Below, piece after piece: positions 1-64,000 of a stretch of DNA of 64,000 nucleotides. The notes under the pieces were generated by a model. It saw only the letters and a list, made by a program, of their open reading frames with translations, had not been told where the DNA came from and did not search any database. A program made the position numbers and the translations under genes. The stretch comes from a virus (lineage: Duplodnaviria; Caudoviricetes), in IMG/VR virus record IMGVR_UViG_3300009031_000368, positions 32,001-96,000 of that record; one strand, given 5' to 3'. The number at the start of each line of letters is the position of its first letter. Position 1 is the first letter of the stretch.

Positions 1-15
1 CTTCACTACCCGTAC

Positions 16-43
16 AATATAGCATTCGATAAAGAAAAGTCAA
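16..43 (-). promoter_or_regulatory. sigma70-type promoter (TTGACT-16-TATATT, TGn extended -10)
   Basis: Reverse complement of 38-43 is TTGACT and of 16-21 is TATATT; AT-rich upstream. It drives a gene beyond the left edge. Confidence 0.7.
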
Positions 44-226
44 GAGAAAATTACAGATATTGTGATGGTGCGACAAGCTTTCAATAATGTGTCTTGTCGT
101 TGTGGCGTTTTGGCACCATTGTGTGTGACAAACAGATGAATGGAAATGATAAAAGCAAAACGTTAAGTACTGGGAATCTACTTTGTTGGATTTTAACGAT
201 GATGTTGTGTTATTTGGAAAGAATTG

Positions 227-502
227 TTAGTAAAGCGAAGACATCGGCATCTCACCGTCTGGTGAATCAAATCCCTTAAAGACATGACTCATCAGAATGA
301 TCCGTCCGTCTGGAAGAAGTTCACCACGATACTTCAACACATCGTAACGGTACCTTGGACCTTTCGGTGGCACATAATAACCGGCAACGACGTCGCGCGC
401 CTGCTTTTCATCCCGGTATGGTCCGGTGATTGGACCGAGATATGACTTACTGTCACGTACATCGTTATACTGAATGATCCATACGTCGACAGCTGGAAAC
501 AT
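227..502 (-). CDS. hypothetical protein, 91 aa
   Basis: ORF with AGGAG RBS, in a run of small minus-strand genes. Confidence 0.7.
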   Translation of the reverse strand: MFPAVDVWIIQYNDVRDSKSYLGPITGPYRDEKQARDVVAGYYVPPKGPRYRYDVLKYRGELLPDGRIILMSHVFKGFDSPDGEMPMSSLY

Positions 503-535
503 AACTGTAACTCCTATAGTTGTTGATGGAATAAT

Positions 536-787
536 TCACTCGATTGCAAAAATAACATCAGGGAAATAACAAACGGTATCAAGTCCCATACTGTCTGTCC
601 TTACGTGCTTCAACACGTTAAGGAAATCAACGTCATCATGGTATTTGGCCGCAAGCGCGACCAGAGCCGCGTAGATAAAGATACTATTAAACGCCGGACA
701 CTGACGGCCATACATGCCACGACCAGAATACCGGTAAGGTTCCAGGTTTTCGTTTTCCAATATTTCCATAAAATCTTCAGCAGTCAC
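536..787 (-). CDS. hypothetical phage protein, 83 aa
   Basis: ORF with GGAG RBS; YSGRGMYG..C and D.MG...V.YFP pattern typical of small phage early proteins. Confidence 0.7.
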   Translation of the reverse strand: MTAEDFMEILENENLEPYRYSGRGMYGRQCPAFNSIFIYAALVALAAKYHDDVDFLNVLKHVRTDSMGLDTVCYFPDVIFAIE

Positions 788-799
788 ATCTATCTCCAG

Positions 800-970
800 T
801 CAATTATGCGGTGTAAGTCTGGTATCATGACCTAAATGGCGGTGGATGAATTCAAGTCCAGCTTTTCCATTCAGGAATGACATGGCGCTATTGCAGTCCC
901 GGCAAATAATGAACATCGGGCCGTCCGCTGAACCGATCAGCCTAACTTGAACGATCTGATATACGGTCAT
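800..970 (-). CDS. small protein, 56 aa (MTVYQIVQ...CRDC...HLGHDTRLTPHN), possible Zn binder; absent from the ORF track
   Basis: Hand translation; GGAGG RBS; directly downstream of promoter 998-1026; CxxC plus two His. Confidence 0.65.
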   Translation of the reverse strand: MTVYQIVQVRLIGSADGPMFIICRDCNSAMSFLNGKAGLEFIHRHLGHDTRLTPHN

Positions 971-997
971 TTAAGCCTCCATGATTGAACTGATATC

Positions 998-1026
998 AAT
1001 ATACCACATATCGGCCCATATGTCAA
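998..1026 (-). promoter_or_regulatory. sigma70-type promoter (TTGACA-17-TATATT)
   Basis: tgtcaa at 1021-1026, aatata at 998-1003, TGn motif, AT-rich UP region. Confidence 0.8.
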
Positions 1027-1114
1027 GCTGAATTTTAAAAATTGTTGTCAATATCGCAATCCAGAAACCGGATGGTCCAGCAACACTAAACCGGTATATG
1101 ACAACATTTTGTAG

Positions 1115-1528
1115 TTATTCCGTTTTGGTGAATTCATCAACGAATTCCCTAAACCTGCGTCTCATGTCATTCTTGCCTGATTCCATCCCCCTGGAATGGC
1201 TGTGGCGGATCAGTAACATGATAGACTCGGTTCCAATCCGGCTGAAGCATTCTGCCAAGATCTTATCGGCAATATCGGATGACTGATGTTCGCAACTTTC
1301 CGTTAACTCACAAAACAATCCGTACAGAATGTCGGCACAAGTTATCGTGATGTTGAAACAGATATCGCTGTTCTCGATAAAACAGTACCTGGCCTTAATG
1401 GCATCACTGCATTCGACTGTTCCGGATACGACACGTTCCACATGGCCGAACGTAATGGTAAAGCCCGATTCCCTTTCCGGTGAATGATTGGCAACAAATT
1501 TAAACCCGCGACAATTGGTAATGTCCAT
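1115..1528 (-). CDS. hypothetical protein, 137 aa
   Basis: ORF with AGGAG RBS. Confidence 0.65.
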   Translation of the reverse strand: MDITNCRGFKFVANHSPERESGFTITFGHVERVVSGTVECSDAIKARYCFIENSDICFNITITCADILYGLFCELTESCEHQSSDIADKILAECFSRIGTESIMLLIRHSHSRGMESGKNDMRRRFREFVDEFTKTE

Positions 1529-1559
1529 ATGGTCTCCTTAATGAATGGTTTTGAACGGT

Positions 1560-2033
1560 TTAACCGTTTTCCCGGATGAGACGTTTTACTGACAGGATGG
1601 CATCAAAGACACTGGTTCGCCAGTTGAGAAGATGCTGTTTGTTGACATCGGCAGCATCCATCGCCATCAGCTTGTCGGTGGCTTGATTCCATTCCTGTTG
1701 CAACATGCTCAACTTTAATTCCAATTCCTTATGCTGCAATTGATTGCATTCGCGCTGGCTGAGATCATCAACAGCGCCACATGCCGCAATGTGACGAACC
1801 CATGATACCGTTGCTTGGTATGTGGTGTTCTCAACCACGACGGTGGCATGCAGGCTAAAGCCGTCATCCATCGTCACCACAACACTTCGATTCAAGTATC
1901 TGCTAAGCGTATTGGACAAATCAGCTACGGTATTACCATCAACGGCCTGTTTGACCGATAGACCATTAGGCACAACACTGTCGGCAAAAGTTAAAACAAT
2001 CATGTTTGTTATCCTCGTTTTGTTTGATCTCAA
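1560..2033 (-). CDS. hypothetical protein, 157 aa, C-terminal helical region
   Basis: ORF packed against its neighbour; contains a GCAATYRATTGC copy. Confidence 0.65.
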   Translation of the reverse strand: MRSNKTRITNMIVLTFADSVVPNGLSVKQAVDGNTVADLSNTLSRYLNRSVVVTMDDGFSLHATVVVENTTYQATVSWVRHIAACGAVDDLSQRECNQLQHKELELKLSMLQQEWNQATDKLMAMDAADVNKQHLLNWRTSVFDAILSVKRLIRENG

Positions 2034-2036
2034 ACA

Positions 2037-2321
2037 CTAATCACAATTGTTGTTTACCAGCTCCCACTGATACCAATCGGAACTTGTCCAGTCTCGGGTA
2101 TCCCATTCAAAATCCAGCGCGCGAATTTCCTGTTCGGTTTCCCAAGCGGCGGAATCCAGCTGGTTACACCACTCGCCGAGCTTTAACGCATTTTCTCGTT
2201 CTTCCGCTTCCTCTTCCATAAACCGGTCAATCCGTTCCGACCCAGCCTGCCACTCTGTCAGCAACATATCATGCTTGAAGTTCAGCTCCGCTAACCTGAT
2301 TTCATATTGTCGCTTCGTCAT
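2037..2321 (-). CDS. hypothetical acidic helical protein, 94 aa
   Basis: First ORF downstream of promoter 2368-2396. Confidence 0.65.
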   Translation of the reverse strand: MTKRQYEIRLAELNFKHDMLLTEWQAGSERIDRFMEEEAEERENALKLGEWCNQLDSAAWETEQEIRALDFEWDTRDWTSSDWYQWELVNNNCD

Positions 2322-2367
2322 TACCGTTCTCCGCGCGTTTTAGGCTCCCAAACAATCAACAGAACAT

Positions 2368-2396
2368 ATACTAGCATGATGATAGGAAAATGTCAA
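2368..2396 (-). promoter_or_regulatory. sigma70-type promoter (TTGACA-17-TAGTAT)
   Basis: tgtcaa at 2391-2396, atacta at 2368-2373, TGC extension. Confidence 0.8.
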
Positions 2397-2405
2397 GAGA
2401 AAATT

Positions 2406-2852
2406 TCAGCAGTCCGTCAATTGCCGGTATCGCTGGAAAGCTGCTTCGCCCCACACCGTATTGGTAAAATCGTACCTGGCGTCAAGGAGGCTTTCAGCGC
2501 CGATATTCCAACTGAATGTTCTAAACAACAGGTCGGTAGACTCATAGTTGATGCCTGATACGTGTAGTCCACCGTTACGTTCCGATACTTCGGCGCGAAG
2601 TACCTTCCAGCCCTTGTATTGGCTATAGAGCTTGACGTCGTGCAGGGTAAGATTCAGCCCATAAACGTAACATTCTATTCCCGCAATGTCGGCAACCCAT
2701 GAGTCAGGTACTTCGCCAAATCGACGAGGCACCAGCTTATGGAGGTAATTCCGCGCAGATTCAACACTATCATGTTCAACGACAATGATTTTCTTGTTGG
2801 CATCCTTCTCATTGCGCCAGATGAAAAACACAGCATCTCCTTTGAAATACAA
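2406..2852 (-). CDS. hypothetical protein (probable true start GTG at 2831)
   Basis: ORF track; AAGGAG lies 5 nt upstream of the GTG at 2831. Confidence 0.6.
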   Translation of the reverse strand: MYFKGDAVFFIWRNEKDANKKIIVVEHDSVESARNYLHKLVPRRFGEVPDSWVADIAGIECYVYGLNLTLHDVKLYSQYKGWKVLRAEVSERNGGLHVSGINYESTDLLFRTFSWNIGAESLLDARYDFTNTVWGEAAFQRYRQLTDC

Positions 2853-2869
2853 GGTTTAAAAACAACATC

Positions 2870-2898
2870 AATATAGCATCGCCGATATGATTTGTCAA
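2870..2898 (-). promoter_or_regulatory. sigma70-type promoter (TTGACA-17-TATATT)
   Basis: tgtcaa at 2893-2898, aatata at 2870-2875, TGC extension. Confidence 0.8.
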
Positions 2899-3085
2899 GA
2901 TGTTTTTAAAGCCATTGTCGGATTCAGGAATCATTCAGGCATATTGTTGTTGGTGCGACATCGTGAAGCACAGTTGTGTCCTGGTAATGCGTTATGGCTG
3001 GTGGATTGAATGATGGATAGGCGATTGTATTGGATCGATGCGCAATCAATTGCGCGGTATGCTGCGCAGACACTGGAAGAGAAAA

Positions 3086-3370
3086 CTACTCGGCGGATTC
3101 ATTGAGCGGTAATTCGGTCCAGTCCTTCCCTTCAAGGTAAGGGATAACCGGTGTTCCGTATGGATCTGTACGTTTCTGCCGGTCAGGATGACAGCACTCT
3201 CCAAATTCCCGCTTTTCAACCGGCCGGACCATCAGCGAAGCACCGCACTTGTAACGGTATTCGATCGACTCACCCTTATAGAGGAAGAAATATCGCCCGT
3301 TGATTTCCACTCCCAGTTCGCCGTCACTGTTGACGACCCACCTGACATCCTTCGTTCCTAGTTCAGACAT
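3086..3370 (-). CDS. hypothetical phage protein, 94 aa
   Basis: ORF with AAGGA RBS. Confidence 0.7.
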   Translation of the reverse strand: MSELGTKDVRWVVNSDGELGVEINGRYFFLYKGESIEYRYKCGASLMVRPVEKREFGECCHPDRQKRTDPYGTPVIPYLEGKDWTELPLNESAE

Positions 3371-3409
3371 GTTGTCATCCTTTAATTCAAGTATCCGGTT
3401 GATTAGATG

Positions 3410-3652
3410 TTAACGTGTTGCCTTCACGATGAGAGAAAGCGTCAATCCGCCCAACTCGCACTGCCGCTTCATTTCCGGCATGTCGGTACGCTGCCACGTT
3501 TCATCAAGTGACTTCATGTTGAGCGGCAACGTCCATGTGCAGTGTGCGCCAGGCTCAAAACGATTACGACGCAACACGGCCTTCATAAATGCTTTTGAAA
3601 TAACGCCACGGTTACAGAGTCTGATAATTTCCCAGCCGGCCAGACTGTTCAT
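3410..3652 (-). CDS. hypothetical protein, 80 aa
   Basis: ORF with AAGGAG RBS, downstream of promoter 3688-3716. Confidence 0.65.
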   Translation of the reverse strand: MNSLAGWEIIRLCNRGVISKAFMKAVLRRNRFEPGAHCTWTLPLNMKSLDETWQRTDMPEMKRQCELGGLTLSLIVKATR

Positions 3653-3687
3653 CGGTCATATCTCCTTTTTGATGTTACCTGGTATCA

Positions 3688-3716
3688 GGTATACCTTGTC
3701 TCGAATCAAATGTCAA
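3688..3716 (-). promoter_or_regulatory. sigma70-type promoter (TTGACA-17-TATACC)
   Basis: tgtcaa at 3711-3716; same CTCTTGAC context as the promoters at 43 and 2396; weaker -10. Confidence 0.6.
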
Positions 3717-3728
3717 GAGAAATTTAAA

Positions 3729-4214
3729 TTATCCCCAGACAATATCTTGATGATGTTTTGCCGCATAGGCGAGCAAGGCATCAAGCTGGTTCAGTCGCCG
3801 AAGGATGGAGGCATCTGTTGTTCCAAAATGTAAAACGTGACAGCCTGCGGCACCGATTTCCTCATGCGGATCAGACGTATAACTGAATCTCATGCTGGAG
3901 ATGTTTTTAGCCCGCATGATGCCGCGTGCAACGGCCGGAATTTCTGAAACCTTTATCGTGCCACAACAATCAACCGGAAGTCCAATCATCCGCATGACGT
4001 CATCCGCATTACCGTTGGCAAAATTGCATTCCGGTGCTTCTGACTCCGATATGCCGGCCATAAAACCGCATTCGTCACATCCCCATTGTTGCTGAACATC
4101 AAACGGTTGACGTTCTATCCAACCATCAATGTCGTCAACCGGTAAACCGACCATACATTCTCGACAAACCCTGTAATGCCGGGGAGCGTCAGGACATGAA
4201 AACGTGATCGACAT
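3729..4214 (-). CDS. hypothetical Cys-rich protein, 161 aa, possible Zn finger
   Basis: GAGGT RBS; CxxC pairs (CREC, CDEC). Confidence 0.7.
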   Translation of the reverse strand: MSITFSCPDAPRHYRVCRECMVGLPVDDIDGWIERQPFDVQQQWGCDECGFMAGISESEAPECNFANGNADDVMRMIGLPVDCCGTIKVSEIPAVARGIMRAKNISSMRFSYTSDPHEEIGAAGCHVLHFGTTDASILRRLNQLDALLAYAAKHHQDIVWG

Positions 4215-4255
4215 ACGTTCACCTCAAAACAACGTTCCAGCATTCAACAGGTGCC

Positions 4256-4283
4256 AGGATAGCATTCCTGGTAGAAAAGTCAA
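4256..4283 (-). promoter_or_regulatory. sigma70-type promoter (TTGACT-16-TATCCT)
   Basis: agtcaa at 4278-4283, aggata at 4256-4261, TGC extension; same layout as the promoter at 16-43. Confidence 0.65.
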
Positions 4284-4300
4284 GACAATTTTCAAGTAAT

Positions 4301-4381
4301 TCGGATCCAATTTTTCATAGATCAAATTCTGCATCCTGTTATGGGCGTTTTGCAATAAGGCCGGGGGGATCGTCGGAGTAA
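4301..4381 (+). repeat. 81-bp imperfect direct repeat, copy 1
   Basis: Exact 20-mer TCGGATCCAATTTTTCATAG and terminal GTCGGAGTAA recur 546 nt downstream, AAATTCT 545 nt downstream. Confidence 0.85.
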
Positions 4382-4390
4382 ACGACATAT

Positions 4391-4648
4391 TTGAGGATGC
4401 GTGATATATCAAGATCGGCCCAATGGATCCGAACTAACAACACATTGAACAGGATATCTGACGTTATGTCCACCTTTATTGTTACCATTTCAATGATTGC
4501 CGGTCTAGCGGTTAGTCTTCTGGGATTTTGGATAGGTATCTGGCACCAGTACAGTAGGCCGCTGGTTCACGAAGATATTCAGTATCTTGCCGCGATAGCT
4601 CAATTCATACTGACATGCTGTATCGTGCTAGCATGGTTGTTGTATTGA
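4391..4648 (+). CDS. small two-TM membrane protein (start may be ATG at 4466)
   Basis: Two hydrophobic stretches (TFIVTISMIAGLAVSLLGFWIGIW; YLAAIAQFILTCCIVLAWLLY). Confidence 0.5.
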   Translation: MRMRDISRSAQWIRTNNTLNRISDVMSTFIVTISMIAGLAVSLLGFWIGIWHQYSRPLVHEDIQYLAAIAQFILTCCIVLAWLLY

Positions 4649-4694
4649 ACTGGTAAAATTGGTATCCCCAATCAATATGTGAAAGGACGTTGTC

Positions 4695-4757
4695 ATGTTG
4701 CCCATCCTGTTAGCGGTTAGTCTTTTACTGTTCTATCTAGACGTGTGGCACACATAA
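4695..4757 (+). CDS. 20-aa hydrophobic peptide MLPILLAVSLLLFYLDVWHT; absent from the ORF track
   Basis: AAAGGA 7 nt upstream of the ATG; single TM-like helix. Confidence 0.4.
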   Translation: MLPILLAVSLLLFYLDVWHT

Positions 4758-4846
4758 ACATGGCCGCCAGGTTCAATACATTCTGGTCTTGCGTACCCTA
4801 TATTCCGCTGTAACGTTTGAAGCAACAACGGCCATGGTGCGGCAAA

Positions 4847-4927
4847 TCGGATCCAATTTTTCATAGTGAAATTCTACGTGGTCGTATGACCCTCCCTAAA
4901 ATCGACCCCCTATGCCTGTCGGAGTAA
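4847..4927 (+). repeat. 81-bp imperfect direct repeat, copy 2
   Basis: Partner of 4301-4381. Confidence 0.85.
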
Positions 4928-5245
4928 TTGAGTGTTGTTACAACCGGTAGTTGGTAATGGTGCAACAATCCACGTCGGGCGATACATGCGCACCATAACG
5001 ACATGGCGTTAATAATTTAACATTCAGTCCAGTTAACTGCCGATGTACAGATATGGAAATTGAAAAAAGACGGGGTTTTTCTGTTTTGCCCATGGTAGAG
5101 ACATCATTAATCCGATCTGCGGCTAAATCCGTGTTGGATGACTCAACGATAAATAAACTGCCAACGACAATTATAGCCCATAATCCACATACGAAGTGCG
5201 ATTGTCAAATCAGAAAATTGCCAAAGATGTTAAATAAGTAAATCG

Positions 5246-5322
5246 TCAAATTAAAAACTAACCATTTGAAATGGAAAATCCCTTTAGGAATCTCTATTTT
5301 GAATAGTTAGTTTTTAATTTGA
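5246..5322. repeat. perfect 17-bp inverted repeat enclosing a degenerate CCT(T)TAGG core
   Basis: TCAAATTAAAAACTAAC at 5246-5262; GTTAGTTTTTAATTTGA at 5306-5322. Confidence 0.9.
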
Positions 5323-5803
5323 AACAGACTTGCCAAGTTGTATCATGCCCGAAGTAGTCAATCGACATATAGAAGCGTGGACGGCTGTAGCTATTCTGAA
5401 AAAATGAAATTCTCCCTATAGGGACTTTTTCATTTTCACAGAATCAAGTCATCCTTCGCCGGCCGGCAATCAATTGCGCTATACGGGTAAAACGTCATAA
5501 CGTTATGTTAGCGCTAGATAAATTGCACCGACGCGCTGCCGGTAACGCCTAAATGGCAGTTGTGCAATGGTGCAGTGATTGAAGAAATCAAAAATCTCCT
5601 ATAGGGGAATTCTCATTTTCAGGATTCGGCACCATCGCACAACTATGTCGTTATGTCGGCCCGACAAACTGGCTGAAAATGTAACCGGTTGATAATATTA
5701 GATAAGTGGCGCAGCCAGCACCATGACGGTTGCTGTTGTCGGCTGGATATGCGGTATTATCGGTTGGGAAATAAAAATCTCCCTATAGGGAAATCTTAAA
5801 TCA
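5262..5803. repeat. array of four ~40-bp palindromic units with a CCTATAGG core
   Basis: Cores at 5281-5288, 5413-5424, 5598-5605 and 5780-5791; A-rich left arms and T-rich right arms. Confidence 0.85.
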
Positions 5804-6106
5804 TTAGCTGGACGATCGGTTGCGACGTCGATTCATCTTTTCCAGCAATGCGCGCAACTGTTTAACTTCATCGGTGGTAAGACTACAGTCACGAAGTTTG
5901 TTGCGTTCAGTAACAACATGGGTAGCATATTCAAGTGCCAACAATCGTTGCTCGATTTGATGCCGATCGCCGCCAACCACGGTTGTACTGTTAAATATCG
6001 ATTCAGGTAAACGGCCGGTTGGATTACTTTTATGCGGTGGTTCCAAACTACCGATCAACATCGCCATAATGATGACAAACACTGTTAACGACACAACACA
6101 CCACAT
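5804..6106 (-). CDS. hypothetical protein with N-terminal TM/signal segment, 100 aa
   Basis: Hydrophobic N-terminus; coupled to the upstream ORF. Confidence 0.55.
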   Translation of the reverse strand: MWCVVSLTVFVIIMAMLIGSLEPPHKSNPTGRLPESIFNSTTVVGGDRHQIEQRLLALEYATHVVTERNKLRDCSLTTDEVKQLRALLEKMNRRRNRSSS

Positions 6107-6107
6107 A

Positions 6108-6377
6108 TCAACCCGCCTGTTCGTTCAATATTGTGCGGATCGATTCGGCATATTTGACGATGAAATCAATGGTTTGTCTGGACTGTGCGCCTAGTGACAG
6201 GTAGTCAATCGGACATAATTCCATCTGGTCACAGTAATTGCGCGCCAATCTGTCTCGAAGATTCAATGCCCGCTGGTGTTGGTTGGCATGATGCAAATCA
6301 TCAAACAGTTGGCCGTCACTGGTCAATATCTTCTGTACCAACGTTGCGCCTTCAACAAGATTCATAAAATACCTCAT
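6108..6377 (-). CDS. hypothetical protein, 89 aa
   Basis: ATGA overlap with the upstream ORF. Confidence 0.65.
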   Translation of the reverse strand: MRYFMNLVEGATLVQKILTSDGQLFDDLHHANQHQRALNLRDRLARNYCDQMELCPIDYLSLGAQSRQTIDFIVKYAESIRTILNEQAG

Positions 6378-6694
6378 TTCAATTCAACGTACAATGTATC
6401 ATCGGCATTACTGCCACGCCAACAACTGGTATGAATGGTCAATACTTGATCGCGGTCCAATGCCAATAGATTGTCTCTATTATACTCCTCTGGCGCGACC
6501 CATTTAACAACAAGCCCATTGACGGCACTTATGGTTCCGTAATCGTCCCAAACATAAAGTCCAGCTTGGCTGCAAGCCTTCAACGCGGCAACCAATTGAC
6601 GGAATGCCTTTACTTGTGCCGATGTCGGCTCATAACGGATTTCATCACACATCGATTCCTCCAGCCCGTTAACCGTTATTGCAATTATCGCCAA
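6374..6694 (-). CDS. hypothetical protein, about 106 aa, start uncertain
   Basis: ORF track (TTG start); no clear RBS. Confidence 0.5.
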   Translation of the reverse strand: MAIIAITVNGLEESMCDEIRYEPTSAQVKAFRQLVAALKACSQAGLYVWDDYGTISAVNGLVVKWVAPEEYNRDNLLALDRDQVLTIHTSCWRGSNADDTLYVELK

Positions 6695-6696
6695 AG

Positions 6697-6712
6697 TGAC
6701 GTTTAAACGTCA
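6697..6712. promoter_or_regulatory. perfect 16-bp palindrome TGACGTTTAAACGTCA, operator-like
   Basis: Seen directly, in the leader of the leftward transcript; followed by TGACA-TT-TGTCA at 6716-6727. Confidence 0.5.
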
Positions 6713-6800
6713 GCTTGACATTTGTCACAACAACGTAGCAACGATGTTACATTTAGACGTTTGGCTATTCCGGCCGATACTGTATGGCAATTATCAGTGC

Positions 6801-6829
6801 ATCATATCACCGATGACTGTTTTTGTCAA
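6801..6829 (-). promoter_or_regulatory. sigma70-type promoter, leftward (TTGACA-17-TATGAT)
   Basis: tgtcaa at 6824-6829, atcata at 6801-6806. Confidence 0.75.
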
Positions 6830-6861
6830 TCGCAATTTTTAATCAAATGATTAAAAACATC

Positions 6862-6890
6862 TTGACAAACCAGCTTTGACGTGTTATATT
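6862..6890 (+). promoter_or_regulatory. sigma70-type promoter, rightward (TTGACA-17-TATATT), divergent partner
   Basis: ttgaca at 6862-6867, tatatt at 6885-6890, TGn. Confidence 0.8.
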
Positions 6891-6927
6891 ATCGGCATGA
6901 TTTGGTTTTAACCGTGAAGGAACCGTT

Positions 6928-7158
6928 ATGAAACAGCTACACGCCGATGTACTGTCATGGATTGCTGGTCATGAAGGCAAGGATATCACGTATAGCAGTT
7001 ATCCGATTCAGTGTCTGATTGTCGCCGGGCGTCATTTCGCAGAACGAGATGCCGCGTTTTGCGTTCAGCGTCGGACCATTGAAGCAATGATCAGACTTGG
7101 GCTTTTGGTTCGTGGTACGACTACTGCTGTCGGTTTCTACGTTGAACTGCCCGGTTAA
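6928..7158 (+). CDS. hypothetical protein, 76 aa, possibly winged-helix-like
   Basis: AAGGA RBS after the rightward promoter. Confidence 0.65.
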   Translation: MKQLHADVLSWIAGHEGKDITYSSYPIQCLIVAGRHFAERDAAFCVQRRTIEAMIRLGLLVRGTTTAVGFYVELPG

Positions 7159-7174
7159 TTAAGGGGATTTAGCA

Positions 7175-7405
7175 ATGAGCAATATCGCATACATCGTAAC
7201 TCGTGATATCGACGTCAGCCGTGCTGAAGGTCGGCCCTATATGCGCCAGCTGGTGTTAACATACAACAGTGATGAGCGGGACAAGGCATTCATATATTTC
7301 GATAATTGTAGGTCATATCTGGGCGACGAATCGGTACGGATTTATGAAGTGAAGGACATCTCCAACGATGTTCCGGTGCTGCCCGAAAACCGCCCACCGG
7401 TCTAA
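7175..7405 (+). CDS. hypothetical protein, 76 aa
   Basis: AAGGGG RBS; its stop overlaps head-on with the stop of the convergent gene. Confidence 0.65.
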   Translation: MSNIAYIVTRDIDVSRAEGRPYMRQLVLTYNSDERDKAFIYFDNCRSYLGDESVRIYEVKDISNDVPVLPENRPPV

Positions 7406-7797
7406 TCGGTTTCTCCTATCCCGCCATCTGGATTTTTAATCCTAACGGTAATGTTGGCACCGTATAGCTGATTTGTTGACTCCAGGTTTCCGCCCAAACG
7501 CTCCAGCTGCAACATCAACCGCTGTATGGCGAACTGCACTGAGGCCGGATCGCCGAATTGCCGGATGGCTATAGCGACCTTGCCTGATTCCATGGTGAAA
7601 TCTGATACCAGTTTTGGGTTAGCCGTCAATACTTCACCGATAGCTTTTTCGATTGGACTTACTTCCGGCTGCTTCGGTTTAGGCGGTTCGGTTGGCTCTT
7701 TCGGCACCGGCTTCGATTGCGGCTGAGGCTGTTTCTTTTTGAATTCCTCAACCAATGACCGGTTCAATGTATCCAGCAGATGGTGTCGTTGAATCAT
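7402..7797 (-). CDS. hypothetical protein, Pro/Lys-rich linker, 131 aa
   Basis: Last ORF of the long late minus-strand run; SLVEE motif near the N-terminus. Confidence 0.7.
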   Translation of the reverse strand: MIQRHHLLDTLNRSLVEEFKKKQPQPQSKPVPKEPTEPPKPKQPEVSPIEKAIGEVLTANPKLVSDFTMESGKVAIAIRQFGDPASVQFAIQRLMLQLERLGGNLESTNQLYGANITVRIKNPDGGIGETD

Positions 7798-8528
7798 TAG
7801 AAGTCAAACCTTGTTGGAACGTCATAATCATCGGTAGCTTGATTATAGGCCAGGCAATGGATCGTTGTGACACGTTGTTCGACCGTTCCACCGAACCGCT
7901 TACCGATTGAGCCATTGATGGCAATCAGTCCTTCCGATAGTTGCCGTGACGTGGCAAATAGCGGCTTATCGGCTTCCATCAGTTTGAAATCAAGTCTAAC
8001 AACTAGGCCATTGCCTTCACGTAAGGTTTCTGCAACCGCATAACGTGATAGCTTGGAATTCACATGTAGCACCATCTGGTCGGCGATCACATAATCGTGC
8101 GTATACGTTTCATTCAGGTCGGCTGATGGCAACAGGTATAGTGATTCCGATACACCGGCCACTGCTTCAACCTCATGCCAACAGGCTGCTGGTGTAGGTT
8201 GTCGTCGTTGCGCACCAACCGACAGTTGATAGCAACACTGTCGGCTATCCCAACCCAAATTCTGGGCAAGCTGTCGTCTATTGCCTCGAATGAACACCAC
8301 AATTCCCGGACGCACCGGTTTCCACCTTGTCGGTGGGCGGCTTGATATAACTGAATCATCGTGTTGCGTATCGAGGAATTCATTCAGGTTTCGCTTGATC
8401 TTTGTGCAATCGCCGATGGAAACCGTCTTACCGGTATTGCTATTCTGTTCATCCATAACAAACAGCTTCCCGAAACCTTTATTGATATCAAACGTAGGTG
8501 CCTGGTTGCCGGTGTGTAACGTATACAT
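7797..8528 (-). CDS. hypothetical protein, 243 aa
   Basis: GAGGT RBS; TAATG coupling to the next gene. Confidence 0.7.
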   Translation of the reverse strand: MYTLHTGNQAPTFDINKGFGKLFVMDEQNSNTGKTVSIGDCTKIKRNLNEFLDTQHDDSVISSRPPTRWKPVRPGIVVFIRGNRRQLAQNLGWDSRQCCYQLSVGAQRRQPTPAACWHEVEAVAGVSESLYLLPSADLNETYTHDYVIADQMVLHVNSKLSRYAVAETLREGNGLVVRLDFKLMEADKPLFATSRQLSEGLIAINGSIGKRFGGTVEQRVTTIHCLAYNQATDDYDVPTRFDF

Positions 8529-8540
8529 GTTTTACCTCTG

Positions 8541-9227
8541 TCAGAATGTGACGATGCCTTTTTCGTCAAGCACTATAATGCATCCGGCCAAATGGCGTAC
8601 CGAATCATTAACCTGTTTAAACTTATCATTAACGGTATAGAAATTTTCAGCAATGCCATTTCCGCTTGACATCGTTACCCGCATTTCTCGTTTTATATCC
8701 AACCTGTGCCCTGAGTCTGTTTCCTTCAGGTACCGTTCCATCAATCCAGTCAATACATTCAATGCCTTCATATTGATCTGAGTCAGGTTAAGGATCGTAG
8801 AAAGAATCGTTTCGTCTAGCTGCTGGAATCCACGGGACAACAAGTCTCTGATGTGTTGACTGTCCATCTTTCTTGCCGCTCTATCGGGCGGTATGAAATG
8901 GGTAAAACGCGCCAATTCATAATCTGGCGGGACATTGAATTTCAATGTCTGCCACTTCCCAGGATCATCGAATGCCAGGTCTTGAGCGAATCCATAAAAC
9001 GCGCCATAGGACTCATGCATATTGTGATATGCCTCATACACCTTGGGAACCAGGATACCCATATTGGTGTTGATGTCCCTATATCGGACTGTTTCTTTTT
9101 CAAACAGATGACGAGATCGCTGCGTCATCGTCTTGCATTCAATCACAACATCTTTAGATGTTTCGAGTAAAGAACTTGAAAGATGTAGATGCGCTAATGC
9201 GTTTTTTGTCGGATCTTGATTCATCAT
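8541..9227 (-). CDS. hypothetical protein, 228 aa
   Basis: Tightly packed ORF. Confidence 0.7.
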   Translation of the reverse strand: MMNQDPTKNALAHLHLSSSLLETSKDVVIECKTMTQRSRHLFEKETVRYRDINTNMGILVPKVYEAYHNMHESYGAFYGFAQDLAFDDPGKWQTLKFNVPPDYELARFTHFIPPDRAARKMDSQHIRDLLSRGFQQLDETILSTILNLTQINMKALNVLTGLMERYLKETDSGHRLDIKREMRVTMSSGNGIAENFYTVNDKFKQVNDSVRHLAGCIIVLDEKGIVTF

Positions 9228-9730
9228 GTGTTACCCATCAGGTAGGAAACGATTTGAACCGTTGCGTCATATCCGGCCCGGCCCTGTCTGACGTCGGCGC
9301 GATATACTTCAACGTCTCGCTGTTCAAACATCCTGGTCAACCTGGCAGCTTCTGTCTTTGCCTTTTCAATATTGTCAAATCCGCTAACTTGAACCGCCGT
9401 GATTATTCCATTGATTTGTTCGGATTCCCAGCAATCGACATCGGTGTTTACGTTTTCACGCTCTGCAATCAATTGCACATAACCGGTAAGCAATGAAACG
9501 ACTTGCTCTGGAATCAAGTGTCGGCCGGTTCCTGTTAACTGCTGTGCTTCATAAATCACTATATTGTCGCACTCTGCCGCAACAACGTCAGCAGTTTCGA
9601 TCAGGTTCCTGTATAGGAATTTATCGAACGTTTCACCGGGATTCATTACTCCAACGTCTCGTGTCCGATGTCGCAGGTATCGGTCTTTTAGATTCTCTAC
9701 TTTGTTTGCTTCAACTATGATACCCATCAC
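9224..9730 (-). CDS. hypothetical protein, 168 aa
   Basis: Coupled ORF; IIVEA near the N-terminus. Confidence 0.7.
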   Translation of the reverse strand: MMGIIVEANKVENLKDRYLRHRTRDVGVMNPGETFDKFLYRNLIETADVVAAECDNIVIYEAQQLTGTGRHLIPEQVVSLLTGYVQLIAERENVNTDVDCWESEQINGIITAVQVSGFDNIEKAKTEAARLTRMFEQRDVEVYRADVRQGRAGYDATVQIVSYLMGNT

Positions 9731-10200
9731 TATACCTCTTCATCGTCGAAAATATCTTCTTCATCTTCGGCGTCTGATTGTGATTCAATAAAAGCCCGCA
9801 CAAGTGGCGCGACAACCTTAACGTCAAAACACTTAAACGTTACCTTTTCCACCAACTCAATCAACCGAGATTGCTGCATATCTGTCAACGCGATATCGCC
9901 AACCAGTGATTCAAATGATTCAATTACCGTTTCGGCAAAATCTTGAACAAACAGATCGAGCGCCTCTTTGTCGATGTCGGACATCTTTGCAATATCGGCC
10001 AACGCTGATTCGGTAATCTGTTTACTTTCAACCTTTTCATCAACAACATCAGTCGTAACTTCATCTGGACGGTTGGTTGGCTGGTCCAGTTTTTCATCAG
10101 CCGGCACGTCTTCCGCCTTATTGTCTCCATCCAACAACGCGCGCATTTCTGCCATCAGTGCCTTAAGCTCATCGATAGAAACATCATTCTTTTTACTCAT
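9730..10200 (-). CDS. acidic hypothetical protein, 156 aa
   Basis: AGGAG RBS; several [ILV]xES motifs. Confidence 0.7.
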   Translation of the reverse strand: MSKKNDVSIDELKALMAEMRALLDGDNKAEDVPADEKLDQPTNRPDEVTTDVVDEKVESKQITESALADIAKMSDIDKEALDLFVQDFAETVIESFESLVGDIALTDMQQSRLIELVEKVTFKCFDVKVVAPLVRAFIESQSDAEDEEDIFDDEEV

Positions 10201-10210
10201 CGGTCATCTC

Positions 10211-10978
10211 CTAAAGCAGGGCATCCCAGCCATCACGGGTTACTTCTGGATCTACCATTGCGACAATTTCAAATGGTGAATATGTTTCGGCAAGGAAATC
10301 CCAGAACACCGTTCTAACATTATTCACAAATTCTTCTTGTGACCTGGTTAGTCCTAAAATAAGACTATTTTGCTTAATACCGTAAGCGGTCAACAAGTCA
10401 TCAACCGCATCTTCCACTGTATTACCGATTTCGTCCAACGTATCACCGTATGTTGATTCTTGAGACTTTGTAAGCTTCGGTTGGCTGGATTCAATAATCG
10501 GTCCAGTCGTTGCTTCAGTCTTTGGCTTTTTGAAACGCGGCGCGGATTCTCTGATCATGGCGGCTATTTCGGCCATCCATTGCTTTGATGTTTCGTCACC
10601 ACCATTGGCCGATTCGGCAAGTCGCTGAACGAATCCTGACACCTTGCCGTAATTTACAGACTCTTTCTTTTTCATGTACGGCTTAAGATAAGTGTTATAT
10701 GTGTCTGAACCTATTACAAGGTCTTGTCCAGAAAAATTAAACCAAAGACTTTTGAAGGCTGGATGGCTCATAAGATCAAGCGCATCAGCATCCGAGTCGA
10801 ACTTAACAACATATTCAATTTCATTCGCAACAAATCCGCCAAGAGCCTTTTTGTTTTTTGCACTTTTGAAGTATACCTTAAGCGTTCCTTGGTGAAGATC
10901 GAACCCACCGATAAGTCTTTTATCTATATCGGATTTAATCCTTTTCACACCAGCATTCTGATCTAATACATCGGCCAT
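10211..10978 (-). CDS. hypothetical protein, 255 aa
   Basis: GAGGAG RBS; LAES and IIES motifs. Confidence 0.7.
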   Translation of the reverse strand: MADVLDQNAGVKRIKSDIDKRLIGGFDLHQGTLKVYFKSAKNKKALGGFVANEIEYVVKFDSDADALDLMSHPAFKSLWFNFSGQDLVIGSDTYNTYLKPYMKKKESVNYGKVSGFVQRLAESANGGDETSKQWMAEIAAMIRESAPRFKKPKTEATTGPIIESSQPKLTKSQESTYGDTLDEIGNTVEDAVDDLLTAYGIKQNSLILGLTRSQEEFVNNVRTVFWDFLAETYSPFEIVAMVDPEVTRDGWDALL

Positions 10979-10991
10979 AAACCGTTACTCC

Positions 10992-11144
10992 TCAATGTCT
11001 TGCAATATATTCATCAATCGCGACAGCCATTAACCGCATTGGGTCCATCTTCAGCTTTTGGGCTGATTCCATGATGGATTCCCATGTTGGTTTTGGAAGT
11101 AATATCATTCTTACTTCCGGTTCTTCCTGTCGCTGGTTTTGCAT
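10992..11144 (-). CDS. ribbon-helix-helix (CopG/Arc-like) DNA-binding protein, 50 aa; absent from the ORF track
   Basis: Hand translation MQNQRQEEPEVRMILLPKPTWESIMESAQKLKMDPMRLMAVAIDEYIARH fills the gap; strand-helix-helix pattern ending AIDEYI. Confidence 0.6.
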   Translation of the reverse strand: MQNQRQEEPEVRMILLPKPTWESIMESAQKLKMDPMRLMAVAIDEYIARH

Positions 11145-11159
11145 TTTAACCGGCACACA

Positions 11160-11633
11160 TTATCCAATCATGCTTTTGGCAATTTGTTTGAAGTCGTTCC
11201 CGCTAACCCATCCAAATCGTGCATTCAATTGCGCAATCTTGCTCAGCTCATGGTTTAGCCGGTCGGGTTCCGTCCCGTTAACTGCTTGCTCGATCAAACA
11301 TTCCACTTTAACGACATTCGGGTCCTTCATGCTGGCAAGGTCTCTGACGTCCCAGGAATTCTGTTTTACCGTCATAACTGATTGACCTTCGAGAATCAAC
11401 GACAACGTGTCTCCATCAACATCGGCTTCAACGATATTGATGCCCTTTAGTCCAAGCTGCTTTGAAACAGCTCCATATACCTGTTCACACTCGCGCCTAG
11501 ACTTGAATCCAGACAATTCCAGATGACATTGCTCATCATTATAAATCTGAGCCTGAATGCCACTGCTTTCGAGTTTGAACAACATATTGCCCAGTTGGCT
11601 CCTAAGTTGTCTTTCATTAAGTTCTAACTGCAT
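11160..11633 (-). CDS. hypothetical protein, 157 aa
   Basis: GAGGAAG RBS. Confidence 0.7.
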   Translation of the reverse strand: MQLELNERQLRSQLGNMLFKLESSGIQAQIYNDEQCHLELSGFKSRRECEQVYGAVSKQLGLKGINIVEADVDGDTLSLILEGQSVMTVKQNSWDVRDLASMKDPNVVKVECLIEQAVNGTEPDRLNHELSKIAQLNARFGWVSGNDFKQIAKSMIG

Positions 11634-11644
11634 AACTTCCTCAT

Positions 11645-12292
11645 TTATTTAGGTGGCATCAGATAGTCTAATGCGCCCCAACTTGAACTATTTTGTTTTA
11701 CTTCTAAACTGTCACGGCTATGCCAAAACACCTTACCGTCTTCTTGCACTATCTCTACGAAAGAAAGCGAAGCATCCATTCTTCGTGGGGAACCATCGGG
11801 CCAAAAATCTTTATACTGTTTTTCACAACTGGTCAATACACACAGGATGTCATCATCGCCATAAAAGCCTAACTGTAACCCGGGCAATACCAATAGCAAT
11901 GTTGGTGGAGACATCGATCTGCCGTTTTTAACATAGAGTGGATAACTATACCAGTCTAACCATTTGGCTACCGCTCTAAGATCTGGATTACGCTTTCTAT
12001 CAAAAACAGCCTCCGGAACATTCCCTGTCGCAATATCTGATGGTGTAATGTTCCCATTAATATCTCTCGAAAACTGTGCTGTAAACGATATGGTGCGTTC
12101 ACCGCCACTAGACCAATACACGAGTGGATGTGATCCACCAGGAATCTGTTCAAAATTCCAACCAATCTGCCTTGAATCTGAAATCTCGGCAGGATGATAT
12201 TGGAATGCCTGGGGCAACATACCGGTCACACCTGTTTTATTGATTAAGCCACCAGCAGGCATCAAGTATCCAATTTTAGGTTTAGTTTTCAT
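11645..12292 (-). CDS. tail tube initiator / baseplate tube-like protein (CIS tube, gp48/54-like)
   Basis: FQYHP.EISD....W....PG...P...W.SGG.RTISF pattern. Confidence 0.6.
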   Translation of the reverse strand: MKTKPKIGYLMPAGGLINKTGVTGMLPQAFQYHPAEISDSRQIGWNFEQIPGGSHPLVYWSSGGERTISFTAQFSRDINGNITPSDIATGNVPEAVFDRKRNPDLRAVAKWLDWYSYPLYVKNGRSMSPPTLLLVLPGLQLGFYGDDDILCVLTSCEKQYKDFWPDGSPRRMDASLSFVEIVQEDGKVFWHSRDSLEVKQNSSSWGALDYLMPPK

Positions 12293-12331
12293 ATTTCAAT
12301 ACTATTGTAATGATAACTGTTTGTCTACAGG

Positions 12332-14245
12332 CTACATCATGGTTCCTGCAATTTCAACAACATCATATGTCATAATAAGCGCAGAGATGCCGGCGTCTTG
12401 AGAACCATCGTCGGCAACAACTATCTTCCAATAGTATTCATATCCTGATTCGCTTGTTATTTCATGGTTAACATCAAAACTGCTACCTTCTCCCAGCTCT
12501 TCTCCAATATGTGTTGAAAATTCAGCTGAGACAAAACTATCCACATAGGTTCCGACATTTCTTTTTATAAGACGTGCCGTAACGGGATAATCTTCCAAAA
12601 GACCCATCTTCCAAAAGAAACGGACAGTTTCTATCGAACACGGTGGGACCGTTATGGGAATATAGAACGTTGCCGTTCCGGCTAGCGGTAGTGTGACGTA
12701 TGGGGAACCGGAATCTGTTGCCGATGCCAACAACGAACTACTATTGGAAGCAGCAATGCCAAGCCATCCATCACAGTGCATTGATTTATAAAATGTCTGT
12801 GCAGAATTATACTCAACACCCTCTAACGATACTACACCGGCATCAATCGTTGCAGTATCGACGCCATCGGTAACAGTCATGGCACCGGTAAGCTGCATAT
12901 CTCCTTCTAACGTGACATCACCATAGGATGCAAATGAGCCATAATGAGTCAAATCTATTTCAATAGACTCGGTGCCAATTTGAAACATATTGACAAGTGC
13001 TGTCGCGCCACCGTTTGGCCTTGAAAGATATAGCTTGCCGTCAGTGTGTTGATGCAATACAAAATCGCTATAACCTGAATCTCGTGATTCAATATGTATT
13101 CGATTTGTCCTTTTAGTGGCGGCCCTATAGCGAGATACACCGTCACGCCAGCCTGGTTCATTTCCACCATATGGTTTGGCATATATTTGGATTCCATCAA
13201 TCGTAATGGTTCCATACGTGCTATCAACAGTATCGTCTTGTCGATCAAATAATAGTTCTATTCTTGCACTTCTAGCCGTTGCTGGTGCCTGTGTATTTCT
13301 AGACGCTCCGCTATGCACAACGATGTCGCCAGTCATCAATATCCATTCACTATCTGCCAAATCGGCAATATCGTATTCATCATTAGCGCGGTAGTGAAAA
13401 TATCCAATACTGCTTAACGTTGCAGTTTCCGAATAAAACCTTACCAGAAATCTGAAACTATTATAGACGCCGGCCGTATCGGTGAGCCGGCATTCAGTAA
13501 GTAATGCGCTACGCTTAATCCAAAAAGAGGCCGACAGCTGCTCGCCGGCGTTTACATAGAATCCGCCTCGTTGTTTTACGTATCCGGTATAGCAATCATT
13601 GTAATCAACCTGAAGTGCATTTGATTGCGCGACACCGGCTCCTGTTGAAAATCCAAGCCATGCTGTTTCAGATGTTGTTGGCGTGCTGCCAACAGCAGTG
13701 CTGGATAATTCCCATCCATCGTTATCGTTAAAATCGTGCTCGATCAGTGGAAGCCATCCGGTTTCATCGTGCGATTTCCATTTCCACTGATCGTCTCTAC
13801 ACCAATAGCCGATATATCCATCAGTAACATTGTAACAAAAGGCAAGGATTGCACTATTGGTTGTCCCGTCATCGTATTCGGCTTGTGTATACACCTTCCA
13901 TTTTGCAGATGTCGACGTATCGCTGGCGAAAATGTGCTCCACGCCAACGTATACGGTACCGGTTAATCCTTCTGGAAATACCAGCGAGACATCGGATGAT
14001 TCCCTATATGTCAATCCATATGGATCGTCCGCACTAGCTTGACGTAACACCATTGCGCTATCTTGTGAGAGTGGATCCACGGAAAGAGTAACTATGTTTC
14101 CGCCTTCGACCGTAGGTGTAAAACCTCGCACGACACCACGGGCATTTACAGCGCCCGTTTTTCTATTGGACGCAATAGAAAATTGTGGAGACTTCCATCC
14201 CACTGAAAGCTTTTCGCTATTGATGGTAGCTAAATCGGTTGCCAT
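12332..14245 (-). CDS. tail fibre / receptor-binding protein, 637 aa, with a probable carbohydrate-binding beta-sandwich
   Basis: Follows the baseplate wedge genes; beta-rich and Trp/Tyr-rich central domain. Confidence 0.55.
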   Translation of the reverse strand: MATDLATINSEKLSVGWKSPQFSIASNRKTGAVNARGVVRGFTPTVEGGNIVTLSVDPLSQDSAMVLRQASADDPYGLTYRESSDVSLVFPEGLTGTVYVGVEHIFASDTSTSAKWKVYTQAEYDDGTTNSAILAFCYNVTDGYIGYWCRDDQWKWKSHDETGWLPLIEHDFNDNDGWELSSTAVGSTPTTSETAWLGFSTGAGVAQSNALQVDYNDCYTGYVKQRGGFYVNAGEQLSASFWIKRSALLTECRLTDTAGVYNSFRFLVRFYSETATLSSIGYFHYRANDEYDIADLADSEWILMTGDIVVHSGASRNTQAPATARSARIELLFDRQDDTVDSTYGTITIDGIQIYAKPYGGNEPGWRDGVSRYRAATKRTNRIHIESRDSGYSDFVLHQHTDGKLYLSRPNGGATALVNMFQIGTESIEIDLTHYGSFASYGDVTLEGDMQLTGAMTVTDGVDTATIDAGVVSLEGVEYNSAQTFYKSMHCDGWLGIAASNSSSLLASATDSGSPYVTLPLAGTATFYIPITVPPCSIETVRFFWKMGLLEDYPVTARLIKRNVGTYVDSFVSAEFSTHIGEELGEGSSFDVNHEITSESGYEYYWKIVVADDGSQDAGISALIMTYDVVEIAGTMM

Positions 14246-14246
14246 T

Positions 14247-15488
14247 CTATACCTCTGTTACATCTACGAACATGACATGCGCCGGCTTGACATCATTTAA
14301 TTTACCAATCAAGCGTGTACCGGCATCTCCTGGATCTTCTTCAACTGTTTCAAACGTATCATTCTGTTCAATTATCAACTTAACCAGATTAGATTTGCAC
14401 CACATACTTGATTCCACAACCGGTGGATTGTATCGAAACGTGCATGCGCCCATCTGTGGTTCAATTGAGCCACGGACGGTAAAAATACGATCCGTCAATT
14501 GGGACTCAAGCGCAAATTCGCTTCCCGATGAATCTATAATGGTCCAATTGGACACATCGGCTATTTCGACAACGGCCACATGTGCTTCAATCTGGTATTC
14601 AGAATCAACCGTCAATTCACCGTCCGGAACAACGACATCGGTCAACAAATATGTCGTTATGTCGAGAAGACTTGCATCAATATCTCGTGACAATGTGTCG
14701 GCCGGAATAAAATCTGTCGTGTATTCGTCAAACAAAACAAATCTAGGGGCAATAACCGTATAATACGTTCCAGAGCCATCCGGATATTGAAAGTATTCAT
14801 CATCAGACAATTCACTTAACCATATTGGATCAATCTTCCAGCACGGATAAACGGCAACATCATAACCTGACATCCTACCACGGTACGCATATCCGGTATT
14901 GGCCCCTTTAACGTTTAACCACGAAACCGCATGTTCCAATTCACCGCGCATGAAGGTATCATTGAAGTATCGGTCTGGTGTAAGTCCATAATCGGCATAC
15001 AGGGTTGACAGTTGTTCTGGACGATAGAATGAAGCCGTCCCGACAGATGGCTCCACGATGCCCGTTACATCAATTCGATTTTCATACCGGTTGACGCGAA
15101 TTACCGTATACGTTGTGTCATTTATTTCTGTCTTCCAATCAGCGCCAATATCAACAGGACTGGTCGCGCAAAACAGTTGTATGTGCTGCCCCCATCCATC
15201 AGAATCGGCATCGAGTATCTTTTCCGTGGATGTTATCTCAATCGATTCCGTTACCGAATACTTTGATGTCACGAAGCCTGGATGTCGTAGACTGGTAAAA
15301 TCTCTTACACGTTGAAGCAAAAAATCTAATGATGGCTTAATGGCATCAAGGATTGCGGCAAAATATCCGCCAGCATCCTCATCGGTTTTACGGCTTACCG
15401 GTGGAACATTTTCATGCAGCACAAGTTTTGACCAATCGGCCCTTCCAAATGGTCCTTGACCAAATTTACCACGTCCAAATCCGGCCAT
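14247..15488 (-). CDS. baseplate wedge protein (P2 gpI / gp7-like)
   Basis: Position after the J-like gene; C-terminal L..VKPAH motif. Confidence 0.6.
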   Translation of the reverse strand: MAGFGRGKFGQGPFGRADWSKLVLHENVPPVSRKTDEDAGGYFAAILDAIKPSLDFLLQRVRDFTSLRHPGFVTSKYSVTESIEITSTEKILDADSDGWGQHIQLFCATSPVDIGADWKTEINDTTYTVIRVNRYENRIDVTGIVEPSVGTASFYRPEQLSTLYADYGLTPDRYFNDTFMRGELEHAVSWLNVKGANTGYAYRGRMSGYDVAVYPCWKIDPIWLSELSDDEYFQYPDGSGTYYTVIAPRFVLFDEYTTDFIPADTLSRDIDASLLDITTYLLTDVVVPDGELTVDSEYQIEAHVAVVEIADVSNWTIIDSSGSEFALESQLTDRIFTVRGSIEPQMGACTFRYNPPVVESSMWCKSNLVKLIIEQNDTFETVEEDPGDAGTRLIGKLNDVKPAHVMFVDVTEV

Positions 15489-15491
15489 ATG

Positions 15492-16073
15492 CTAGCCTCG
15501 CACTACGCGCATTGCTTGCCATGAATCACCATCACTGAATGTAATAACAAATCGCTCAATGTTTTTTGCACCATTTTTACCGTAACGTTTCACGAATTCA
15601 TCAACTAAGCTTTTTAGTGAACCTTTGGGACCAGATTGGCCAATCACTTGACCGTCTAGAAACATTAGTATGGCATTACTGCTTGTGACATTATAGACTG
15701 GAAACTTCTTACCATTTATTGTAACATACCTAACCATTTGGCCTGAGTTGCCATCAGTCGATTTGACAATCTCAATAGTTCCTCGATATGAACCTATAGA
15801 AGTGGATTCAACGATTGATTCTGCAATCAATTGCACCAAATAGGAAGTGTCGATACATTCTTGTTTATTCATATTTACCAACCCTTGTCGTTGCAACACA
15901 GCATGTGCTGAAGCGTAGGCTCTCGACTTATCGCCGGTTCGATTCAATACACTGTTTACAACATGCATAAATTGCCTGGCTTGTCTTTCCGGCACATTGC
16001 CATATGTCTTGCCAAGCTTCCTTTTCTTTCTAACTACATCTTTTCTAACCGTCGTATCGTATGGTACCGGCAT
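15492..16073 (-). CDS. ChaB-like domain protein
   Basis: YGNVPERQARQFMHVVNSVL....KSRAYASAHAVLQ resembles the ChaB helical hairpin. Confidence 0.5.
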   Translation of the reverse strand: MPVPYDTTVRKDVVRKKRKLGKTYGNVPERQARQFMHVVNSVLNRTGDKSRAYASAHAVLQRQGLVNMNKQECIDTSYLVQLIAESIVESTSIGSYRGTIEIVKSTDGNSGQMVRYVTINGKKFPVYNVTSSNAILMFLDGQVIGQSGPKGSLKSLVDEFVKRYGKNGAKNIERFVITFSDGDSWQAMRVVRG

Positions 16074-16089
16074 AGACCTCCTTCAATCA

Positions 16090-16842
16090 TCATTCTGCAT
16101 GATATTTAACAATAAGTGTGCTTCCAGCCAAAGGGACATCTGTTGTTGTAAATGTACCCAACGTTGAATCTGTTTCAACAAACCCGTTACCATTAAATCC
16201 AACCATCCGGCCATCAAGATAGACTTCCAAAGTATCACCAGAATACGGTTCAGAAATGGTAAATAGATTTGCAACACCATCTACTTGATCCGATAAATCT
16301 TCCTTTTGCTTTTCACTCAACGTTTTAATCTGAGTCTGTGTGACGAATGGATTAAGACTGCTTGGACTACTGGCACCATTAAGCGCATCAACGATATCAT
16401 CACTAAGCGCTAAATCGGAACCCGATGGGCCTAATCCGTTTCGCCAAACCAGCTGACCGCCATCTCGGCGAGCAATTGCAAGCGCATTGTGATCGGATGG
16501 CACATTATCGGCAACAGTAGCCGTTAGACTGTATGATGTCGTCGCATACCGGGTAACCGTTACATAAAGCACTTGTCCATCTTCAATTGTTACTGAGCCG
16601 GCCGCCAGACTGCCTGAACCGCCAACGATTGGAGAAATAATCTTAATCGGACTAGACCATGTCAACGTGTCGGTGCCGCTATCCCAATCAATGGTGCCAC
16701 CACCTGAAATAAATAGGTTTCTATCTTCTCTGGTCGGATATATACATCCATCAAGAAAGGACATAAGTGTTTCAAATGCATCCCACCACGGGTCAATATC
16801 TTGTGATGGATATGGTATTCCAATACGCGACGTTTCAGGCAT
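16090..16842 (-). CDS. virion structural protein with C-terminal Ig-like domain
   Basis: Between wedge genes; LEVYLDG...GSTLIVKY beta pattern. Confidence 0.55.
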   Translation of the reverse strand: MPETSRIGIPYPSQDIDPWWDAFETLMSFLDGCIYPTREDRNLFISGGGTIDWDSGTDTLTWSSPIKIISPIVGGSGSLAAGSVTIEDGQVLYVTVTRYATTSYSLTATVADNVPSDHNALAIARRDGGQLVWRNGLGPSGSDLALSDDIVDALNGASSPSSLNPFVTQTQIKTLSEKQKEDLSDQVDGVANLFTISEPYSGDTLEVYLDGRMVGFNGNGFVETDSTLGTFTTTDVPLAGSTLIVKYHAE

Positions 16843-18938
16843 CAGACAACCTCTGTAACCGTTATGGTTCCCTTTGTTATCGTTTCATAACTGGCAACAA
16901 CTATATTGCCATCACCATCCACATAACCGGACGGCCCAAGTGTGACGTTAAGATAGTCAATGCCATCGATTTCATTCTTGATATCATATACGGTTTGCAG
17001 CATCAAACCATCTCCAGGCGTATTGTCTTTCAATAACTCTTGCACATACACGTCAACCTGTGACAGTATTGTTGTCGATACATAGTTTCGACTGACTTTA
17101 ACCTTAACGGTAACGTCAAGTTCAACAAGGTCATCTGCACCCGATACAACATTAATTGTATGTGTAACATCTTTCCTGGCATCTAGATACGTTTGAAGCG
17201 CTCGTATCAAGCCATTGCTCGGCGCGACATAAAAACCATCACCATCTTTTGCAAGAATCGGTACCGACACAATGTTTGATTCCGTATTTGATGCCCAATG
17301 AGTATTGATGTGTTCAGCGATTGAATCTGTAAGTTCCGAGATATCATCGCTATAACCATCTATCGATGATTCAATTCCTGTCATAGATGTATTGATTGTT
17401 GCAATAAGTGTCGTCAACGATGTGGTGGCTACATCTATCGTTTCTAGTCCCGTCGTAACATCTTCATTAACATCACTAAGAACTTCAATTTCCGATGAAA
17501 CAGAATCCGAACTATTTTGAATGCTGCCGACAAGTGCATTAATCAACACCACGAGGCTTTTTATTTCAGTTGCGATTGACGTTACATCATTAACCAGATT
17601 TGTAGTTCCACCAGTTAGCGTTTCATCTGTCAATATTTCGGCAGTATCTGATATGATGCTATCCGCTTTAGCAGATACCGTATTGGCCTTAATGTTGATC
17701 GATGACGCATACCCGTTTATAGCCGTCAATAATGACACTACATTGATTTGTGTAGAAGCTATCGTGTCATTGGCATCAGATATATCATCATGTGCATCCT
17801 CGACTGATGTAATCTGGCTGGTAGCCGATGCAATGTCAGCTTGAACGGCTGCTACATAACCGTTTACTTCACTGACCGTGTCTGAAATATAATTATTGAT
17901 TCTGGTCAGGTCGGCGCGCAGCTCAATATCCTCTTCATAGCTTCTCGTATTGACCGCTGACGCCATAGCCGGTTGACCATATTGACCGTCTACGAAATTG
18001 ATGGCAAGACCTTCATAATCCGATTCAGTTACTGCAACATCTCTGGCCGAATAATACTTTGGCGCATTAGCCTTTATCGACTCCAGAGATTCTGGATCAT
18101 CGCCACCAGATGCCGCATCTGGTTGAGATATCGATAAACTGATCGTCGTTCCTTTTACGATCAAAGGGATACTGGTTGACGTGATTTGACTTGATGTAAT
18201 GTTACCTAGAAGTCCGCTACCTGCCCGATACGTGACTCTTATTTCACCATCTACCGTTGGAATATTGCCAGCTATGCCGTCCCCAAAGCGCAATACCGTG
18301 GGTTCTTCCTCGTATTCGATTTCATACTGATCCGTTTGCTCAGCCGACAGAATATCTGATTCAGTCCATGTTGATGAATCAACGACCACCGTTATCGAAC
18401 CAGACGTTATGTATTTATCAGACGATACTGGCAGTTTGAAACGCTGATTGGCTGTGCCATCTGATACAAACGTTACTGACTTTGTTTCACCTTCCGATAC
18501 ATCTACATCTTGAGCAGACGTTACACCGGCCGACCAGGTGGTGGACTGTGTGGTTTCAAATACAAGCCCACTGATGGAAACAAACTTAAACCCAACCGGT
18601 ATCCTGACATCAAATCCATACGTGTTCTGAAGAGAAACCGATAACGTGGTTGATGCCGATGTGGCTCGCGATGGCTTATACCCAAGCGCGCGCACAATAC
18701 GAGCAGCAATAGATCTCTTTGTGCAGCTGTCAAGATATGACTCATTCGTTTGACGGTCAAGATACCATGACATTGAATGTAGTGCATAACTGACGAGGTC
18801 TGTGATGATTCTTAATGGATCAGTATGTGATGCATTATTGATCACGGAACCAAAAGTTGTGCTTAGACGATTTATGATATCATCGTAAAACGTATCGTAA
18901 TCTTTTCCGACATACAATATTTTATTTAACTGCGACAT
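16842..18938 (-). CDS. baseplate wedge protein J / gp6-like with coiled-coil insertion, 698 aa
   Basis: KD.D.....II, A..LGYKP, FGDGI.G..P, GG.D.ES.E.IK..AP and RAVT..DYE-like motifs. Confidence 0.85.
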   Translation of the reverse strand: MSQLNKILYVGKDYDTFYDDIINRLSTTFGSVINNASHTDPLRIITDLVSYALHSMSWYLDRQTNESYLDSCTKRSIAARIVRALGYKPSRATSASTTLSVSLQNTYGFDVRIPVGFKFVSISGLVFETTQSTTWSAGVTSAQDVDVSEGETKSVTFVSDGTANQRFKLPVSSDKYITSGSITVVVDSSTWTESDILSAEQTDQYEIEYEEEPTVLRFGDGIAGNIPTVDGEIRVTYRAGSGLLGNITSSQITSTSIPLIVKGTTISLSISQPDAASGGDDPESLESIKANAPKYYSARDVAVTESDYEGLAINFVDGQYGQPAMASAVNTRSYEEDIELRADLTRINNYISDTVSEVNGYVAAVQADIASATSQITSVEDAHDDISDANDTIASTQINVVSLLTAINGYASSINIKANTVSAKADSIISDTAEILTDETLTGGTTNLVNDVTSIATEIKSLVVLINALVGSIQNSSDSVSSEIEVLSDVNEDVTTGLETIDVATTSLTTLIATINTSMTGIESSIDGYSDDISELTDSIAEHINTHWASNTESNIVSVPILAKDGDGFYVAPSNGLIRALQTYLDARKDVTHTINVVSGADDLVELDVTVKVKVSRNYVSTTILSQVDVYVQELLKDNTPGDGLMLQTVYDIKNEIDGIDYLNVTLGPSGYVDGDGNIVVASYETITKGTITVTEVV

Positions 18939-18946
18939 AGACTAAA

Positions 18947-19300
18947 CTACCTTGGAAGAGGAATTGTAATGTCTTCAATCTTATTGTTGAATTCATATTC
19001 GATGTAGACATTTATTTGAGTATCGGTTATTTCTGCCTTAACTGAAACCAATGTAACCCTTGGTTCTCCGACCCTTATTGCATTAATGATACTTCTTTTT
19101 ATCAACACCGCTGTTGCGACGTCGGCATTTTCAAACACATATTGATAAATGTCAGCACCTAACTGTGGACGCATACGGCGCTCTCCACGCTGTGTTTCCA
19201 ATATGGTTCTGATTGAAGCTGCAACGACGTCTTCATCATAAACTGTTTCAATAGTATTGACGTCTCCAAGCGTAATGGGCCATGCAATTCCTTTAAGCAT
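18947..19300 (-). CDS. baseplate wedge gp25/GPW-like protein
   Basis: IL.T..GER.MRP..G and I...EPRV motifs. Confidence 0.9.
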   Translation of the reverse strand: MLKGIAWPITLGDVNTIETVYDEDVVAASIRTILETQRGERRMRPQLGADIYQYVFENADVATAVLIKRSIINAIRVGEPRVTLVSVKAEITDTQINVYIEYEFNNKIEDITIPLPR

Positions 19301-19303
19301 ATC

Positions 19304-20182
19304 TTAACCTAACTTTACTTTTACCGATAACATATCCGGTGTTGGCGGTTTTAATGGAACGGTTGACGGTGATGTTGGATTCGTCGGCGTAGTGGTTAAA
19401 TGAACATGGCCAACGGCCCAGCCATAAAGTGTTGAAAGCCATGTATATAGATTATTACCCAACACGGCCTGTTGCCCGGACCCATTGATGTTTATAATAC
19501 CAGAATTGATGTCAACCTTACCGGTTGAGGATATCTCCAGCGCTGTTTTTGTTTCAATCTTCATTGATCCGTTATTCATATCTACTTTGTCGCCGGATGA
19601 TGTTTTTATTTCGCATCCAGTTGAATCCATCACTATACTGTTTTGATTTGAATCAACAACCGATATGGTGTCAAGTCCTATAGTGATTTCATCTTGATGT
19701 TTTGATGACAGCGTAATGATGCCTCCATTAATGACAACCGTTGCATCTCCGTCGTCGGCATGATGGGTTACCGTTATGGTGTCGGATGTTTCATCTATCA
19801 CGATGTTATGACCATGTGGTGTCACAATCCCGACAGCGTTATCCTGTTTGTCTCTAAAGGCTGTCGGAAGCTCATCCTTCCCATACCAGCCACCGATCCA
19901 GATTGGATTCTGTAACCTGCCGCCTTCAAACATAATCCAAACGGTATCTTTTACCTTGGGAACCTGATACCAACCATAGCCGTTACCGGCGAATGGAAAT
20001 ACCGGATATGCCCATGCTGAAAGCGGTGTTCCGTCATTACCGGTTCCAGGAACGATGACCTTTAACCTACATCTATTCTCTACATCTAGCTCTGATACTA
20101 CGCCGCGATAAACGCCATACCATAACCCATAGTATTCCAGCCCAAACCGCTTTATATTCTTAATAAAATCAACAAAACTCAT
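19304..20182 (-). CDS. central spike (gp5/gpV-like OB-fold plus beta-helix)
   Basis: YRGVV, R.KV.VP, P.V.D.VWIMFEGG....PIWIG; C-terminal HVH metal motif. Confidence 0.85.
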   Translation of the reverse strand: MSFVDFIKNIKRFGLEYYGLWYGVYRGVVSELDVENRCRLKVIVPGTGNDGTPLSAWAYPVFPFAGNGYGWYQVPKVKDTVWIMFEGGRLQNPIWIGGWYGKDELPTAFRDKQDNAVGIVTPHGHNIVIDETSDTITVTHHADDGDATVVINGGIITLSSKHQDEITIGLDTISVVDSNQNSIVMDSTGCEIKTSSGDKVDMNNGSMKIETKTALEISSTGKVDINSGIININGSGQQAVLGNNLYTWLSTLYGWAVGHVHLTTTPTNPTSPSTVPLKPPTPDMLSVKVKLG

Positions 20183-20184
20183 AG

Positions 20185-21462
20185 TTATTCCGGTCTATCT
20201 TTTGATGACGTGTATCCTGTCGCATTATCGGCTCTTTGTGCAAAATCCAATCCCTCACTATAGCCTTCACATCTTAATTCCAGACCTGTTGACCACTTCC
20301 CATCCGATATTTCGTGTTCAACCTGTTCAACCCTATATACACCTTCAAATCGTCTTGATACTCCGGCAATCTGTACAAGGTCCATCGGTTTTACATGAAT
20401 ATTGCCCAATATGCTTGCTGTTGCCTGTATGCCGGCCAATGCACGAGATTCATCGTATCTGGACTGAAGCGCATCTCTCTCCAACGATTTATTATCGCCT
20501 GTCGGCACATATGCGGACATCGGAACTTCGTAATCGTCTTCACGGATTCCTTTTGAATGGACCAAACCACTAAGGGAATCCTTTTTACCTTTTGAATCAT
20601 TACCGCCGTGCATCACTCTTGCCATCGGCGAAGGAACGTCTGAAGTACCATTATTCACCGAAATGGTTTCTATCTGCTTTGAATCGCGATCGATCTCTTT
20701 AGAGACAATGCCTTGACTGATGGCCGGCAACCATGCCTGCTTGGCATCGGCGTCAAATGAAAGAAGTGGATATTGGCTAATGGTGGGATCGAAAACACCA
20801 CGCATCACGAACCGGCGAACCGGAACCGAGGCATTCATTTTTTTTAAAGATGAAACGAATACGACAGACTTCCCGTCCCTATTGGTGCCAAACCAAAAAG
20901 TGCATCCGCGCTGTTCGATGACTCCTTTCATCGTTTCCCAATCGGTAACACCACCCTGATCAAGTGCAGGTATTTTGACTGCTAATTTTTGTATCGCGTC
21001 AGTATCACCGTCCATGTATTCCAAGTCATATCCAAACTTACGTGCAATTGATTGCGCAATATCGTGAGCAGACACATTGGACCAACTCTTGACTCCTGAA
21101 GTCCTCAGCATACTGTTCATCGGCTGGCCGGTTAATGTTACCGATACGGTATCTGGGCTAATCGGCACCGATGGCTCAAATACAAGCCCATGATACCATG
21201 GTGTATACAATCCTTCATCCTCGTAACCGAATCGAACCGACAGGATGTTGCCGATATCAAAAATGTGCGGTTGTCGGTTGTCGACAAGATCGATGAAATC
21301 ATCATATGGTATCGTCAACGATACTTCCACGGTCGCGATTCCGCCTCGATTCAAAGTAATCTTTGCTGATTGCAGATATGGGTAATCGGGTTGCCACAAG
21401 TCTATGACTTCCCCGGTGGCGACTTGTTTTATCCTTGCATATATGACGGCTGAGAGATACAT
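20185..21462 (-). CDS. baseplate hub (late control gpD / gp27-like)
   Basis: Position; Q...TDWE.+; G.Y.VEQVEH.I....WST.LEL. Confidence 0.8.
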   Translation of the reverse strand: MYLSAVIYARIKQVATGEVIDLWQPDYPYLQSAKITLNRGGIATVEVSLTIPYDDFIDLVDNRQPHIFDIGNILSVRFGYEDEGLYTPWYHGLVFEPSVPISPDTVSVTLTGQPMNSMLRTSGVKSWSNVSAHDIAQSIARKFGYDLEYMDGDTDAIQKLAVKIPALDQGGVTDWETMKGVIEQRGCTFWFGTNRDGKSVVFVSSLKKMNASVPVRRFVMRGVFDPTISQYPLLSFDADAKQAWLPAISQGIVSKEIDRDSKQIETISVNNGTSDVPSPMARVMHGGNDSKGKKDSLSGLVHSKGIREDDYEVPMSAYVPTGDNKSLERDALQSRYDESRALAGIQATASILGNIHVKPMDLVQIAGVSRRFEGVYRVEQVEHEISDGKWSTGLELRCEGYSEGLDFAQRADNATGYTSSKDRPE

Positions 21463-21463
21463 G

Positions 21464-21844
21464 TTATCCTATCGGCTTAACGATTACTTCATGCTGAAGA
21501 TGATACCCATTCGTTACATGGTAGCTGAATTCATAAAATGGGAACACGGAATCCACCTTGATAAAGATTTCATCTCTGGTAAATTCTCGACAAACCAACT
21601 TACGACAAGGCCCACCGTAAACAGCCGCGATAGCCCTATCGGTTGTCCATGACGTATATCTTGAGTATTGTGTTGGATCAACGACATGTTCATTCCTATA
21701 TAACATCATGTTACGCTTGTATGGGAGATCCGGATAACGGTCAAATACCAGTTTGCAAAGGCAATAATCATCAGCATTCCCACGTATCCATAAATCCAGC
21801 GCAACGATAAGATCATCAGCGATATCTGGCATTAAACCATTCAT
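21464..21844 (-). CDS. hypothetical protein, 126 aa
   Basis: ORF inserted in the baseplate operon. Confidence 0.55.
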   Translation of the reverse strand: MNGLMPDIADDLIVALDLWIRGNADDYCLCKLVFDRYPDLPYKRNMMLYRNEHVVDPTQYSRYTSWTTDRAIAAVYGGPCRKLVCREFTRDEIFIKVDSVFPFYEFSYHVTNGYHLQHEVIVKPIG

Positions 21845-22223
21845 ACTGTTCTTCCAACTTCCCTATGTACCAAAACGTTGTTGGTTCGCCATCTATTCCG
21901 GCACCAGACGGATGTGGATCAAATACAAACCCATCAACGTTCCAAATGACGCAATGACCGAAATCGCCTCTTGGGCTTTTACCGCACCCTATTGCATAAC
22001 TGAATTCTTTGTTGTATTGACCACTCAAACGATCGGCCATGAATCCATAACCGGTTCCGTCCAACCATCTAATCATGGCAGTCCACCATTCTGTTTCGTC
22101 CATATCTTCAAAACACGACACATCATCGATGTTGATTTCCAACAATGAAGCCAGACATGCCGCCATACAGTTACCATTGGTTGTTGGTGGATTATGAAGT
22201 TTTGTTTGTTTGACTGGAATCAT
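21816..22223 (-). CDS. papain-fold / peptidase C39-like protein
   Basis: GNCMAACLASLL (Cys), GHCVIW (His), FDP (Asp). Confidence 0.5.
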   Translation of the reverse strand: MIPVKQTKLHNPPTTNGNCMAACLASLLEINIDDVSCFEDMDETEWWTAMIRWLDGTGYGFMADRLSGQYNKEFSYAIGCGKSPRGDFGHCVIWNVDGFVFDPHPSGAGIDGEPTTFWYIGKLEEQYEWFNARYR

Positions 22224-22528
22224 CCCTTGATAACCTCCGTCAATATCCGTTTTTTTGAAGGAATCAATATGGTGCGTCCTTCATACATTTCGATTTCCGG
22301 TAATCCGAACCCGTTGGCCCAACAGATGATCCACATCAATCGCGGGTCACCATAAAACGTATACGCCAGGTTATCGATCTTATCGCCATCAGTTACAGTA
22401 TACCTGGTGTCTGTTGGATCTTCAATAAATGTTTTGAGTCGTCCAGATTCCCAATAACCATAGCCTTCATGTTCAATGAAATTTGATGTTTGGAGAAAAG
22501 AATTCCTGTGCGGTTTTGGTTTCATCAC
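22220..22528 (-). CDS. LysM-type baseplate protein (P2 gpX / gp53-like)
   Basis: YTVTDGDKIDNLAYTFYGDPRLMWIICWANG. Confidence 0.8.
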   Translation of the reverse strand: MMKPKPHRNSFLQTSNFIEHEGYGYWESGRLKTFIEDPTDTRYTVTDGDKIDNLAYTFYGDPRLMWIICWANGFGLPEIEMYEGRTILIPSKKRILTEVIKG

Positions 22529-25500
22529 TTAACTCCAATCAATTCAATCACACCGTTATCGGTTTTTACTCTACCTTTGATTTGTTGAGTCTTCGGCTGT
22601 TCAATCAGCACTTTACCAATCTGCAACATATCGGTATGCAGCTGATTGAATCCAAGTCTTGCGACTCCTATCAATAATTCGATATTGTCTTTATCTTTAC
22701 CGGCAGCAAGAATCTCTTGCTTTGCTGCAACACGCTCTCGTTGCTCTGATTGAGACGTCGCGGCCTTTACCTGCTTATTTGATTCATCTGATTCAAACTT
22801 AATGCCAAATCGTGCCGCCATATCGGTGACAATGTTTTTGATGAATGTGAATCCACCGGTCAATTTATCTATCGCGGCTTTAATCGAATTGGTAATACCG
22901 GTAAGGATTAAATCCCCCAATCCGATGACCGTTGTAATGACCGTCGAAATAACATCAGAAGCCGTTGAAACGATAGATTTGATCGATTCAAAAACACTAT
23001 AGAATGCATTCTTTAATGAATCCAAAACCGGTTGAACCCAGCCCATGATTTTACCGAAATCCTCACCAATCACGGTGTTGACCGAGTTACCAAACATCCA
23101 CTGAATCAATCCCCAGAAATCATTAAACGCAGATTTCATTGTGTCGATTACTGGATTCACGTAACCCATGATTAGATCGAAGTCGCGTTTTATCATCCGG
23201 CTCAAGCTGTTTTCACTACCATAACCAAAGATCATACTTACTGTTTCGACTATATCGGAAATGCCTTGTAGAAATCCTCCAACGAACGTATCAAACAGTC
23301 CATACGCGGTATCAACAAACGCTTGCATTTTATTTTTGACATCTTCACCAAAAATGCCGCCGACGATTTGAACAATGAAATCAGTAACCGTTTTGGCAAT
23401 TCCAGAGAATATGGTGAATACAGACTGCAAGAACTTTGGAATAAACGATATCAATCCAAACCCAGTATCCAACAACAATTTTAAAGCAATCGCTATCGGC
23501 TTACCGATATATGTAGAAATGACTCCTAGCCAATCGATATTCATTAGGAACACGGTAAAACTTGAAACAGCGCCCATTACCCATTCGCCAAGCGCTGATC
23601 CAATACTTTTTGTTCCATCTTTTTTACTAAAGAAACCAGTAACAAATGCTAAATATTTATCACCAAGTCCCGACAACTTGCCGGCGATATCGAAGCCACT
23701 AATCGCTTCAAACACATAATCAAAAAATCTCGATACCGGCTCAAGTATCGTTTTATTGTAGTCAAAATCACTAAACATCACGAACTTATCGCTCAGATAT
23801 GAACTGACATCAGTCAACATGCCGGACAGCGATTGACTCAAATTTGAGCCAACTTTTTTCAAGCCAGACCCCTTTGTATCATCTGTTGAAAACAATGAGC
23901 CTATTCCAATGCCATCAAAGCTAAGTGTAGACTTGAGCGATTCAAAAGCAGATGTGAATGATAGTTTGAACAATTTCAGTAATGCACCGCCCAGTTTTTT
24001 AACGGCTGGTTTGAGTATTGCGAACGTTCCAAATATTTTACCAAGTCGTTCAAATGCCTTACTGAATGCTGCTGAAATGCTTCCATTTCCTTCCAACAAG
24101 TTATCGGCGAAATTGGAAATATAATTAGCCGCACTGTCTATCCATCCCGCCACAAAACCTAATCCCCAATCCAATACCGTTACAATCTTGTTAACGAACC
24201 TCCCACCGCCATCACTGGCAAGCAGGAACGCGCCTGCAATGGCGGCCAAGGCTAATGGGATTGCTGCAAATACACCGGTCAACAACACGCCACCGATACT
24301 GGTAATTGTTGCAAAGACTGAACCTAAACCGGCTAACGATACGCCTAATGCCGATAATGGTCCACCAAGAAGCAATCCAAGCGCATATCCTAACTTGGTC
24401 AACAACCCGCTAAAAGGTATCAGAGCCGATTTACCCAATATGCCAACCGCCGACAATATAGCGCCGAATGGTTTACCGATTGTCGCTCCGACTCCAAGCA
24501 ATCCACCAACGGCACCGGTTAATCCACTGGTGAGAAATGGCAACACGATGGCGATCTTCATCATACTGTCAAGGTATGGTTGCATGACGTCAACCGTCAT
24601 ACCTGTTACCTTACCGAAGATGAACATCTGTTCTGCCATTCCAGCAATTTCTTTATTCTGTGAATCTAACGGAAGGAATGCGGCACCACCGATCTTCTGA
24701 AACTCAGAAAGCTTTCTGACAAACATGCCCATCGGGCCATCTTTAGATGCCGTCTGTGTCAGATTTAATGCAAACCTATCCATGGCTGGAATAACTTTTC
24801 GATAGAATAACTGATCAATCTTAGCGCCACGAATATCCCTAACTTTCTGCTCAAACATATCCATCGAAAGCTGAACAGAATCAGATAAAGTCCGGCCACT
24901 TCGATAGTATTGCTTTACCGCTTTTGCCGTTCTACCGGCCGCGCCTTCAATCGGCTTGCTGACATCTCCAATCTTTGCAAAGGCTCGCTCTACTTCTGGA
25001 CCTTGCGTCAACAGTTTAGTCAATTCTGGATTGATTTCCGCCAGATCGAATGCAAACTTGTCCATGAACGTTTGCGCGCTGCCGCCTTTTGCGGAAGCCG
25101 TTTGTGACATGGTTCTTAAACGCTTAATGAATTCCAGAGAATCGCTATCAAGCAGAGCCATCGCTTCATCGACGCTACCGGTATTGGTGGCAATGGTCTT
25201 TATCAGTTCTGGAAACTCGCCCATTCCGACAAACAGCTTACGGTATTCATTTCTAGCTTCTTGCATTTTGGTGGTCAGAGATAGTGCCGCTTGGATCGAT
25301 TCTGATCCTTTTATGCCAAGCGAATCCTGCATCACCGCTGCAAGTCCTTGCGTGCTTCTAACCATGTCGGCGACAGCTTCCGGGCCTTTTCGTTGAAACG
25401 TATTGGTCAGCAGCGGGCCAAGCTCATTTAGTATTGTTTCAACCGATGTCAATCCGGCCGCTCCAAGATGCCCTTTTTCAGCAATCAGCACCATGTCATC

Positions 25501-26067
25501 AATAAGCCGCATTGATGTTTTACTATCAAGACCTAGTGTTGTCATATTGCTGAACGTATTCGATAACTGTTCGCCCGACATTCCAAGCAATTTCGATGTT
25601 TTAAGAAATTCGGTAAACGTGAGGCCGAACTTCTTAATATCAACGCCTTGTTCCGTCAGTGCCTTGAATGATTCAACCGCTGATCCGATGTCGGAATTAG
25701 TGGCAAGCGCTGCTGATTGAATGGTTGACTTCCACCGGTTCAATTCTTTACTGCTTAATGCCAGACCAACGGCTGCCGTCGATACCATCTCATCTATTTG
25801 AACCCTATTTGATTCAAACGTATTGGTAAGGCGACTGATATCCTTATCCATGCCGATATATTCACCAAGCTGGTTCTTGATATCGGTTAGCTTGGTAAAA
25901 TTGAGTGCATTGATGAAATTGCCGAATTTACTTGAACCGGCGACACTATTCATGCCGACGATAGAGTTTTTTATTCCCTCGAATCCTGTCCTGGCAACAT
26001 CAACGGCCTTTTTGAGATCTGTTGCTGCCCCACGCATCACGACCCCAAGGCCAAGCTCTCTAAGCAT
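22525..26067 (-). CDS. tape measure protein, 1180 aa
   Basis: Long helical protein with a central hydrophobic region and W/F periodicity, downstream of the chaperone. Confidence 0.9.
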   Translation of the reverse strand: MLRELGLGVVMRGAATDLKKAVDVARTGFEGIKNSIVGMNSVAGSSKFGNFINALNFTKLTDIKNQLGEYIGMDKDISRLTNTFESNRVQIDEMVSTAAVGLALSSKELNRWKSTIQSAALATNSDIGSAVESFKALTEQGVDIKKFGLTFTEFLKTSKLLGMSGEQLSNTFSNMTTLGLDSKTSMRLIDDMVLIAEKGHLGAAGLTSVETILNELGPLLTNTFQRKGPEAVADMVRSTQGLAAVMQDSLGIKGSESIQAALSLTTKMQEARNEYRKLFVGMGEFPELIKTIATNTGSVDEAMALLDSDSLEFIKRLRTMSQTASAKGGSAQTFMDKFAFDLAEINPELTKLLTQGPEVERAFAKIGDVSKPIEGAAGRTAKAVKQYYRSGRTLSDSVQLSMDMFEQKVRDIRGAKIDQLFYRKVIPAMDRFALNLTQTASKDGPMGMFVRKLSEFQKIGGAAFLPLDSQNKEIAGMAEQMFIFGKVTGMTVDVMQPYLDSMMKIAIVLPFLTSGLTGAVGGLLGVGATIGKPFGAILSAVGILGKSALIPFSGLLTKLGYALGLLLGGPLSALGVSLAGLGSVFATITSIGGVLLTGVFAAIPLALAAIAGAFLLASDGGGRFVNKIVTVLDWGLGFVAGWIDSAANYISNFADNLLEGNGSISAAFSKAFERLGKIFGTFAILKPAVKKLGGALLKLFKLSFTSAFESLKSTLSFDGIGIGSLFSTDDTKGSGLKKVGSNLSQSLSGMLTDVSSYLSDKFVMFSDFDYNKTILEPVSRFFDYVFEAISGFDIAGKLSGLGDKYLAFVTGFFSKKDGTKSIGSALGEWVMGAVSSFTVFLMNIDWLGVISTYIGKPIAIALKLLLDTGFGLISFIPKFLQSVFTIFSGIAKTVTDFIVQIVGGIFGEDVKNKMQAFVDTAYGLFDTFVGGFLQGISDIVETVSMIFGYGSENSLSRMIKRDFDLIMGYVNPVIDTMKSAFNDFWGLIQWMFGNSVNTVIGEDFGKIMGWVQPVLDSLKNAFYSVFESIKSIVSTASDVISTVITTVIGLGDLILTGITNSIKAAIDKLTGGFTFIKNIVTDMAARFGIKFESDESNKQVKAATSQSEQRERVAAKQEILAAGKDKDNIELLIGVARLGFNQLHTDMLQIGKVLIEQPKTQQIKGRVKTDNGVIELIGVK

Positions 26068-26117
26068 AGAACTCTCCTAAAATATCTGTCCTGTTTAATT
26101 GTATTGAATACCTGAAG

Positions 26118-26294
26118 TTATCGGCGTTTTGACATGAGGCCGTTTAGCGGATTGTTTTTATTCTCTTCTTTTGCAATCAGTTCTTGCATATAGAGAAGAT
26201 TTTTACGACGACTGTAGGGGATAGACATGAATTCTGTTACACCCATGCCCCAGAATTTCATAGCTTCCAATTGTTCATGGATCAAGATACTCAT
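26118..26294 (-). CDS. second tail chaperone segment (lambda T-like), 58 aa; absent from the ORF track
   Basis: Hand translation MSILIHEQLEAMKFWGMGVTEFMSIPYSRRK...; lies in the -1 frame of the upstream gene. Confidence 0.65.
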   Translation of the reverse strand: MSILIHEQLEAMKFWGMGVTEFMSIPYSRRKNLLYMQELIAKEENKNNPLNGLMSKRR

Positions 26295-27169
26295 GTCTCC
26301 AATTGGAGAAAAAAATCAACACCCATCGGAATTGGAAGTCGTGCAATTCTGCCACAAGCCGGATTACAACATTCATGTTCAAACGACATTTCGATCCCAC
26401 CTTCATGCCGCTTGAATTGTGTCCTTAATTGTGCCCTATCTCGCATTCTTAGCGATTTGACAATCGTAATGGCTTCAGCAATACCCTTCTTGGTGGCAAG
26501 GTCTAACTGCTTATCATCAAAGCTAATGACGCGAGCTACAATCATATAGGTAAGAACATCATCAATGGTATGAGTCCTTGCCAACTGCTCTAGCTCTTTG
26601 GCCGATTTCCCATTCAACACACGCCACCGGGCTGATGAAAACAATCCACCGGGCTTAAACGTCTCGATAAATTCTTGCCGGTGTGGATCTTCAGGTTCAA
26701 TTGATTCCAATTCATTGAGTGGAACAAAGACGTTATCGCCATCAACCGTTTTACATTTTTCGCAGGTAATCTTAACCTTATACTGATCTCCAAGCGATAG
26801 ACTTCTCAATGCAACCATGATGGCGATACGATCACCTTCCGGCATAGACGAAGCCGCGATACTGATGGTTCTTGTATCGGTGATTTCATCAATCGAAATA
26901 ATCTCATTGGTGAGGATTGAATTCACCGCATCTGCCCAAAGCAATTTTCCATTCATCGCACTTGCAATGGTGTCTTCCGACTTGCCGCCCATTTCTTTGA
27001 CAACAACCGTCTTGTGAAGCACACCTTCACCATCCAGCCATCCAGACGGAAGCCTTACTGATGCAAATCCTGGACGAACATCCAGATCAACAAACATTCC
27101 ACCACCAGCCGTCCCACCATTATCGATGGCTTGCTGTTGCGCCTTATCGTTCAACTCTTCTTTTGTCAT
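26291..27169 (-). CDS. tail assembly chaperone / baseplate hub assembly protein (gp26-like)
   Basis: D...+..ALR..S.G......TC..C; second CxxxxC near the C-terminus; sits before the tape measure gene. Confidence 0.7.
   Translation of the reverse strand: MTKEELNDKAQQQAIDNGGTAGGGMFVDLDVRPGFASVRLPSGWLDGEGVLHKTVVVKEMGGKSEDTIASAMNGKLLWADAVNSILTNEIISIDEITDTRTISIAASSMPEGDRIAIMVALRSLSLGDQYKVKITCEKCKTVDGDNVFVPLNELESIEPEDPHRQEFIETFKPGGLFSSARWRVLNGKSAKELEQLARTHTIDDVLTYMIVARVISFDDKQLDLATKKGIAEAITIVKSLRMRDRAQLRTQFKRHEGGIEMSFEHECCNPACGRIARLPIPMGVDFFLQLET
26309..26315 (-). other. -1 slippery site T TTT TTT in the tail chaperone gene
   Basis: GAT TTT TTT CTC; the -1 frame reads FSPIGD into the 58-aa ORF. Confidence 0.55.
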
Positions 27170-27224
27170 AAAATAGATCTCCTAAATTTAAAATCATTGT
27201 ATCATTTCGTGCAATTGATTGCAA

Positions 27225-27416
27225 TCACTTCTTTTTGCTTTTTAGCATTCTACTAACGCGCCAATAATGGTTGAACAGTTTATCGTCAAGTTTTAGGTTA
27301 TTGAATGCTGTTGCTGGAACAAATGTGGTGCTTAATCCCATGAACCGCTTAATGGCCGGCTGAACGACAAGCATAGGTTTAACAAATCCAATCGGTGCAA
27401 TATCTGCTTGAACCAT
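27225..27416 (-). CDS. hypothetical protein, 63 aa
   Basis: Fills the gap after the tube paralog. Confidence 0.45.
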   Translation of the reverse strand: MVQADIAPIGFVKPMLVVQPAIKRFMGLSTTFVPATAFNNLKLDDKLFNHYWRVSRMLKSKKK

Positions 27417-27418
27417 GT

Positions 27419-27955
27419 TTAGAATACCTTTAGTAAATCTTTTACCGTTAATTCTTCAATACCATCTATGGTTACTTCTAATTCCATTACCGATATCTCT
27501 CCCTGGCTGGCATCAAAATCACTACCAGGTTTATATCTAACAGGAAGACATCCTTCCAATTTCCACATTCTTGCCGGCACAAAATTTAAATCAACAGGTC
27601 CAGGAAATGCAACCGGGATATCTAGCAATTTAACTCTTGCAAGATGAATCAATACCATGTCACGGCGAGGACTATTGACACCCTCAATGACATCCATAAT
27701 CCAATCCCAGAAATTACTATCGTAAAACCTCACACCTCTTGAAAGAGTCAGATTACTTACACTGGCTTTTCCTGTTACTTTTTTTGTAAATTGAGCCGTT
27801 CCATCGGTAATGTCTTCTGACGCGATTGTGATTTCAGGCAGACTACAGGCAGAAAATCCAAGCAGTGGATTCAGCCCCCAGGAAGGGAATGGTGTCAGCG
27901 TTGTAACCCAAAATGAATCATTCTTGAGCAGATCGAAAATTCTTAGGCGTGCCAT
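27419..27955 (-). CDS. tail tube-like protein 2 (gp19 family)
   Basis: GFS.CSLPEI, NLTLSRGV, W.L.GCLP.RYK...FDA..GE+.+.ELE+. Confidence 0.85.
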   Translation of the reverse strand: MARLRIFDLLKNDSFWVTTLTPFPSWGLNPLLGFSACSLPEITIASEDITDGTAQFTKKVTGKASVSNLTLSRGVRFYDSNFWDWIMDVIEGVNSPRRDMVLIHLARVKLLDIPVAFPGPVDLNFVPARMWKLEGCLPVRYKPGSDFDASQGEISVMELEVTIDGIEELTVKDLLKVF

Positions 27956-27958
27956 TTA

Positions 27959-28435
27959 TTATCGCTTTAGGGTAGCCAGTTGTCTGTTTAACTCGGCAAG
28001 ACGTTTGTCGACGTCGTCAAGTTGTTTGACGAGTCTACTCCGTTCAGACTTAACAGAGTCAATAGATGCTTCAACCTGCCAGATGTCAGCCTGTCTTGTT
28101 TCATTAGATTTTGCATTCATTAACTCTTTAGTCAGCTTTGCAAAATACTCTTCCATCTTACGTTGCGCACCTGGCGTCAAATGATTGTAACCAACATCTG
28201 TTATGACATTTTTAGCATCGGCAATCCAATATGCGCCTTTTAAATTAACGTATACGTTCCCAATGAATGATTTGCCACGCACATCGAACTTTTCTGTACC
28301 ATTGCGCCCATCACCTGTGTACATTACGTAAGATGACGCATTGATTTGAAATAACTTCTTGCCATACTGTGTATCGATAATTTCGCTATGGATTTGTCCT
28401 TCTGACAACACACTTCTCATAATTCGTTGCTTCAT
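27959..28435 (-). CDS. putative internal head protein (MKQRIMRSVL leader)
   Basis: Leader MKQRIMRSVLSE; C-terminal coiled coil. Confidence 0.6.
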   Translation of the reverse strand: MKQRIMRSVLSEGQIHSEIIDTQYGKKLFQINASSYVMYTGDGRNGTEKFDVRGKSFIGNVYVNLKGAYWIADAKNVITDVGYNHLTPGAQRKMEEYFAKLTKELMNAKSNETRQADIWQVEASIDSVKSERSRLVKQLDDVDKRLAELNRQLATLKR

Positions 28436-28440
28436 ATCAG

Positions 28441-28932
28441 TTAATCCTTTATACCAAGTACGATTTTAAGTCGGTTGATCTCTTTATCAATATTGGCAAG
28501 ATTATCGGCCACATGTTGACGATCTCTCACTAGCTCATCATATCGCTTTTGTGCCTTCAACTGCTCTGGCGTTACAATGCTGTTTTGATGTTTTCCAGAC
28601 CAATCTCTAACGATCTGAAGCATTTCATTCCGCATAAACTTTTCAGCCGATGGTGTCGGAACGTTGTTACCACGCCCCCTCCAATAGCTTTCTTGATAAT
28701 CGTAATTGAACCCGCCACGTTGATCAAGCGTATAATCTGCATGTCCTTCTAATTGCTTACCACGAATTGCAAAATCTATGTCTTTATATTCATTCTTGTG
28801 AGGCCCAAGCCATACACGGATATGATACCTGTTGATAAGTTCAATAACGACATTGCCTAGCTTTGGAATACGGATTGTTTCTGACGGAAGTGCCGACTCA
28901 CACAACACTGAACGCATTATTCGTTGCTTCAT
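28441..28932 (-). CDS. putative internal head protein (MKQRIMRSVL leader); start corrected from 29064
   Basis: ATG at 28932 overlaps the upstream TGA; leader MKQRIMRSVLCES. Confidence 0.65.
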   Translation of the reverse strand: MKQRIMRSVLCESALPSETIRIPKLGNVVIELINRYHIRVWLGPHKNEYKDIDFAIRGKQLEGHADYTLDQRGGFNYDYQESYWRGRGNNVPTPSAEKFMRNEMLQIVRDWSGKHQNSIVTPEQLKAQKRYDELVRDRQHVADNLANIDKEINRLKIVLGIKD

Positions 28933-29255
28933 CGTCTGTAATGTCCTATTGAAGATTCCTTGAGTTTTACCGTCATGGCAACACGCCACATATCGCCTTT
29001 TCGCTGTATCTTTGATTCCAATACAACTACATCTGAGCTTTTGGCCAACAGTTCCTTCTTCCAATCCTTGCCAAGCTTCAGAATGAAATTATGTGCCGCA
29101 TCCGACATTCCGCCCAATGTTACCAACTGAACACTGACACCATCATCAAGTGCAAACGCTTCATCGACTAGATGGGTAAGGCTTTGTTCATCGTGCCAAA
29201 GGTATTGTAATCTGTATGTCGCAGCAGATACCGCGTATTGTTGCAAATCAGTCAT
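28929..29255 (-). CDS. hypothetical protein, 108 aa; start corrected to MTDLQQ
   Basis: ATG 2 nt after the tube stop codon; the longer track ORF overlaps the tube gene. Confidence 0.6.
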   Translation of the reverse strand: MTDLQQYAVSAATYRLQYLWHDEQSLTHLVDEAFALDDGVSVQLVTLGGMSDAAHNFILKLGKDWKKELLAKSSDVVVLESKIQRKGDMWRVAMTVKLKESSIGHYRR

Positions 29256-29256
29256 A

Positions 29257-29760
29257 TCAGCTACCCGCTCCAAGTTCGGCATATTCGTAGGTGATGTCCA
29301 ACTCTTGAAGTCCAACATCTTCCGATTGCGCATCCAGATCAGCGGCAAGCTTAACCCTTGTAGGAAATGCTTCAAAACACTTATACAGCCTGGCCTTACT
29401 GAAATCAAGCTTATCGCCGCGTTGAAAATGGTATATGGTTACATCAGCTCGGTATTCCTCACCTTTTACAACCTTACCGATAATCCAGTCATAAAACGCA
29501 GTATCGGATTTCATAACACCACGATTCATGCTCAGCGTATCGCTCCATGTTGGTGCCCCAGGATACTTCCGCTTATAGGTATCAATACCTTCCTTGTATT
29601 CTACCGGGTTAACGGAAATCTCCGGCACACCGACTGTGCTGAATCCAGCCTGAGCGCCAGATGGATCTGTATACTTCATCGCATCAGTGCCGTCAGCCAT
29701 AAAAGCTTCAGCATGAAATTTCATATTTGATAGTGGGTCTGTCGCTTGTGCGCGTGCCAT
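29257..29760 (-). CDS. major tail tube protein (T4 gp19-like)
   Basis: DP.....F, GFSTVG.PE+....VEYKEG, K.PG......+.+.RG+, FY.W, E+.+TYE; GGAG RBS. Confidence 0.9.
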   Translation of the reverse strand: MARAQATDPLSNMKFHAEAFMADGTDAMKYTDPSGAQAGFSTVGVPEISVNPVEYKEGIDTYKRKYPGAPTWSDTLSMNRGVMKSDTAFYDWIIGKVVKGEEYRADVTIYHFQRGDKLDFSKARLYKCFEAFPTRVKLAADLDAQSEDVGLQELDITYEYAELGAGS

Positions 29761-29810
29761 AATGATTCTCCATTAACCGTTAAATACTTTCATGCAATCA
29801 ATTGCACATG

Positions 29811-30071
29811 TTACCGGACGATCCGCATTGTCCTGATTCCGAACTGCTTGGCCCATGAGTCTCTAAAGCGTGATAGTGCCGATGAATAATCAAGGAATGT
29901 AGCGGCTGGCTTTTCTGCCATCCAAGCTCGATATAGCTCCGGTTTGTCGTCACATTCTTTTAGCAGTTTGTGGAACTTGGCCAATTCGGCATGCAGCTCT
30001 TCAGTCATTTTATTTATCTGCCGTGACGACATGGCTACTTCGTCAAGTGTTGATTCTGTAATACGTCTCAT
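29811..30071 (-). CDS. small protein, 86 aa, MRRITES leader
   Basis: AGGAA RBS. Confidence 0.65.
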   Translation of the reverse strand: MRRITESTLDEVAMSSRQINKMTEELHAELAKFHKLLKECDDKPELYRAWMAEKPAATFLDYSSALSRFRDSWAKQFGIRTMRIVR

Positions 30072-30079
30072 GGTTGTTC

Positions 30080-30568
30080 CTATATCAACAGGCTAGATGT
30101 ATCGCGACTTGCGTATACGATCCTAACCATATGTTCTACGTTTGAATTGTCTGTACTGGTCAGCGATAAATACCAACCTGGTTCTACCACGATATTCAGA
30201 TCAGAATAAAACACATTCGTTTCATTGGTTCCACTGTAAATGTCTATCGTGTCATCGCCATCAGTCAGGCTTAATGTCCATACCGATTGACCGCCAAGCA
30301 CCATCGCTATTTGCCGGATCCGCTGAAACGATTCCTGGTGTCTATCCGGAACGCCTAGCAATTTCTTGTAGCGATTTCTGTCACCGACAAGATCAAACAT
30401 CCCACCTGTATCATCGGCAGGATACTCAATAGTAGCTTCCGGGCCTGTTGAAGCGCCAACGGCATCTGTCGGATATACTGGTGTTGTCGTTGGTAGTGTT
30501 CCATCCCATACCTGGCCGATATTTAATCGCTGAACGATAACCTTTATCGGCGATTTAATGATTGCCAT
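30080..30568 (-). CDS. hypothetical virion protein, 162 aa
   Basis: Packed ORF between sheath and tube. Confidence 0.65.
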   Translation of the reverse strand: MAIIKSPIKVIVQRLNIGQVWDGTLPTTTPVYPTDAVGASTGPEATIEYPADDTGGMFDLVGDRNRYKKLLGVPDRHQESFQRIRQIAMVLGGQSVWTLSLTDGDDTIDIYSGTNETNVFYSDLNIVVEPGWYLSLTSTDNSNVEHMVRIVYASRDTSSLLI

Positions 30569-30571
30569 AAG

Positions 30572-30907
30572 TTACCAGCTTGATGCCTTCCCAGTTTTGC
30601 CGACTCTGATAAAGAACGTCTGACTGAACGTAATGTCATCAGATGCAACATTCATTATGTCTAATCCCCTAAACTCTGCCGACTCAAGAAACCCCTTTAA
30701 TCCTTTTTTAAGTTCAGATACCGTATGGGCTTTGTTTAGCTTTAGGGTAACTATGAAACCATCAGCAGCTTCTGTAACAAACGATTCAGCCGACACATAT
30801 TTTGCGTAAGCGGTTGGCCTAAATACAGACTTTACCACTTCCATTGTCACACGGTATGTATCGCCGGCAGCTTCTTTAAGTTTTGATATCAGTTTTAATC
30901 TATGCAT
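30572..30907 (-). CDS. hypothetical protein, 111 aa
   Basis: KLKEA, VTEA and FLES motifs. Confidence 0.65.
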   Translation of the reverse strand: MHRLKLISKLKEAAGDTYRVTMEVVKSVFRPTAYAKYVSAESFVTEAADGFIVTLKLNKAHTVSELKKGLKGFLESAEFRGLDIMNVASDDITFSQTFFIRVGKTGKASSW

Positions 30908-30910
30908 CTG

Positions 30911-33322
30911 TTATGCCGTTTTCTGTGACAGGTTAAACACTACAAACTCAGCCGGCTTGTGTGGCGCAAATCCGACGTCGATATTGACAACACCTTGATC
31001 GATTGATTCCTGCGGATTATTGGTACCATCTACAACGATGAAAAATGCTTCATCCTCAGTCTTGCCGGCAAAATAATTGTTGTTAAACAAATTCTTCATA
31101 AAGCTTTCAAGCTGAAGCTTAATCCGGGTCCAAAGCTGCGGGCCATTGTTTTCAAAAGGAACCCAATGCATCGCGTTATAGATTGACTTACTGAGATACA
31201 TGTAAAGCATTCTTGCCTGAATGTATTTATACTCATCATTGACGTCAAGCGTCCTGGCTCCCCATACCGCCGTTCCGATCCTGGTTCGTTTAATGATGGC
31301 ATTCAATCCTACGTCATTGGCCGTTCCAACCTCGCCATCTAGCGCATTGGATTCAAGTCCCAGCAGGTAGGCCAATTGTCCATCTTCTTTACCGGCTGGT
31401 GCCTTTGAAACGTTCTTATTACTTATCGTTCTAGCATATACGCCAGCCACATGACCGATTGGTGGCACAGTCTTTGACTTTTCTGTCACTGGGTCTATGA
31501 CTCTTATCCATGGCCAATAGATGGCTGCATATGTTGACAGCTTATTGAGCGTATTCTTTTTATAATTGACTGCCTGTTGAACCGTCATACCTGATGGTGT
31601 AGCCAGGATTGCAAACCTGTCACCCTTATCTTCACAAAAATCAACAATGGCACCATCTACCGTTTCATCACCGGCAAAATCAGGCACAACGATCAGCAGG
31701 TTATCTTCAATGGCGTTGAATGCAAAGATACCCTTTCCATCCGCCTCAAGACTTGCTGATGTTACATCGCTTGACGAAACGGCTGAGCCATCATCGCCAC
31801 CAGCCATTGTAACCGTATAAGTTGTTTCGGCCGGCTGCTTCACGTAATCGATTGTAACATCACTATCGGCAAGTGGTGCAGTGCTTAACGTGAATGCATA
31901 CACGCCGGTATCGTAATCGATCGTATTGTCGCCCGAACTATCAACATCACCAATCAAATTGCCAGAGCCATCATCGGTAATTGAAAGTTCAGAACTATCG
32001 GCCGCCGTTGCCGTAATGGTAACCGAATACTTGACACAGCTAGCTTCCGCCAATGTCCCTGTAACTTCTGTCGATCCATCGCTGCCATCAACCAATACTT
32101 CACCACTCACAGCTGTTCCAGACAGTGTGGTCGGAACACTATCATCAAATGATGGTGTTTGAACTTCAATAAGCGCCGAACCATTATCCTCATCATTTAC
32201 AACGTTTGGGAAATAATCGGCATCGTCTGAATCGGTAAAGCTCATAGCCTTAAACGATTCCTTTTGATTCCATTTTGCCTTGCTGGCATCATATTCTTCA
32301 ACAATGACGTCATACCGTGAGAATGTCCCAAGTCCGATGTTTTCATAATTGGGATTACCGGAAATCTTCACTCTAACATTATCACCAGATGCACCGGGCC
32401 ATAACATCACTATACGCCACAATGCTTCCGTGTATGCTGACGATACGATACCAAGACTTTCATGCGTTTCAATAGTTGATGATGTTTTGAACGAATACGC
32501 GCCAGTATCGTAATCTATCGTGTTGGTGCCGCCATCGTCTACATCCCCTTCAAGACTGCCTAATCCATCATCGGTAATAGTACGTTCAATAAGCTGTCTA
32601 TATGTGACTGTAATAGTTGTCCCTGTTTTAACCGGAGCACCAGTTGTATCAAGCTCAAGAAGACCGTTTACATAATCAAACGTTGTATTGGCCGGTGCGC
32701 CATCGCCAGCCCATTCACCGGTTGAATCTGTTTGTGATTTAGCAACGTCCGCTGCGTTTACCCAGTTAATCGTGACACTGCCAGGCTTAACCGGCAATGA
32801 GGCAAACGGCAAAACGGCGCCTTCACCATCGTCTGAACCAACTGTTTTCCATAACACGATGATTCCGTTCGCCTCATTGCCATCTTCGATTTCTTCATCC
32901 TCTGTTTCAGCACCATCGCCATAATAGGTAATTGACAACGTCGATGGAACAGGCTTGCCGGTTAACGTTCCAGAAAATTGAGTCGTTGCACCGTCACCAA
33001 CTTCAATATTTTCTTCAGCGCCAGCATTTTTTACATATAACGAAGACTCTACCGCGTCATCAGGCGTAGTGCGAACCACGTAAGCCTTAGAACCGCCATT
33101 TTTAAGGAAAGTATACAGTGATAGTGGAACCAGTCCATCTGCGGTAAATGTACCGAATCGATCGACAAATTGTCCCCAACTCGAAACAAGTGTTGCCTCG
33201 TGGTGCGGCCCCTTGGTCGTCCATCCAGCTATTCCGAGAGTAGACGATGACACGCCTTGGATTGGAGATGGAGCACCTTTTTTCTCATTAACATAAACGC
33301 CAGGGTATGTTACTTGTGCCAT
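30911..33322 (-). CDS. tail sheath protein, 803 aa
   Basis: YPGVYV.E, F..NGG...YVVR, YAAIYWPW, PP.GHVAGVYAR, KAPAG, WGART, FAP.KPAEFV. Confidence 0.97.
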   Translation of the reverse strand: MAQVTYPGVYVNEKKGAPSPIQGVSSSTLGIAGWTTKGPHHEATLVSSWGQFVDRFGTFTADGLVPLSLYTFLKNGGSKAYVVRTTPDDAVESSLYVKNAGAEENIEVGDGATTQFSGTLTGKPVPSTLSITYYGDGAETEDEEIEDGNEANGIIVLWKTVGSDDGEGAVLPFASLPVKPGSVTINWVNAADVAKSQTDSTGEWAGDGAPANTTFDYVNGLLELDTTGAPVKTGTTITVTYRQLIERTITDDGLGSLEGDVDDGGTNTIDYDTGAYSFKTSSTIETHESLGIVSSAYTEALWRIVMLWPGASGDNVRVKISGNPNYENIGLGTFSRYDVIVEEYDASKAKWNQKESFKAMSFTDSDDADYFPNVVNDEDNGSALIEVQTPSFDDSVPTTLSGTAVSGEVLVDGSDGSTEVTGTLAEASCVKYSVTITATAADSSELSITDDGSGNLIGDVDSSGDNTIDYDTGVYAFTLSTAPLADSDVTIDYVKQPAETTYTVTMAGGDDGSAVSSSDVTSASLEADGKGIFAFNAIEDNLLIVVPDFAGDETVDGAIVDFCEDKGDRFAILATPSGMTVQQAVNYKKNTLNKLSTYAAIYWPWIRVIDPVTEKSKTVPPIGHVAGVYARTISNKNVSKAPAGKEDGQLAYLLGLESNALDGEVGTANDVGLNAIIKRTRIGTAVWGARTLDVNDEYKYIQARMLYMYLSKSIYNAMHWVPFENNGPQLWTRIKLQLESFMKNLFNNNYFAGKTEDEAFFIVVDGTNNPQESIDQGVVNIDVGFAPHKPAEFVVFNLSQKTA

Positions 33323-33325
33323 GTC

Positions 33326-33517
33326 TTACTTCTTTCTAGAAACGACCACGTCGCCATTAGCCGGAATGCTTTTATTTATTAGACTTCCTGATTGCTGATA
33401 TCTGGCAATTTGATCTGAAACCTTTTCGATATCGAGGTATTGCCCTGTTTTAAGCAATACAACTTCACCAGACAGTAGACGGACAGGAATATCTTTCCTG
33501 CAATAGAATGTAGCCAT
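33326..33517 (-). CDS. small pre-sheath protein, 63 aa
   Basis: GAGG RBS; position. Confidence 0.55.
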   Translation of the reverse strand: MATFYCRKDIPVRLLSGEVVLLKTGQYLDIEKVSDQIARYQQSGSLINKSIPANGDVVVSRKK

Positions 33518-33549
33518 ATTGAAACCTCAAAATTTAATCTTATTAAAGA

Positions 33550-34245
33550 CTATGTGGTGCTAACTGTAAGGTCAACGGTTGTCGCAGCACTATATTCAAC
33601 GTCATCAAATATATCTATCTCGCCGAGAACTTTAACGGTGAAACTTACGCCGATATTTCTTTCAGCCACATTCATCAATTCGCTATTGCCGGTCGCTGAA
33701 TCCAAATACATGTCATACATTCGTTCTTCGTTAAGACTATCCATAACCGTCAATGAACCAAACTTTGGAAACTTCCTAGCCAGGAATACCTGCATTCTTA
33801 CCATATCTTCGCGCGTCGTAGCGGTTGCAATTATTTCATAATTGAAATCAAATGGCTGCGCGGCTTCACGCTGTTGGTATCTGGTAAACCCGGTAACTTC
33901 GACGCCAATACTATTTGTTACCGTTACCTGCTTGGATCCAGGTGCTGCCCACCTCCCACCGATTTGATTAGATCTAAAACGATCCATGGCAATCGATGGA
34001 ATGTCGGGTCTGATGGCAATGGATGGCAACAGATCGGGATAATACTTAACATCTACAGGTATGATTTTGACTGGTATTTTTTGATTGATTTCTTTTGGAC
34101 CAGTGACGCCGGGGATACTGACTGCGAACGAATAGAAGGTTTGGCCAGATTGTTTCCGACAAGTCTCAACAACTGAACCTAAATGTAGGATGATTCCTTT
34201 ATCAAAGCATTCTAAATCAACCTTTCCTGGTGCCGCCATTTGCAA
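33550..34245 (-). CDS. tail terminator / sheath stabiliser (gp15-like)
   Basis: QPFDFNYEI.A...EDM..M...+..KF; position upstream of the sheath. Confidence 0.55.
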   Translation of the reverse strand: MQMAAPGKVDLECFDKGIILHLGSVVETCRKQSGQTFYSFAVSIPGVTGPKEINQKIPVKIIPVDVKYYPDLLPSIAIRPDIPSIAMDRFRSNQIGGRWAAPGSKQVTVTNSIGVEVTGFTRYQQREAAQPFDFNYEIIATATTREDMVRMQVFLARKFPKFGSLTVMDSLNEERMYDMYLDSATGNSELMNVAERNIGVSFTVKVLGEIDIFDDVEYSAATTVDLTVSTT

Positions 34246-34633
34246 ACCTATCAGTTCTCTTTAACGTTCTTACGATTATTTTCTTACCTTGTGGTAACCT
34301 GCCTAAGTGTTGTCTGAATTCAGCGACAAGCGTATATCGTCCTTTGACAATCTTATTATAAGATACAAGGAAATCCATCTCCGGCTCTTTCCTTGCTATA
34401 AAGCGTCTTGATTCAATGCTGTTCAATTCATTGATCAAATCCACTACTGACTGCCGCTCAACACCCTTTCGGATATAAATGATATTCATACCGGCGATGA
34501 CGGCAACATCTTCAACGATTGGATTGTCTGCAATCAATTGCACCAGTATCCGCTTAAGTCGCCTTGCCTGGTTCATTATTTCAGACTCAATAACAAGATC
34601 ACGAACAGCCGTTAAACATTCTGTCAAATTCAT
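34217..34633 (-). CDS. putative internal head protein (L.AVRD leader); start corrected to MNLTECL
   Basis: ATGA overlap at 34630-34633. Confidence 0.6.
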   Translation of the reverse strand: MNLTECLTAVRDLVIESEIMNQARRLKRILVQLIADNPIVEDVAVIAGMNIIYIRKGVERQSVVDLINELNSIESRRFIARKEPEMDFLVSYNKIVKGRYTLVAEFRQHLGRLPQGKKIIVRTLKRTDRFANGGTRKG

Positions 34634-34935
34634 ATTCCACCTGTTCCATCTACAACGACATACCATCCATCATCAAGTTCTTGAATGCCGGTCGTTACTC
34701 CTTTAATGCTAAGACTACCATATATGTAATCGTCCAATCGCTCCGCCGTTCTTCTCGAATCGATCGGCCCAACCCTTATCAATTCAGACTTACGACTTAG
34801 ACCGATCGTCAATCCTCGAAGTTTTGACATCCTGGAAAGGATTCGATGCAATGAATCTATGTCGATAACTTGGTCTTCCAACAGGTAATCCTTCACGGCA
34901 TCTAGTTGCTCAAATAGCCTTGTATTGATCCTCAT
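34630..34935 (-). CDS. putative internal head protein (LDAVKDYLLE leader)
   Basis: Shared leader; TAATG coupling. Confidence 0.6.
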   Translation of the reverse strand: MRINTRLFEQLDAVKDYLLEDQVIDIDSLHRILSRMSKLRGLTIGLSRKSELIRVGPIDSRRTAERLDDYIYGSLSIKGVTTGIQELDDGWYVVVDGTGGI

Positions 34936-35711
34936 TACGATATGTCATCATCGACAACGACGACCCAACTATCGCCATTATTCCATTCTTGAACTCCGGC
35001 ATTTACATACTTATGCTTACTAAGTATGTATTTCATAATTTGGTTTGCGCGTCTTTCACTGTCCATCCATCCAATGACGATGACGTTTAATTCATCATTA
35101 ATACTGATGTCCCAACTTCGTAGCAGCGGATCCTGACTAAGTTCATGTCGAAGTTCTATCAAGTCGTTTCGCCGATGCCGTGATGAAATTGAACTTGATT
35201 CCGTCTGCCGTGGTGGTTCAATAACCCAGTACAGTGGTCGCGGGCCGGTTGGTGTTATTTCTGGATCTTGCTCAACCTTTGCAAAACCGCTAATGACAAG
35301 GCTTCCAACAGGGAACCGCTTCAGTGCATTACCATCCTTTACCTGAATAGGCTCTCCAAGTGTGGACACCTTCAGCTTCTCACTATCGTCAAAATAGCCC
35401 TTAACCACATTGATGGTTTTTCGTTTGGCATCAATCCATGCCGGCTTTCCACCAGTAAGCGCCAACTGTTTGATGATATTCCGCGGTATCTGCGCGGCAC
35501 CTATGATACCTTCCGATAGGATCGATTCACCCATTCGGCGCTTTCTTGCCTGTCTGGCTTGTTTATGTTTTTCTCTAACGGCCGAAACGATACCATGTGA
35601 CGCGGATTGTTCTTTAGTCTTTTTCTTGAATGGATTCCACCCCTCTTCAAGGTCATCCATTAAGAATTGTTTTACTGCTTCGAGTTGCCTGTTTACCACA
35701 TCATCACCCAT
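34935..35711 (-). CDS. putative internal head protein (LEAVKQFLM leader), multi-segment
   Basis: Shared leader; several LxE/xES sites. Confidence 0.6.
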   Translation of the reverse strand: MGDDVVNRQLEAVKQFLMDDLEEGWNPFKKKTKEQSASHGIVSAVREKHKQARQARKRRMGESILSEGIIGAAQIPRNIIKQLALTGGKPAWIDAKRKTINVVKGYFDDSEKLKVSTLGEPIQVKDGNALKRFPVGSLVISGFAKVEQDPEITPTGPRPLYWVIEPPRQTESSSISSRHRRNDLIELRHELSQDPLLRSWDISINDELNVIVIGWMDSERRANQIMKYILSKHKYVNAGVQEWNNGDSWVVVVDDDIS

Positions 35712-35717
35712 CTGTTA

Positions 35718-36611
35718 TTAAAAGTCAAACTCATCGAATTCAATCGACTCAGCTCTGGCCAACTGTTTCGCGCGTCCACGTTTTCCAGCTGCCGATAACT
35801 TATTGTGCCGCGCGGCTGACTTATCGGCTTTATCCTTTGTATCTTGTGCGTAGCTCTTGACGTTTTTCATCGTTACATCGAATCGCTTTGAATCAATCTC
35901 ACCACCTAGCGCCTTATCGCCGCGAACGTAATCGGCCTTACTGGATGAACCATGCGTTACCCGATTGGTATGGTTAAAGCGTCCTTTGGTGCGTCCAGGT
36001 TCAACTGAAGGCTCTGAACGAAGCGCCTTTTGAGGATTTGTCTTACTGGATTGACCACGAAGCCCCTTAGCACCAAGCGGCTTATCGGTATTTCGCTTAA
36101 TGGGATTATCTTTACCCTTTTTACGGGCAGCTCGTCCGCCAGGCTCACTCATCAAAACCTTTTTACCCGACTTAAAATAACTCTGTTCCCTGCCAAACGC
36201 CCAACTTGTTGCACGGCTTGGCTCAGAAAACATACCGGCTTCGTCATGGAATGGATTCGCCTCGTCAAGCTCATCTTCATCATATTGTTCAGATTCATCA
36301 AGATTTGGATCGTCTACCTGAATAACCCATCCGCCTTTCGACATTGCATGTACCGATGTCTCAGCACCATCTAACTCTCGCTCAATCGCACGAGCCGTAT
36401 ACTCCGCACTTTTCTTGCTAACAAAGCCGCTAGCCATAATTGAACGACCTGAAATAACGGATTCTATATCTTTATCATCGGATTCCTCTTCAACAACTTC
36501 TTGAACATCATCAAGGAAATCCTGAAGCTCACGACTCACCGCCTCCTCAAGATCTTCATGTTCACTAAGCAGGAAATCCCGCACATCGGTCAACCTATCG
36601 ATAAAACTCAT
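35718..36611 (-). CDS. putative internal head protein, acidic N-half and Lys/Arg-rich C-half
   Basis: Leader LTDVRDFLLSE; NPFHDEAG.F motif; basic tail. Confidence 0.6.
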   Translation of the reverse strand: MSFIDRLTDVRDFLLSEHEDLEEAVSRELQDFLDDVQEVVEEESDDKDIESVISGRSIMASGFVSKKSAEYTARAIERELDGAETSVHAMSKGGWVIQVDDPNLDESEQYDEDELDEANPFHDEAGMFSEPSRATSWAFGREQSYFKSGKKVLMSEPGGRAARKKGKDNPIKRNTDKPLGAKGLRGQSSKTNPQKALRSEPSVEPGRTKGRFNHTNRVTHGSSSKADYVRGDKALGGEIDSKRFDVTMKNVKSYAQDTKDKADKSAARHNKLSAAGKRGRAKQLARAESIEFDEFDF

Positions 36612-36628
36612 AACTCCTCCAAAACCTA

Positions 36629-37300
36629 TTAATAATTGTCGACAAGCGCCTGAGCCAGATGCTTGAGATATTTATTGACATCACCATTAACGAAATCAAT
36701 CCGGCGTATCATATTGGCGATACCGGTTTGTTCGTTCTTTGGTGCGCCGGCTATTGCTTCTATCACTACTTCATTGCTAATGATATGTGGCATCCCATCT
36801 TTTGACTTAAGTGTCCATTGCTGAAATGGAAGATCCTTCTCTTGAAAGAAGGTCTTCAAATAACGACTCATTCCTTTAAGATTAAGACTATCAAGGTCAA
36901 CACCAACAGATTCACTAACGATAGATTCTTCCCATGTATTTATCCGTCTAATGTTTCGTTCCGCTATTTCGTCTACCGCATCATCGATAACACTGTATAG
37001 GTTATCGTCTTGAACATCTTTTGTTACGTCAAGCTTCAGGATATCTCTACCTTTATTACTAATGGACAGTGGACGGACTTCATAAGTGTCTCGACCTGGC
37101 ATATATACGATAGATATCGCACCAATACGATGCCCATCAAGTTTGCTTTTTATATCGAATATCAGTCTATCTGATTCCGAATGTGTGATGCTATTAACGC
37201 CCCATCGCCGATATGCATTACTGTTTACTGCCAGTATTTGTGCTTCAATAGTTTTTGATATTTGTGACTCAAACAGTGAATTCATTATACGCTTCTTCAT
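36629..37300 (-). CDS. putative internal head protein (MKKRIMNSLFES leader), two domains
   Basis: Shared leader; internal WEESIVSES junction. Confidence 0.6.
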   Translation of the reverse strand: MKKRIMNSLFESQISKTIEAQILAVNSNAYRRWGVNSITHSESDRLIFDIKSKLDGHRIGAISIVYMPGRDTYEVRPLSISNKGRDILKLDVTKDVQDDNLYSVIDDAVDEIAERNIRRINTWEESIVSESVGVDLDSLNLKGMSRYLKTFFQEKDLPFQQWTLKSKDGMPHIISNEVVIEAIAGAPKNEQTGIANMIRRIDFVNGDVNKYLKHLAQALVDNY

Positions 37301-38076
37301 AATACCTTCTTTTCAAAATACTGTAGTTTTACGGTTGAATCTAACTGTATTTCATCGACATCAATCTTGAACCGCCAACCGCCATATGTTGGATCTGTCA
37401 ATGTCCGTTCAATACGCTTCAACAGTTTCGGCCTAGCGTCAAACAAATCATCAACGGCTGGCCGCCAATGTGGTTTTAACGCTTCACCGATACCGAATTC
37501 AGCTCTAAGAACCTGGAAAGCAAAATCCTTAACCGCTGACTGTCCGACATATCCGATCGGTGTTGTTGGGAAATCAATATCGGTTCCATTCCGCACAATA
37601 TCTGCGATTGACTTCCATTCCGATTTTATTCTATCGTTAAGAATATCGATTTCTCTAGCCGTTACATGACGAGACGTTGCTTTAAGATTCTCTGTCGGTC
37701 TAAATGGAACCAATCCAGCCGGCCATGGTGAGTAATCAACCAATATCTGTTCAATTACGCTTAACGGTCTAGCTTCAGATGTAAACGAGATAACGGTTTG
37801 ATTCACTGTTTGCTCGGTAATTGTTTCCAACATGTCGGCGTCAGATGTGACGATATATGCCGATGTTTCTTTTGCAATACGTTTAACTGTTATCGAATCA
37901 CCGTAACCTTCAAATTGTCCACCTGACGGCGCATAATGCGATACTCGTTCTGCCAGTATTCGAGCTGCCTCATAGGTAACCATATCGTTAGCCGCATTGA
38001 TGCGCTTCGGCAATTCATTCATGAATTTAAACAACAGCTTTGCATCACTGCCAAGCACAAATTCAAAATATTTCAT
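37297..38076 (-). CDS. tail completion / HK97 gp10-like protein
   Basis: A..LAE.V...AP and EFG...KPHWRPA; position between neck and tail. Confidence 0.4.
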   Translation of the reverse strand: MKYFEFVLGSDAKLLFKFMNELPKRINAANDMVTYEAARILAERVSHYAPSGGQFEGYGDSITVKRIAKETSAYIVTSDADMLETITEQTVNQTVISFTSEARPLSVIEQILVDYSPWPAGLVPFRPTENLKATSRHVTAREIDILNDRIKSEWKSIADIVRNGTDIDFPTTPIGYVGQSAVKDFAFQVLRAEFGIGEALKPHWRPAVDDLFDARPKLLKRIERTLTDPTYGGWRFKIDVDEIQLDSTVKLQYFEKKVL

Positions 38077-38438
38077 ACGCGAAACTGTATCTTCTTTTGT
38101 TGAAGTGTCTTGTATCCCTTCGGCTCAACGGAACGTCGCCAAAGGTTAAACTCATCAAAATGTTCACCACATACACCTATTATCGATTCAGAACCGCCGA
38201 CCTTAAGTCCAAATTCTGCCTCAATGCCACATCTAAAACATGTCGTTGTTCTAAGTTGTGTCGTCAATGGACCTTCGTATTGTGGAAAATCCATACCGCC
38301 CATCGGGCCGCGACATTCATTGCCAGTTAGTCCGGCTTCGCATGTTGAATTTCCAGCATCAATGGAACGCCATAATTTAAGGCACATGCTGCATGTGTGG
38401 CTAAAACCTTCTGCCATCAATTGTTTTGGATCAGCCAT
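38073..38438 (-). CDS. Cys-rich Zn-binding protein; start corrected to MADPKQ
   Basis: CSMC, CFRC, GVCGEH; ATG overlaps the end of the upstream ORF. Confidence 0.6.
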   Translation of the reverse strand: MADPKQLMAEGFSHTCSMCLKLWRSIDAGNSTCEAGLTGNECRGPMGGMDFPQYEGPLTTQLRTTTCFRCGIEAEFGLKVGGSESIIGVCGEHFDEFNLWRRSVEPKGYKTLQQKKIQFRV

Positions 38439-38964
38439 CCAGTATACGTCCTTTAATAATAGATTTTGCCACGACCGGACACTTGCCGATTTCGCGCAAT
38501 CGATTGCGTGGCAAGATGCCGGATTCAATCAATGCGGTAAATGCTGCACCTATCGCGCTTGACTCAATATCCATAAAGCGTGTTGCCGTTTCAGACAGTG
38601 TGCCGGTTATAAGCGCATTGTAGAAGTCGCGTGCAGTTTGATTGCCACAAGATAGATGTCGCTCGATAAGCTTGGTTCCTGTTTCAGTCTTATCCTCTCG
38701 GTACAGATCCATCTTGCGCATCACCGCGTCAACTGTTTTTCTACGCTCGTAATCGGACAACATTCCGAACAATACAAAGCTGTCCTTTAAGGCAACATAT
38801 AGCTTTTCCGGATCAGATAGTATGTCTTCATCCAATCCTTCTCGTTGTAGACTCTTGACGGCACGTACCGTAGCATGTAACCTGGTAGGAGATATGTTGC
38901 TATGTGTCTTGCGCCAATCGCGTCTTACCTGCGATCGTTCGGCTTCTTCTAATCGTAAAAACAT
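38431..38964 (-). CDS. hypothetical protein, 177 aa
   Basis: Packed ORF. Confidence 0.6.
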   Translation of the reverse strand: MFLRLEEAERSQVRRDWRKTHSNISPTRLHATVRAVKSLQREGLDEDILSDPEKLYVALKDSFVLFGMLSDYERRKTVDAVMRKMDLYREDKTETGTKLIERHLSCGNQTARDFYNALITGTLSETATRFMDIESSAIGAAFTALIESGILPRNRLREIGKCPVVAKSIIKGRILDG

Positions 38965-38965
38965 A

Positions 38966-39640
38966 TCACTCCTCTGATATCGGAATAAATTGAGAGCTGG
39001 TGTTCAACATCCTTGCCGGATCAAATTTTGTCGTCGATTCACATGTAAGGATTAACTCGATCCAATAATCGGTAAAGTCAATCGTTTTACCATAATTCAC
39101 ATCAGCTATTACAAAATAGTATGGACCTATTCGTTGACCGCCTGTTAAATCTTTCATTGACGTATTGCCAACATCAAGTATTTCAACAATGTCACCAGTC
39201 GCCGGCATTCTTATTTTCTCTTCTACAGGTACATCTATCATGCTGGCTTCACGCAACGATTGCCTCGGCACATTTATCATAAACATGCTGGCCGAATACT
39301 TGTTGCCGTTTTCATCGGTCATTGTTGTGATGATGTCAGATGGCTTTAGCTGATACAATCCACGAAGCCCATACGGGCCATCATAAACTGTTCCTGTTTC
39401 ACCGACCGTTTGATTATCGGTTGGCTGATTACCATAAAGCAACGATGATTCGATATAGGTTGGATTAAATCGCTTTGTTTGGTCAAGACAATATAAATTT
39501 ATAGCCGGCATCTTCACAATGGCACCACCAACTCCCATCCGCTCCATCTTTTTCAATACTTTTTCCGATGGAGGCCAATGTAGTTTGCCCATTGTGTTGC
39601 ACCGTATGGCAGAATGGTCACCAACAATGAAACCAATCAT
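38966..39640 (-). CDS. neck / head-closure protein (gp14-like)
   Basis: SLLYG, P.TGDIVEI, YFVI.DV beta pattern; downstream of the gp13-like gene. Confidence 0.45.
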   Translation of the reverse strand: MIGFIVGDHSAIRCNTMGKLHWPPSEKVLKKMERMGVGGAIVKMPAINLYCLDQTKRFNPTYIESSLLYGNQPTDNQTVGETGTVYDGPYGLRGLYQLKPSDIITTMTDENGNKYSASMFMINVPRQSLREASMIDVPVEEKIRMPATGDIVEILDVGNTSMKDLTGGQRIGPYYFVIADVNYGKTIDFTDYWIELILTCESTTKFDPARMLNTSSQFIPISEE

Positions 39641-39654
39641 TGCTGGTGAATCAA

Positions 39655-40020
39655 TTAAGTAGGCTCAGTTCGCTTTGGTCCAAGCACCAACAGGAACGTG
39701 TCGCCGGCCGCATTGTAATCGGCTGCTTCATTGGTAATCGTTAGACCATCGGCTGAGAGATCGAAGTTAGAACCTGGACGCCACAACAGCACGGCGGCCC
39801 CACTTGCGTCTCGCACAAATGCACCAATCACCGAAGTGACGGCAAAGTCAAGATCAATGTCTGCGCCGGTTGCCGGGCCGGAACCACTTAGATCAACAAG
39901 CTGAACGGAACGAAGGAAATCTGCCTCAAGCAGCTGGAAAGCCGAATCAACTTCATCCCTCAATTCGCTGGCACGAGTCGGATCGCCATAGCGGGATCCG
40001 ATAAAATACTTTGAACCCAT
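39655..40020 (-). CDS. hypothetical virion protein, 121 aa, beta-rich
   Basis: AGGAG RBS. Confidence 0.65.
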   Translation of the reverse strand: MGSKYFIGSRYGDPTRASELRDEVDSAFQLLEADFLRSVQLVDLSGSGPATGADIDLDFAVTSVIGAFVRDASGAAVLLWRPGSNFDLSADGLTITNEAADYNAAGDTFLLVLGPKRTEPT

Positions 40021-40038
40021 AAAATACTCCTTTTTGGA

Positions 40039-40323
40039 CTAAACTGTAATGTCCTTGAACAACTCTTTAAACTTTTCGTTTTTGCCTTTATTGTCGCGTT
40101 CAAATGAATGCTTCATGTTGCGCCTTGTCCCCTTTTGTGTCGACTTGGTGCCGCCATGTTTAAGATATCCATTCCTCTGAAGCGACTTCCTCGCTATATT
40201 AAACGCATGCTGCGTGGTTAACTTTTTATCCTTCTTAGATATAGCAACCGTAGCGTGCCGCAATAATGACGGAATATCGGCTAACGATGACTCACTGATA
40301 ACTATATCTAAACTGATAAACAT
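40039..40323 (-). CDS. basic protein, 94 aa, weakly ChaB-like
   Basis: HAFNIARKSLQRNG resembles RAYASAHAVLQRQG in 15492-16073. Confidence 0.5.
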   Translation of the reverse strand: MFISLDIVISESSLADIPSLLRHATVAISKKDKKLTTQHAFNIARKSLQRNGYLKHGGTKSTQKGTRRNMKHSFERDNKGKNEKFKELFKDITV

Positions 40324-40325
40324 TG

Positions 40326-40637
40326 TTAGCTCGATGCCATTCTTTTTGTTATCGCGGTAATGTCTGCAATATTCTTGCGAATCTCAGTCTCGTATATGCC
40401 TTGAATCTTATTCAACGCTGAAGCAATCATCGAAAGCTTTGCCGCAACTTCTTTACCATCAACGCGAGTCTCCACATACTGTGAGAATTCAATCATGCTG
40501 TTGACGTTGCCAAGCATCCCGGCCAACCGGCCATTGAGCTGAAACAGTAAGTCTACGACACTGTAGCTATCCAGATTCTTCTTTTTCTTTGCTTCTGTTA
40601 GTTCATCGAATACTGAACGCATTATTCTTTGCCGCAT
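40326..40637 (-). CDS. putative internal head protein (MRQRIMRSVF leader)
   Basis: Shared leader, then ELTEA. Confidence 0.6.
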   Translation of the reverse strand: MRQRIMRSVFDELTEAKKKKNLDSYSVVDLLFQLNGRLAGMLGNVNSMIEFSQYVETRVDGKEVAAKLSMIASALNKIQGIYETEIRKNIADITAITKRMASS

Positions 40638-40646
40638 AGTTAATTC

Positions 40647-40928
40647 CTAAAGTTGTTTGACTTTACTCGATATTGTGTCTATTAGATCAATGACCCCGTT
40701 TGTTCTATCATCAAATGCCTCAGCAATATTGGTAATTATATTATCTAAAGATCTTGTGCCGTACTGAATCGTTTTTATTAAGCCGGGCTGATCAGACGTA
40801 ACTTCTAGAGACTCGTTTTTAACGATTTCAGCCAAGTTCATCATTCTGACAATATTTTCGTATGTCACACCAGATAAAGCCTTAAGCAACTTAATATTGT
40901 TTTTTAGTTTATCGTTTATTGAATCCAT
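40647..40928 (-). CDS. hypothetical helical protein, 93 aa
   Basis: GGAG RBS. Confidence 0.6.
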   Translation of the reverse strand: MDSINDKLKNNIKLLKALSGVTYENIVRMMNLAEIVKNESLEVTSDQPGLIKTIQYGTRSLDNIITNIAEAFDDRTNGVIDLIDTISSKVKQL

Positions 40929-40958
40929 GTATCATCAACTCCAAACAAGTATATCGTA

Positions 40959-41513
40959 TTATCTACGGCTATGTCCTAAAACTTTTGTTCCGAATGTCTG
41001 AGCATACATCTGATCTGCCAATTCATTGATGCCGCCATCCTGCACAAACGCATCGATGACTTCACCTTCAGCATCCCAAACAGCCTGAATATCTTCTCTC
41101 AACGGACCATACGAAGCATCCCCGCTCACGCGGCCAGCAAACTCCTTAGCGTTTTTCAACATCTTTGACACGATGCGAAGTTCTGCAACGACTTCTGACA
41201 GTTTTGAATACGCGGCTCTTACGTTACGTTCTACTTCCTTTCGGGCTGCTTTCTCTCTTGCATTGAATTCCTCATCTGGTTCAAATGCCTCAACTGTTAA
41301 TCCGAGCTCTTTCCGCATGGCTTTTGCGGTATTTATGGCATCCTGCTTATCGTTGGTGTAATAGGTTTTGCCTTCATCACGCTTACCGTTACGCTTAACG
41401 ACAACGACCCAATCGCCAGAAGAATCTTTCTTCTGCCTCATGACTTCATATACATCTGCTGACGACTCAACCAATGAGTCTACCACTGCTTTCAATACAC
41501 GGTTACCGTTCAT
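40959..41513 (-). CDS. putative internal head protein, 184 aa
   Basis: Leader VLKAVVDSLVES; internal LTVEA. Confidence 0.55.
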   Translation of the reverse strand: MNGNRVLKAVVDSLVESSADVYEVMRQKKDSSGDWVVVVKRNGKRDEGKTYYTNDKQDAINTAKAMRKELGLTVEAFEPDEEFNAREKAARKEVERNVRAAYSKLSEVVAELRIVSKMLKNAKEFAGRVSGDASYGPLREDIQAVWDAEGEVIDAFVQDGGINELADQMYAQTFGTKVLGHSRR

Positions 41514-41516
41514 ACA

Positions 41517-42245
41517 TCATCCTATAATAAAACCAATTGGCTTCTGTTTCACTTCTTCCATAATGGTCATCATCTCTTCCTTCGCCTCTTCCAACAATGT
41601 CTGCCCATCGGCGATCTCTACATTATCCCCCGGACCTGGTAGATTTCCATACTTGCTTCTAATGCGTCCAAGCACCTTCTTAGCTTCCGCTTCAGCCCAA
41701 CGCAAATAATACAACTGTTCGCTTGGCGTCATGGCATCATAATCGATATCCTTCGACACATAACTGTAATGCACATATCCACCCGAAGATGCCGGTACAG
41801 CCATTGGATAGATACGGATCTTCCGCTCACTTCTTACGTATTCCCAATCACGCTCCGCGCCAAACACTCTAGCCGTCATTTCAATATGGTTCTGCATCTG
41901 ATAGATGTCACCAACTCCACCACCACGACCTGGCCTGAACAGTGTAGCCGGGATAGCCCTAGCGTCACTGAATGTTCCAGGATCAATCATAGCCAAGTAA
42001 TCGGTTGAGCGTCCACTTAGATTTACTTCCAATACCTGAGAACAATCATCGGCTACCGTTATTTCTCGCTCGCCTGAACCGTATTGTGTAACCGCTTCTT
42101 TGATGGTGCCAAACCATGTCAGAAACCATATGTCGGTATAATCTAAAGCGTCTTCAAAGTCATCGCCATCTAGCTCATCGCAGAAATCTCCACCGAGCCT
42201 ACGCTTGATTTTTCCGATGACACGTTCGCGGGTGAGCTTTTCCAT
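41517..42245 (-). CDS. neck / head-tail adaptor (T4 gp13-like)
   Basis: I.KIKRRLG....ELD.DD.EDA; A.AK..LGRIRSKY..+PGP...+...G..L..EA.EE. Confidence 0.8.
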   Translation of the reverse strand: MEKLTRERVIGKIKRRLGGDFCDELDGDDFEDALDYTDIWFLTWFGTIKEAVTQYGSGEREITVADDCSQVLEVNLSGRSTDYLAMIDPGTFSDARAIPATLFRPGRGGGVGDIYQMQNHIEMTARVFGAERDWEYVRSERKIRIYPMAVPASSGGYVHYSYVSKDIDYDAMTPSEQLYYLRWAEAEAKKVLGRIRSKYGNLPGPGDNVEIADGQTLLEEAKEEMMTIMEEVKQKPIGFIIG

Positions 42246-42246
42246 G

Positions 42247-42771
42247 TCAGGATTTTATCCTCGCGCCCGTCATGAATGCTTTATGGGTTGGACGGCCATT
42301 AATTTCCGCCAGTCCATCTTTGACAAGAAGCAACTTTGTCATATCGTCAAAGCCGTTCCATACGACGGATACCCATTGTCGATCTTTGTTTGTCGCAAAA
42401 TCTTTATCGGCATTGAATGCAGCCACATACCATCTATACTTCACATCTTCTGAAAGCTTTGTCTTACGTGAATCCCTTACAAAGTCCATAATGGCATCTG
42501 CGGCCATATCCCAATTCCTGGTATTGCTCATCCAATCTGGCGGTGTATTGCCATACCGGGCTGACTTGACAATCACGACTTTTATACCAAACTGTGCGGC
42601 TTGACGTCTCGCGAATTCCAATTCATCATCGGTGGCTGGACCGCCGTAATCGCTAAAGGCTTCCCAATCTGCTGAAAGCTTCATTGCCGGAATTCTAGTC
42701 TCTTGTAAAGGTGCCTGCTCAGCAAGAAAGTCTCGTATTGCCGTTATGTTTTCAATAAAGTCATTGTTCAT
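42247..42771 (-). CDS. putative internal head protein (ITAIRDFLAE leader)
   Basis: Shared leader. Confidence 0.6.
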   Translation of the reverse strand: MNNDFIENITAIRDFLAEQAPLQETRIPAMKLSADWEAFSDYGGPATDDELEFARRQAAQFGIKVVIVKSARYGNTPPDWMSNTRNWDMAADAIMDFVRDSRKTKLSEDVKYRWYVAAFNADKDFATNKDRQWVSVVWNGFDDMTKLLLVKDGLAEINGRPTHKAFMTGARIKS

Positions 42772-42779
42772 AAAACAGT

Positions 42780-43562
42780 TTATACTCTACCACGAATCAA
42801 TGCAACAAGATCTGGTTTTGGAATCCGCACTTCGATTTCACTAAGCCGGATGCCGCGCAGTTCAGCTTCCTTGATCCATCGGCTCTTGCGCCAGTCGTCC
42901 ATATTGTCTGGGAATGGTGTAAATTGAGCTTGAGACGATTCAGAGAATCCAACAACTGGAACCTGTTCCGGCTCATGTATGAAGCCAGTCTTTGATTCAT
43001 TGGTAATGAATTGAACACTATTTGTTGAAGCCGTTGACTCGAATGTCGGGCCAGCCACAAGCGCGGCAACTTCGGCCGGGGACGCAATTGATTGCATATC
43101 TGGTTCACCGCCGATTGTGGCCATAACTGGTGCCGGCATTGAAACTGCTACCGACACTTGCTCGAATGCCTGTTGACCATCAACGTCTGGATTGCCGTCA
43201 ATATCCACCGCCGTATACTTCAAATTGAATATCGATGACTGACCGGTTGATTCGGCAAACTCGTTAGGGGTTTTCTGCACCGTTAACGCGGATCTTCCCG
43301 TTGACACGGTGACGGTTCTATTTCCGCCAACTACACGCTGTGGGACATCGGAAAGTTGAACCTGAACCATCTCACCTTTGCCGTTCTTTGTTAGCTTTAC
43401 CAGGAATCCACTCTTTACCGCTCTGTCCAGAGAACCATCTTCATCATTGCTTTCAACAATATCACTCTTATTGATGAATAGCTTTTCACGTTTTCCGTCA
43501 CGCTTAATGGTAATCCATGTTCCGTTACGCGGGCATTTGGAGCTTAACTTATAATAAAACAT
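42780..43562 (-). CDS. hypothetical protein with C-terminal Rho-N/HeH-like helical motif
   Basis: W.KS.W.K.AE.RGI......KPDLVALI at the C-terminus. Confidence 0.5.
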   Translation of the reverse strand: MFYYKLSSKCPRNGTWITIKRDGKREKLFINKSDIVESNDEDGSLDRAVKSGFLVKLTKNGKGEMVQVQLSDVPQRVVGGNRTVTVSTGRSALTVQKTPNEFAESTGQSSIFNLKYTAVDIDGNPDVDGQQAFEQVSVAVSMPAPVMATIGGEPDMQSIASPAEVAALVAGPTFESTASTNSVQFITNESKTGFIHEPEQVPVVGFSESSQAQFTPFPDNMDDWRKSRWIKEAELRGIRLSEIEVRIPKPDLVALIRGRV

Positions 43563-43579
43563 TTATTACTCCACCGTTA

Positions 43580-43909
43580 TCAAACAAGCTTTTTAATCGC
43601 AGCAACGGCTTGTTCTGCGGCCAATTGAATTTCCATTGATTGTCTGTCAATACTGGCAAGGATATTTCTCAATGCCTTTTTAGTATCGCGATCGGATCCT
43701 TCAATTTTTTCGTCTAAAGTTTCAATAAAACTATCAAGACTAGCCATGATACCTTTAAACTTAAATACCGCCATACCGACAAGAGCGCCGGCATTCAATT
43801 GAGTTGATTCTTTCATCAAATATCTGTATTGATTTTCATCAATCCGCATACATGCCTCATACAAAAATGGACCAGACGTCCAGCCTGATCCATCTGTTAT
43901 TGATATCAA
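43580..43909 (-). CDS. helical protein, paralog of 49250-49516 and 48819-49224
   Basis: MAVFKFKGIMASLDSF versus MSNFKLKGILANLDKF. Confidence 0.6.
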   Translation of the reverse strand: MISITDGSGWTSGPFLYEACMRIDENQYRYLMKESTQLNAGALVGMAVFKFKGIMASLDSFIETLDEKIEGSDRDTKKALRNILASIDRQSMEIQLAAEQAVAAIKKLV

Positions 43910-43955
43910 AATGTCTGGTCTGACTGTATTGAATCAACGATACAGTCAGAATGTT

Positions 43956-45455
43956 TTACGGCAGGGTGACGTCGATTACGCCATAGAATTCAGGACGCAA
44001 CAGCTTCTTAGCATATCGCATCTTGATTCCCTTACGCGCCGAGAAGTCGTCAGGATCCTCAAGGGTCTGAGTCAGCTTCATCGGAACGTATGGTGCATAC
44101 ACGTAACCTGAGTCCAGGTAACTCTGTCCCTTAAGACCAACCAGGATTGTAGTCTGGTTAGCCATCAGCGGATCGATATATACCATCATTCGGTTAAACA
44201 GTGTACCGACTGCCTGCACGCCGAAATCACTTGACATCGGGCCATAGCTTGGCTGACGAATATGGGTCTGCATACCGTCGCCACCATATGGATTCTGCAC
44301 ATTCTTGGCATAAACCAGCGGTGCAAAGTCACCATGAGTAGTCAGCTGTTGCATATACGCGGCAATCTTTGGCGAAGTAACGATCCAGTTGGCAGGTGCG
44401 CGCATCGAACCAGTATGGATTTGAGCCGACATGGTGCTGATAACGGTCAACAGACCACGGATTCGGTTAATCTCATTCGGATCATCGCCACCACCAAGGT
44501 CATAACTGTCGGTGTATGAAGCATTGCTGATCAGGTCATTGATGATTTCTCGATCAACTTCAAGCGCCATCTGATTACTGAAGATGGCAACCAGTTCCTG
44601 CTCAGCATCCAGTCCATACATGGACTTCATGTCTTCCTGAGCGGTTGAACTCCATCGCGCCCGCATGCGTCGTTCAGTCGCCTTCACAACCTCCATGCTG
44701 ATTTCGATGTTGATCTCAGGAACCTGATCGTTCATTTCATTGTTGTACCAATAGACGGCAACAATGGTTGCACCATCGGCTGGCGCATCGGTGAACTTCA
44801 GGTTACTGACTCGTCCAGTCGTATAGTTGACGGTTCCGGTACCGGCTCCACCGAATGAGCCAGAACCATCGTCGACAACAACCTGAGTAGAATCATCCGG
44901 GTTGGTTGCCGTAATGGTAACGCTGATACCATTGGTGCTATCCAGTGGTCGCACCGGCTTCCAATTGAGTGTCGCATTCAGTCCTAGACCAGCTCCACCG
45001 TAATTGGTACCATCACCTGTTCCGACTGACTCTTCATCAATCTTTTCAGACGAATAGTTGGCACTGAAGGTCTGGATAACCTTATCGCCAGCAGTAATGG
45101 AACCCTTGGTGGTCGCATACTTGGCTTCGTAATAGAACACGGCGCCGTATGGGCCAGTCATCGGCTGAATTGACACCAATTCGTTAGCAATCAGGTTGGG
45201 GAAAATTCGCCTAATGGCCGGGAACAGATACTTGGTATAGGTAGCAATATTGCCAGTCAAAGTATCTTCATTCAGTGCGCCACGCACGAAGTTATACTGA
45301 TTGTTTAACAGAATGGCGGTTGCATTCCGCTTGTGTGGATCCTTAATGTTGCCAACCAGTGGTGCCCAGTTGCGCACAACCCTATTGACCCAACTATCAT
45401 CCTGAATTGTCCCGCGCACATCTTCCTGCATGGGCTTTCGATTTCTTGCTTGCAT
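43956..45455 (-). CDS. major capsid protein (T4 gp23-like) with an inserted beta-domain
   Basis: A.ELVSIQPMTGP.G.VFY, A.ERRMRARWS..AQEDM..MYGLDAEQEL, E+DREII, YAPYVP, RYAK. Confidence 0.97.
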   Translation of the reverse strand: MQARNRKPMQEDVRGTIQDDSWVNRVVRNWAPLVGNIKDPHKRNATAILLNNQYNFVRGALNEDTLTGNIATYTKYLFPAIRRIFPNLIANELVSIQPMTGPYGAVFYYEAKYATTKGSITAGDKVIQTFSANYSSEKIDEESVGTGDGTNYGGAGLGLNATLNWKPVRPLDSTNGISVTITATNPDDSTQVVVDDGSGSFGGAGTGTVNYTTGRVSNLKFTDAPADGATIVAVYWYNNEMNDQVPEINIEISMEVVKATERRMRARWSSTAQEDMKSMYGLDAEQELVAIFSNQMALEVDREIINDLISNASYTDSYDLGGGDDPNEINRIRGLLTVISTMSAQIHTGSMRAPANWIVTSPKIAAYMQQLTTHGDFAPLVYAKNVQNPYGGDGMQTHIRQPSYGPMSSDFGVQAVGTLFNRMMVYIDPLMANQTTILVGLKGQSYLDSGYVYAPYVPMKLTQTLEDPDDFSARKGIKMRYAKKLLRPEFYGVIDVTLP

Positions 45456-45474
45456 CTATAAACTTCCTTTCAAA

Positions 45475-48400
45475 TTAATCGTCAAGCCGGTCTGGAAATT
45501 GGACCGGATATGCACCTTTTCCGCCCGATTGTGCTATTAGCTCATCTAGCGGTGTTGATGTTGACTCTGTAAAACTTCTTCTTCCAAATGTGTCTTCTTC
45601 GACACTTCTTTCGTATCCTCTTCGCACACGCTCCCGCGCCTTCTCGGCCGCATACGGATCGTGTCTTGCATTTGAACTTTCTGCTAGAATTCTATCTATT
45701 TTTGATGAAGGTGCGCGTTCGCCGATAAGAGATGTTAATTTTTTACCATTTTTCATCTTATTGACGATTTCTGTTGCCCGGTTGGCACGCTCTTCAAGGA
45801 TTTCAACAGCACTCACATACTTTTGAAGTTCCCTTTCATACTGCTCCTTCATCTTTTCACTATTTTCCTTCAAAGCCTTAAGTCGTGAACCATACTTGCC
45901 TGATTCAATCTTTGCGCGTTCATGTTCTGCCGTCAATGCATTGATTCGGTCTTTTGATTCCGACAACAACTGCCTGGTTTCTGTAACTTCACCAGATAGT
46001 TTTAATGCTCTCGCCTCAGATTCAGTCAACCGCTTAACTTCGGCATTAAGACGATTCAATTCAATCTTTGAATCCCTTAAACAATCCTTACTGGCATCAA
46101 CGGTTGTCCTGGCTTCAGCCAATTCAGATCTAATGTTGGCAATATACTGGTCCTTGGCATCTACCAGTTTGGCCGTTTGGATTTCCACTTCCTTGAGGCG
46201 CTTAAGCTCACTGGATGATTCGGTCAGTAAATCCTTTAGACCTTGAACGCTTGCCGCAACTTCCGATACTTCGGCAAATTCGGCCTTCAACTGTTGGAAT
46301 CCTTCCAGCTGTGTCTTTGCCTTTTGAAGAATTCCACGAAGCTTTTCAACCTCTTCCGCCTTGGCTGATAACGATTCAATTTGATGCTTCAGTTCAATGT
46401 TCTCAACCGCAGCCGTATCGACAGGAATCTTGCCGATTTCCTTTGCCAGACGTTCTGCCAGTTCGTCAATCTCCGGTAATTGCATCGTATTAGTTACGCT
46501 TCCGGCAATTAAATCAACCATCGTGTCCTTGTTTTCATACATTGAAAACTTTTGAGCCAGATGATACTTGATGACTGCCCGTCGTCCAAATTCAACCGAT
46601 TCTGCCAGCTGATTCTTTGCGTCAGCCAGTTCGCATTCAATCCTGGCACCATTCTGCTGTTCACGCTTTACGCTGTTTTCCAAATCCTTAATGTATTCGT
46701 TGGAATCCTCTGAAAAGATGAATGGTCTGATCAGCTTAACGATACCTTCAATGGCCCGCTTAGCGCCAGCAACCGATGGATCTTCCAACATCGATTCACG
46801 CAGGTTGTCGGTCAGCTCATCCTTTGCCGCAACGACATCTTCAATCAATCGCCTGGCATAGATTTCCTTTATTCGCGACGTCTCGGTCCTTATCGCATTA
46901 CTGACCGCTTCCTCAACATCTGATTTGGAATACTGCTTATCGGTTACCGTTTGTTGAGTCGTTTCCAATAGGAACTTGTTGGCTTCCGGAATCGCGCGCT
47001 CAATCTCTTCAGAAATCGTTTTACCAATACGTTTCCTTACTTCCTCAACTGATGAACCGGCGATGCGCTCACTTTCAGCAAAAACATCCGGGTAAGCGGT
47101 TTTTGTGGCTGGATCGTAAACGACATCGAAGGTCATTAACCTGTAATCGTCACCAACAGATTCCGTTCCATCCTCAAGCTTGGTGGTAGATCCGTAACCG
47201 CGTGAACTGATACCAGGGTCTATGCCGGCTTCAATTAATCCAGTCAGAATCTTACCGGTTGGTGTTGGCAGAATTTCAGCTTCGCCGATGATTTCATTGC
47301 CTTCAATTCTTAAATCAGTGATGACGTGACTGACACGCTGAAGCCTTGTTTGCCCATCGCTGTTACCGGTCCAAAACGTATGGCCGTTTTGCTCCATGTA
47401 GAAGTTACCGTGATCAACCGATAGACAATAGATGCGACCAGCATGGTGCTCTTCTTCAATCTTCATGAATCTCTGATCAAGCCAAATGTGCTTGGAATTC
47501 GAGAAGTGCAACTGGTAAAGTGGCACCTTATTTTCTGCTTTGATGATCCTACCGGCGAATTCGTAATCACCATCAGGTTCAATGACAGAAATGCTACCAG
47601 CACGCCCAGTCTTAATCAAACACTCATGAAGGTCTTTTATAAGCTGCTCAGATACAGTGAAGACATCGTTCCTGATATTGGTGACATTTCCATGTCGTAC
47701 CGACTCAGCCTTCACTTCCTTAAACGTCTTTCCCGAATCTCTCCATTCACCATTAACCGTATGGTCATCGGTTCTGCTGTCAACAATTCTGCCATCACCG
47801 ATGGAAAACCAAAACAGCAATTCAGATAATGGACCCGGGCCTAGATTTTTGATCTCTGACGGAATATACTTATTGTAGCAGTCGCCAAGCGGCTTCAGAT
47901 AGTTGTAAAGCCTTGCGTCGTATGTCATATAACCGTCAGCATACTTACTCCATTGAATCTCAGGCGACATCTTGCTTAAGACTTCATCATAAATATACTT
48001 GGTTGACCATTCATTCTTTTGGCAAACAAACACAGCATATCCGCTATGGTTTTCCGACCTGCAACATCCTTCCGCGAGATAAATACCCATAAATGCTGCA
48101 AACACGTTTGCATCTATTACAAGGTCTTTTGACGCATCAGTTTTTGTTCCACGTAGTCCCTGTATGGCAGGCAACGTAAATGTTTTCGGTGATTCTGGAT
48201 TCCATTGAGCAGTTTTCGGAATTGCGGAATGACCATATGAAGCCCTGTTTGTAAAGATGGTTTCAGAAGTAACATACTCCTCAAACTCTCTCTTTTCACC
48301 AGGTCGTGTAACAAGAAGATTCCTGTGACCGGGAGTAAAAGTAGAATCGATACTCCTACCTTTAAAATGGTACACCGGTCCATCGTATGGCTCGTCGATG

Positions 48401-48759
48401 ATGGCATTCACGGTAGAGAGAACGGCTTTGCCATTTTTGCGGGACCAAGCCTTTTCACCTACGCCGATATCCCTGAACTTTTTCCACCCACTTTCAGTAA
48501 GTACTTGAAATTGTTCACTTTTCAGACAAGGATGGTCAAGTTCCCCCAGCAATTTCCTACCTTGCATTTTCTCTTCAAGTCGCTCCAATTCGCGCTTCCA
48601 GAGTGGTAACTCATATCGGCGATTGTTTTCGGTCGGCACACCGGCCAATGCGAACAATCCGCGCAGGTAGAGCTTCCTGTTACCATTGGCGGTAGCTTCA
48701 CCAAGCTCTGATTTGAATTTAAACGGAACAGTATCTATAAGAAGTCGTGGCTTTGTCAT
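45475..48759 (-). CDS. prohead protease (T4 gp21-like) with an intein, fused to a long coiled-coil scaffold; start at MTKPRLL
   Basis: N.N.R.Y, GELDHP, VSH.IT, G.AEIL.TP.G, GISSRGYGS, FDVVYDPA; heptad-rich C-half. Confidence 0.92.
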   Translation of the reverse strand: MTKPRLLIDTVPFKFKSELGEATANGNRKLYLRGLFALAGVPTENNRRYELPLWKRELERLEEKMQGRKLLGELDHPCLKSEQFQVLTESGWKKFRDIGVGEKAWSRKNGKAVLSTVNAIIDEPYDGPVYHFKGRSIDSTFTPGHRNLLVTRPGEKREFEEYVTSETIFTNRASYGHSAIPKTAQWNPESPKTFTLPAIQGLRGTKTDASKDLVIDANVFAAFMGIYLAEGCCRSENHSGYAVFVCQKNEWSTKYIYDEVLSKMSPEIQWSKYADGYMTYDARLYNYLKPLGDCYNKYIPSEIKNLGPGPLSELLFWFSIGDGRIVDSRTDDHTVNGEWRDSGKTFKEVKAESVRHGNVTNIRNDVFTVSEQLIKDLHECLIKTGRAGSISVIEPDGDYEFAGRIIKAENKVPLYQLHFSNSKHIWLDQRFMKIEEEHHAGRIYCLSVDHGNFYMEQNGHTFWTGNSDGQTRLQRVSHVITDLRIEGNEIIGEAEILPTPTGKILTGLIEAGIDPGISSRGYGSTTKLEDGTESVGDDYRLMTFDVVYDPATKTAYPDVFAESERIAGSSVEEVRKRIGKTISEEIERAIPEANKFLLETTQQTVTDKQYSKSDVEEAVSNAIRTETSRIKEIYARRLIEDVVAAKDELTDNLRESMLEDPSVAGAKRAIEGIVKLIRPFIFSEDSNEYIKDLENSVKREQQNGARIECELADAKNQLAESVEFGRRAVIKYHLAQKFSMYENKDTMVDLIAGSVTNTMQLPEIDELAERLAKEIGKIPVDTAAVENIELKHQIESLSAKAEEVEKLRGILQKAKTQLEGFQQLKAEFAEVSEVAASVQGLKDLLTESSSELKRLKEVEIQTAKLVDAKDQYIANIRSELAEARTTVDASKDCLRDSKIELNRLNAEVKRLTESEARALKLSGEVTETRQLLSESKDRINALTAEHERAKIESGKYGSRLKALKENSEKMKEQYERELQKYVSAVEILEERANRATEIVNKMKNGKKLTSLIGERAPSSKIDRILAESSNARHDPYAAEKARERVRRGYERSVEEDTFGRRSFTESTSTPLDELIAQSGGKGAYPVQFPDRLDD
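47362..48528 (-). mobile_element. intein, 389 aa, with LAGLIDADG homing endonuclease
   Basis: Starts Cys (CLKSEQFQVLT..GWK) and ends HGNFY....TFWTGN; +1 extein Ser; FMGIYLAEG and WFSIGDG motifs; excision restores HP|SDG. Confidence 0.93.
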
Positions 48760-48818
48760 ATTAATTTCCATATTTTTGCGCAAAATGTAACCTACAATCA
48801 CGCACTACATCTAACGAT

Positions 48819-49224
48819 CTATTTTGTTCTACCATGTTTGGATGTAGAGATATCGGAGTGCTTATACCATCCTTCATTTTCTTCGTCATCTGATGATCGA
48901 TAGTAAACACTCGCCTTTTTAGTATTGGCTTCAAGTTTTGCTAGTCCATTCTCAATCGCCTTATTGATATCATCTATTACAGACTCCAAATTAGCCCACA
49001 TATTAACTGCAAATGCACGTTCAGCTTTTCCTTTTGGTAAATCAGCAACCTTCAATCCCATAGTCTTGTGAAACGACTCCATGTTGGCAAGCGGCAAGCA
49101 GTCCACGAAATTTAAAGTTTGCCATTGCATATATCTGCTTATCAGATATTGGCTTCTTTTTCTTTGTATCTGCTGCTTCTTGCAATTCATACAAGAGATC
49201 ATCGCGTTTGATGCTAGCGCTCAT
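48819..49224 (-). pseudogene. paralog of 49250-49516, frameshifted by a 7-bp tandem duplication (132 aa if restored)
   Basis: GGCAAGC twice at 49086-49099; removing one copy joins QIYAMANFKFRGLL to ANMESFHKTM. Confidence 0.75.
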
Positions 49225-49228
49225 ACGA

Positions 49229-49539
49229 TTACCACTTCATCCATTTGGACTATGATTTTAGATTTGATTCCATCTCTTTAAGTCCTTTTGAAATTACATC
49301 GTGTAGTTCGTCAAGGATATCCTTTAGAGTGTAAGACATTTTTCCCCTTCTAACCTTTGTGCTCATTTTTTGGTGAAATTTATCAAGGTTTGCGAGTATG
49401 CCTTTTAATTTAAAGTTTGACATCGCATAGATCTGTCCGTCTGAAATTGGTTTATTTCCAGATTCAGCTTCATAAATACTGTGCGACAGAATGTCCTCGA
49501 GATTTCTAAAGTTCATGCTATTTACCACTTCATCCATTT
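49229..49539 (-). repeat. 18-bp exact direct repeat AAATGGATGAAGTGGTAA upstream of both tandem paralogs
   Basis: Copies at 49229-49246 and 49522-49539, 4-5 nt before each ATG. Confidence 0.85.
49250..49516 (-). CDS. small helical protein, putative internal head protein; start corrected to MNFRNLED
   Basis: SIYEA then KPISDGQIYAM, shared with its neighbour. Confidence 0.65.
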   Translation of the reverse strand: MNFRNLEDILSHSIYEAESGNKPISDGQIYAMSNFKLKGILANLDKFHQKMSTKVRRGKMSYTLKDILDELHDVISKGLKEMESNLKS

Positions 49540-49713
49540 TGTCTTTGATGCAAAACTGGTACCGGCCAACGTTCTAGGTTTCTTTTTAACCTTTCGGTTA
49601 GTCTTATTGTCACGCCAGTACGGTTTCATCCATCTATAGAAGCCAATCTTTTCAAGGCGGCCAGATCTGTAATGTGTTCTGGCTCGCCTTGGTGCTTCGT
49701 TGATTAAAAACCC
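49522..49713 (-). CDS. predicted -1 frameshift extension of the scaffold (61-aa basic tail)
   Basis: G GGT TTT slippery site at 49707-49713 immediately before the TAA; the -1 frame is open to 49522. Confidence 0.6.
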   Translation of the reverse strand, partial: GFLINEAPRRARTHYRSGRLEKIGFYRWMKPYWRDNKTNRKVKKKPRTLAGTSFASKTKWMKW

Positions 49714-50627
49714 ACCTTTGTTTCATACTCCCTAACGGCTTCCGTTACGGCGTGCAATCGCTTGCGTAGAATCCGACGAAGTGACTCATGATCAGCTTCG
49801 CTCTCCGAAAGAGTATCGGTCGCATTGGCGACATCAATCAAACTATCGGCAATTTCAGATTCACCGATGGCATCGTATCGCTTAGCCATAAGCTCCGCAA
49901 TATCGGCAATCAGTCGGCAACTGATATCAAACTTAGATTCAGTCTCAGTATTCTCATTTGCAATAACACTATCGATTCGATCAATTAGATCGTCAGAGTC
50001 ATATCGTCCCATATCGTCACCGTCCTCCACTGATTCTCCATAACTGTATTCATCACCAAAATCACCATCTGATTCGACATCACCTACTGGCTCTTCCAGC
50101 ATTTCCATCGCAATGTCATAAACCTCTTCGGCCGACATATCATCGAGTCCGAATTCATCGGCAATAAAACCAATAAGCTCTTCGTCTGAAGCACCAGCAT
50201 CAAGCAACGACAGGAAGTCATCATCATCGGCCAATTCACCGGCTACGTCTTCAACGCTGAATGATTCATCGTCAACATCATCCATCATTCCCATGTCGCC
50301 CATATCGTCTGATTCGCCGAATTCGTAAAACTCTTCATCCTCATCATCAAAACCTTTGAAGTTAAGAGATGTGTCATCATCACCAAGGATGTCGGTATCG
50401 GGATCCACGTCGCCATAAGGCTCAACGTAATCATCGGCGAATTCCTCATCGATTGGTGCAATTCTTGACAGATTGGTATCCTGATTCATCGGGCCAACTC
50501 CAAGCGCATTAATTGGTGCCAACACGCCAGACATTTCCAGCATTGTGTCAACATTCGCCCCAAGCTCTTTTAATTCTCGAAGCGGGTTTCCATTCTCGTT
50601 CAACATTCCATAAAACATTTCAGCCAT
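49704..50627 (-). CDS. highly acidic prohead core / scaffold protein, 307 aa
   Basis: D/E-rich; between portal and protease; GAGG RBS. Confidence 0.7.
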   Translation of the reverse strand: MAEMFYGMLNENGNPLRELKELGANVDTMLEMSGVLAPINALGVGPMNQDTNLSRIAPIDEEFADDYVEPYGDVDPDTDILGDDDTSLNFKGFDDEDEEFYEFGESDDMGDMGMMDDVDDESFSVEDVAGELADDDDFLSLLDAGASDEELIGFIADEFGLDDMSAEEVYDIAMEMLEEPVGDVESDGDFGDEYSYGESVEDGDDMGRYDSDDLIDRIDSVIANENTETESKFDISCRLIADIAELMAKRYDAIGESEIADSLIDVANATDTLSESEADHESLRRILRKRLHAVTEAVREYETKVGF

Positions 50628-50639
50628 TGTTACTTTCCT

Positions 50640-51503
50640 CTAACTATTGTTTGCAATCCTTTTGATAAACTCTCCACAAAAGTCTGCCGCATTAACGTGT
50701 CCGGCAATGCCATCATGCAATTTACACAGCTCTGATGTCTCGCATACCGTCGAATCAAGCTTGAGCTTTTGTGAAACCGTTTTAACCACATCTTTGCTAA
50801 AACTTGTTACACCATTAAACATATTGACGAATTCTTGTCTCGTCATCAAAATATCATCTGGAAGTTTGACATCATCTACCTGGATATCTTTTATGCCGTC
50901 GATGACGCCTTCCAGTCTTAACATTATATTATGCAAAGCAACAATGACGTTATCTCTAATTGTTTCATCAGATGATTCGTAATATTTTTGAAACCGCGCC
51001 TTAATGGCTCTATCACGCAAGCCGGATAGCGTTCCATATAGCGCCTTTCTCATTGGAACATTCTTTTCCTCATGAATCCTGACGAATTCTGCTTCAGACA
51101 TCAGTGTCCCAATTCTATTGGAAATCAATTCAGATGCTTCGGCATGGTAAGACTGAATGATGGGAAATAATTCGGTAAGCCCTTTACGGAACGAATCAAG
51201 ATCGCCGACAATCAAACGCTCAACCAGTCTTCTAGACTGTTCGATCAATACGATGGCTTCATCTATTTCGTCAAGCATTTCAAGGTTGAGTTCAAGCTCT
51301 TCGCCGATCGTTAAACCGTCGTATTGGAACTTATGGAAACTGCCATCAGCGTATAAGACTACGACATGGTCTTCATATAGTGAAAACAGTTGAGCCGTCT
51401 CACCAAAATTTCCAGTCACGCAATCAATTGCACGTTCTATCTTGTCCTGGTAACTGTTTTCAACAATCCGTTTTAGCGAATCCAACCTGATCGACTTGCC
51501 CAT
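50640..51503 (-). CDS. head assembly protein of unknown function, 287 aa
   Basis: Directly after the portal; AAGGGA RBS. Confidence 0.65.
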   Translation of the reverse strand: MGKSIRLDSLKRIVENSYQDKIERAIDCVTGNFGETAQLFSLYEDHVVVLYADGSFHKFQYDGLTIGEELELNLEMLDEIDEAIVLIEQSRRLVERLIVGDLDSFRKGLTELFPIIQSYHAEASELISNRIGTLMSEAEFVRIHEEKNVPMRKALYGTLSGLRDRAIKARFQKYYESSDETIRDNVIVALHNIMLRLEGVIDGIKDIQVDDVKLPDDILMTRQEFVNMFNGVTSFSKDVVKTVSQKLKLDSTVCETSELCKLHDGIAGHVNAADFCGEFIKRIANNS

Positions 51504-51558
51504 TTTATATCCCTTTAATGTTTCATCTAAGCTAAGACTATTGATATGTGTGCCTATG

Positions 51559-53292
51559 TCAATATTGTTTCTTTTGCATTTCGCTTCGCAATTCCATCAT
51601 CATAGCCCTTGATTTCCTTACATCTCGGCCAACGACATCCATTCGCTCTGTTAATTCGCCTTCCGCGCGCTTAATTCTTGCATCAAGCAATTTACTGACA
51701 TTCCTTTCAGTCAATTGTCCAGCGTTTCGCTTCGTCGGCTTAACCGGCTTACGGAATGTAATGCTTTCTTCACCATAATCACCGCCGCTGTCCTGATTAT
51801 ATGCGTCTTCAATCTCAGCCTGTTGTTCCATTCCGAATGATTGGGCCTTAGCCTGCGTCTTCCCTTCGTCAATGATTTCATTCCTACGCTGTTTCCTGAT
51901 TTCCACAATCTCGTCATCGGTAAACTGCATGACGTTTTTCAAACACCATGTCAGCGATGTGCTTTCAAGAAGCGATTGTATCGTTTGCGCCTTGGCCGCT
52001 AGTGCTTCAATCTGAGACAGTTCATAAATCATTGTTGGCTTTGTCATTGCCAATGTCCATTCGGATTCGTCTGGATCTTTGTCAATAGCCAATAGGTGTG
52101 CGCGACAGACCTGTTTAAATCCAGTCATGATTTCACGCTGGATATTCATCACAGACCTGGCAAAGTTTACATCGGCATGGCTTAAATGCTTTTCTGGAAT
52201 ATCGGCACCGAATCCCAAATATGCGGCAGGAACCTTTAATGCACCTTGCAGTGCCTCTCTAAATCTATCGATATCTTCAGTTCCAGTCCATCCCAATCCA
52301 CCAATCGTTTCAATCCTTGCAGAATCCTTGCCATCTCGTGTGGGTATCCATAGATTTTCGTTCATCGACAACGGGGTAGCGCGCATATCGAGCCCACCCT
52401 TTTCGACATTGTAAAACTTCTTTTTACTATACTGTTGCTTCAATCTATTGATATATTGTCTGGCTTCAGATTCCGGCATACTGCCAACATCGATAAAGAA
52501 TGCAAGCCGCTCTGGACTTCGTTCCAGCCGATACATCAAGCTGGCATCCTCCATCATGGCAAGACGCTTCCATACCGTCCTGGCCGCTTCAACGGCACTT
52601 ATTCCATATACAGATCTGATGTGTTTGGCGCGCAATCTCCAATGGACTATTTCCCATGGCTTATACAGTATCGCACCAGTTGCCGTTATAGCCTTATCGC
52701 GCGAAGCATTGGTATTGACAAAATATTCCATGTCGGTGTCGTTGAATTCAAACCGCATATTGGTATCTTGTATATATCCCAACGTCGTTCCACTAACATC
52801 CATAATCCTTCGCATGCTGGCAGGCGGGAGATAGTTTATGCCAATGACGCCAGTTTCATCAATAAGTATTTCTCCGTATGAGTTCCCCATGTGTGCCAGT
52901 GTCCTTGCCAATGGCCATATATCGGCTTCAATTTCAAGAGCACCATGTAGGAGACCGATCAATTCAGCCTTTGTCCAATCGTCTTCCGTAACGACCCACA
53001 TGCATATACCACGATTGTAATCCGGTTGTGATATATCGTTGGCATATACGTCAAGTGCCGTTTGGATGTATGAAAAGTCATCCATCGCTTCATAATCTCG
53101 ATACCTGGCATGAAGATCGGCTTCGACTTCCAGCATCGGCCTAATCAACGAATAGTTTGATTCAGATACTCCACCGCTACCATCTACACCGAATGTGCCG
53201 CTAATCGGTGACTTAGATGAGCCGGAAATGCGCGAATCCTTCTTACCGAAATACTGTTTAAATTTATCAGATATATTGTTGGACCAACCCAT
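51559..53292 (-). CDS. portal protein (T4 gp20-like), 577 aa
   Basis: YR.YEAM, IVHWRL, YG.S.+E.AR..WKRL.MMEDA..MYRL.RSPER..F.IDVG, ALKVP...L. Confidence 0.96.
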   Translation of the reverse strand: MGWSNNISDKFKQYFGKKDSRISGSSKSPISGTFGVDGSGGVSESNYSLIRPMLEVEADLHARYRDYEAMDDFSYIQTALDVYANDISQPDYNRGICMWVVTEDDWTKAELIGLLHGALEIEADIWPLARTLAHMGNSYGEILIDETGVIGINYLPPASMRRIMDVSGTTLGYIQDTNMRFEFNDTDMEYFVNTNASRDKAITATGAILYKPWEIVHWRLRAKHIRSVYGISAVEAARTVWKRLAMMEDASLMYRLERSPERLAFFIDVGSMPESEARQYINRLKQQYSKKKFYNVEKGGLDMRATPLSMNENLWIPTRDGKDSARIETIGGLGWTGTEDIDRFREALQGALKVPAAYLGFGADIPEKHLSHADVNFARSVMNIQREIMTGFKQVCRAHLLAIDKDPDESEWTLAMTKPTMIYELSQIEALAAKAQTIQSLLESTSLTWCLKNVMQFTDDEIVEIRKQRRNEIIDEGKTQAKAQSFGMEQQAEIEDAYNQDSGGDYGEESITFRKPVKPTKRNAGQLTERNVSKLLDARIKRAEGELTERMDVVGRDVRKSRAMMMELRSEMQKKQY

Positions 53293-53304
53293 TACGTTTT
53301 ATTC

Positions 53305-55329
53305 CTATTCATCAAATCCGAATATTATTGGTTGCTGGAATGGCTCACGCTTTGTTCTATTGGATGGATTTCGCACACCGATGACCCATGAATCATCTTC
53401 ATACTCTTCACGGCTAAATGAACCAGAGATGATGCCCATCGGACGAGATGGAGGATTTTCGACAAGACTGCAAACGACACCGGATGCCGATACGGCAAGG
53501 TCATCGTGTCCTTCTGTTCCATCAATATTAAGATTCGGATGATCAATGATTCCAGTGTTTGGATCCAGTTCAAGGTTTATCAATTCTCTCCTTAATGGAG
53601 AATATGGATAAACGATCAATCTGTCTTCATAGATGGCTGCTTTAATCCGTTCCAGTGCTCTCGACTTACCAGATTCACCGCTAATCAGCGAATGCTTGAT
53701 GCCACGTTCCTCAAACTTTTGCCGCGTTTCTAAATGATGATAACTATCCGTTGTGCAATGAACGATATTGAATCCATGTGCCTTAAGGTCATATATGAGA
53801 GCGCGCAATGCTCCCGGTGTAATCTCACCATTCTTTGGTGCAATTACTTGCATGATGAAGTCAATATAGATCTCTGGCGAATATTCGATATACTCCGTTC
53901 CATCTGGCGCAAGCTTGACGACATCGATCCATCTTGAAATATGCCCAACACAGATGCCGGCCGGATCTTGTCGGCCAGCTGAAAGGTCGATATGGGCATG
54001 ACGTGGTGCATTTGGATTAATGTGGGGGATGTAAACCTTTTCCTTATATCCGCCTTTTAATCTACGCTCAGCCTGACGGCAAAGTAGGTGCCATTCAAAG
54101 TCGCCCGATTCACCACAAGCCCATGTTTCAACGGTGAATGGATGATATAGCCCTTGTTTGAAACAGTTGTCGATCTTGTCGCGCCGGCCAATAAAGGTCT
54201 TTGTCGGCATCGTGCTGACACCAGCATGGTCGCGGATTGCAAGATCTAGATCGTTTTCAAAGACCTGTCGTAGGAATGGATGGTCTGGAACAGGAACTAT
54301 TTTGGCAAATCTATCCGGCCCTGATATTTCTTTCCTTACATGCTCTACTTCATCATTCGTTAGTATTCTATTTGAACACTGGTCGTCGCCGACCAATACG
54401 TAAAATCTCTCCTTGGGATATTGCTCCGGTATAAGTTCCCATTTTGCATACTCTTTTACCATTATTTTGTTTTTAGAATCTCTCGCAGCCTTCACTCTTT
54501 CATCCGTGAATGATCCAACGACATTCTTGGATGAAGCAAGTATCATGATCCCAGGTTTAATACCCGTTCCAGTAAATCGGCTTCTGATACGAGACAATAA
54601 TGCGGTATATTGTTGGTAGGCGACTCCTTTGTCTGCACGGGCTGATCGTTTACCTTCATAAAAGTTAGCTTCGTCAAGAGCTCCTCCGTAAACGTTTCTA
54701 CCAAGTAAGCCTGGTGATCCTGGAGATGCTGTAATGATTGATATATTTTTGGGGAAGTCTATAACGCCAGCTGATACCTTGTATCCGAGCTGTTTAAAGT
54801 ACGGAGATGATTCCAAGTTTGCAATTATGTCTGCAAAAATACCGCGTCGAACCTGTTGTAAGTCGACCGACAATACACCAAATGCAATGTTTTTACCATC
54901 CATCAATCCAAGCTGCCGTTGTGGATTTGCCAGGCAATATATCTGATACACCATGTAAGGAATTGCAAGCGCGCAGTATGTGCTTTTCCCTGTCCCGACA
55001 CCGCCAGATATAATTGCTTCATAGTAGTCGCCTTCAAACATTTCAATCAAATTTTCGATTAATGGTTTGTATGTTCCGGTGCATACTTCACCAAAATAAT
55101 ATGGATCTGAATAAAACGTCTTAGGCGACACCGGCCGTTCAGAATAATGGACTGATTCCAATACATCCAGGATTTCAGATTCACCACCATTATCTAGCTC
55201 GGCAAGTGCCTGCTCCAATACTTCGCGCTCTTCCGGCGAACATGAAGCAATCATGGCCTGAAGCTCTTCAAATTCCTCTTCCGGCGTTTTTACAGATATA
55301 ATCTTACCGTTAAAATCGATTAGATGCAT
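53305..55329 (-). CDS. terL: terminase large subunit
   Basis: Walker A GGVGTGKST, Walker B GGALDE, RNase H-like HIDLS and HDDLA; upstream of the portal. Confidence 0.92.
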   Translation of the reverse strand: MHLIDFNGKIISVKTPEEEFEELQAMIASCSPEEREVLEQALAELDNGGESEILDVLESVHYSERPVSPKTFYSDPYYFGEVCTGTYKPLIENLIEMFEGDYYEAIISGGVGTGKSTYCALAIPYMVYQIYCLANPQRQLGLMDGKNIAFGVLSVDLQQVRRGIFADIIANLESSPYFKQLGYKVSAGVIDFPKNISIITASPGSPGLLGRNVYGGALDEANFYEGKRSARADKGVAYQQYTALLSRIRSRFTGTGIKPGIMILASSKNVVGSFTDERVKAARDSKNKIMVKEYAKWELIPEQYPKERFYVLVGDDQCSNRILTNDEVEHVRKEISGPDRFAKIVPVPDHPFLRQVFENDLDLAIRDHAGVSTMPTKTFIGRRDKIDNCFKQGLYHPFTVETWACGESGDFEWHLLCRQAERRLKGGYKEKVYIPHINPNAPRHAHIDLSAGRQDPAGICVGHISRWIDVVKLAPDGTEYIEYSPEIYIDFIMQVIAPKNGEITPGALRALIYDLKAHGFNIVHCTTDSYHHLETRQKFEERGIKHSLISGESGKSRALERIKAAIYEDRLIVYPYSPLRRELINLELDPNTGIIDHPNLNIDGTEGHDDLAVSASGVVCSLVENPPSRPMGIISGSFSREEYEDDSWVIGVRNPSNRTKREPFQQPIIFGFDE

Positions 55330-56066
55330 TACTTATCCGCCAACAGTTTAACCGATGTCGCCTGTTCAAGATCGTCACCGTTGAGATTCTTTAGCTTCTT
55401 TGCGCGCTTCAAGATATCCAACAGCTTATTGCGTGAAGCATTGTTCTTGAGCACTTCCGATACTTGACTGCCGACATTCTGTAACACTGAATCCTTTTGA
55501 GATTGCGTGTCCTCCAATGGAATCCCCATATTGACTTTTATCTCGGCGCTTGTTTGTAACAGTGACTGTGAAAGCTTCATCGCATTAGTTACGTTTGGAT
55601 TCAAAAATCCCATACTGGCTTCTTGTTCCATGGCGGTTTCAAGTCTTACAGAATTGAGCGCATGCATTTTATGCAATTCCGTCACTTCATTGATACCGGC
55701 TTCAAGTTTTGCCAGCGCTTTAGCAGCAAACTCTGGGAGATGATGTTGAGCTATTTCACCGGCTGGAATCTTATTCCGACGATACCATGACAATACCGAT
55801 GTCAATGAATCATGATCAATATGTAAATATTCTTGACAATCTTCTTGTATGTATTTAGCAATCACTGAAGGAGTAATCCCTGCTTTCAATCTGGATTCCA
55901 CTTCCGGCCAACATTTGATTCTCGTCAGCTTAGGTGGACTTTTTACAAGTTGCGGACGTCGCACGCTATTGGTAGCTGGCGTAACATCAATAACCTCGAA
56001 TCGCTTTAAATCGTCCGAATCATCGAAATCGAACACTGTCATCTCGATATCTTCATCTTCTGTCAT
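55329..56066 (-). CDS. putative terminase small subunit
   Basis: TAATG-coupled to terL; N-terminal HTH-like segment followed by helices. Confidence 0.5.
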   Translation of the reverse strand: MTEDEDIEMTVFDFDDSDDLKRFEVIDVTPATNSVRRPQLVKSPPKLTRIKCWPEVESRLKAGITPSVIAKYIQEDCQEYLHIDHDSLTSVLSWYRRNKIPAGEIAQHHLPEFAAKALAKLEAGINEVTELHKMHALNSVRLETAMEQEASMGFLNPNVTNAMKLSQSLLQTSAEIKVNMGIPLEDTQSQKDSVLQNVGSQVSEVLKNNASRNKLLDILKRAKKLKNLNGDDLEQATSVKLLADK

Positions 56067-56097
56067 TCCAATACTCCATAAAAATGTATCTACCTAT

Positions 56098-56126
56098 AAG
56101 TTATTGAAATTCAATGTTAATGTCAA
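56098..56126 (-). promoter_or_regulatory. possible promoter for the packaging operon (TTGACA-17-TAACTT)
   Basis: tgtcaa at 56121-56126; weak -10. Confidence 0.45.
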
Positions 56127-56182
56127 AAACAAAAAAGCAGATGACTGGTCGGCCCAATTACCGATTCAATCATCTGCTTTTT
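56126..56182 (-). terminator. intrinsic terminator-like hairpin
   Basis: 13-bp arms AAAAAGCAGATGA (56132-56144) and TCATCTGCTTTTT (56170-56182) with a U-tract on the minus strand. Confidence 0.7.
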
Positions 56183-56216
56183 ATCTAAATCAAAGAATGT
56201 ATATTAAAACTATCTA

Positions 56217-57095
56217 TCAGTAGTCGTCATCATTATCGGCAGACTGCTCTGAATCACTGTAATCAAGTGCGTCCGTGTATGATGAAGATAGAAGTTGTTC
56301 GTCGGTGGCATTTGAAGCAACCGCCGCAATCGCATCGATGGCATCTTCGCCATACACGACATCGACGCTGTTTCGCTTAAGGGCCAGGATCGTGATGCCA
56401 AAGTTCTCTTCAAGACTCTTCAACAAGTATGGTAATCCGTCCAAGTTATCGACACCGGCATTCAGGGCAAGGAAGTTGGTGCAGATCTGGTCAATCAAAT
56501 GTCCCGGCTTATCGGATTCTGCCATTTCGGCGGCTTTCTTTAAAGCCAATTCGACATTGTGAAGCTGCTCATCGGTTAGCTTGAAATTCTTACTGTTGAA
56601 CTTTTCACCTGTTGGAAGGTCGGCCGGATCAACATCGGCGTCAGGATCATCGGCCATCTTCTGGAGAGCACCACGAGCCAGTTCGAGAAGCTTTGGTGCC
56701 GATACCTGTTTGGCGGTTTCAACCCACTGGTCAACGTTATCTGGTGTAACGACGCCGATTAGATCCTTGGCCTTTGTCCAACCGATCGTCTTAACCTTAT
56801 CCATCACTTCCGGATTTCCCGCAAGCTTCACACCATAGTATGCCCACATGGAAATAAAATACTGTGCCTTACGCTTCTCAAAATCTAAATCGTTTTCCAC
56901 ATACTCGACAAAGTTTTCATACCCTAGCCTGGTGTAGAGCGCTTCCTGGTGAATGGTGTATAGCACTTCGGCCAGATCAAAGTTCACACTATCGATGCGC
57001 TTCCTGCAATCCCGCGCCTTTTCACCAAAATCATGTGCGCGGATATCCTTTTCATCCAAAACCTCTACCTGTTGATCAACGTTAAATTCATTCAT
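56217..57095 (-). CDS. DUF3102-like helical DNA-binding protein, acidic C-tail
   Basis: L..I....LY..LGY.NF.EY....L.F..RKAQY.I and IGWTKA..L. Confidence 0.55.
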   Translation of the reverse strand: MNEFNVDQQVEVLDEKDIRAHDFGEKARDCRKRIDSVNFDLAEVLYTIHQEALYTRLGYENFVEYVENDLDFEKRKAQYFISMWAYYGVKLAGNPEVMDKVKTIGWTKAKDLIGVVTPDNVDQWVETAKQVSAPKLLELARGALQKMADDPDADVDPADLPTGEKFNSKNFKLTDEQLHNVELALKKAAEMAESDKPGHLIDQICTNFLALNAGVDNLDGLPYLLKSLEENFGITILALKRNSVDVVYGEDAIDAIAAVASNATDEQLLSSSYTDALDYSDSEQSADNDDDY

Positions 57096-57121
57096 CGTCT
57101 GTTATCTCCCATCATTTCCAT

Positions 57122-57394
57122 TTAAATAAAAACTACTTCTTTAATTCTAACTTCGGTAAGTTCTTTGCGCTTCATCAACTCGCCATAAACTTCGGCACGG
57201 CAACCTGCGGCCATATGGCTTCGGCAGATTTGTACCAAGGTCGGCCCATATGCGTTACAGCGAATTGCTGTAATAAATCCGCCATTACCCTCAACGACAA
57301 GCCTAAACGTCGCGCAGTCAGTTCCACTATTGGTTTCATCGAACAGCGGATCTTCAACCGTTCCAGAAACCATTACATGATTCATACCTCTCAT
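57122..57394 (-). CDS. ssb: single-stranded DNA-binding protein (OB fold only, no acidic tail)
   Basis: MNHV.VSG.V.DP....T.SG...ATFRL, IRC.AYG, G.R.EV.G.L. Confidence 0.75.
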   Translation of the reverse strand: MRGMNHVMVSGTVEDPLFDETNSGTDCATFRLVVEGNGGFITAIRCNAYGPTLVQICRSHMAAGCRAEVYGELMKRKELTEVRIKEVVFI

Positions 57395-57442
57395 TCAAGT
57401 TACTCCGTATATATCACAAATATCAAAAGTTGTATCACTCAT

Positions 57443-57494
57443 GCAATTAATTGCACCATTGATTCATGATAAAGCATCTGTTACAGGCTGTCAA
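57443..57494 (-). promoter_or_regulatory. sigma70 promoter (TTGACA-17-TATCAT) with a GCAATTAATTGC palindrome just downstream
   Basis: tgtcaa at 57489-57494, atgata at 57466-57471, palindrome at 57443-57454. Confidence 0.75.
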
Positions 57495-57516
57495 TGGTAA
57501 AAGTGTTTTGATTGCA

Positions 57517-58044
57517 TTAAATTGATGGTTTGATTGAATCGGTGACTTTATCGGCTTGAAGAACTGTATCTTGAACTTCAATATCTGATTCAACAGTAAC
57601 TACAATCATCCGGACGCCCGGATTTGTTCCATATCTCTTACTGATTGTAATATTTACGACCTGATTATCATCCTTAATGACTACACCTTTTATTGCGTCC
57701 TCGACAAGTTTACAAATATTAGAGCAGTCAGGAGTAACTATTGGTAAAAGCTCATGTTTTAGCGCGGCCTCGTGCTTCTTTTTAGAAAATGAAGTCGGTA
57801 TAGGGAATGTCGCTTCTATCCGGATATGAACCGCGCCAACATATGGTGGTCGTACCGTCTCACCGTTCTGGTACGCTGTTGCCGCATAGAATCTCACTTC
57901 AGCCTCACGGCTCACCGTTTCTGGATCCGCGTATGTTGACACAAATTTTCCGACACGTCTAAATTTTGGAGACTTCTTTCCTGCCGGTTTCCCTGGAACA
58001 AAAATATCAATCAATGTTTGCTGCAACTGATGGCACTCCTTCAA
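57517..58044 (-). CDS. rusA: RusA-family Holliday junction resolvase
   Basis: VPG.P..K..P.F, PD..N..K..EDA..G....DD.QV....ISKRY. Confidence 0.88.
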   Translation of the reverse strand: MKECHQLQQTLIDIFVPGKPAGKKSPKFRRVGKFVSTYADPETVSREAEVRFYAATAYQNGETVRPPYVGAVHIRIEATFPIPTSFSKKKHEAALKHELLPIVTPDCSNICKLVEDAIKGVVIKDDNQVVNITISKRYGTNPGVRMIVVTVESDIEVQDTVLQADKVTDSIKPSI

Positions 58045-58417
58045 TCTCTATATCGCAATGTGTTATGATGAAACCATCATCGATAACGTTATCTGTTGTG
58101 GAACCATATCCGGATAACCTGGCGCTGATTGAATATATGGGCTGTCGTTGTTCAAGAATCTGATGTAAAATATTTCCTTGTGGTGTCGCAACAATTTCGA
58201 TATCTGCGACCACTATATCATCGTCATCAACACACATCTCCGTTACACGGTGTGATACTTCGCCCAGCTTCGAGTCTGACGCTGAACCAGTATAGATACG
58301 ACCATACATTGGAAATATTGCCCGGCCGATGGCACGTTCAACGACTTCTCTGGGATATATGTTGCCATTACGGGTTGGCTGGCCGGTTTTCATTCCTTTC
58401 ACATTACATATCTTCAT
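58007..58417 (-). CDS. prohead-protease paralog lacking the ELDHP His motif
   Basis: PTRNGNIY, VSHRVTE, EIVATPQGNIL and SGYGSTT align with the protease at 45475-48759. Confidence 0.75.
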   Translation of the reverse strand: MKICNVKGMKTGQPTRNGNIYPREVVERAIGRAIFPMYGRIYTGSASDSKLGEVSHRVTEMCVDDDDIVVADIEIVATPQGNILHQILEQRQPIYSISARLSGYGSTTDNVIDDGFIITHCDIEIEGVPSVAANID

Positions 58418-58941
58418 TTACTATCCCGGTGTTCTTTTCTAACCTGTACCAGTAATTGAATTTCTGGCTCAGACAATCCAGTATTCTCTCTAAGATAGAC
58501 AGCATATTGTTCGTCGTCATACCCGCGACTATTGGCATATGATGCAAGCCAAGACACTGTTGTTATTTGTCGCTCTCTCAATATTGAATCAATATCCTCA
58601 TCAGAAAACTTCATTATATTCTTTAACATCCATTGGCTCGAAAGCCTGTCGGCTGCTACATTTCGTTCGTTTTGCAATTTCTCGATTTGTGCATTATTCA
58701 AAACCAGATACTCCACAATAGTCTTTTTGAACTCATCTTCATTGAAGTCATTCATTTCAACATATTGTGCAATCAATTGCGCGGCCATGGTGATGCTGTT
58801 AGACATCTGACTAGATAACCATTCCGGTTCAGGAAATCTGTCACCGTCGATATCTTTCAATACATAATTCCGCATATCACGAACACGGCCCATTTGGATA
58901 TCGATCAATTCACTCATTAAAGTCTTAACGTCCATTATCAT
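58414..58941 (-). CDS. protein containing a portal C-terminal (crown)-like segment
   Basis: QIEKL...SSQWMLKNIMKFSDEDIDSILRER versus portal QIEAL...SLTWCLKNVMQFTDDEIVEIRKQR. Confidence 0.65.
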   Translation of the reverse strand: MIMDVKTLMSELIDIQMGRVRDMRNYVLKDIDGDRFPEPEWLSSQMSNSITMAAQLIAQYVEMNDFNEDEFKKTIVEYLVLNNAQIEKLQNERNVAADRLSSQWMLKNIMKFSDEDIDSILRERQITTVSWLASYANSRGYDDEQYAVYLRENTGLSEPEIQLLVQVRKEHRDSK

Positions 58942-59107
58942 TTCTCCTCTTAATCGCCATTTTTAAGTTGTTAAGATAATGCTTCGCCTGAACATCTGAC
59001 AGACTACCAACATCTATAAAGAATGCCAATCGTTCTGTAACCGGCATACGCTTCATTCTGACTTTTCCATCTGTTCCAATCGTCTTACAATATTTCATAA
59101 CTGTCAT
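58925..59107 (-). CDS. 60-aa protein containing a copy of the portal clip-region segment
   Basis: ERLAFFIDVGS identical to the portal, followed by A..Y.N.LK. Confidence 0.7.
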   Translation of the reverse strand: MTVMKYCKTIGTDGKVRMKRMPVTERLAFFIDVGSLSDVQAKHYLNNLKMAIKRRNDNGR

Positions 59108-59673
59108 CCCTTTCCATATCTGGCTTCAATCGCCAATCTGCCTAGCTCAACTTCATCATCTGACATCATCACGGTATCTGATTCACCAATCTCGTTATAG
59201 GTTATTGGAACCGGTGGGCTAAAAACATATCCGGCATCCCGTTTAGCTTCCGCCTCTACTTTTGACTGCAACTGTTTCAACAGATCTTTAATGGTCTCTG
59301 TTGGTATTTCTTTCATCGCTGCTTCAATAGCCGCTTGCGCCGATGCCATCTCTTCATCGGTAAACCGTCTGGCGCTATTGGTGCCCATCCGGCTCTCAAC
59401 CGTATACCATTTTGGTGTATCGGTTAAGCTGTCACCGGTCGTTGTTTCAGACGTTGTGCCATCTTCAAAGAATGACGCATCATCGATCATTGCACCATAC
59501 TTATGGATGCCGCGTAACGGTTGAAAAGAACATATCGGCGTTGCAACGATTCTAACATGACTGATCTGACTACATCCATGGATGCATCCACCTGGAATAA
59601 ATATTGGCCATGCACTGGTCTGTGTCGTTATCGGACATCCGCACCAACAATTACCTACGTTTTTACTCTCCAT
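59104..59673 (-). CDS. hypothetical protein with a terminase Walker-B-like segment; start corrected to MESKNV
   Basis: LRGIHKYGAMIDDASFFE versus TerL LLGRNVYGGALDEANFYE. Confidence 0.55.
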   Translation of the reverse strand: MESKNVGNCWCGCPITTQTSAWPIFIPGGCIHGCSQISHVRIVATPICSFQPLRGIHKYGAMIDDASFFEDGTTSETTTGDSLTDTPKWYTVESRMGTNSARRFTDEEMASAQAAIEAAMKEIPTETIKDLLKQLQSKVEAEAKRDAGYVFSPPVPITYNEIGESDTVMMSDDEVELGRLAIEARYGKG

Positions 59674-60157
59674 CACACTCGTCCTCTGATTGATCGCAAC
59701 ATTCAAATGTGTGACAGATGCTGTTGACATAAATATTACTTTTGCCTTTTTCTGTAATGATGTAAAAGCTTGGGATAGTCTTTTGTTCAAAGTATGCCAA
59801 GCGCATCGTTACACCTGTTTCTTGCTGAATATCGGAAATATGCTTCAATACTGTTTCAACATTAGGGACGACACGGAATCCAGTTAAACGGCTGTCTGGA
59901 TTAACGAAAGCATTCATGTCAACAGTATCGCCATTTTCTTTAAATGCGAAGCCATTAACCGACGAAACGACTACACTTGGAGTCCACTTTCTGAAAGTAG
60001 TGTGGTGCATGATATCACTGTGTTCAACCATACCGCCAAGCCTGTCTTCCAGACTATCCGACACATATGTTTCCAAGTCTTTAGTCACCCGAGCCACATC
60101 CATTTTCAGAACACCGATATCATCAATAATAAGGTTGACATCACTGACTGTCTTCAT
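59663..60157 (-). CDS. hypothetical protein, tandem paralog B
   Basis: SVNGFAF, VPN, ETGV and EQ.T shared with its neighbour. Confidence 0.7.
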   Translation of the reverse strand: MKTVSDVNLIIDDIGVLKMDVARVTKDLETYVSDSLEDRLGGMVEHSDIMHHTTFRKWTPSVVVSSVNGFAFKENGDTVDMNAFVNPDSRLTGFRVVPNVETVLKHISDIQQETGVTMRLAYFEQKTIPSFYIITEKGKSNIYVNSICHTFECCDQSEDECDGE

Positions 60158-60690
60158 TGTCCGTCTCCATTCGCAAACCAGTCTAAATCGTTAGACTCTT
60201 CAGAATCGCACATACAATTTTCACAATGGTCTTCATAAAATGAAACGTATAACTTATTACGTTCGCCATTCTTGTACACATGAAACCTGTTAACCGTCTG
60301 TTGTTCACAACGGGCAAGCATCACTTCCACACCTGTTTCTTCAGAAATTGCCCTTAAATGTTCCATAACAACATCATGGTTTGGCACAAGCCGTTCTCCG
60401 CCTGTTTCCTCTTGAAAATTAGGACCAATATCAATCGTACCACCATCATCAGTAAATGCAAATCCATTAACAGATGTTACTGCAACGTACGGCCTATATG
60501 GAAACTGAACGTCATGAACATCGCTATCCTGATAGAAATTATCTGTATGAAATACAGGCATACCGATTCTAGCATCCAATTGACTATCGATGTACTCTGA
60601 TAACTGCTGAATCTTTGTATCAATATCAAAACTTAGTGTGGCAGTCTGCCGGATTAATTGTTCCACTTCTTTTGCCATTACCATAAACAA
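60154..60690 (-). CDS. hypothetical protein, tandem paralog A
   Basis: Same shared motifs as paralog B. Confidence 0.7.
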   Translation of the reverse strand: MFMVMAKEVEQLIRQTATLSFDIDTKIQQLSEYIDSQLDARIGMPVFHTDNFYQDSDVHDVQFPYRPYVAVTSVNGFAFTDDGGTIDIGPNFQEETGGERLVPNHDVVMEHLRAISEETGVEVMLARCEQQTVNRFHVYKNGERNKLYVSFYEDHCENCMCDSEESNDLDWFANGDGQ

Positions 60691-60691
60691 T

Positions 60692-61033
60692 TTATCCTTT
60701 CTTAATTGTTTTTACCAAATTGAAAGATGAATCATATACCTTGGTGTCATCGTCAGGCTTTGAACCATACAATGCAACAAATACCGGACAATCGATTTGT
60801 CTCGATAGTTGTTTCAAATAGATTGAGTCACCAATAGCCTCATTAATCGAGGCATTCCTAGCAAAACATATTCCAACGACACCATTGTCATTCGCATATT
60901 TAATCGGAAATTTATATCCTATTGCACTAACAAGCTTATAGCTGTCGGTACGACATAGCGCATCATGTATCCGAGCATTCAAAAGCCAATCTGGCTTTCT
61001 GAATAGTATTTGTTTAATTGTCTCTTGTTTCAT
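60692..61033 (-). CDS. hypothetical protein, 113 aa
   Basis: Packed ORF. Confidence 0.65.
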   Translation of the reverse strand: MKQETIKQILFRKPDWLLNARIHDALCRTDSYKLVSAIGYKFPIKYANDNGVVGICFARNASINEAIGDSIYLKQLSRQIDCPVFVALYGSKPDDDTKVYDSSFNLVKTIKKG

Positions 61034-61045
61034 TTTGCAATTTAC

Positions 61046-62014
61046 CTACACTGAGAAACAAATATCTTCCAACTGACATTCCTTAGCTCGTGGACATGAC
61101 CTGGTGCCACATATGCGTTTTGGCAGTGGACCACCATCCAATCCTTCACGCAGCGCAATGATGTTGGATCTGATTTCATCGAACTGTTGTTGGTCTCTAT
61201 TTACGAATACTTCCAGCCAACTATCCTTAATGCTGTTGGTGCTCTTGTCCAGGAATACGAATCTCATCCTACGCCGGTTAGCGGTAGCTAGATAGAATTG
61301 CGCCTGAACCTTATACTTGTCATAAATGTCACCATTCCTGAATCCCTTCATGCTCCATCCGTTGGCTGTTTTGAATTCCCACATATCGGTAGGAATTGGA
61401 TGGAAGCCATCGGTGTGTCCATGAATCCCTAACTCATGGTCTACAAGATAAAGCTCCACATACTCGAACATAACCGGCACAACTTCCCATGCCTCGCCGC
61501 ATTGCTCGCACACTTTATTGGTATACGATTTATCGATTTCCGGATCCCGGTTACGCTTACACTCATTGTGACATTTTACACAAATCAACGTCCCTGACTT
61601 AAATCCACAACCATCGCATCCATCCGGCATAACGGTCGGCTCACTGAATGAACCATGAATCCTGTTACAATTGCTGCACTTCCATTGACCTGTCAACAGC
61701 TTTCGTGGGCCAAGGATTTCGTTCTGAAACACGTAATGCAATCCGGTTCCAATTGCCATCGCCCACTTAATGTCAGAACTCCATGGCTTGGTTCTGATGA
61801 TATCATGACGCGCGGCAAGAACTTCCTCCCTGGCACAGACACCACCTAATCCGCTCGCCCTGATATACGTACCTGATTTCATCGGCCGGATGGTGTCTTC
61901 ACTCTTTAGATTCTCAATACCCCAATCAACAAGCCTTACGTCTCGGATCGGGATGGTTGATTCTTCAACGGTTGAAGTATCCTTTTTTATCGACTTTATA
62001 ATATTGCCTAACAT
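61046..62014 (-). CDS. solo Cas4-like PD-(D/E)XK exonuclease with a multi-CxxC insertion
   Basis: RAS.LG.VC.RE, GT.LH, GHTDG, WEFKT, Q.Q.Y, C-terminal Cys cluster. Confidence 0.85.
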   Translation of the reverse strand: MLGNIIKSIKKDTSTVEESTIPIRDVRLVDWGIENLKSEDTIRPMKSGTYIRASGLGGVCAREEVLAARHDIIRTKPWSSDIKWAMAIGTGLHYVFQNEILGPRKLLTGQWKCSNCNRIHGSFSEPTVMPDGCDGCGFKSGTLICVKCHNECKRNRDPEIDKSYTNKVCEQCGEAWEVVPVMFEYVELYLVDHELGIHGHTDGFHPIPTDMWEFKTANGWSMKGFRNGDIYDKYKVQAQFYLATANRRRMRFVFLDKSTNSIKDSWLEVFVNRDQQQFDEIRSNIIALREGLDGGPLPKRICGTRSCPRAKECQLEDICFSV

Positions 62015-62021
62015 TTGTTTC

Positions 62022-62366
62022 CTAATCTGGCTTTACGATTACTTCAAATTCTACAAACCACACCAACCGACCTGTTCCGAATGCCGCTCCAGTTTTACGC
62101 TTTCCATCAAGGAAATCTTTAATGGCTTCATCACGCGACCTGTTGCCAAGCTGACGCGCCATAGTTTCAGTCAAATCCGTCAACTTAAGACGTCGTGTGG
62201 TTCTGATTCTTACAACGGCAAACGGACCATTCTTTTCAGAGACATGAAGCGTTTGAACACTTCCTTCCGGTAATTCTGGAACATCTGTCGGCCAAGATCT
62301 AAGAAAGGCATTAATTTTACCGGTCAATATCTGTTCTCGTTCTGTTTCATTATATACAATCGCCAT
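62022..62366 (-). CDS. ASCH/PUA-like domain protein
   Basis: IL.GK..A.LR, V.I......L.DLTE..A...G..S.DE, VW.VEF. Confidence 0.65.
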   Translation of the reverse strand: MAIVYNETEREQILTGKINAFLRSWPTDVPELPEGSVQTLHVSEKNGPFAVVRIRTTRRLKLTDLTETMARQLGNRSRDEAIKDFLDGKRKTGAAFGTGRLVWFVEFEVIVKPD

Positions 62367-62382
62367 ACCTTATCCATTCTGT

Positions 62383-62640
62383 TTAATTCATACATTCTTT
62401 AGCTGTATGTATCATTTCTTCTAACAACTGGTCAACGGTGACATATGGAAGCATACCGTTTAACTGCTCTTCCGTCATTTCCGGACTATATAGCATCACA
62501 ATCTCTCGTGCCAACATCCTTCCGGTATTCACACCAAGCGCATAACTTTCATGCTCTAAGCTGAACGGCTCTTTTATCCTGCTCACCGTTAATAGAAACC
62601 TGAATTTTGTGTATTCATCGTTATCCATCATCTCCACCAA
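62383..62640 (-). CDS. hypothetical protein, 85 aa
   Basis: Packed ORF. Confidence 0.6.
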   Translation of the reverse strand: MVEMMDNDEYTKFRFLLTVSRIKEPFSLEHESYALGVNTGRMLAREIVMLYSPEMTEEQLNGMLPYVTVDQLLEEMIHTAKECMN

Positions 62641-63013
62641 ACTTACTATAAAACAAACTCGCCGGGATCAGGAACCAATCCTTTTCAACGAGTCGATTGT
62701 CAAACGTTAATTGAATTGAAAGTGCCGGCTGTCTTCCGGCCTGTAATGCTTCCATGGTAATCTTTTCCAGCCAATCGGCTCTAACGGATAATGATGCTTT
62801 ATCGGTGCGCTTTGCTTCAATCAAAAACTGTTCACTCTTAACATCACCCTTAGCTCTGAAGTCTGCCCCGCTTAACGGTTGTCGTTTTGCTGAGTTTAGA
62901 TTGCGTGCAATCGATTGCTCTTGCCGCTTTGAATCGTCCTTGATTTTCTTGCGATCCACGCCACCTTCAAAACAGGTATTCTTTAGGCTTTTAGGGTTTT
63001 GAGGAAGTGCCAC
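62621..63013 (-). CDS. PD-(D/E)XK Holliday junction resolvase-like endonuclease
   Basis: QE..IAR, R.P.SGA...KGDV....FLIEAKRT, WL.KI..EA...G..PAL. Confidence 0.8.
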   Translation of the reverse strand: MALPQNPKSLKNTCFEGGVDRKKIKDDSKRQEQSIARNLNSAKRQPLSGADFRAKGDVKSEQFLIEAKRTDKASLSVRADWLEKITMEALQAGRQPALSIQLTFDNRLVEKDWFLIPASLFYSKFGGDDG

Positions 63014-64000
63014 TTAACGCATCCTTTCGATCTTTAAACCACCATCAGTTTCGATAGACTGTAGAAACATTTTAGCATGACGGATGGCGTTTGTAACGAA
63101 TGGTGATACATTGTTGTAATCATTTGTATCGACAATCACCACATCATATTGATGTGGTGGATCAAATCCTTCATGACTATCTTTCGTCGCTTTGATGCAA
63201 TCAATCTGTAACAGCCTATCCATCACCTGACTATTATCAAATCGAAGGAACGGTCTCGGATATAGCGGCTTAGCGAAATCAAGTAATGTCGATGCCCGCT
63301 GATTGCCAATATACAAAATTCTCATGTCTGAATTACTTTGTGTTGATCGGAAGTAACAATACCACAACCCGGCCAACATCATCGCGGTTGATTTTCCAGT
63401 CGCCCTGCTACCAGTTACCAGATATTTTCCATCCGTGGCAGTTCCGGTACGACATGCAAACATACCATCCAAAACCTGGTAAGTATTGTAACGTTCGTTT
63501 CTTCGGTCCATTCCCCATATTGAACCAAGATATTCGACCAGAGTCTTTGGCTTTTTATTATCAACCGCTGGCCCATGCACACCATAGACGGCCAATTGCT
63601 GCTGTGACAGATTATCAAAATTCCTGGATATCGACAAATCGCCATCGGTTGAATTATAAACGATAACGCTACACCAGTTATTTCCAATCCTTGATTGCAT
63701 TCTGGAACGCATGTCATTATATGACAATGCATCTTGTAAGGAACCTCTGACATCAAAAGTTAATGCATCCCAACAAGTCATCACGACATTACGTCCTAGT
63801 GTCATACATTGAAATGTAGAACTACCAACTGGACGGACTGAGATAGCCACGCCAATTGTATTAAACACAATATCACTATTTAATCTAATATTTCCATTCA
63901 ATCCAGCTGAGTCAAGTACATGACATAATGCTTTTGCCAGAGATCGCCCTTCGTTAGTGTAATAAAGGATCGTAATCGGCGCATTAGGTGCCAGTCCAAT
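63014..64000 (-). CDS. P-loop NTPase-like protein, 5' end outside the window
   Basis: The frame is open from 64000 through the track's TTG at 63901; GSRATGKST and YDVVIVD motifs. Confidence 0.6.
   Translation of the reverse strand: MGLAPNAPITILYYTNEGRSLAKALCHVLDSAGLNGNIRLNSDIVFNTIGVAISVRPVGSSTFQCMTLGRNVVMTCWDALTFDVRGSLQDALSYNDMRSRMQSRIGNNWCSVIVYNSTDGDLSISRNFDNLSQQQLAVYGVHGPAVDNKKPKTLVEYLGSIWGMDRRNERYNTYQVLDGMFACRTGTATDGKYLVTGSRATGKSTAMMLAGLWYCYFRSTQSNSDMRILYIGNQRASTLLDFAKPLYPRPFLRFDNSQVMDRLLQIDCIKATKDSHEGFDPPHQYDVVIVDTNDYNNVSPFVTNAIRHAKMFLQSIETDGGLKIERMR

Follow-up and report, generated by a model that had tools for sequence, protein, structure and literature searches.

The window analysed here is a 64,000-nt stretch of DNA, bases 32001-96000 of one 231,714-bp contig (G+C content 44%) that represents a 232-kb phage. 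The source is an uncultured T4-type jumbo phage from groundwater metagenomes. Its head-module genes lie on the minus strand in the order 245-aa gene, large terminase TerL (53305-55329 (-)), portal (51559-53292 (-)), a 287-aa and a 307-aa gene, an 1108-aa S77 prohead protease-scaffold fusion (45475-48801 (-)) and a gp23-type capsid protein (43956-45455 (-)). The 577-aa portal is of the T4 type (Pfam Portal_T4, E 2e-60), and the 245-aa gene upstream of TerL is presumed to encode the small terminase. Two related metagenomic phages, L011 and L013, have the same head-module gene order, and their portals are 44-48% identical to the resident portal.

Four tightly coupled ORFs, with lengths of 189, 60, 173 and 136 aa, form a row that is flanked by conserved genes and belongs to a variable accessory region lying upstream of ssb, of the 245-aa gene and of terL. 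ORF189 (59104-59673 (-)), at the head of the row, reaches 228 aa when read from an upstream TTG at 59790. The second is a 60-codon ORF, here called mini60 (P0002, 58925-59107 (-)), a truncated paralogue of the portal. It is followed by ORF175 (58414-58941 (-)), which gene callers start at 58935 to give 173 aa and whose strong AGGAGA Shine-Dalgarno (SD) sequence lies inside the end of mini60, and by ORF136 (58007-58417 (-)), a paralogue of the prohead-protease core of the S77/gp21 type (PHROG head-maturation protease, E 7e-9), the parent of which is the resident protease fusion. The order within the row is that of the real head module, with portal before protease. In L011 and L013 the TerL-portal-...-protease-gp23 series is present and the whole row is absent; the row is accessory. 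An earlier note had described mini60 as a mimic of the portal clip. The ORF does not stand alone, however: it belongs with other truncated portal and protease paralogues in a collinear series, and this alters the question to be answered.

ORFs that all lie on one strand and measure 57 aa or more tile 100% of the stretch 58007-59673, compared with a mean of 16% and a maximum of 73% in 2000 simulations. ATGA overlaps occur at two of the three junctions, and the ORFs of the third, between mini60 and the 173-aa form of ORF175, overlap by 11 nt, with the AGGAGA motif encoded in the last mini60 codons eight bases before the ATG. The codon-usage score favours the annotated frame for all ORFs of the row; for mini60 it ranks no higher than the 3rd percentile when compared with genuine 60-codon pieces read in frame, and the SD of this ORF is weak. 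Codon 4 of mini60 is a second ATG, which is better spaced to the weak SD AAAGGGA. The same ORF structure was present in 18 metagenome contigs, the ten contigs compared were 99.5-100% identical to the window, and contigs of four further sequencing runs showed no differences and no indels. None of the sequencing runs in which the stretch occurs is registered as an RNA run. The phage is known from one clonal population. In one 752-bp contig (L015:1-752), codons 1-77 of ORF175 run directly into the middle of ORF136 across 80 identical bases, while the protein sequence of the mini-gene part stays the same; the contig represents a row with a deletion or else a chimera made in assembly. A terminator-like hairpin with a T-rich run lies at 59023-59047 (-), over the mini60 codons for MPVTERLAF, and may be there by chance; the scan for promoters and terminators found no more sites than in shuffled sequence.

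Residues 17-55 of mini60 align to portal residues 255-291, a segment that starts in the last part of the stem helix and takes in the first clip strand, the tip and the helix of the clip. The similarity to the resident portal was found by BLASTP (E 1e-10), by Smith-Waterman comparison against shuffles (z = 18), and by comparison with a profile of 60 portals (hhalign probability 93%, E 2.5e-7). The match to Pfam Portal_T4 (PF07230; E 2.8e-4, 20.2 bits) remains below the 22.9-bit cut-off and spans only profile positions 204-235 of 433, and phrog_23805 and phrog_12349 match mini60 weakly (E 0.01-0.07). The homologue search yielded 120 portals, and of these the resident portal was the best match of mini60. 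Moreover, both proteins have L263, F266 and S271, residues found in only 3-17% of 108 family members. The closest relationship to the resident portal together with these rare common residues indicates that mini60 is a within-lineage paralogue.

The two copies are most similar in the 11 codons for ERLAFFIDVGS, located at 59003-59035 (-) in mini60 and at 52480-52512 (-) in the portal, where they encode residues 261-271. A degenerate pattern for this peptide has exactly two matches in the window, and none of 100 shuffled sequences contained one. As the earlier note had read from the codons, six nucleotides in five codons differ and every difference is silent; the helix pattern A..Y.N.LK that it described after the strand is likewise present in mini60. 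In simulation, six random substitutions in 33 nt are all silent with a probability of ~3e-5. In the following 20 aligned codons pS is 0.98 and pN 0.43, so the silent sites are saturated and the copies separated long ago. Such an old divergence combined with silent-only differences argues that the ERLAFFIDVGS strand has been held by purifying selection, and the proposal of protein-level selection on these 11 residues is thus well supported. Recent copying or gene conversion was ruled out, given 6 differences in 33 nt and silent sites near saturation, as was a DNA-level site or RNA element behind the conservation, since the differences sit on the silent positions.

The constraint on mini60 differs in pattern from that on the true portals. 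Residues E248 and D249, located 12 residues upstream of the strand and invariant in the family, are replaced by K and Y in mini60, and a five-residue insertion follows them. The invariant F265 and G270 and the nearly invariant R258 and P260 are kept. Judged from these alignments, E248/D249 have been lost and strand positions that vary among portals have been kept. A recently broken full-length portal would be expected to retain E248/D249, and the pattern fits selection on the strand-helix unit alone. At the level of sequence comparison, mini60 is thus shown to be an old, truncated paralogue of the resident portal that is limited to the opening strand, tip and helix of the clip, and the kept island has been under strong purifying selection; with no orthologue in the protein collections searched, the island could date from the time of a longer copy.

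Position n of the window portal corresponds to position n+20 of T4 gp20, the phmmer alignment being gap-free in this region. According to Sun et al. 2015 (PMC4493910), the gp20 clip comprises residues 279-358, is built from three strands and helix alpha6, and provides the site to which the packaging ATPase gp17 attaches. From the offset of 20, ERLAFFIDVGS corresponds to gp20 281-291, where the first strand of the clip leads into the tip. Mapping the segment onto a model of the portal had been suggested as a check, and in the AlphaFold2 model of the resident portal (mean pLDDT 78) a helix at 235-257 is followed by strand 262-268, helix 274-289, strands 314-318 and 327-330 and helix 338-352; the segment falls on strand 262-268 and the helix after it, so its placement in the clip was right. 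The claim that it belongs to the terminase-facing clip region holds as far as the clip is concerned, and the 11 kept residues make up the first strand and not the tip.

The tip residues N291, M292, R295 and K296 of gp20 are the probable gp17 contacts, and a 24-residue peptide of gp20 288-311 is reported to bind gp17 and inhibit packaging (PMC4493910). Residues 32-55 of mini60 align to portal 268-291, exactly the stretch of this peptide. The suggestion that selection has preserved the terminase interface is, in this form, not supported by the tip itself, which reads S-M-P-E-S-E in the portal and S-L-S-D-V-Q in mini60 and mostly differs at the equivalents of the T4 contacts: at these four positions the portal has S, M, S and E and mini60 S, L, V and Q, i.e., one identical, one conservative and two different residues. 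The kept helix positions (A, Y, N, L, K) are also family-consensus positions, and fit determinants of the fold as well as a binding surface. The partner clip strands 314-318 and 327-330 are missing throughout the row. For mini60, the model stored in the ESM Atlas is of low confidence (mean pLDDT 0.58), and a strand plus helix of 60 residues may not fold alone.

The relationship to the portal extends into the next ORF. A tblastn search of the window with the portal gave collinear matches, portal 240-291 on mini60 and 426-492 on ORF175, in different frames. Residues 82-127 of ORF175 are similar to portal 424-472, the wing-end and crown helices (hhalign E 2.6e-5; Smith-Waterman z = 7.9 against the portal), and this similarity is seen against many portals; the remainder of ORF175 has no recognisable similarity. 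In this crown island pS is 0.88 and pN 0.22, and 8 of 14 residues persist. Profile comparison of mini60 and ORF175 detected neither the wing nor the two clip strands nor the tunnel loop, and no part of the row corresponds to a portal stretch of about 40 residues in which the other two clip strands lie. Since the portal islands are collinear and the ORFs overlap, a programmed frameshift could join mini60 to ORF175, or ORF189 to mini60, into one wingless portal-like protein. We regard such recoding as barely credible, because ORF175 lies in the +1 frame relative to mini60, inspection revealed no slippery site at either junction, and ORF175 has an ATG and a well-spaced SD of its own.

ORF136 is similar to the resident protease (Smith-Waterman z = 12.4), and it has GRIYTG in place of the GELDHP block, so that the catalytic-His motif is lost. 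The motif GYGSTT is common to both proteins, and all six of its codons differ silently. For ORF189, two assignments were tried and rejected. As a fragment of TerL it has in common only a 12-residue Walker-B-like motif (Smith-Waterman z 2.9-3.4), with no terminase match in Pfam or PHROG and no tblastn match; as a portal wing it reached an hhalign probability of 0.2%. ORF189 is also similar to the 245-aa gene (z 6.4, at low identity) and to the C-terminus of the major capsid protein (MCP; z 4.2), and as these similarities cover the same residues, at most one of them can be real. The last 50 residues of ORF189 (59104-59260 (-)) contain GYVFSPPVP...IEARYGK, which resembles GYVYAPYVP...IKMRYAK of the capsid C-terminus; weak alignments of these residues to two further head-module proteins were obtained as well. 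ESM Atlas look-ups with mini60, ORF175 and ORF189 yielded no usable matches, only low-confidence stored models.

The main rival of a retained function is that the row is the decaying remnant of a partial second copy of the head module, duplicated or acquired from a relative, in which mini60 would be an accidental functionless frame. Erosion would explain why the row occurs in one phage lineage only, with no orthologues found, why some 40 portal residues are missing between islands that lie in different frames, and why the invariant E248/D249 and the protease His motif are lost. The low codon-usage score and weak SD of mini60 point in the same direction, as does the 752-bp contig if it represents a further deletion of the row and not a chimera. 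In a pseudogene test each island was found in an intact ORF with overwhelmingly silent substitutions, the two portal islands being in different frames. Although silent sites are saturated, 11 of 11, 6 of 6 and 8 of 14 residues persist in the three islands, full tiling by coupled ORFs was reached in 0 of 2000 simulations, and ORF175 has a strong, well-spaced SD. Phage genomes have a deletion bias, from which loss of non-functional DNA is expected, and we infer that non-functional DNA of this age would hardly have stayed open and recognisable. Simple decay is thus rather unlikely in our view, and mini60 is quite probably a retained coding fragment of the paralogue.

We hypothesize that mini60 is a retained portal-derived small protein that competes for the partner of the clip, either the terminase or the unassembled portal, a reading that we consider plausible, if somewhat short of an even chance. 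The products of the row would be made as separate small proteins, and mini60 would present the strand and the helix of the clip in isolation from the remainder of the portal, notably without the two partner strands. Because these strands are missing, it would dock onto the natural partner of the clip element. One candidate is the large terminase, by analogy with the T4 gp20 288-311 peptide, and the resident TerL would be the partner of the clip-derived mini60; the other is a portal subunit not yet assembled, whose clip is still unpaired. Docking would delay or block portal-dependent steps in the manner of a microprotein-type competitor, and the outcome could be that packaging is timed in the phage's own cycle or that co-infecting relatives are hampered. 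Judged by its sequence, mini60 has the hallmark of such a competitor, i.e., derivation from a larger protein of the same genome and a single interaction element. Competition as a mechanism, in either form, is put forward tentatively; more broadly, its place in a row with cut-down crown and protease copies makes mini60 a probable small regulator of head assembly or a competitor in it.

The closest functional analogue of mini60 is the gp20 288-311 peptide. Both contain the tip and the clip helix and are free fragments detached from the portal ring, mini60 adding the preceding strand. Unlike the peptide, which is a laboratory reagent, mini60 is encoded by a phage, has mostly not kept the T4 contacts, and its binding is only predicted. 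Its relation to the T4-type portals (PF07230, gp20) consists of significant local homology to the clip strand and helix. Unlike these portals, it matches only 33-39 of about 430 profile positions, below the Pfam cut-off, is without wing, stem, tunnel loop and crown, has lost E248/D249, and could not form a portal; on these comparisons mini60 is not functionally a member of the portal family.

Eukaryotic microProteins or small interfering peptides, such as Id and LITTLE ZIPPER, are short proteins that come from the interaction module of a larger protein and are without its other domains. They are expected to act by competitive, dominant-negative binding, and have been described for transcription factors of plants and animals. 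We know of no microProtein derived from a viral portal. The likeness of mini60 to this group is conceptual, its function being predicted only. No report of a phage-encoded portal fragment was found in the literature searched.

As for genomic organization, the closest analogue is gp117 of the giant Salmonella phage SPN3US, a diverged paralogue of the prohead protease in which the catalytic His does not align (PMC5694885). As with ORF136, a jumbo phage carries here a second, diverged copy of a head-morphogenesis enzyme. Unlike the row, gp117 is a single full-size paralogue and not a series of short pieces, and no portal fragment has been reported in SPN3US.

Host immunity offers another explanation, in which cut-down portal and protease pieces, perhaps also TerS- or MCP-like ones, would act as decoys that bind host sensors without activating them. 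The parent proteins belong to conserved classes reported to trigger host sensors: Avs1-4 recognise the portal and the large terminase, Avs11 recognises the portal (PMC12803255), and a 2026 preprint reports, by its title, the activation of CBASS by phage proteases (PMC12991175). The location of the row in an accessory region and the existence of a further TerS-like ORF of 99 aa would agree with such a role. However, Avs sensors bind through extensive shape-complementary interfaces (PMC12803255), of which a strand-helix piece of 60 residues could cover little, and no precedent was found in the literature searched. An immune decoy is thus very improbable. A wider version of the competitor reading, which we consider quite improbable, is that the jumbo phage keeps a dedicated set of micro-paralogues (clip, crown, His-less protease and possibly TerS- and MCP-like pieces) as competitive decoys. 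The targets of the set would be the pattern-recognition sensors of the host or the assembly line of co-infecting related phages, and mini60 would then be the natural counterpart of the packaging-blocking T4 portal peptide.

Of the contacts within the phage packaging motor, the docking of portal and terminase is understood least. To our knowledge, the synthetic T4 portal peptide is the only reagent against it. If mini60 is indeed a free 60-residue element kept under selection, it would provide a natural probe of the portal-terminase contact, and no earlier case would be known of a virus encoding a 'microprotein' that stems from a structural gene. Taken with the crown piece and the His-less protease, mini60 suggests that large phages can put pieces of essential head genes to new use as regulators, competitors or decoys. 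Should it be no more than a remnant, the row around mini60 still records a partial duplication of the head module in a T4-type jumbo phage.

Relatives of the row were sought in several collections. In a search against proteins of 33-105 aa, mini60 found only itself. Among 1.84 billion representatives, ORF175 matched only P0125, encoded on the chimeric or deleted 752-bp contig, and two further proteins, one of 4003 aa whose Pfam matches are scattered and sub-threshold and the other a BACON-repeat protein, both of which were judged compositional artefacts. The protein search with ORF136 returned only itself and P0125. Viral_contigs contained no relatives of ORF175 or of the portal, and the phage record collection gave no DNA match, the matches of mini60 there being full-length portals only.

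Further ORFs of note occur on the contig. Outside the window, an ORF of 99 aa (genome 109527-109826 (-), L016:15028-15327) is TerS-like, with 51% identity to the 245-aa gene over 45 residues (E 2e-8) and no PHROG match; this similarity identifies it as another putative truncated paralogue of a packaging gene. Also outside the window, two adjacent ORFs (genome 106348-107485 (-), L016:11843-12986) are weakly similar to the two ends, N- and C-terminal, of the gp23-type capsid protein (E 0.015 and 0.058), and PHROG profiles give no support to these MCP-like pieces. The row is directly preceded on its upstream side by a tandem pair of ORFs, of 164 aa (59663-60157 (-)) and 178 aa (60154-60690 (-)), which match no family and are paralogues of each other, with 32% identity over 150 aa (E 5e-21).

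The resident protease gene contains a 389-residue insert (47362-48528 (-)) directly after GELDHP, which is absent from the two relatives. The insert begins with Cys, ends with GN followed by Ser, and encloses a LAGLIDADG-like block; its match to Pfam Intein_splicing reaches only E 0.014, and its features suggest that it is probably an intein. The relative L013 has inteins instead in TerL and in the portal, and the portal intein of this relative falls within the stretch of about 40 residues that is without counterpart in the row.
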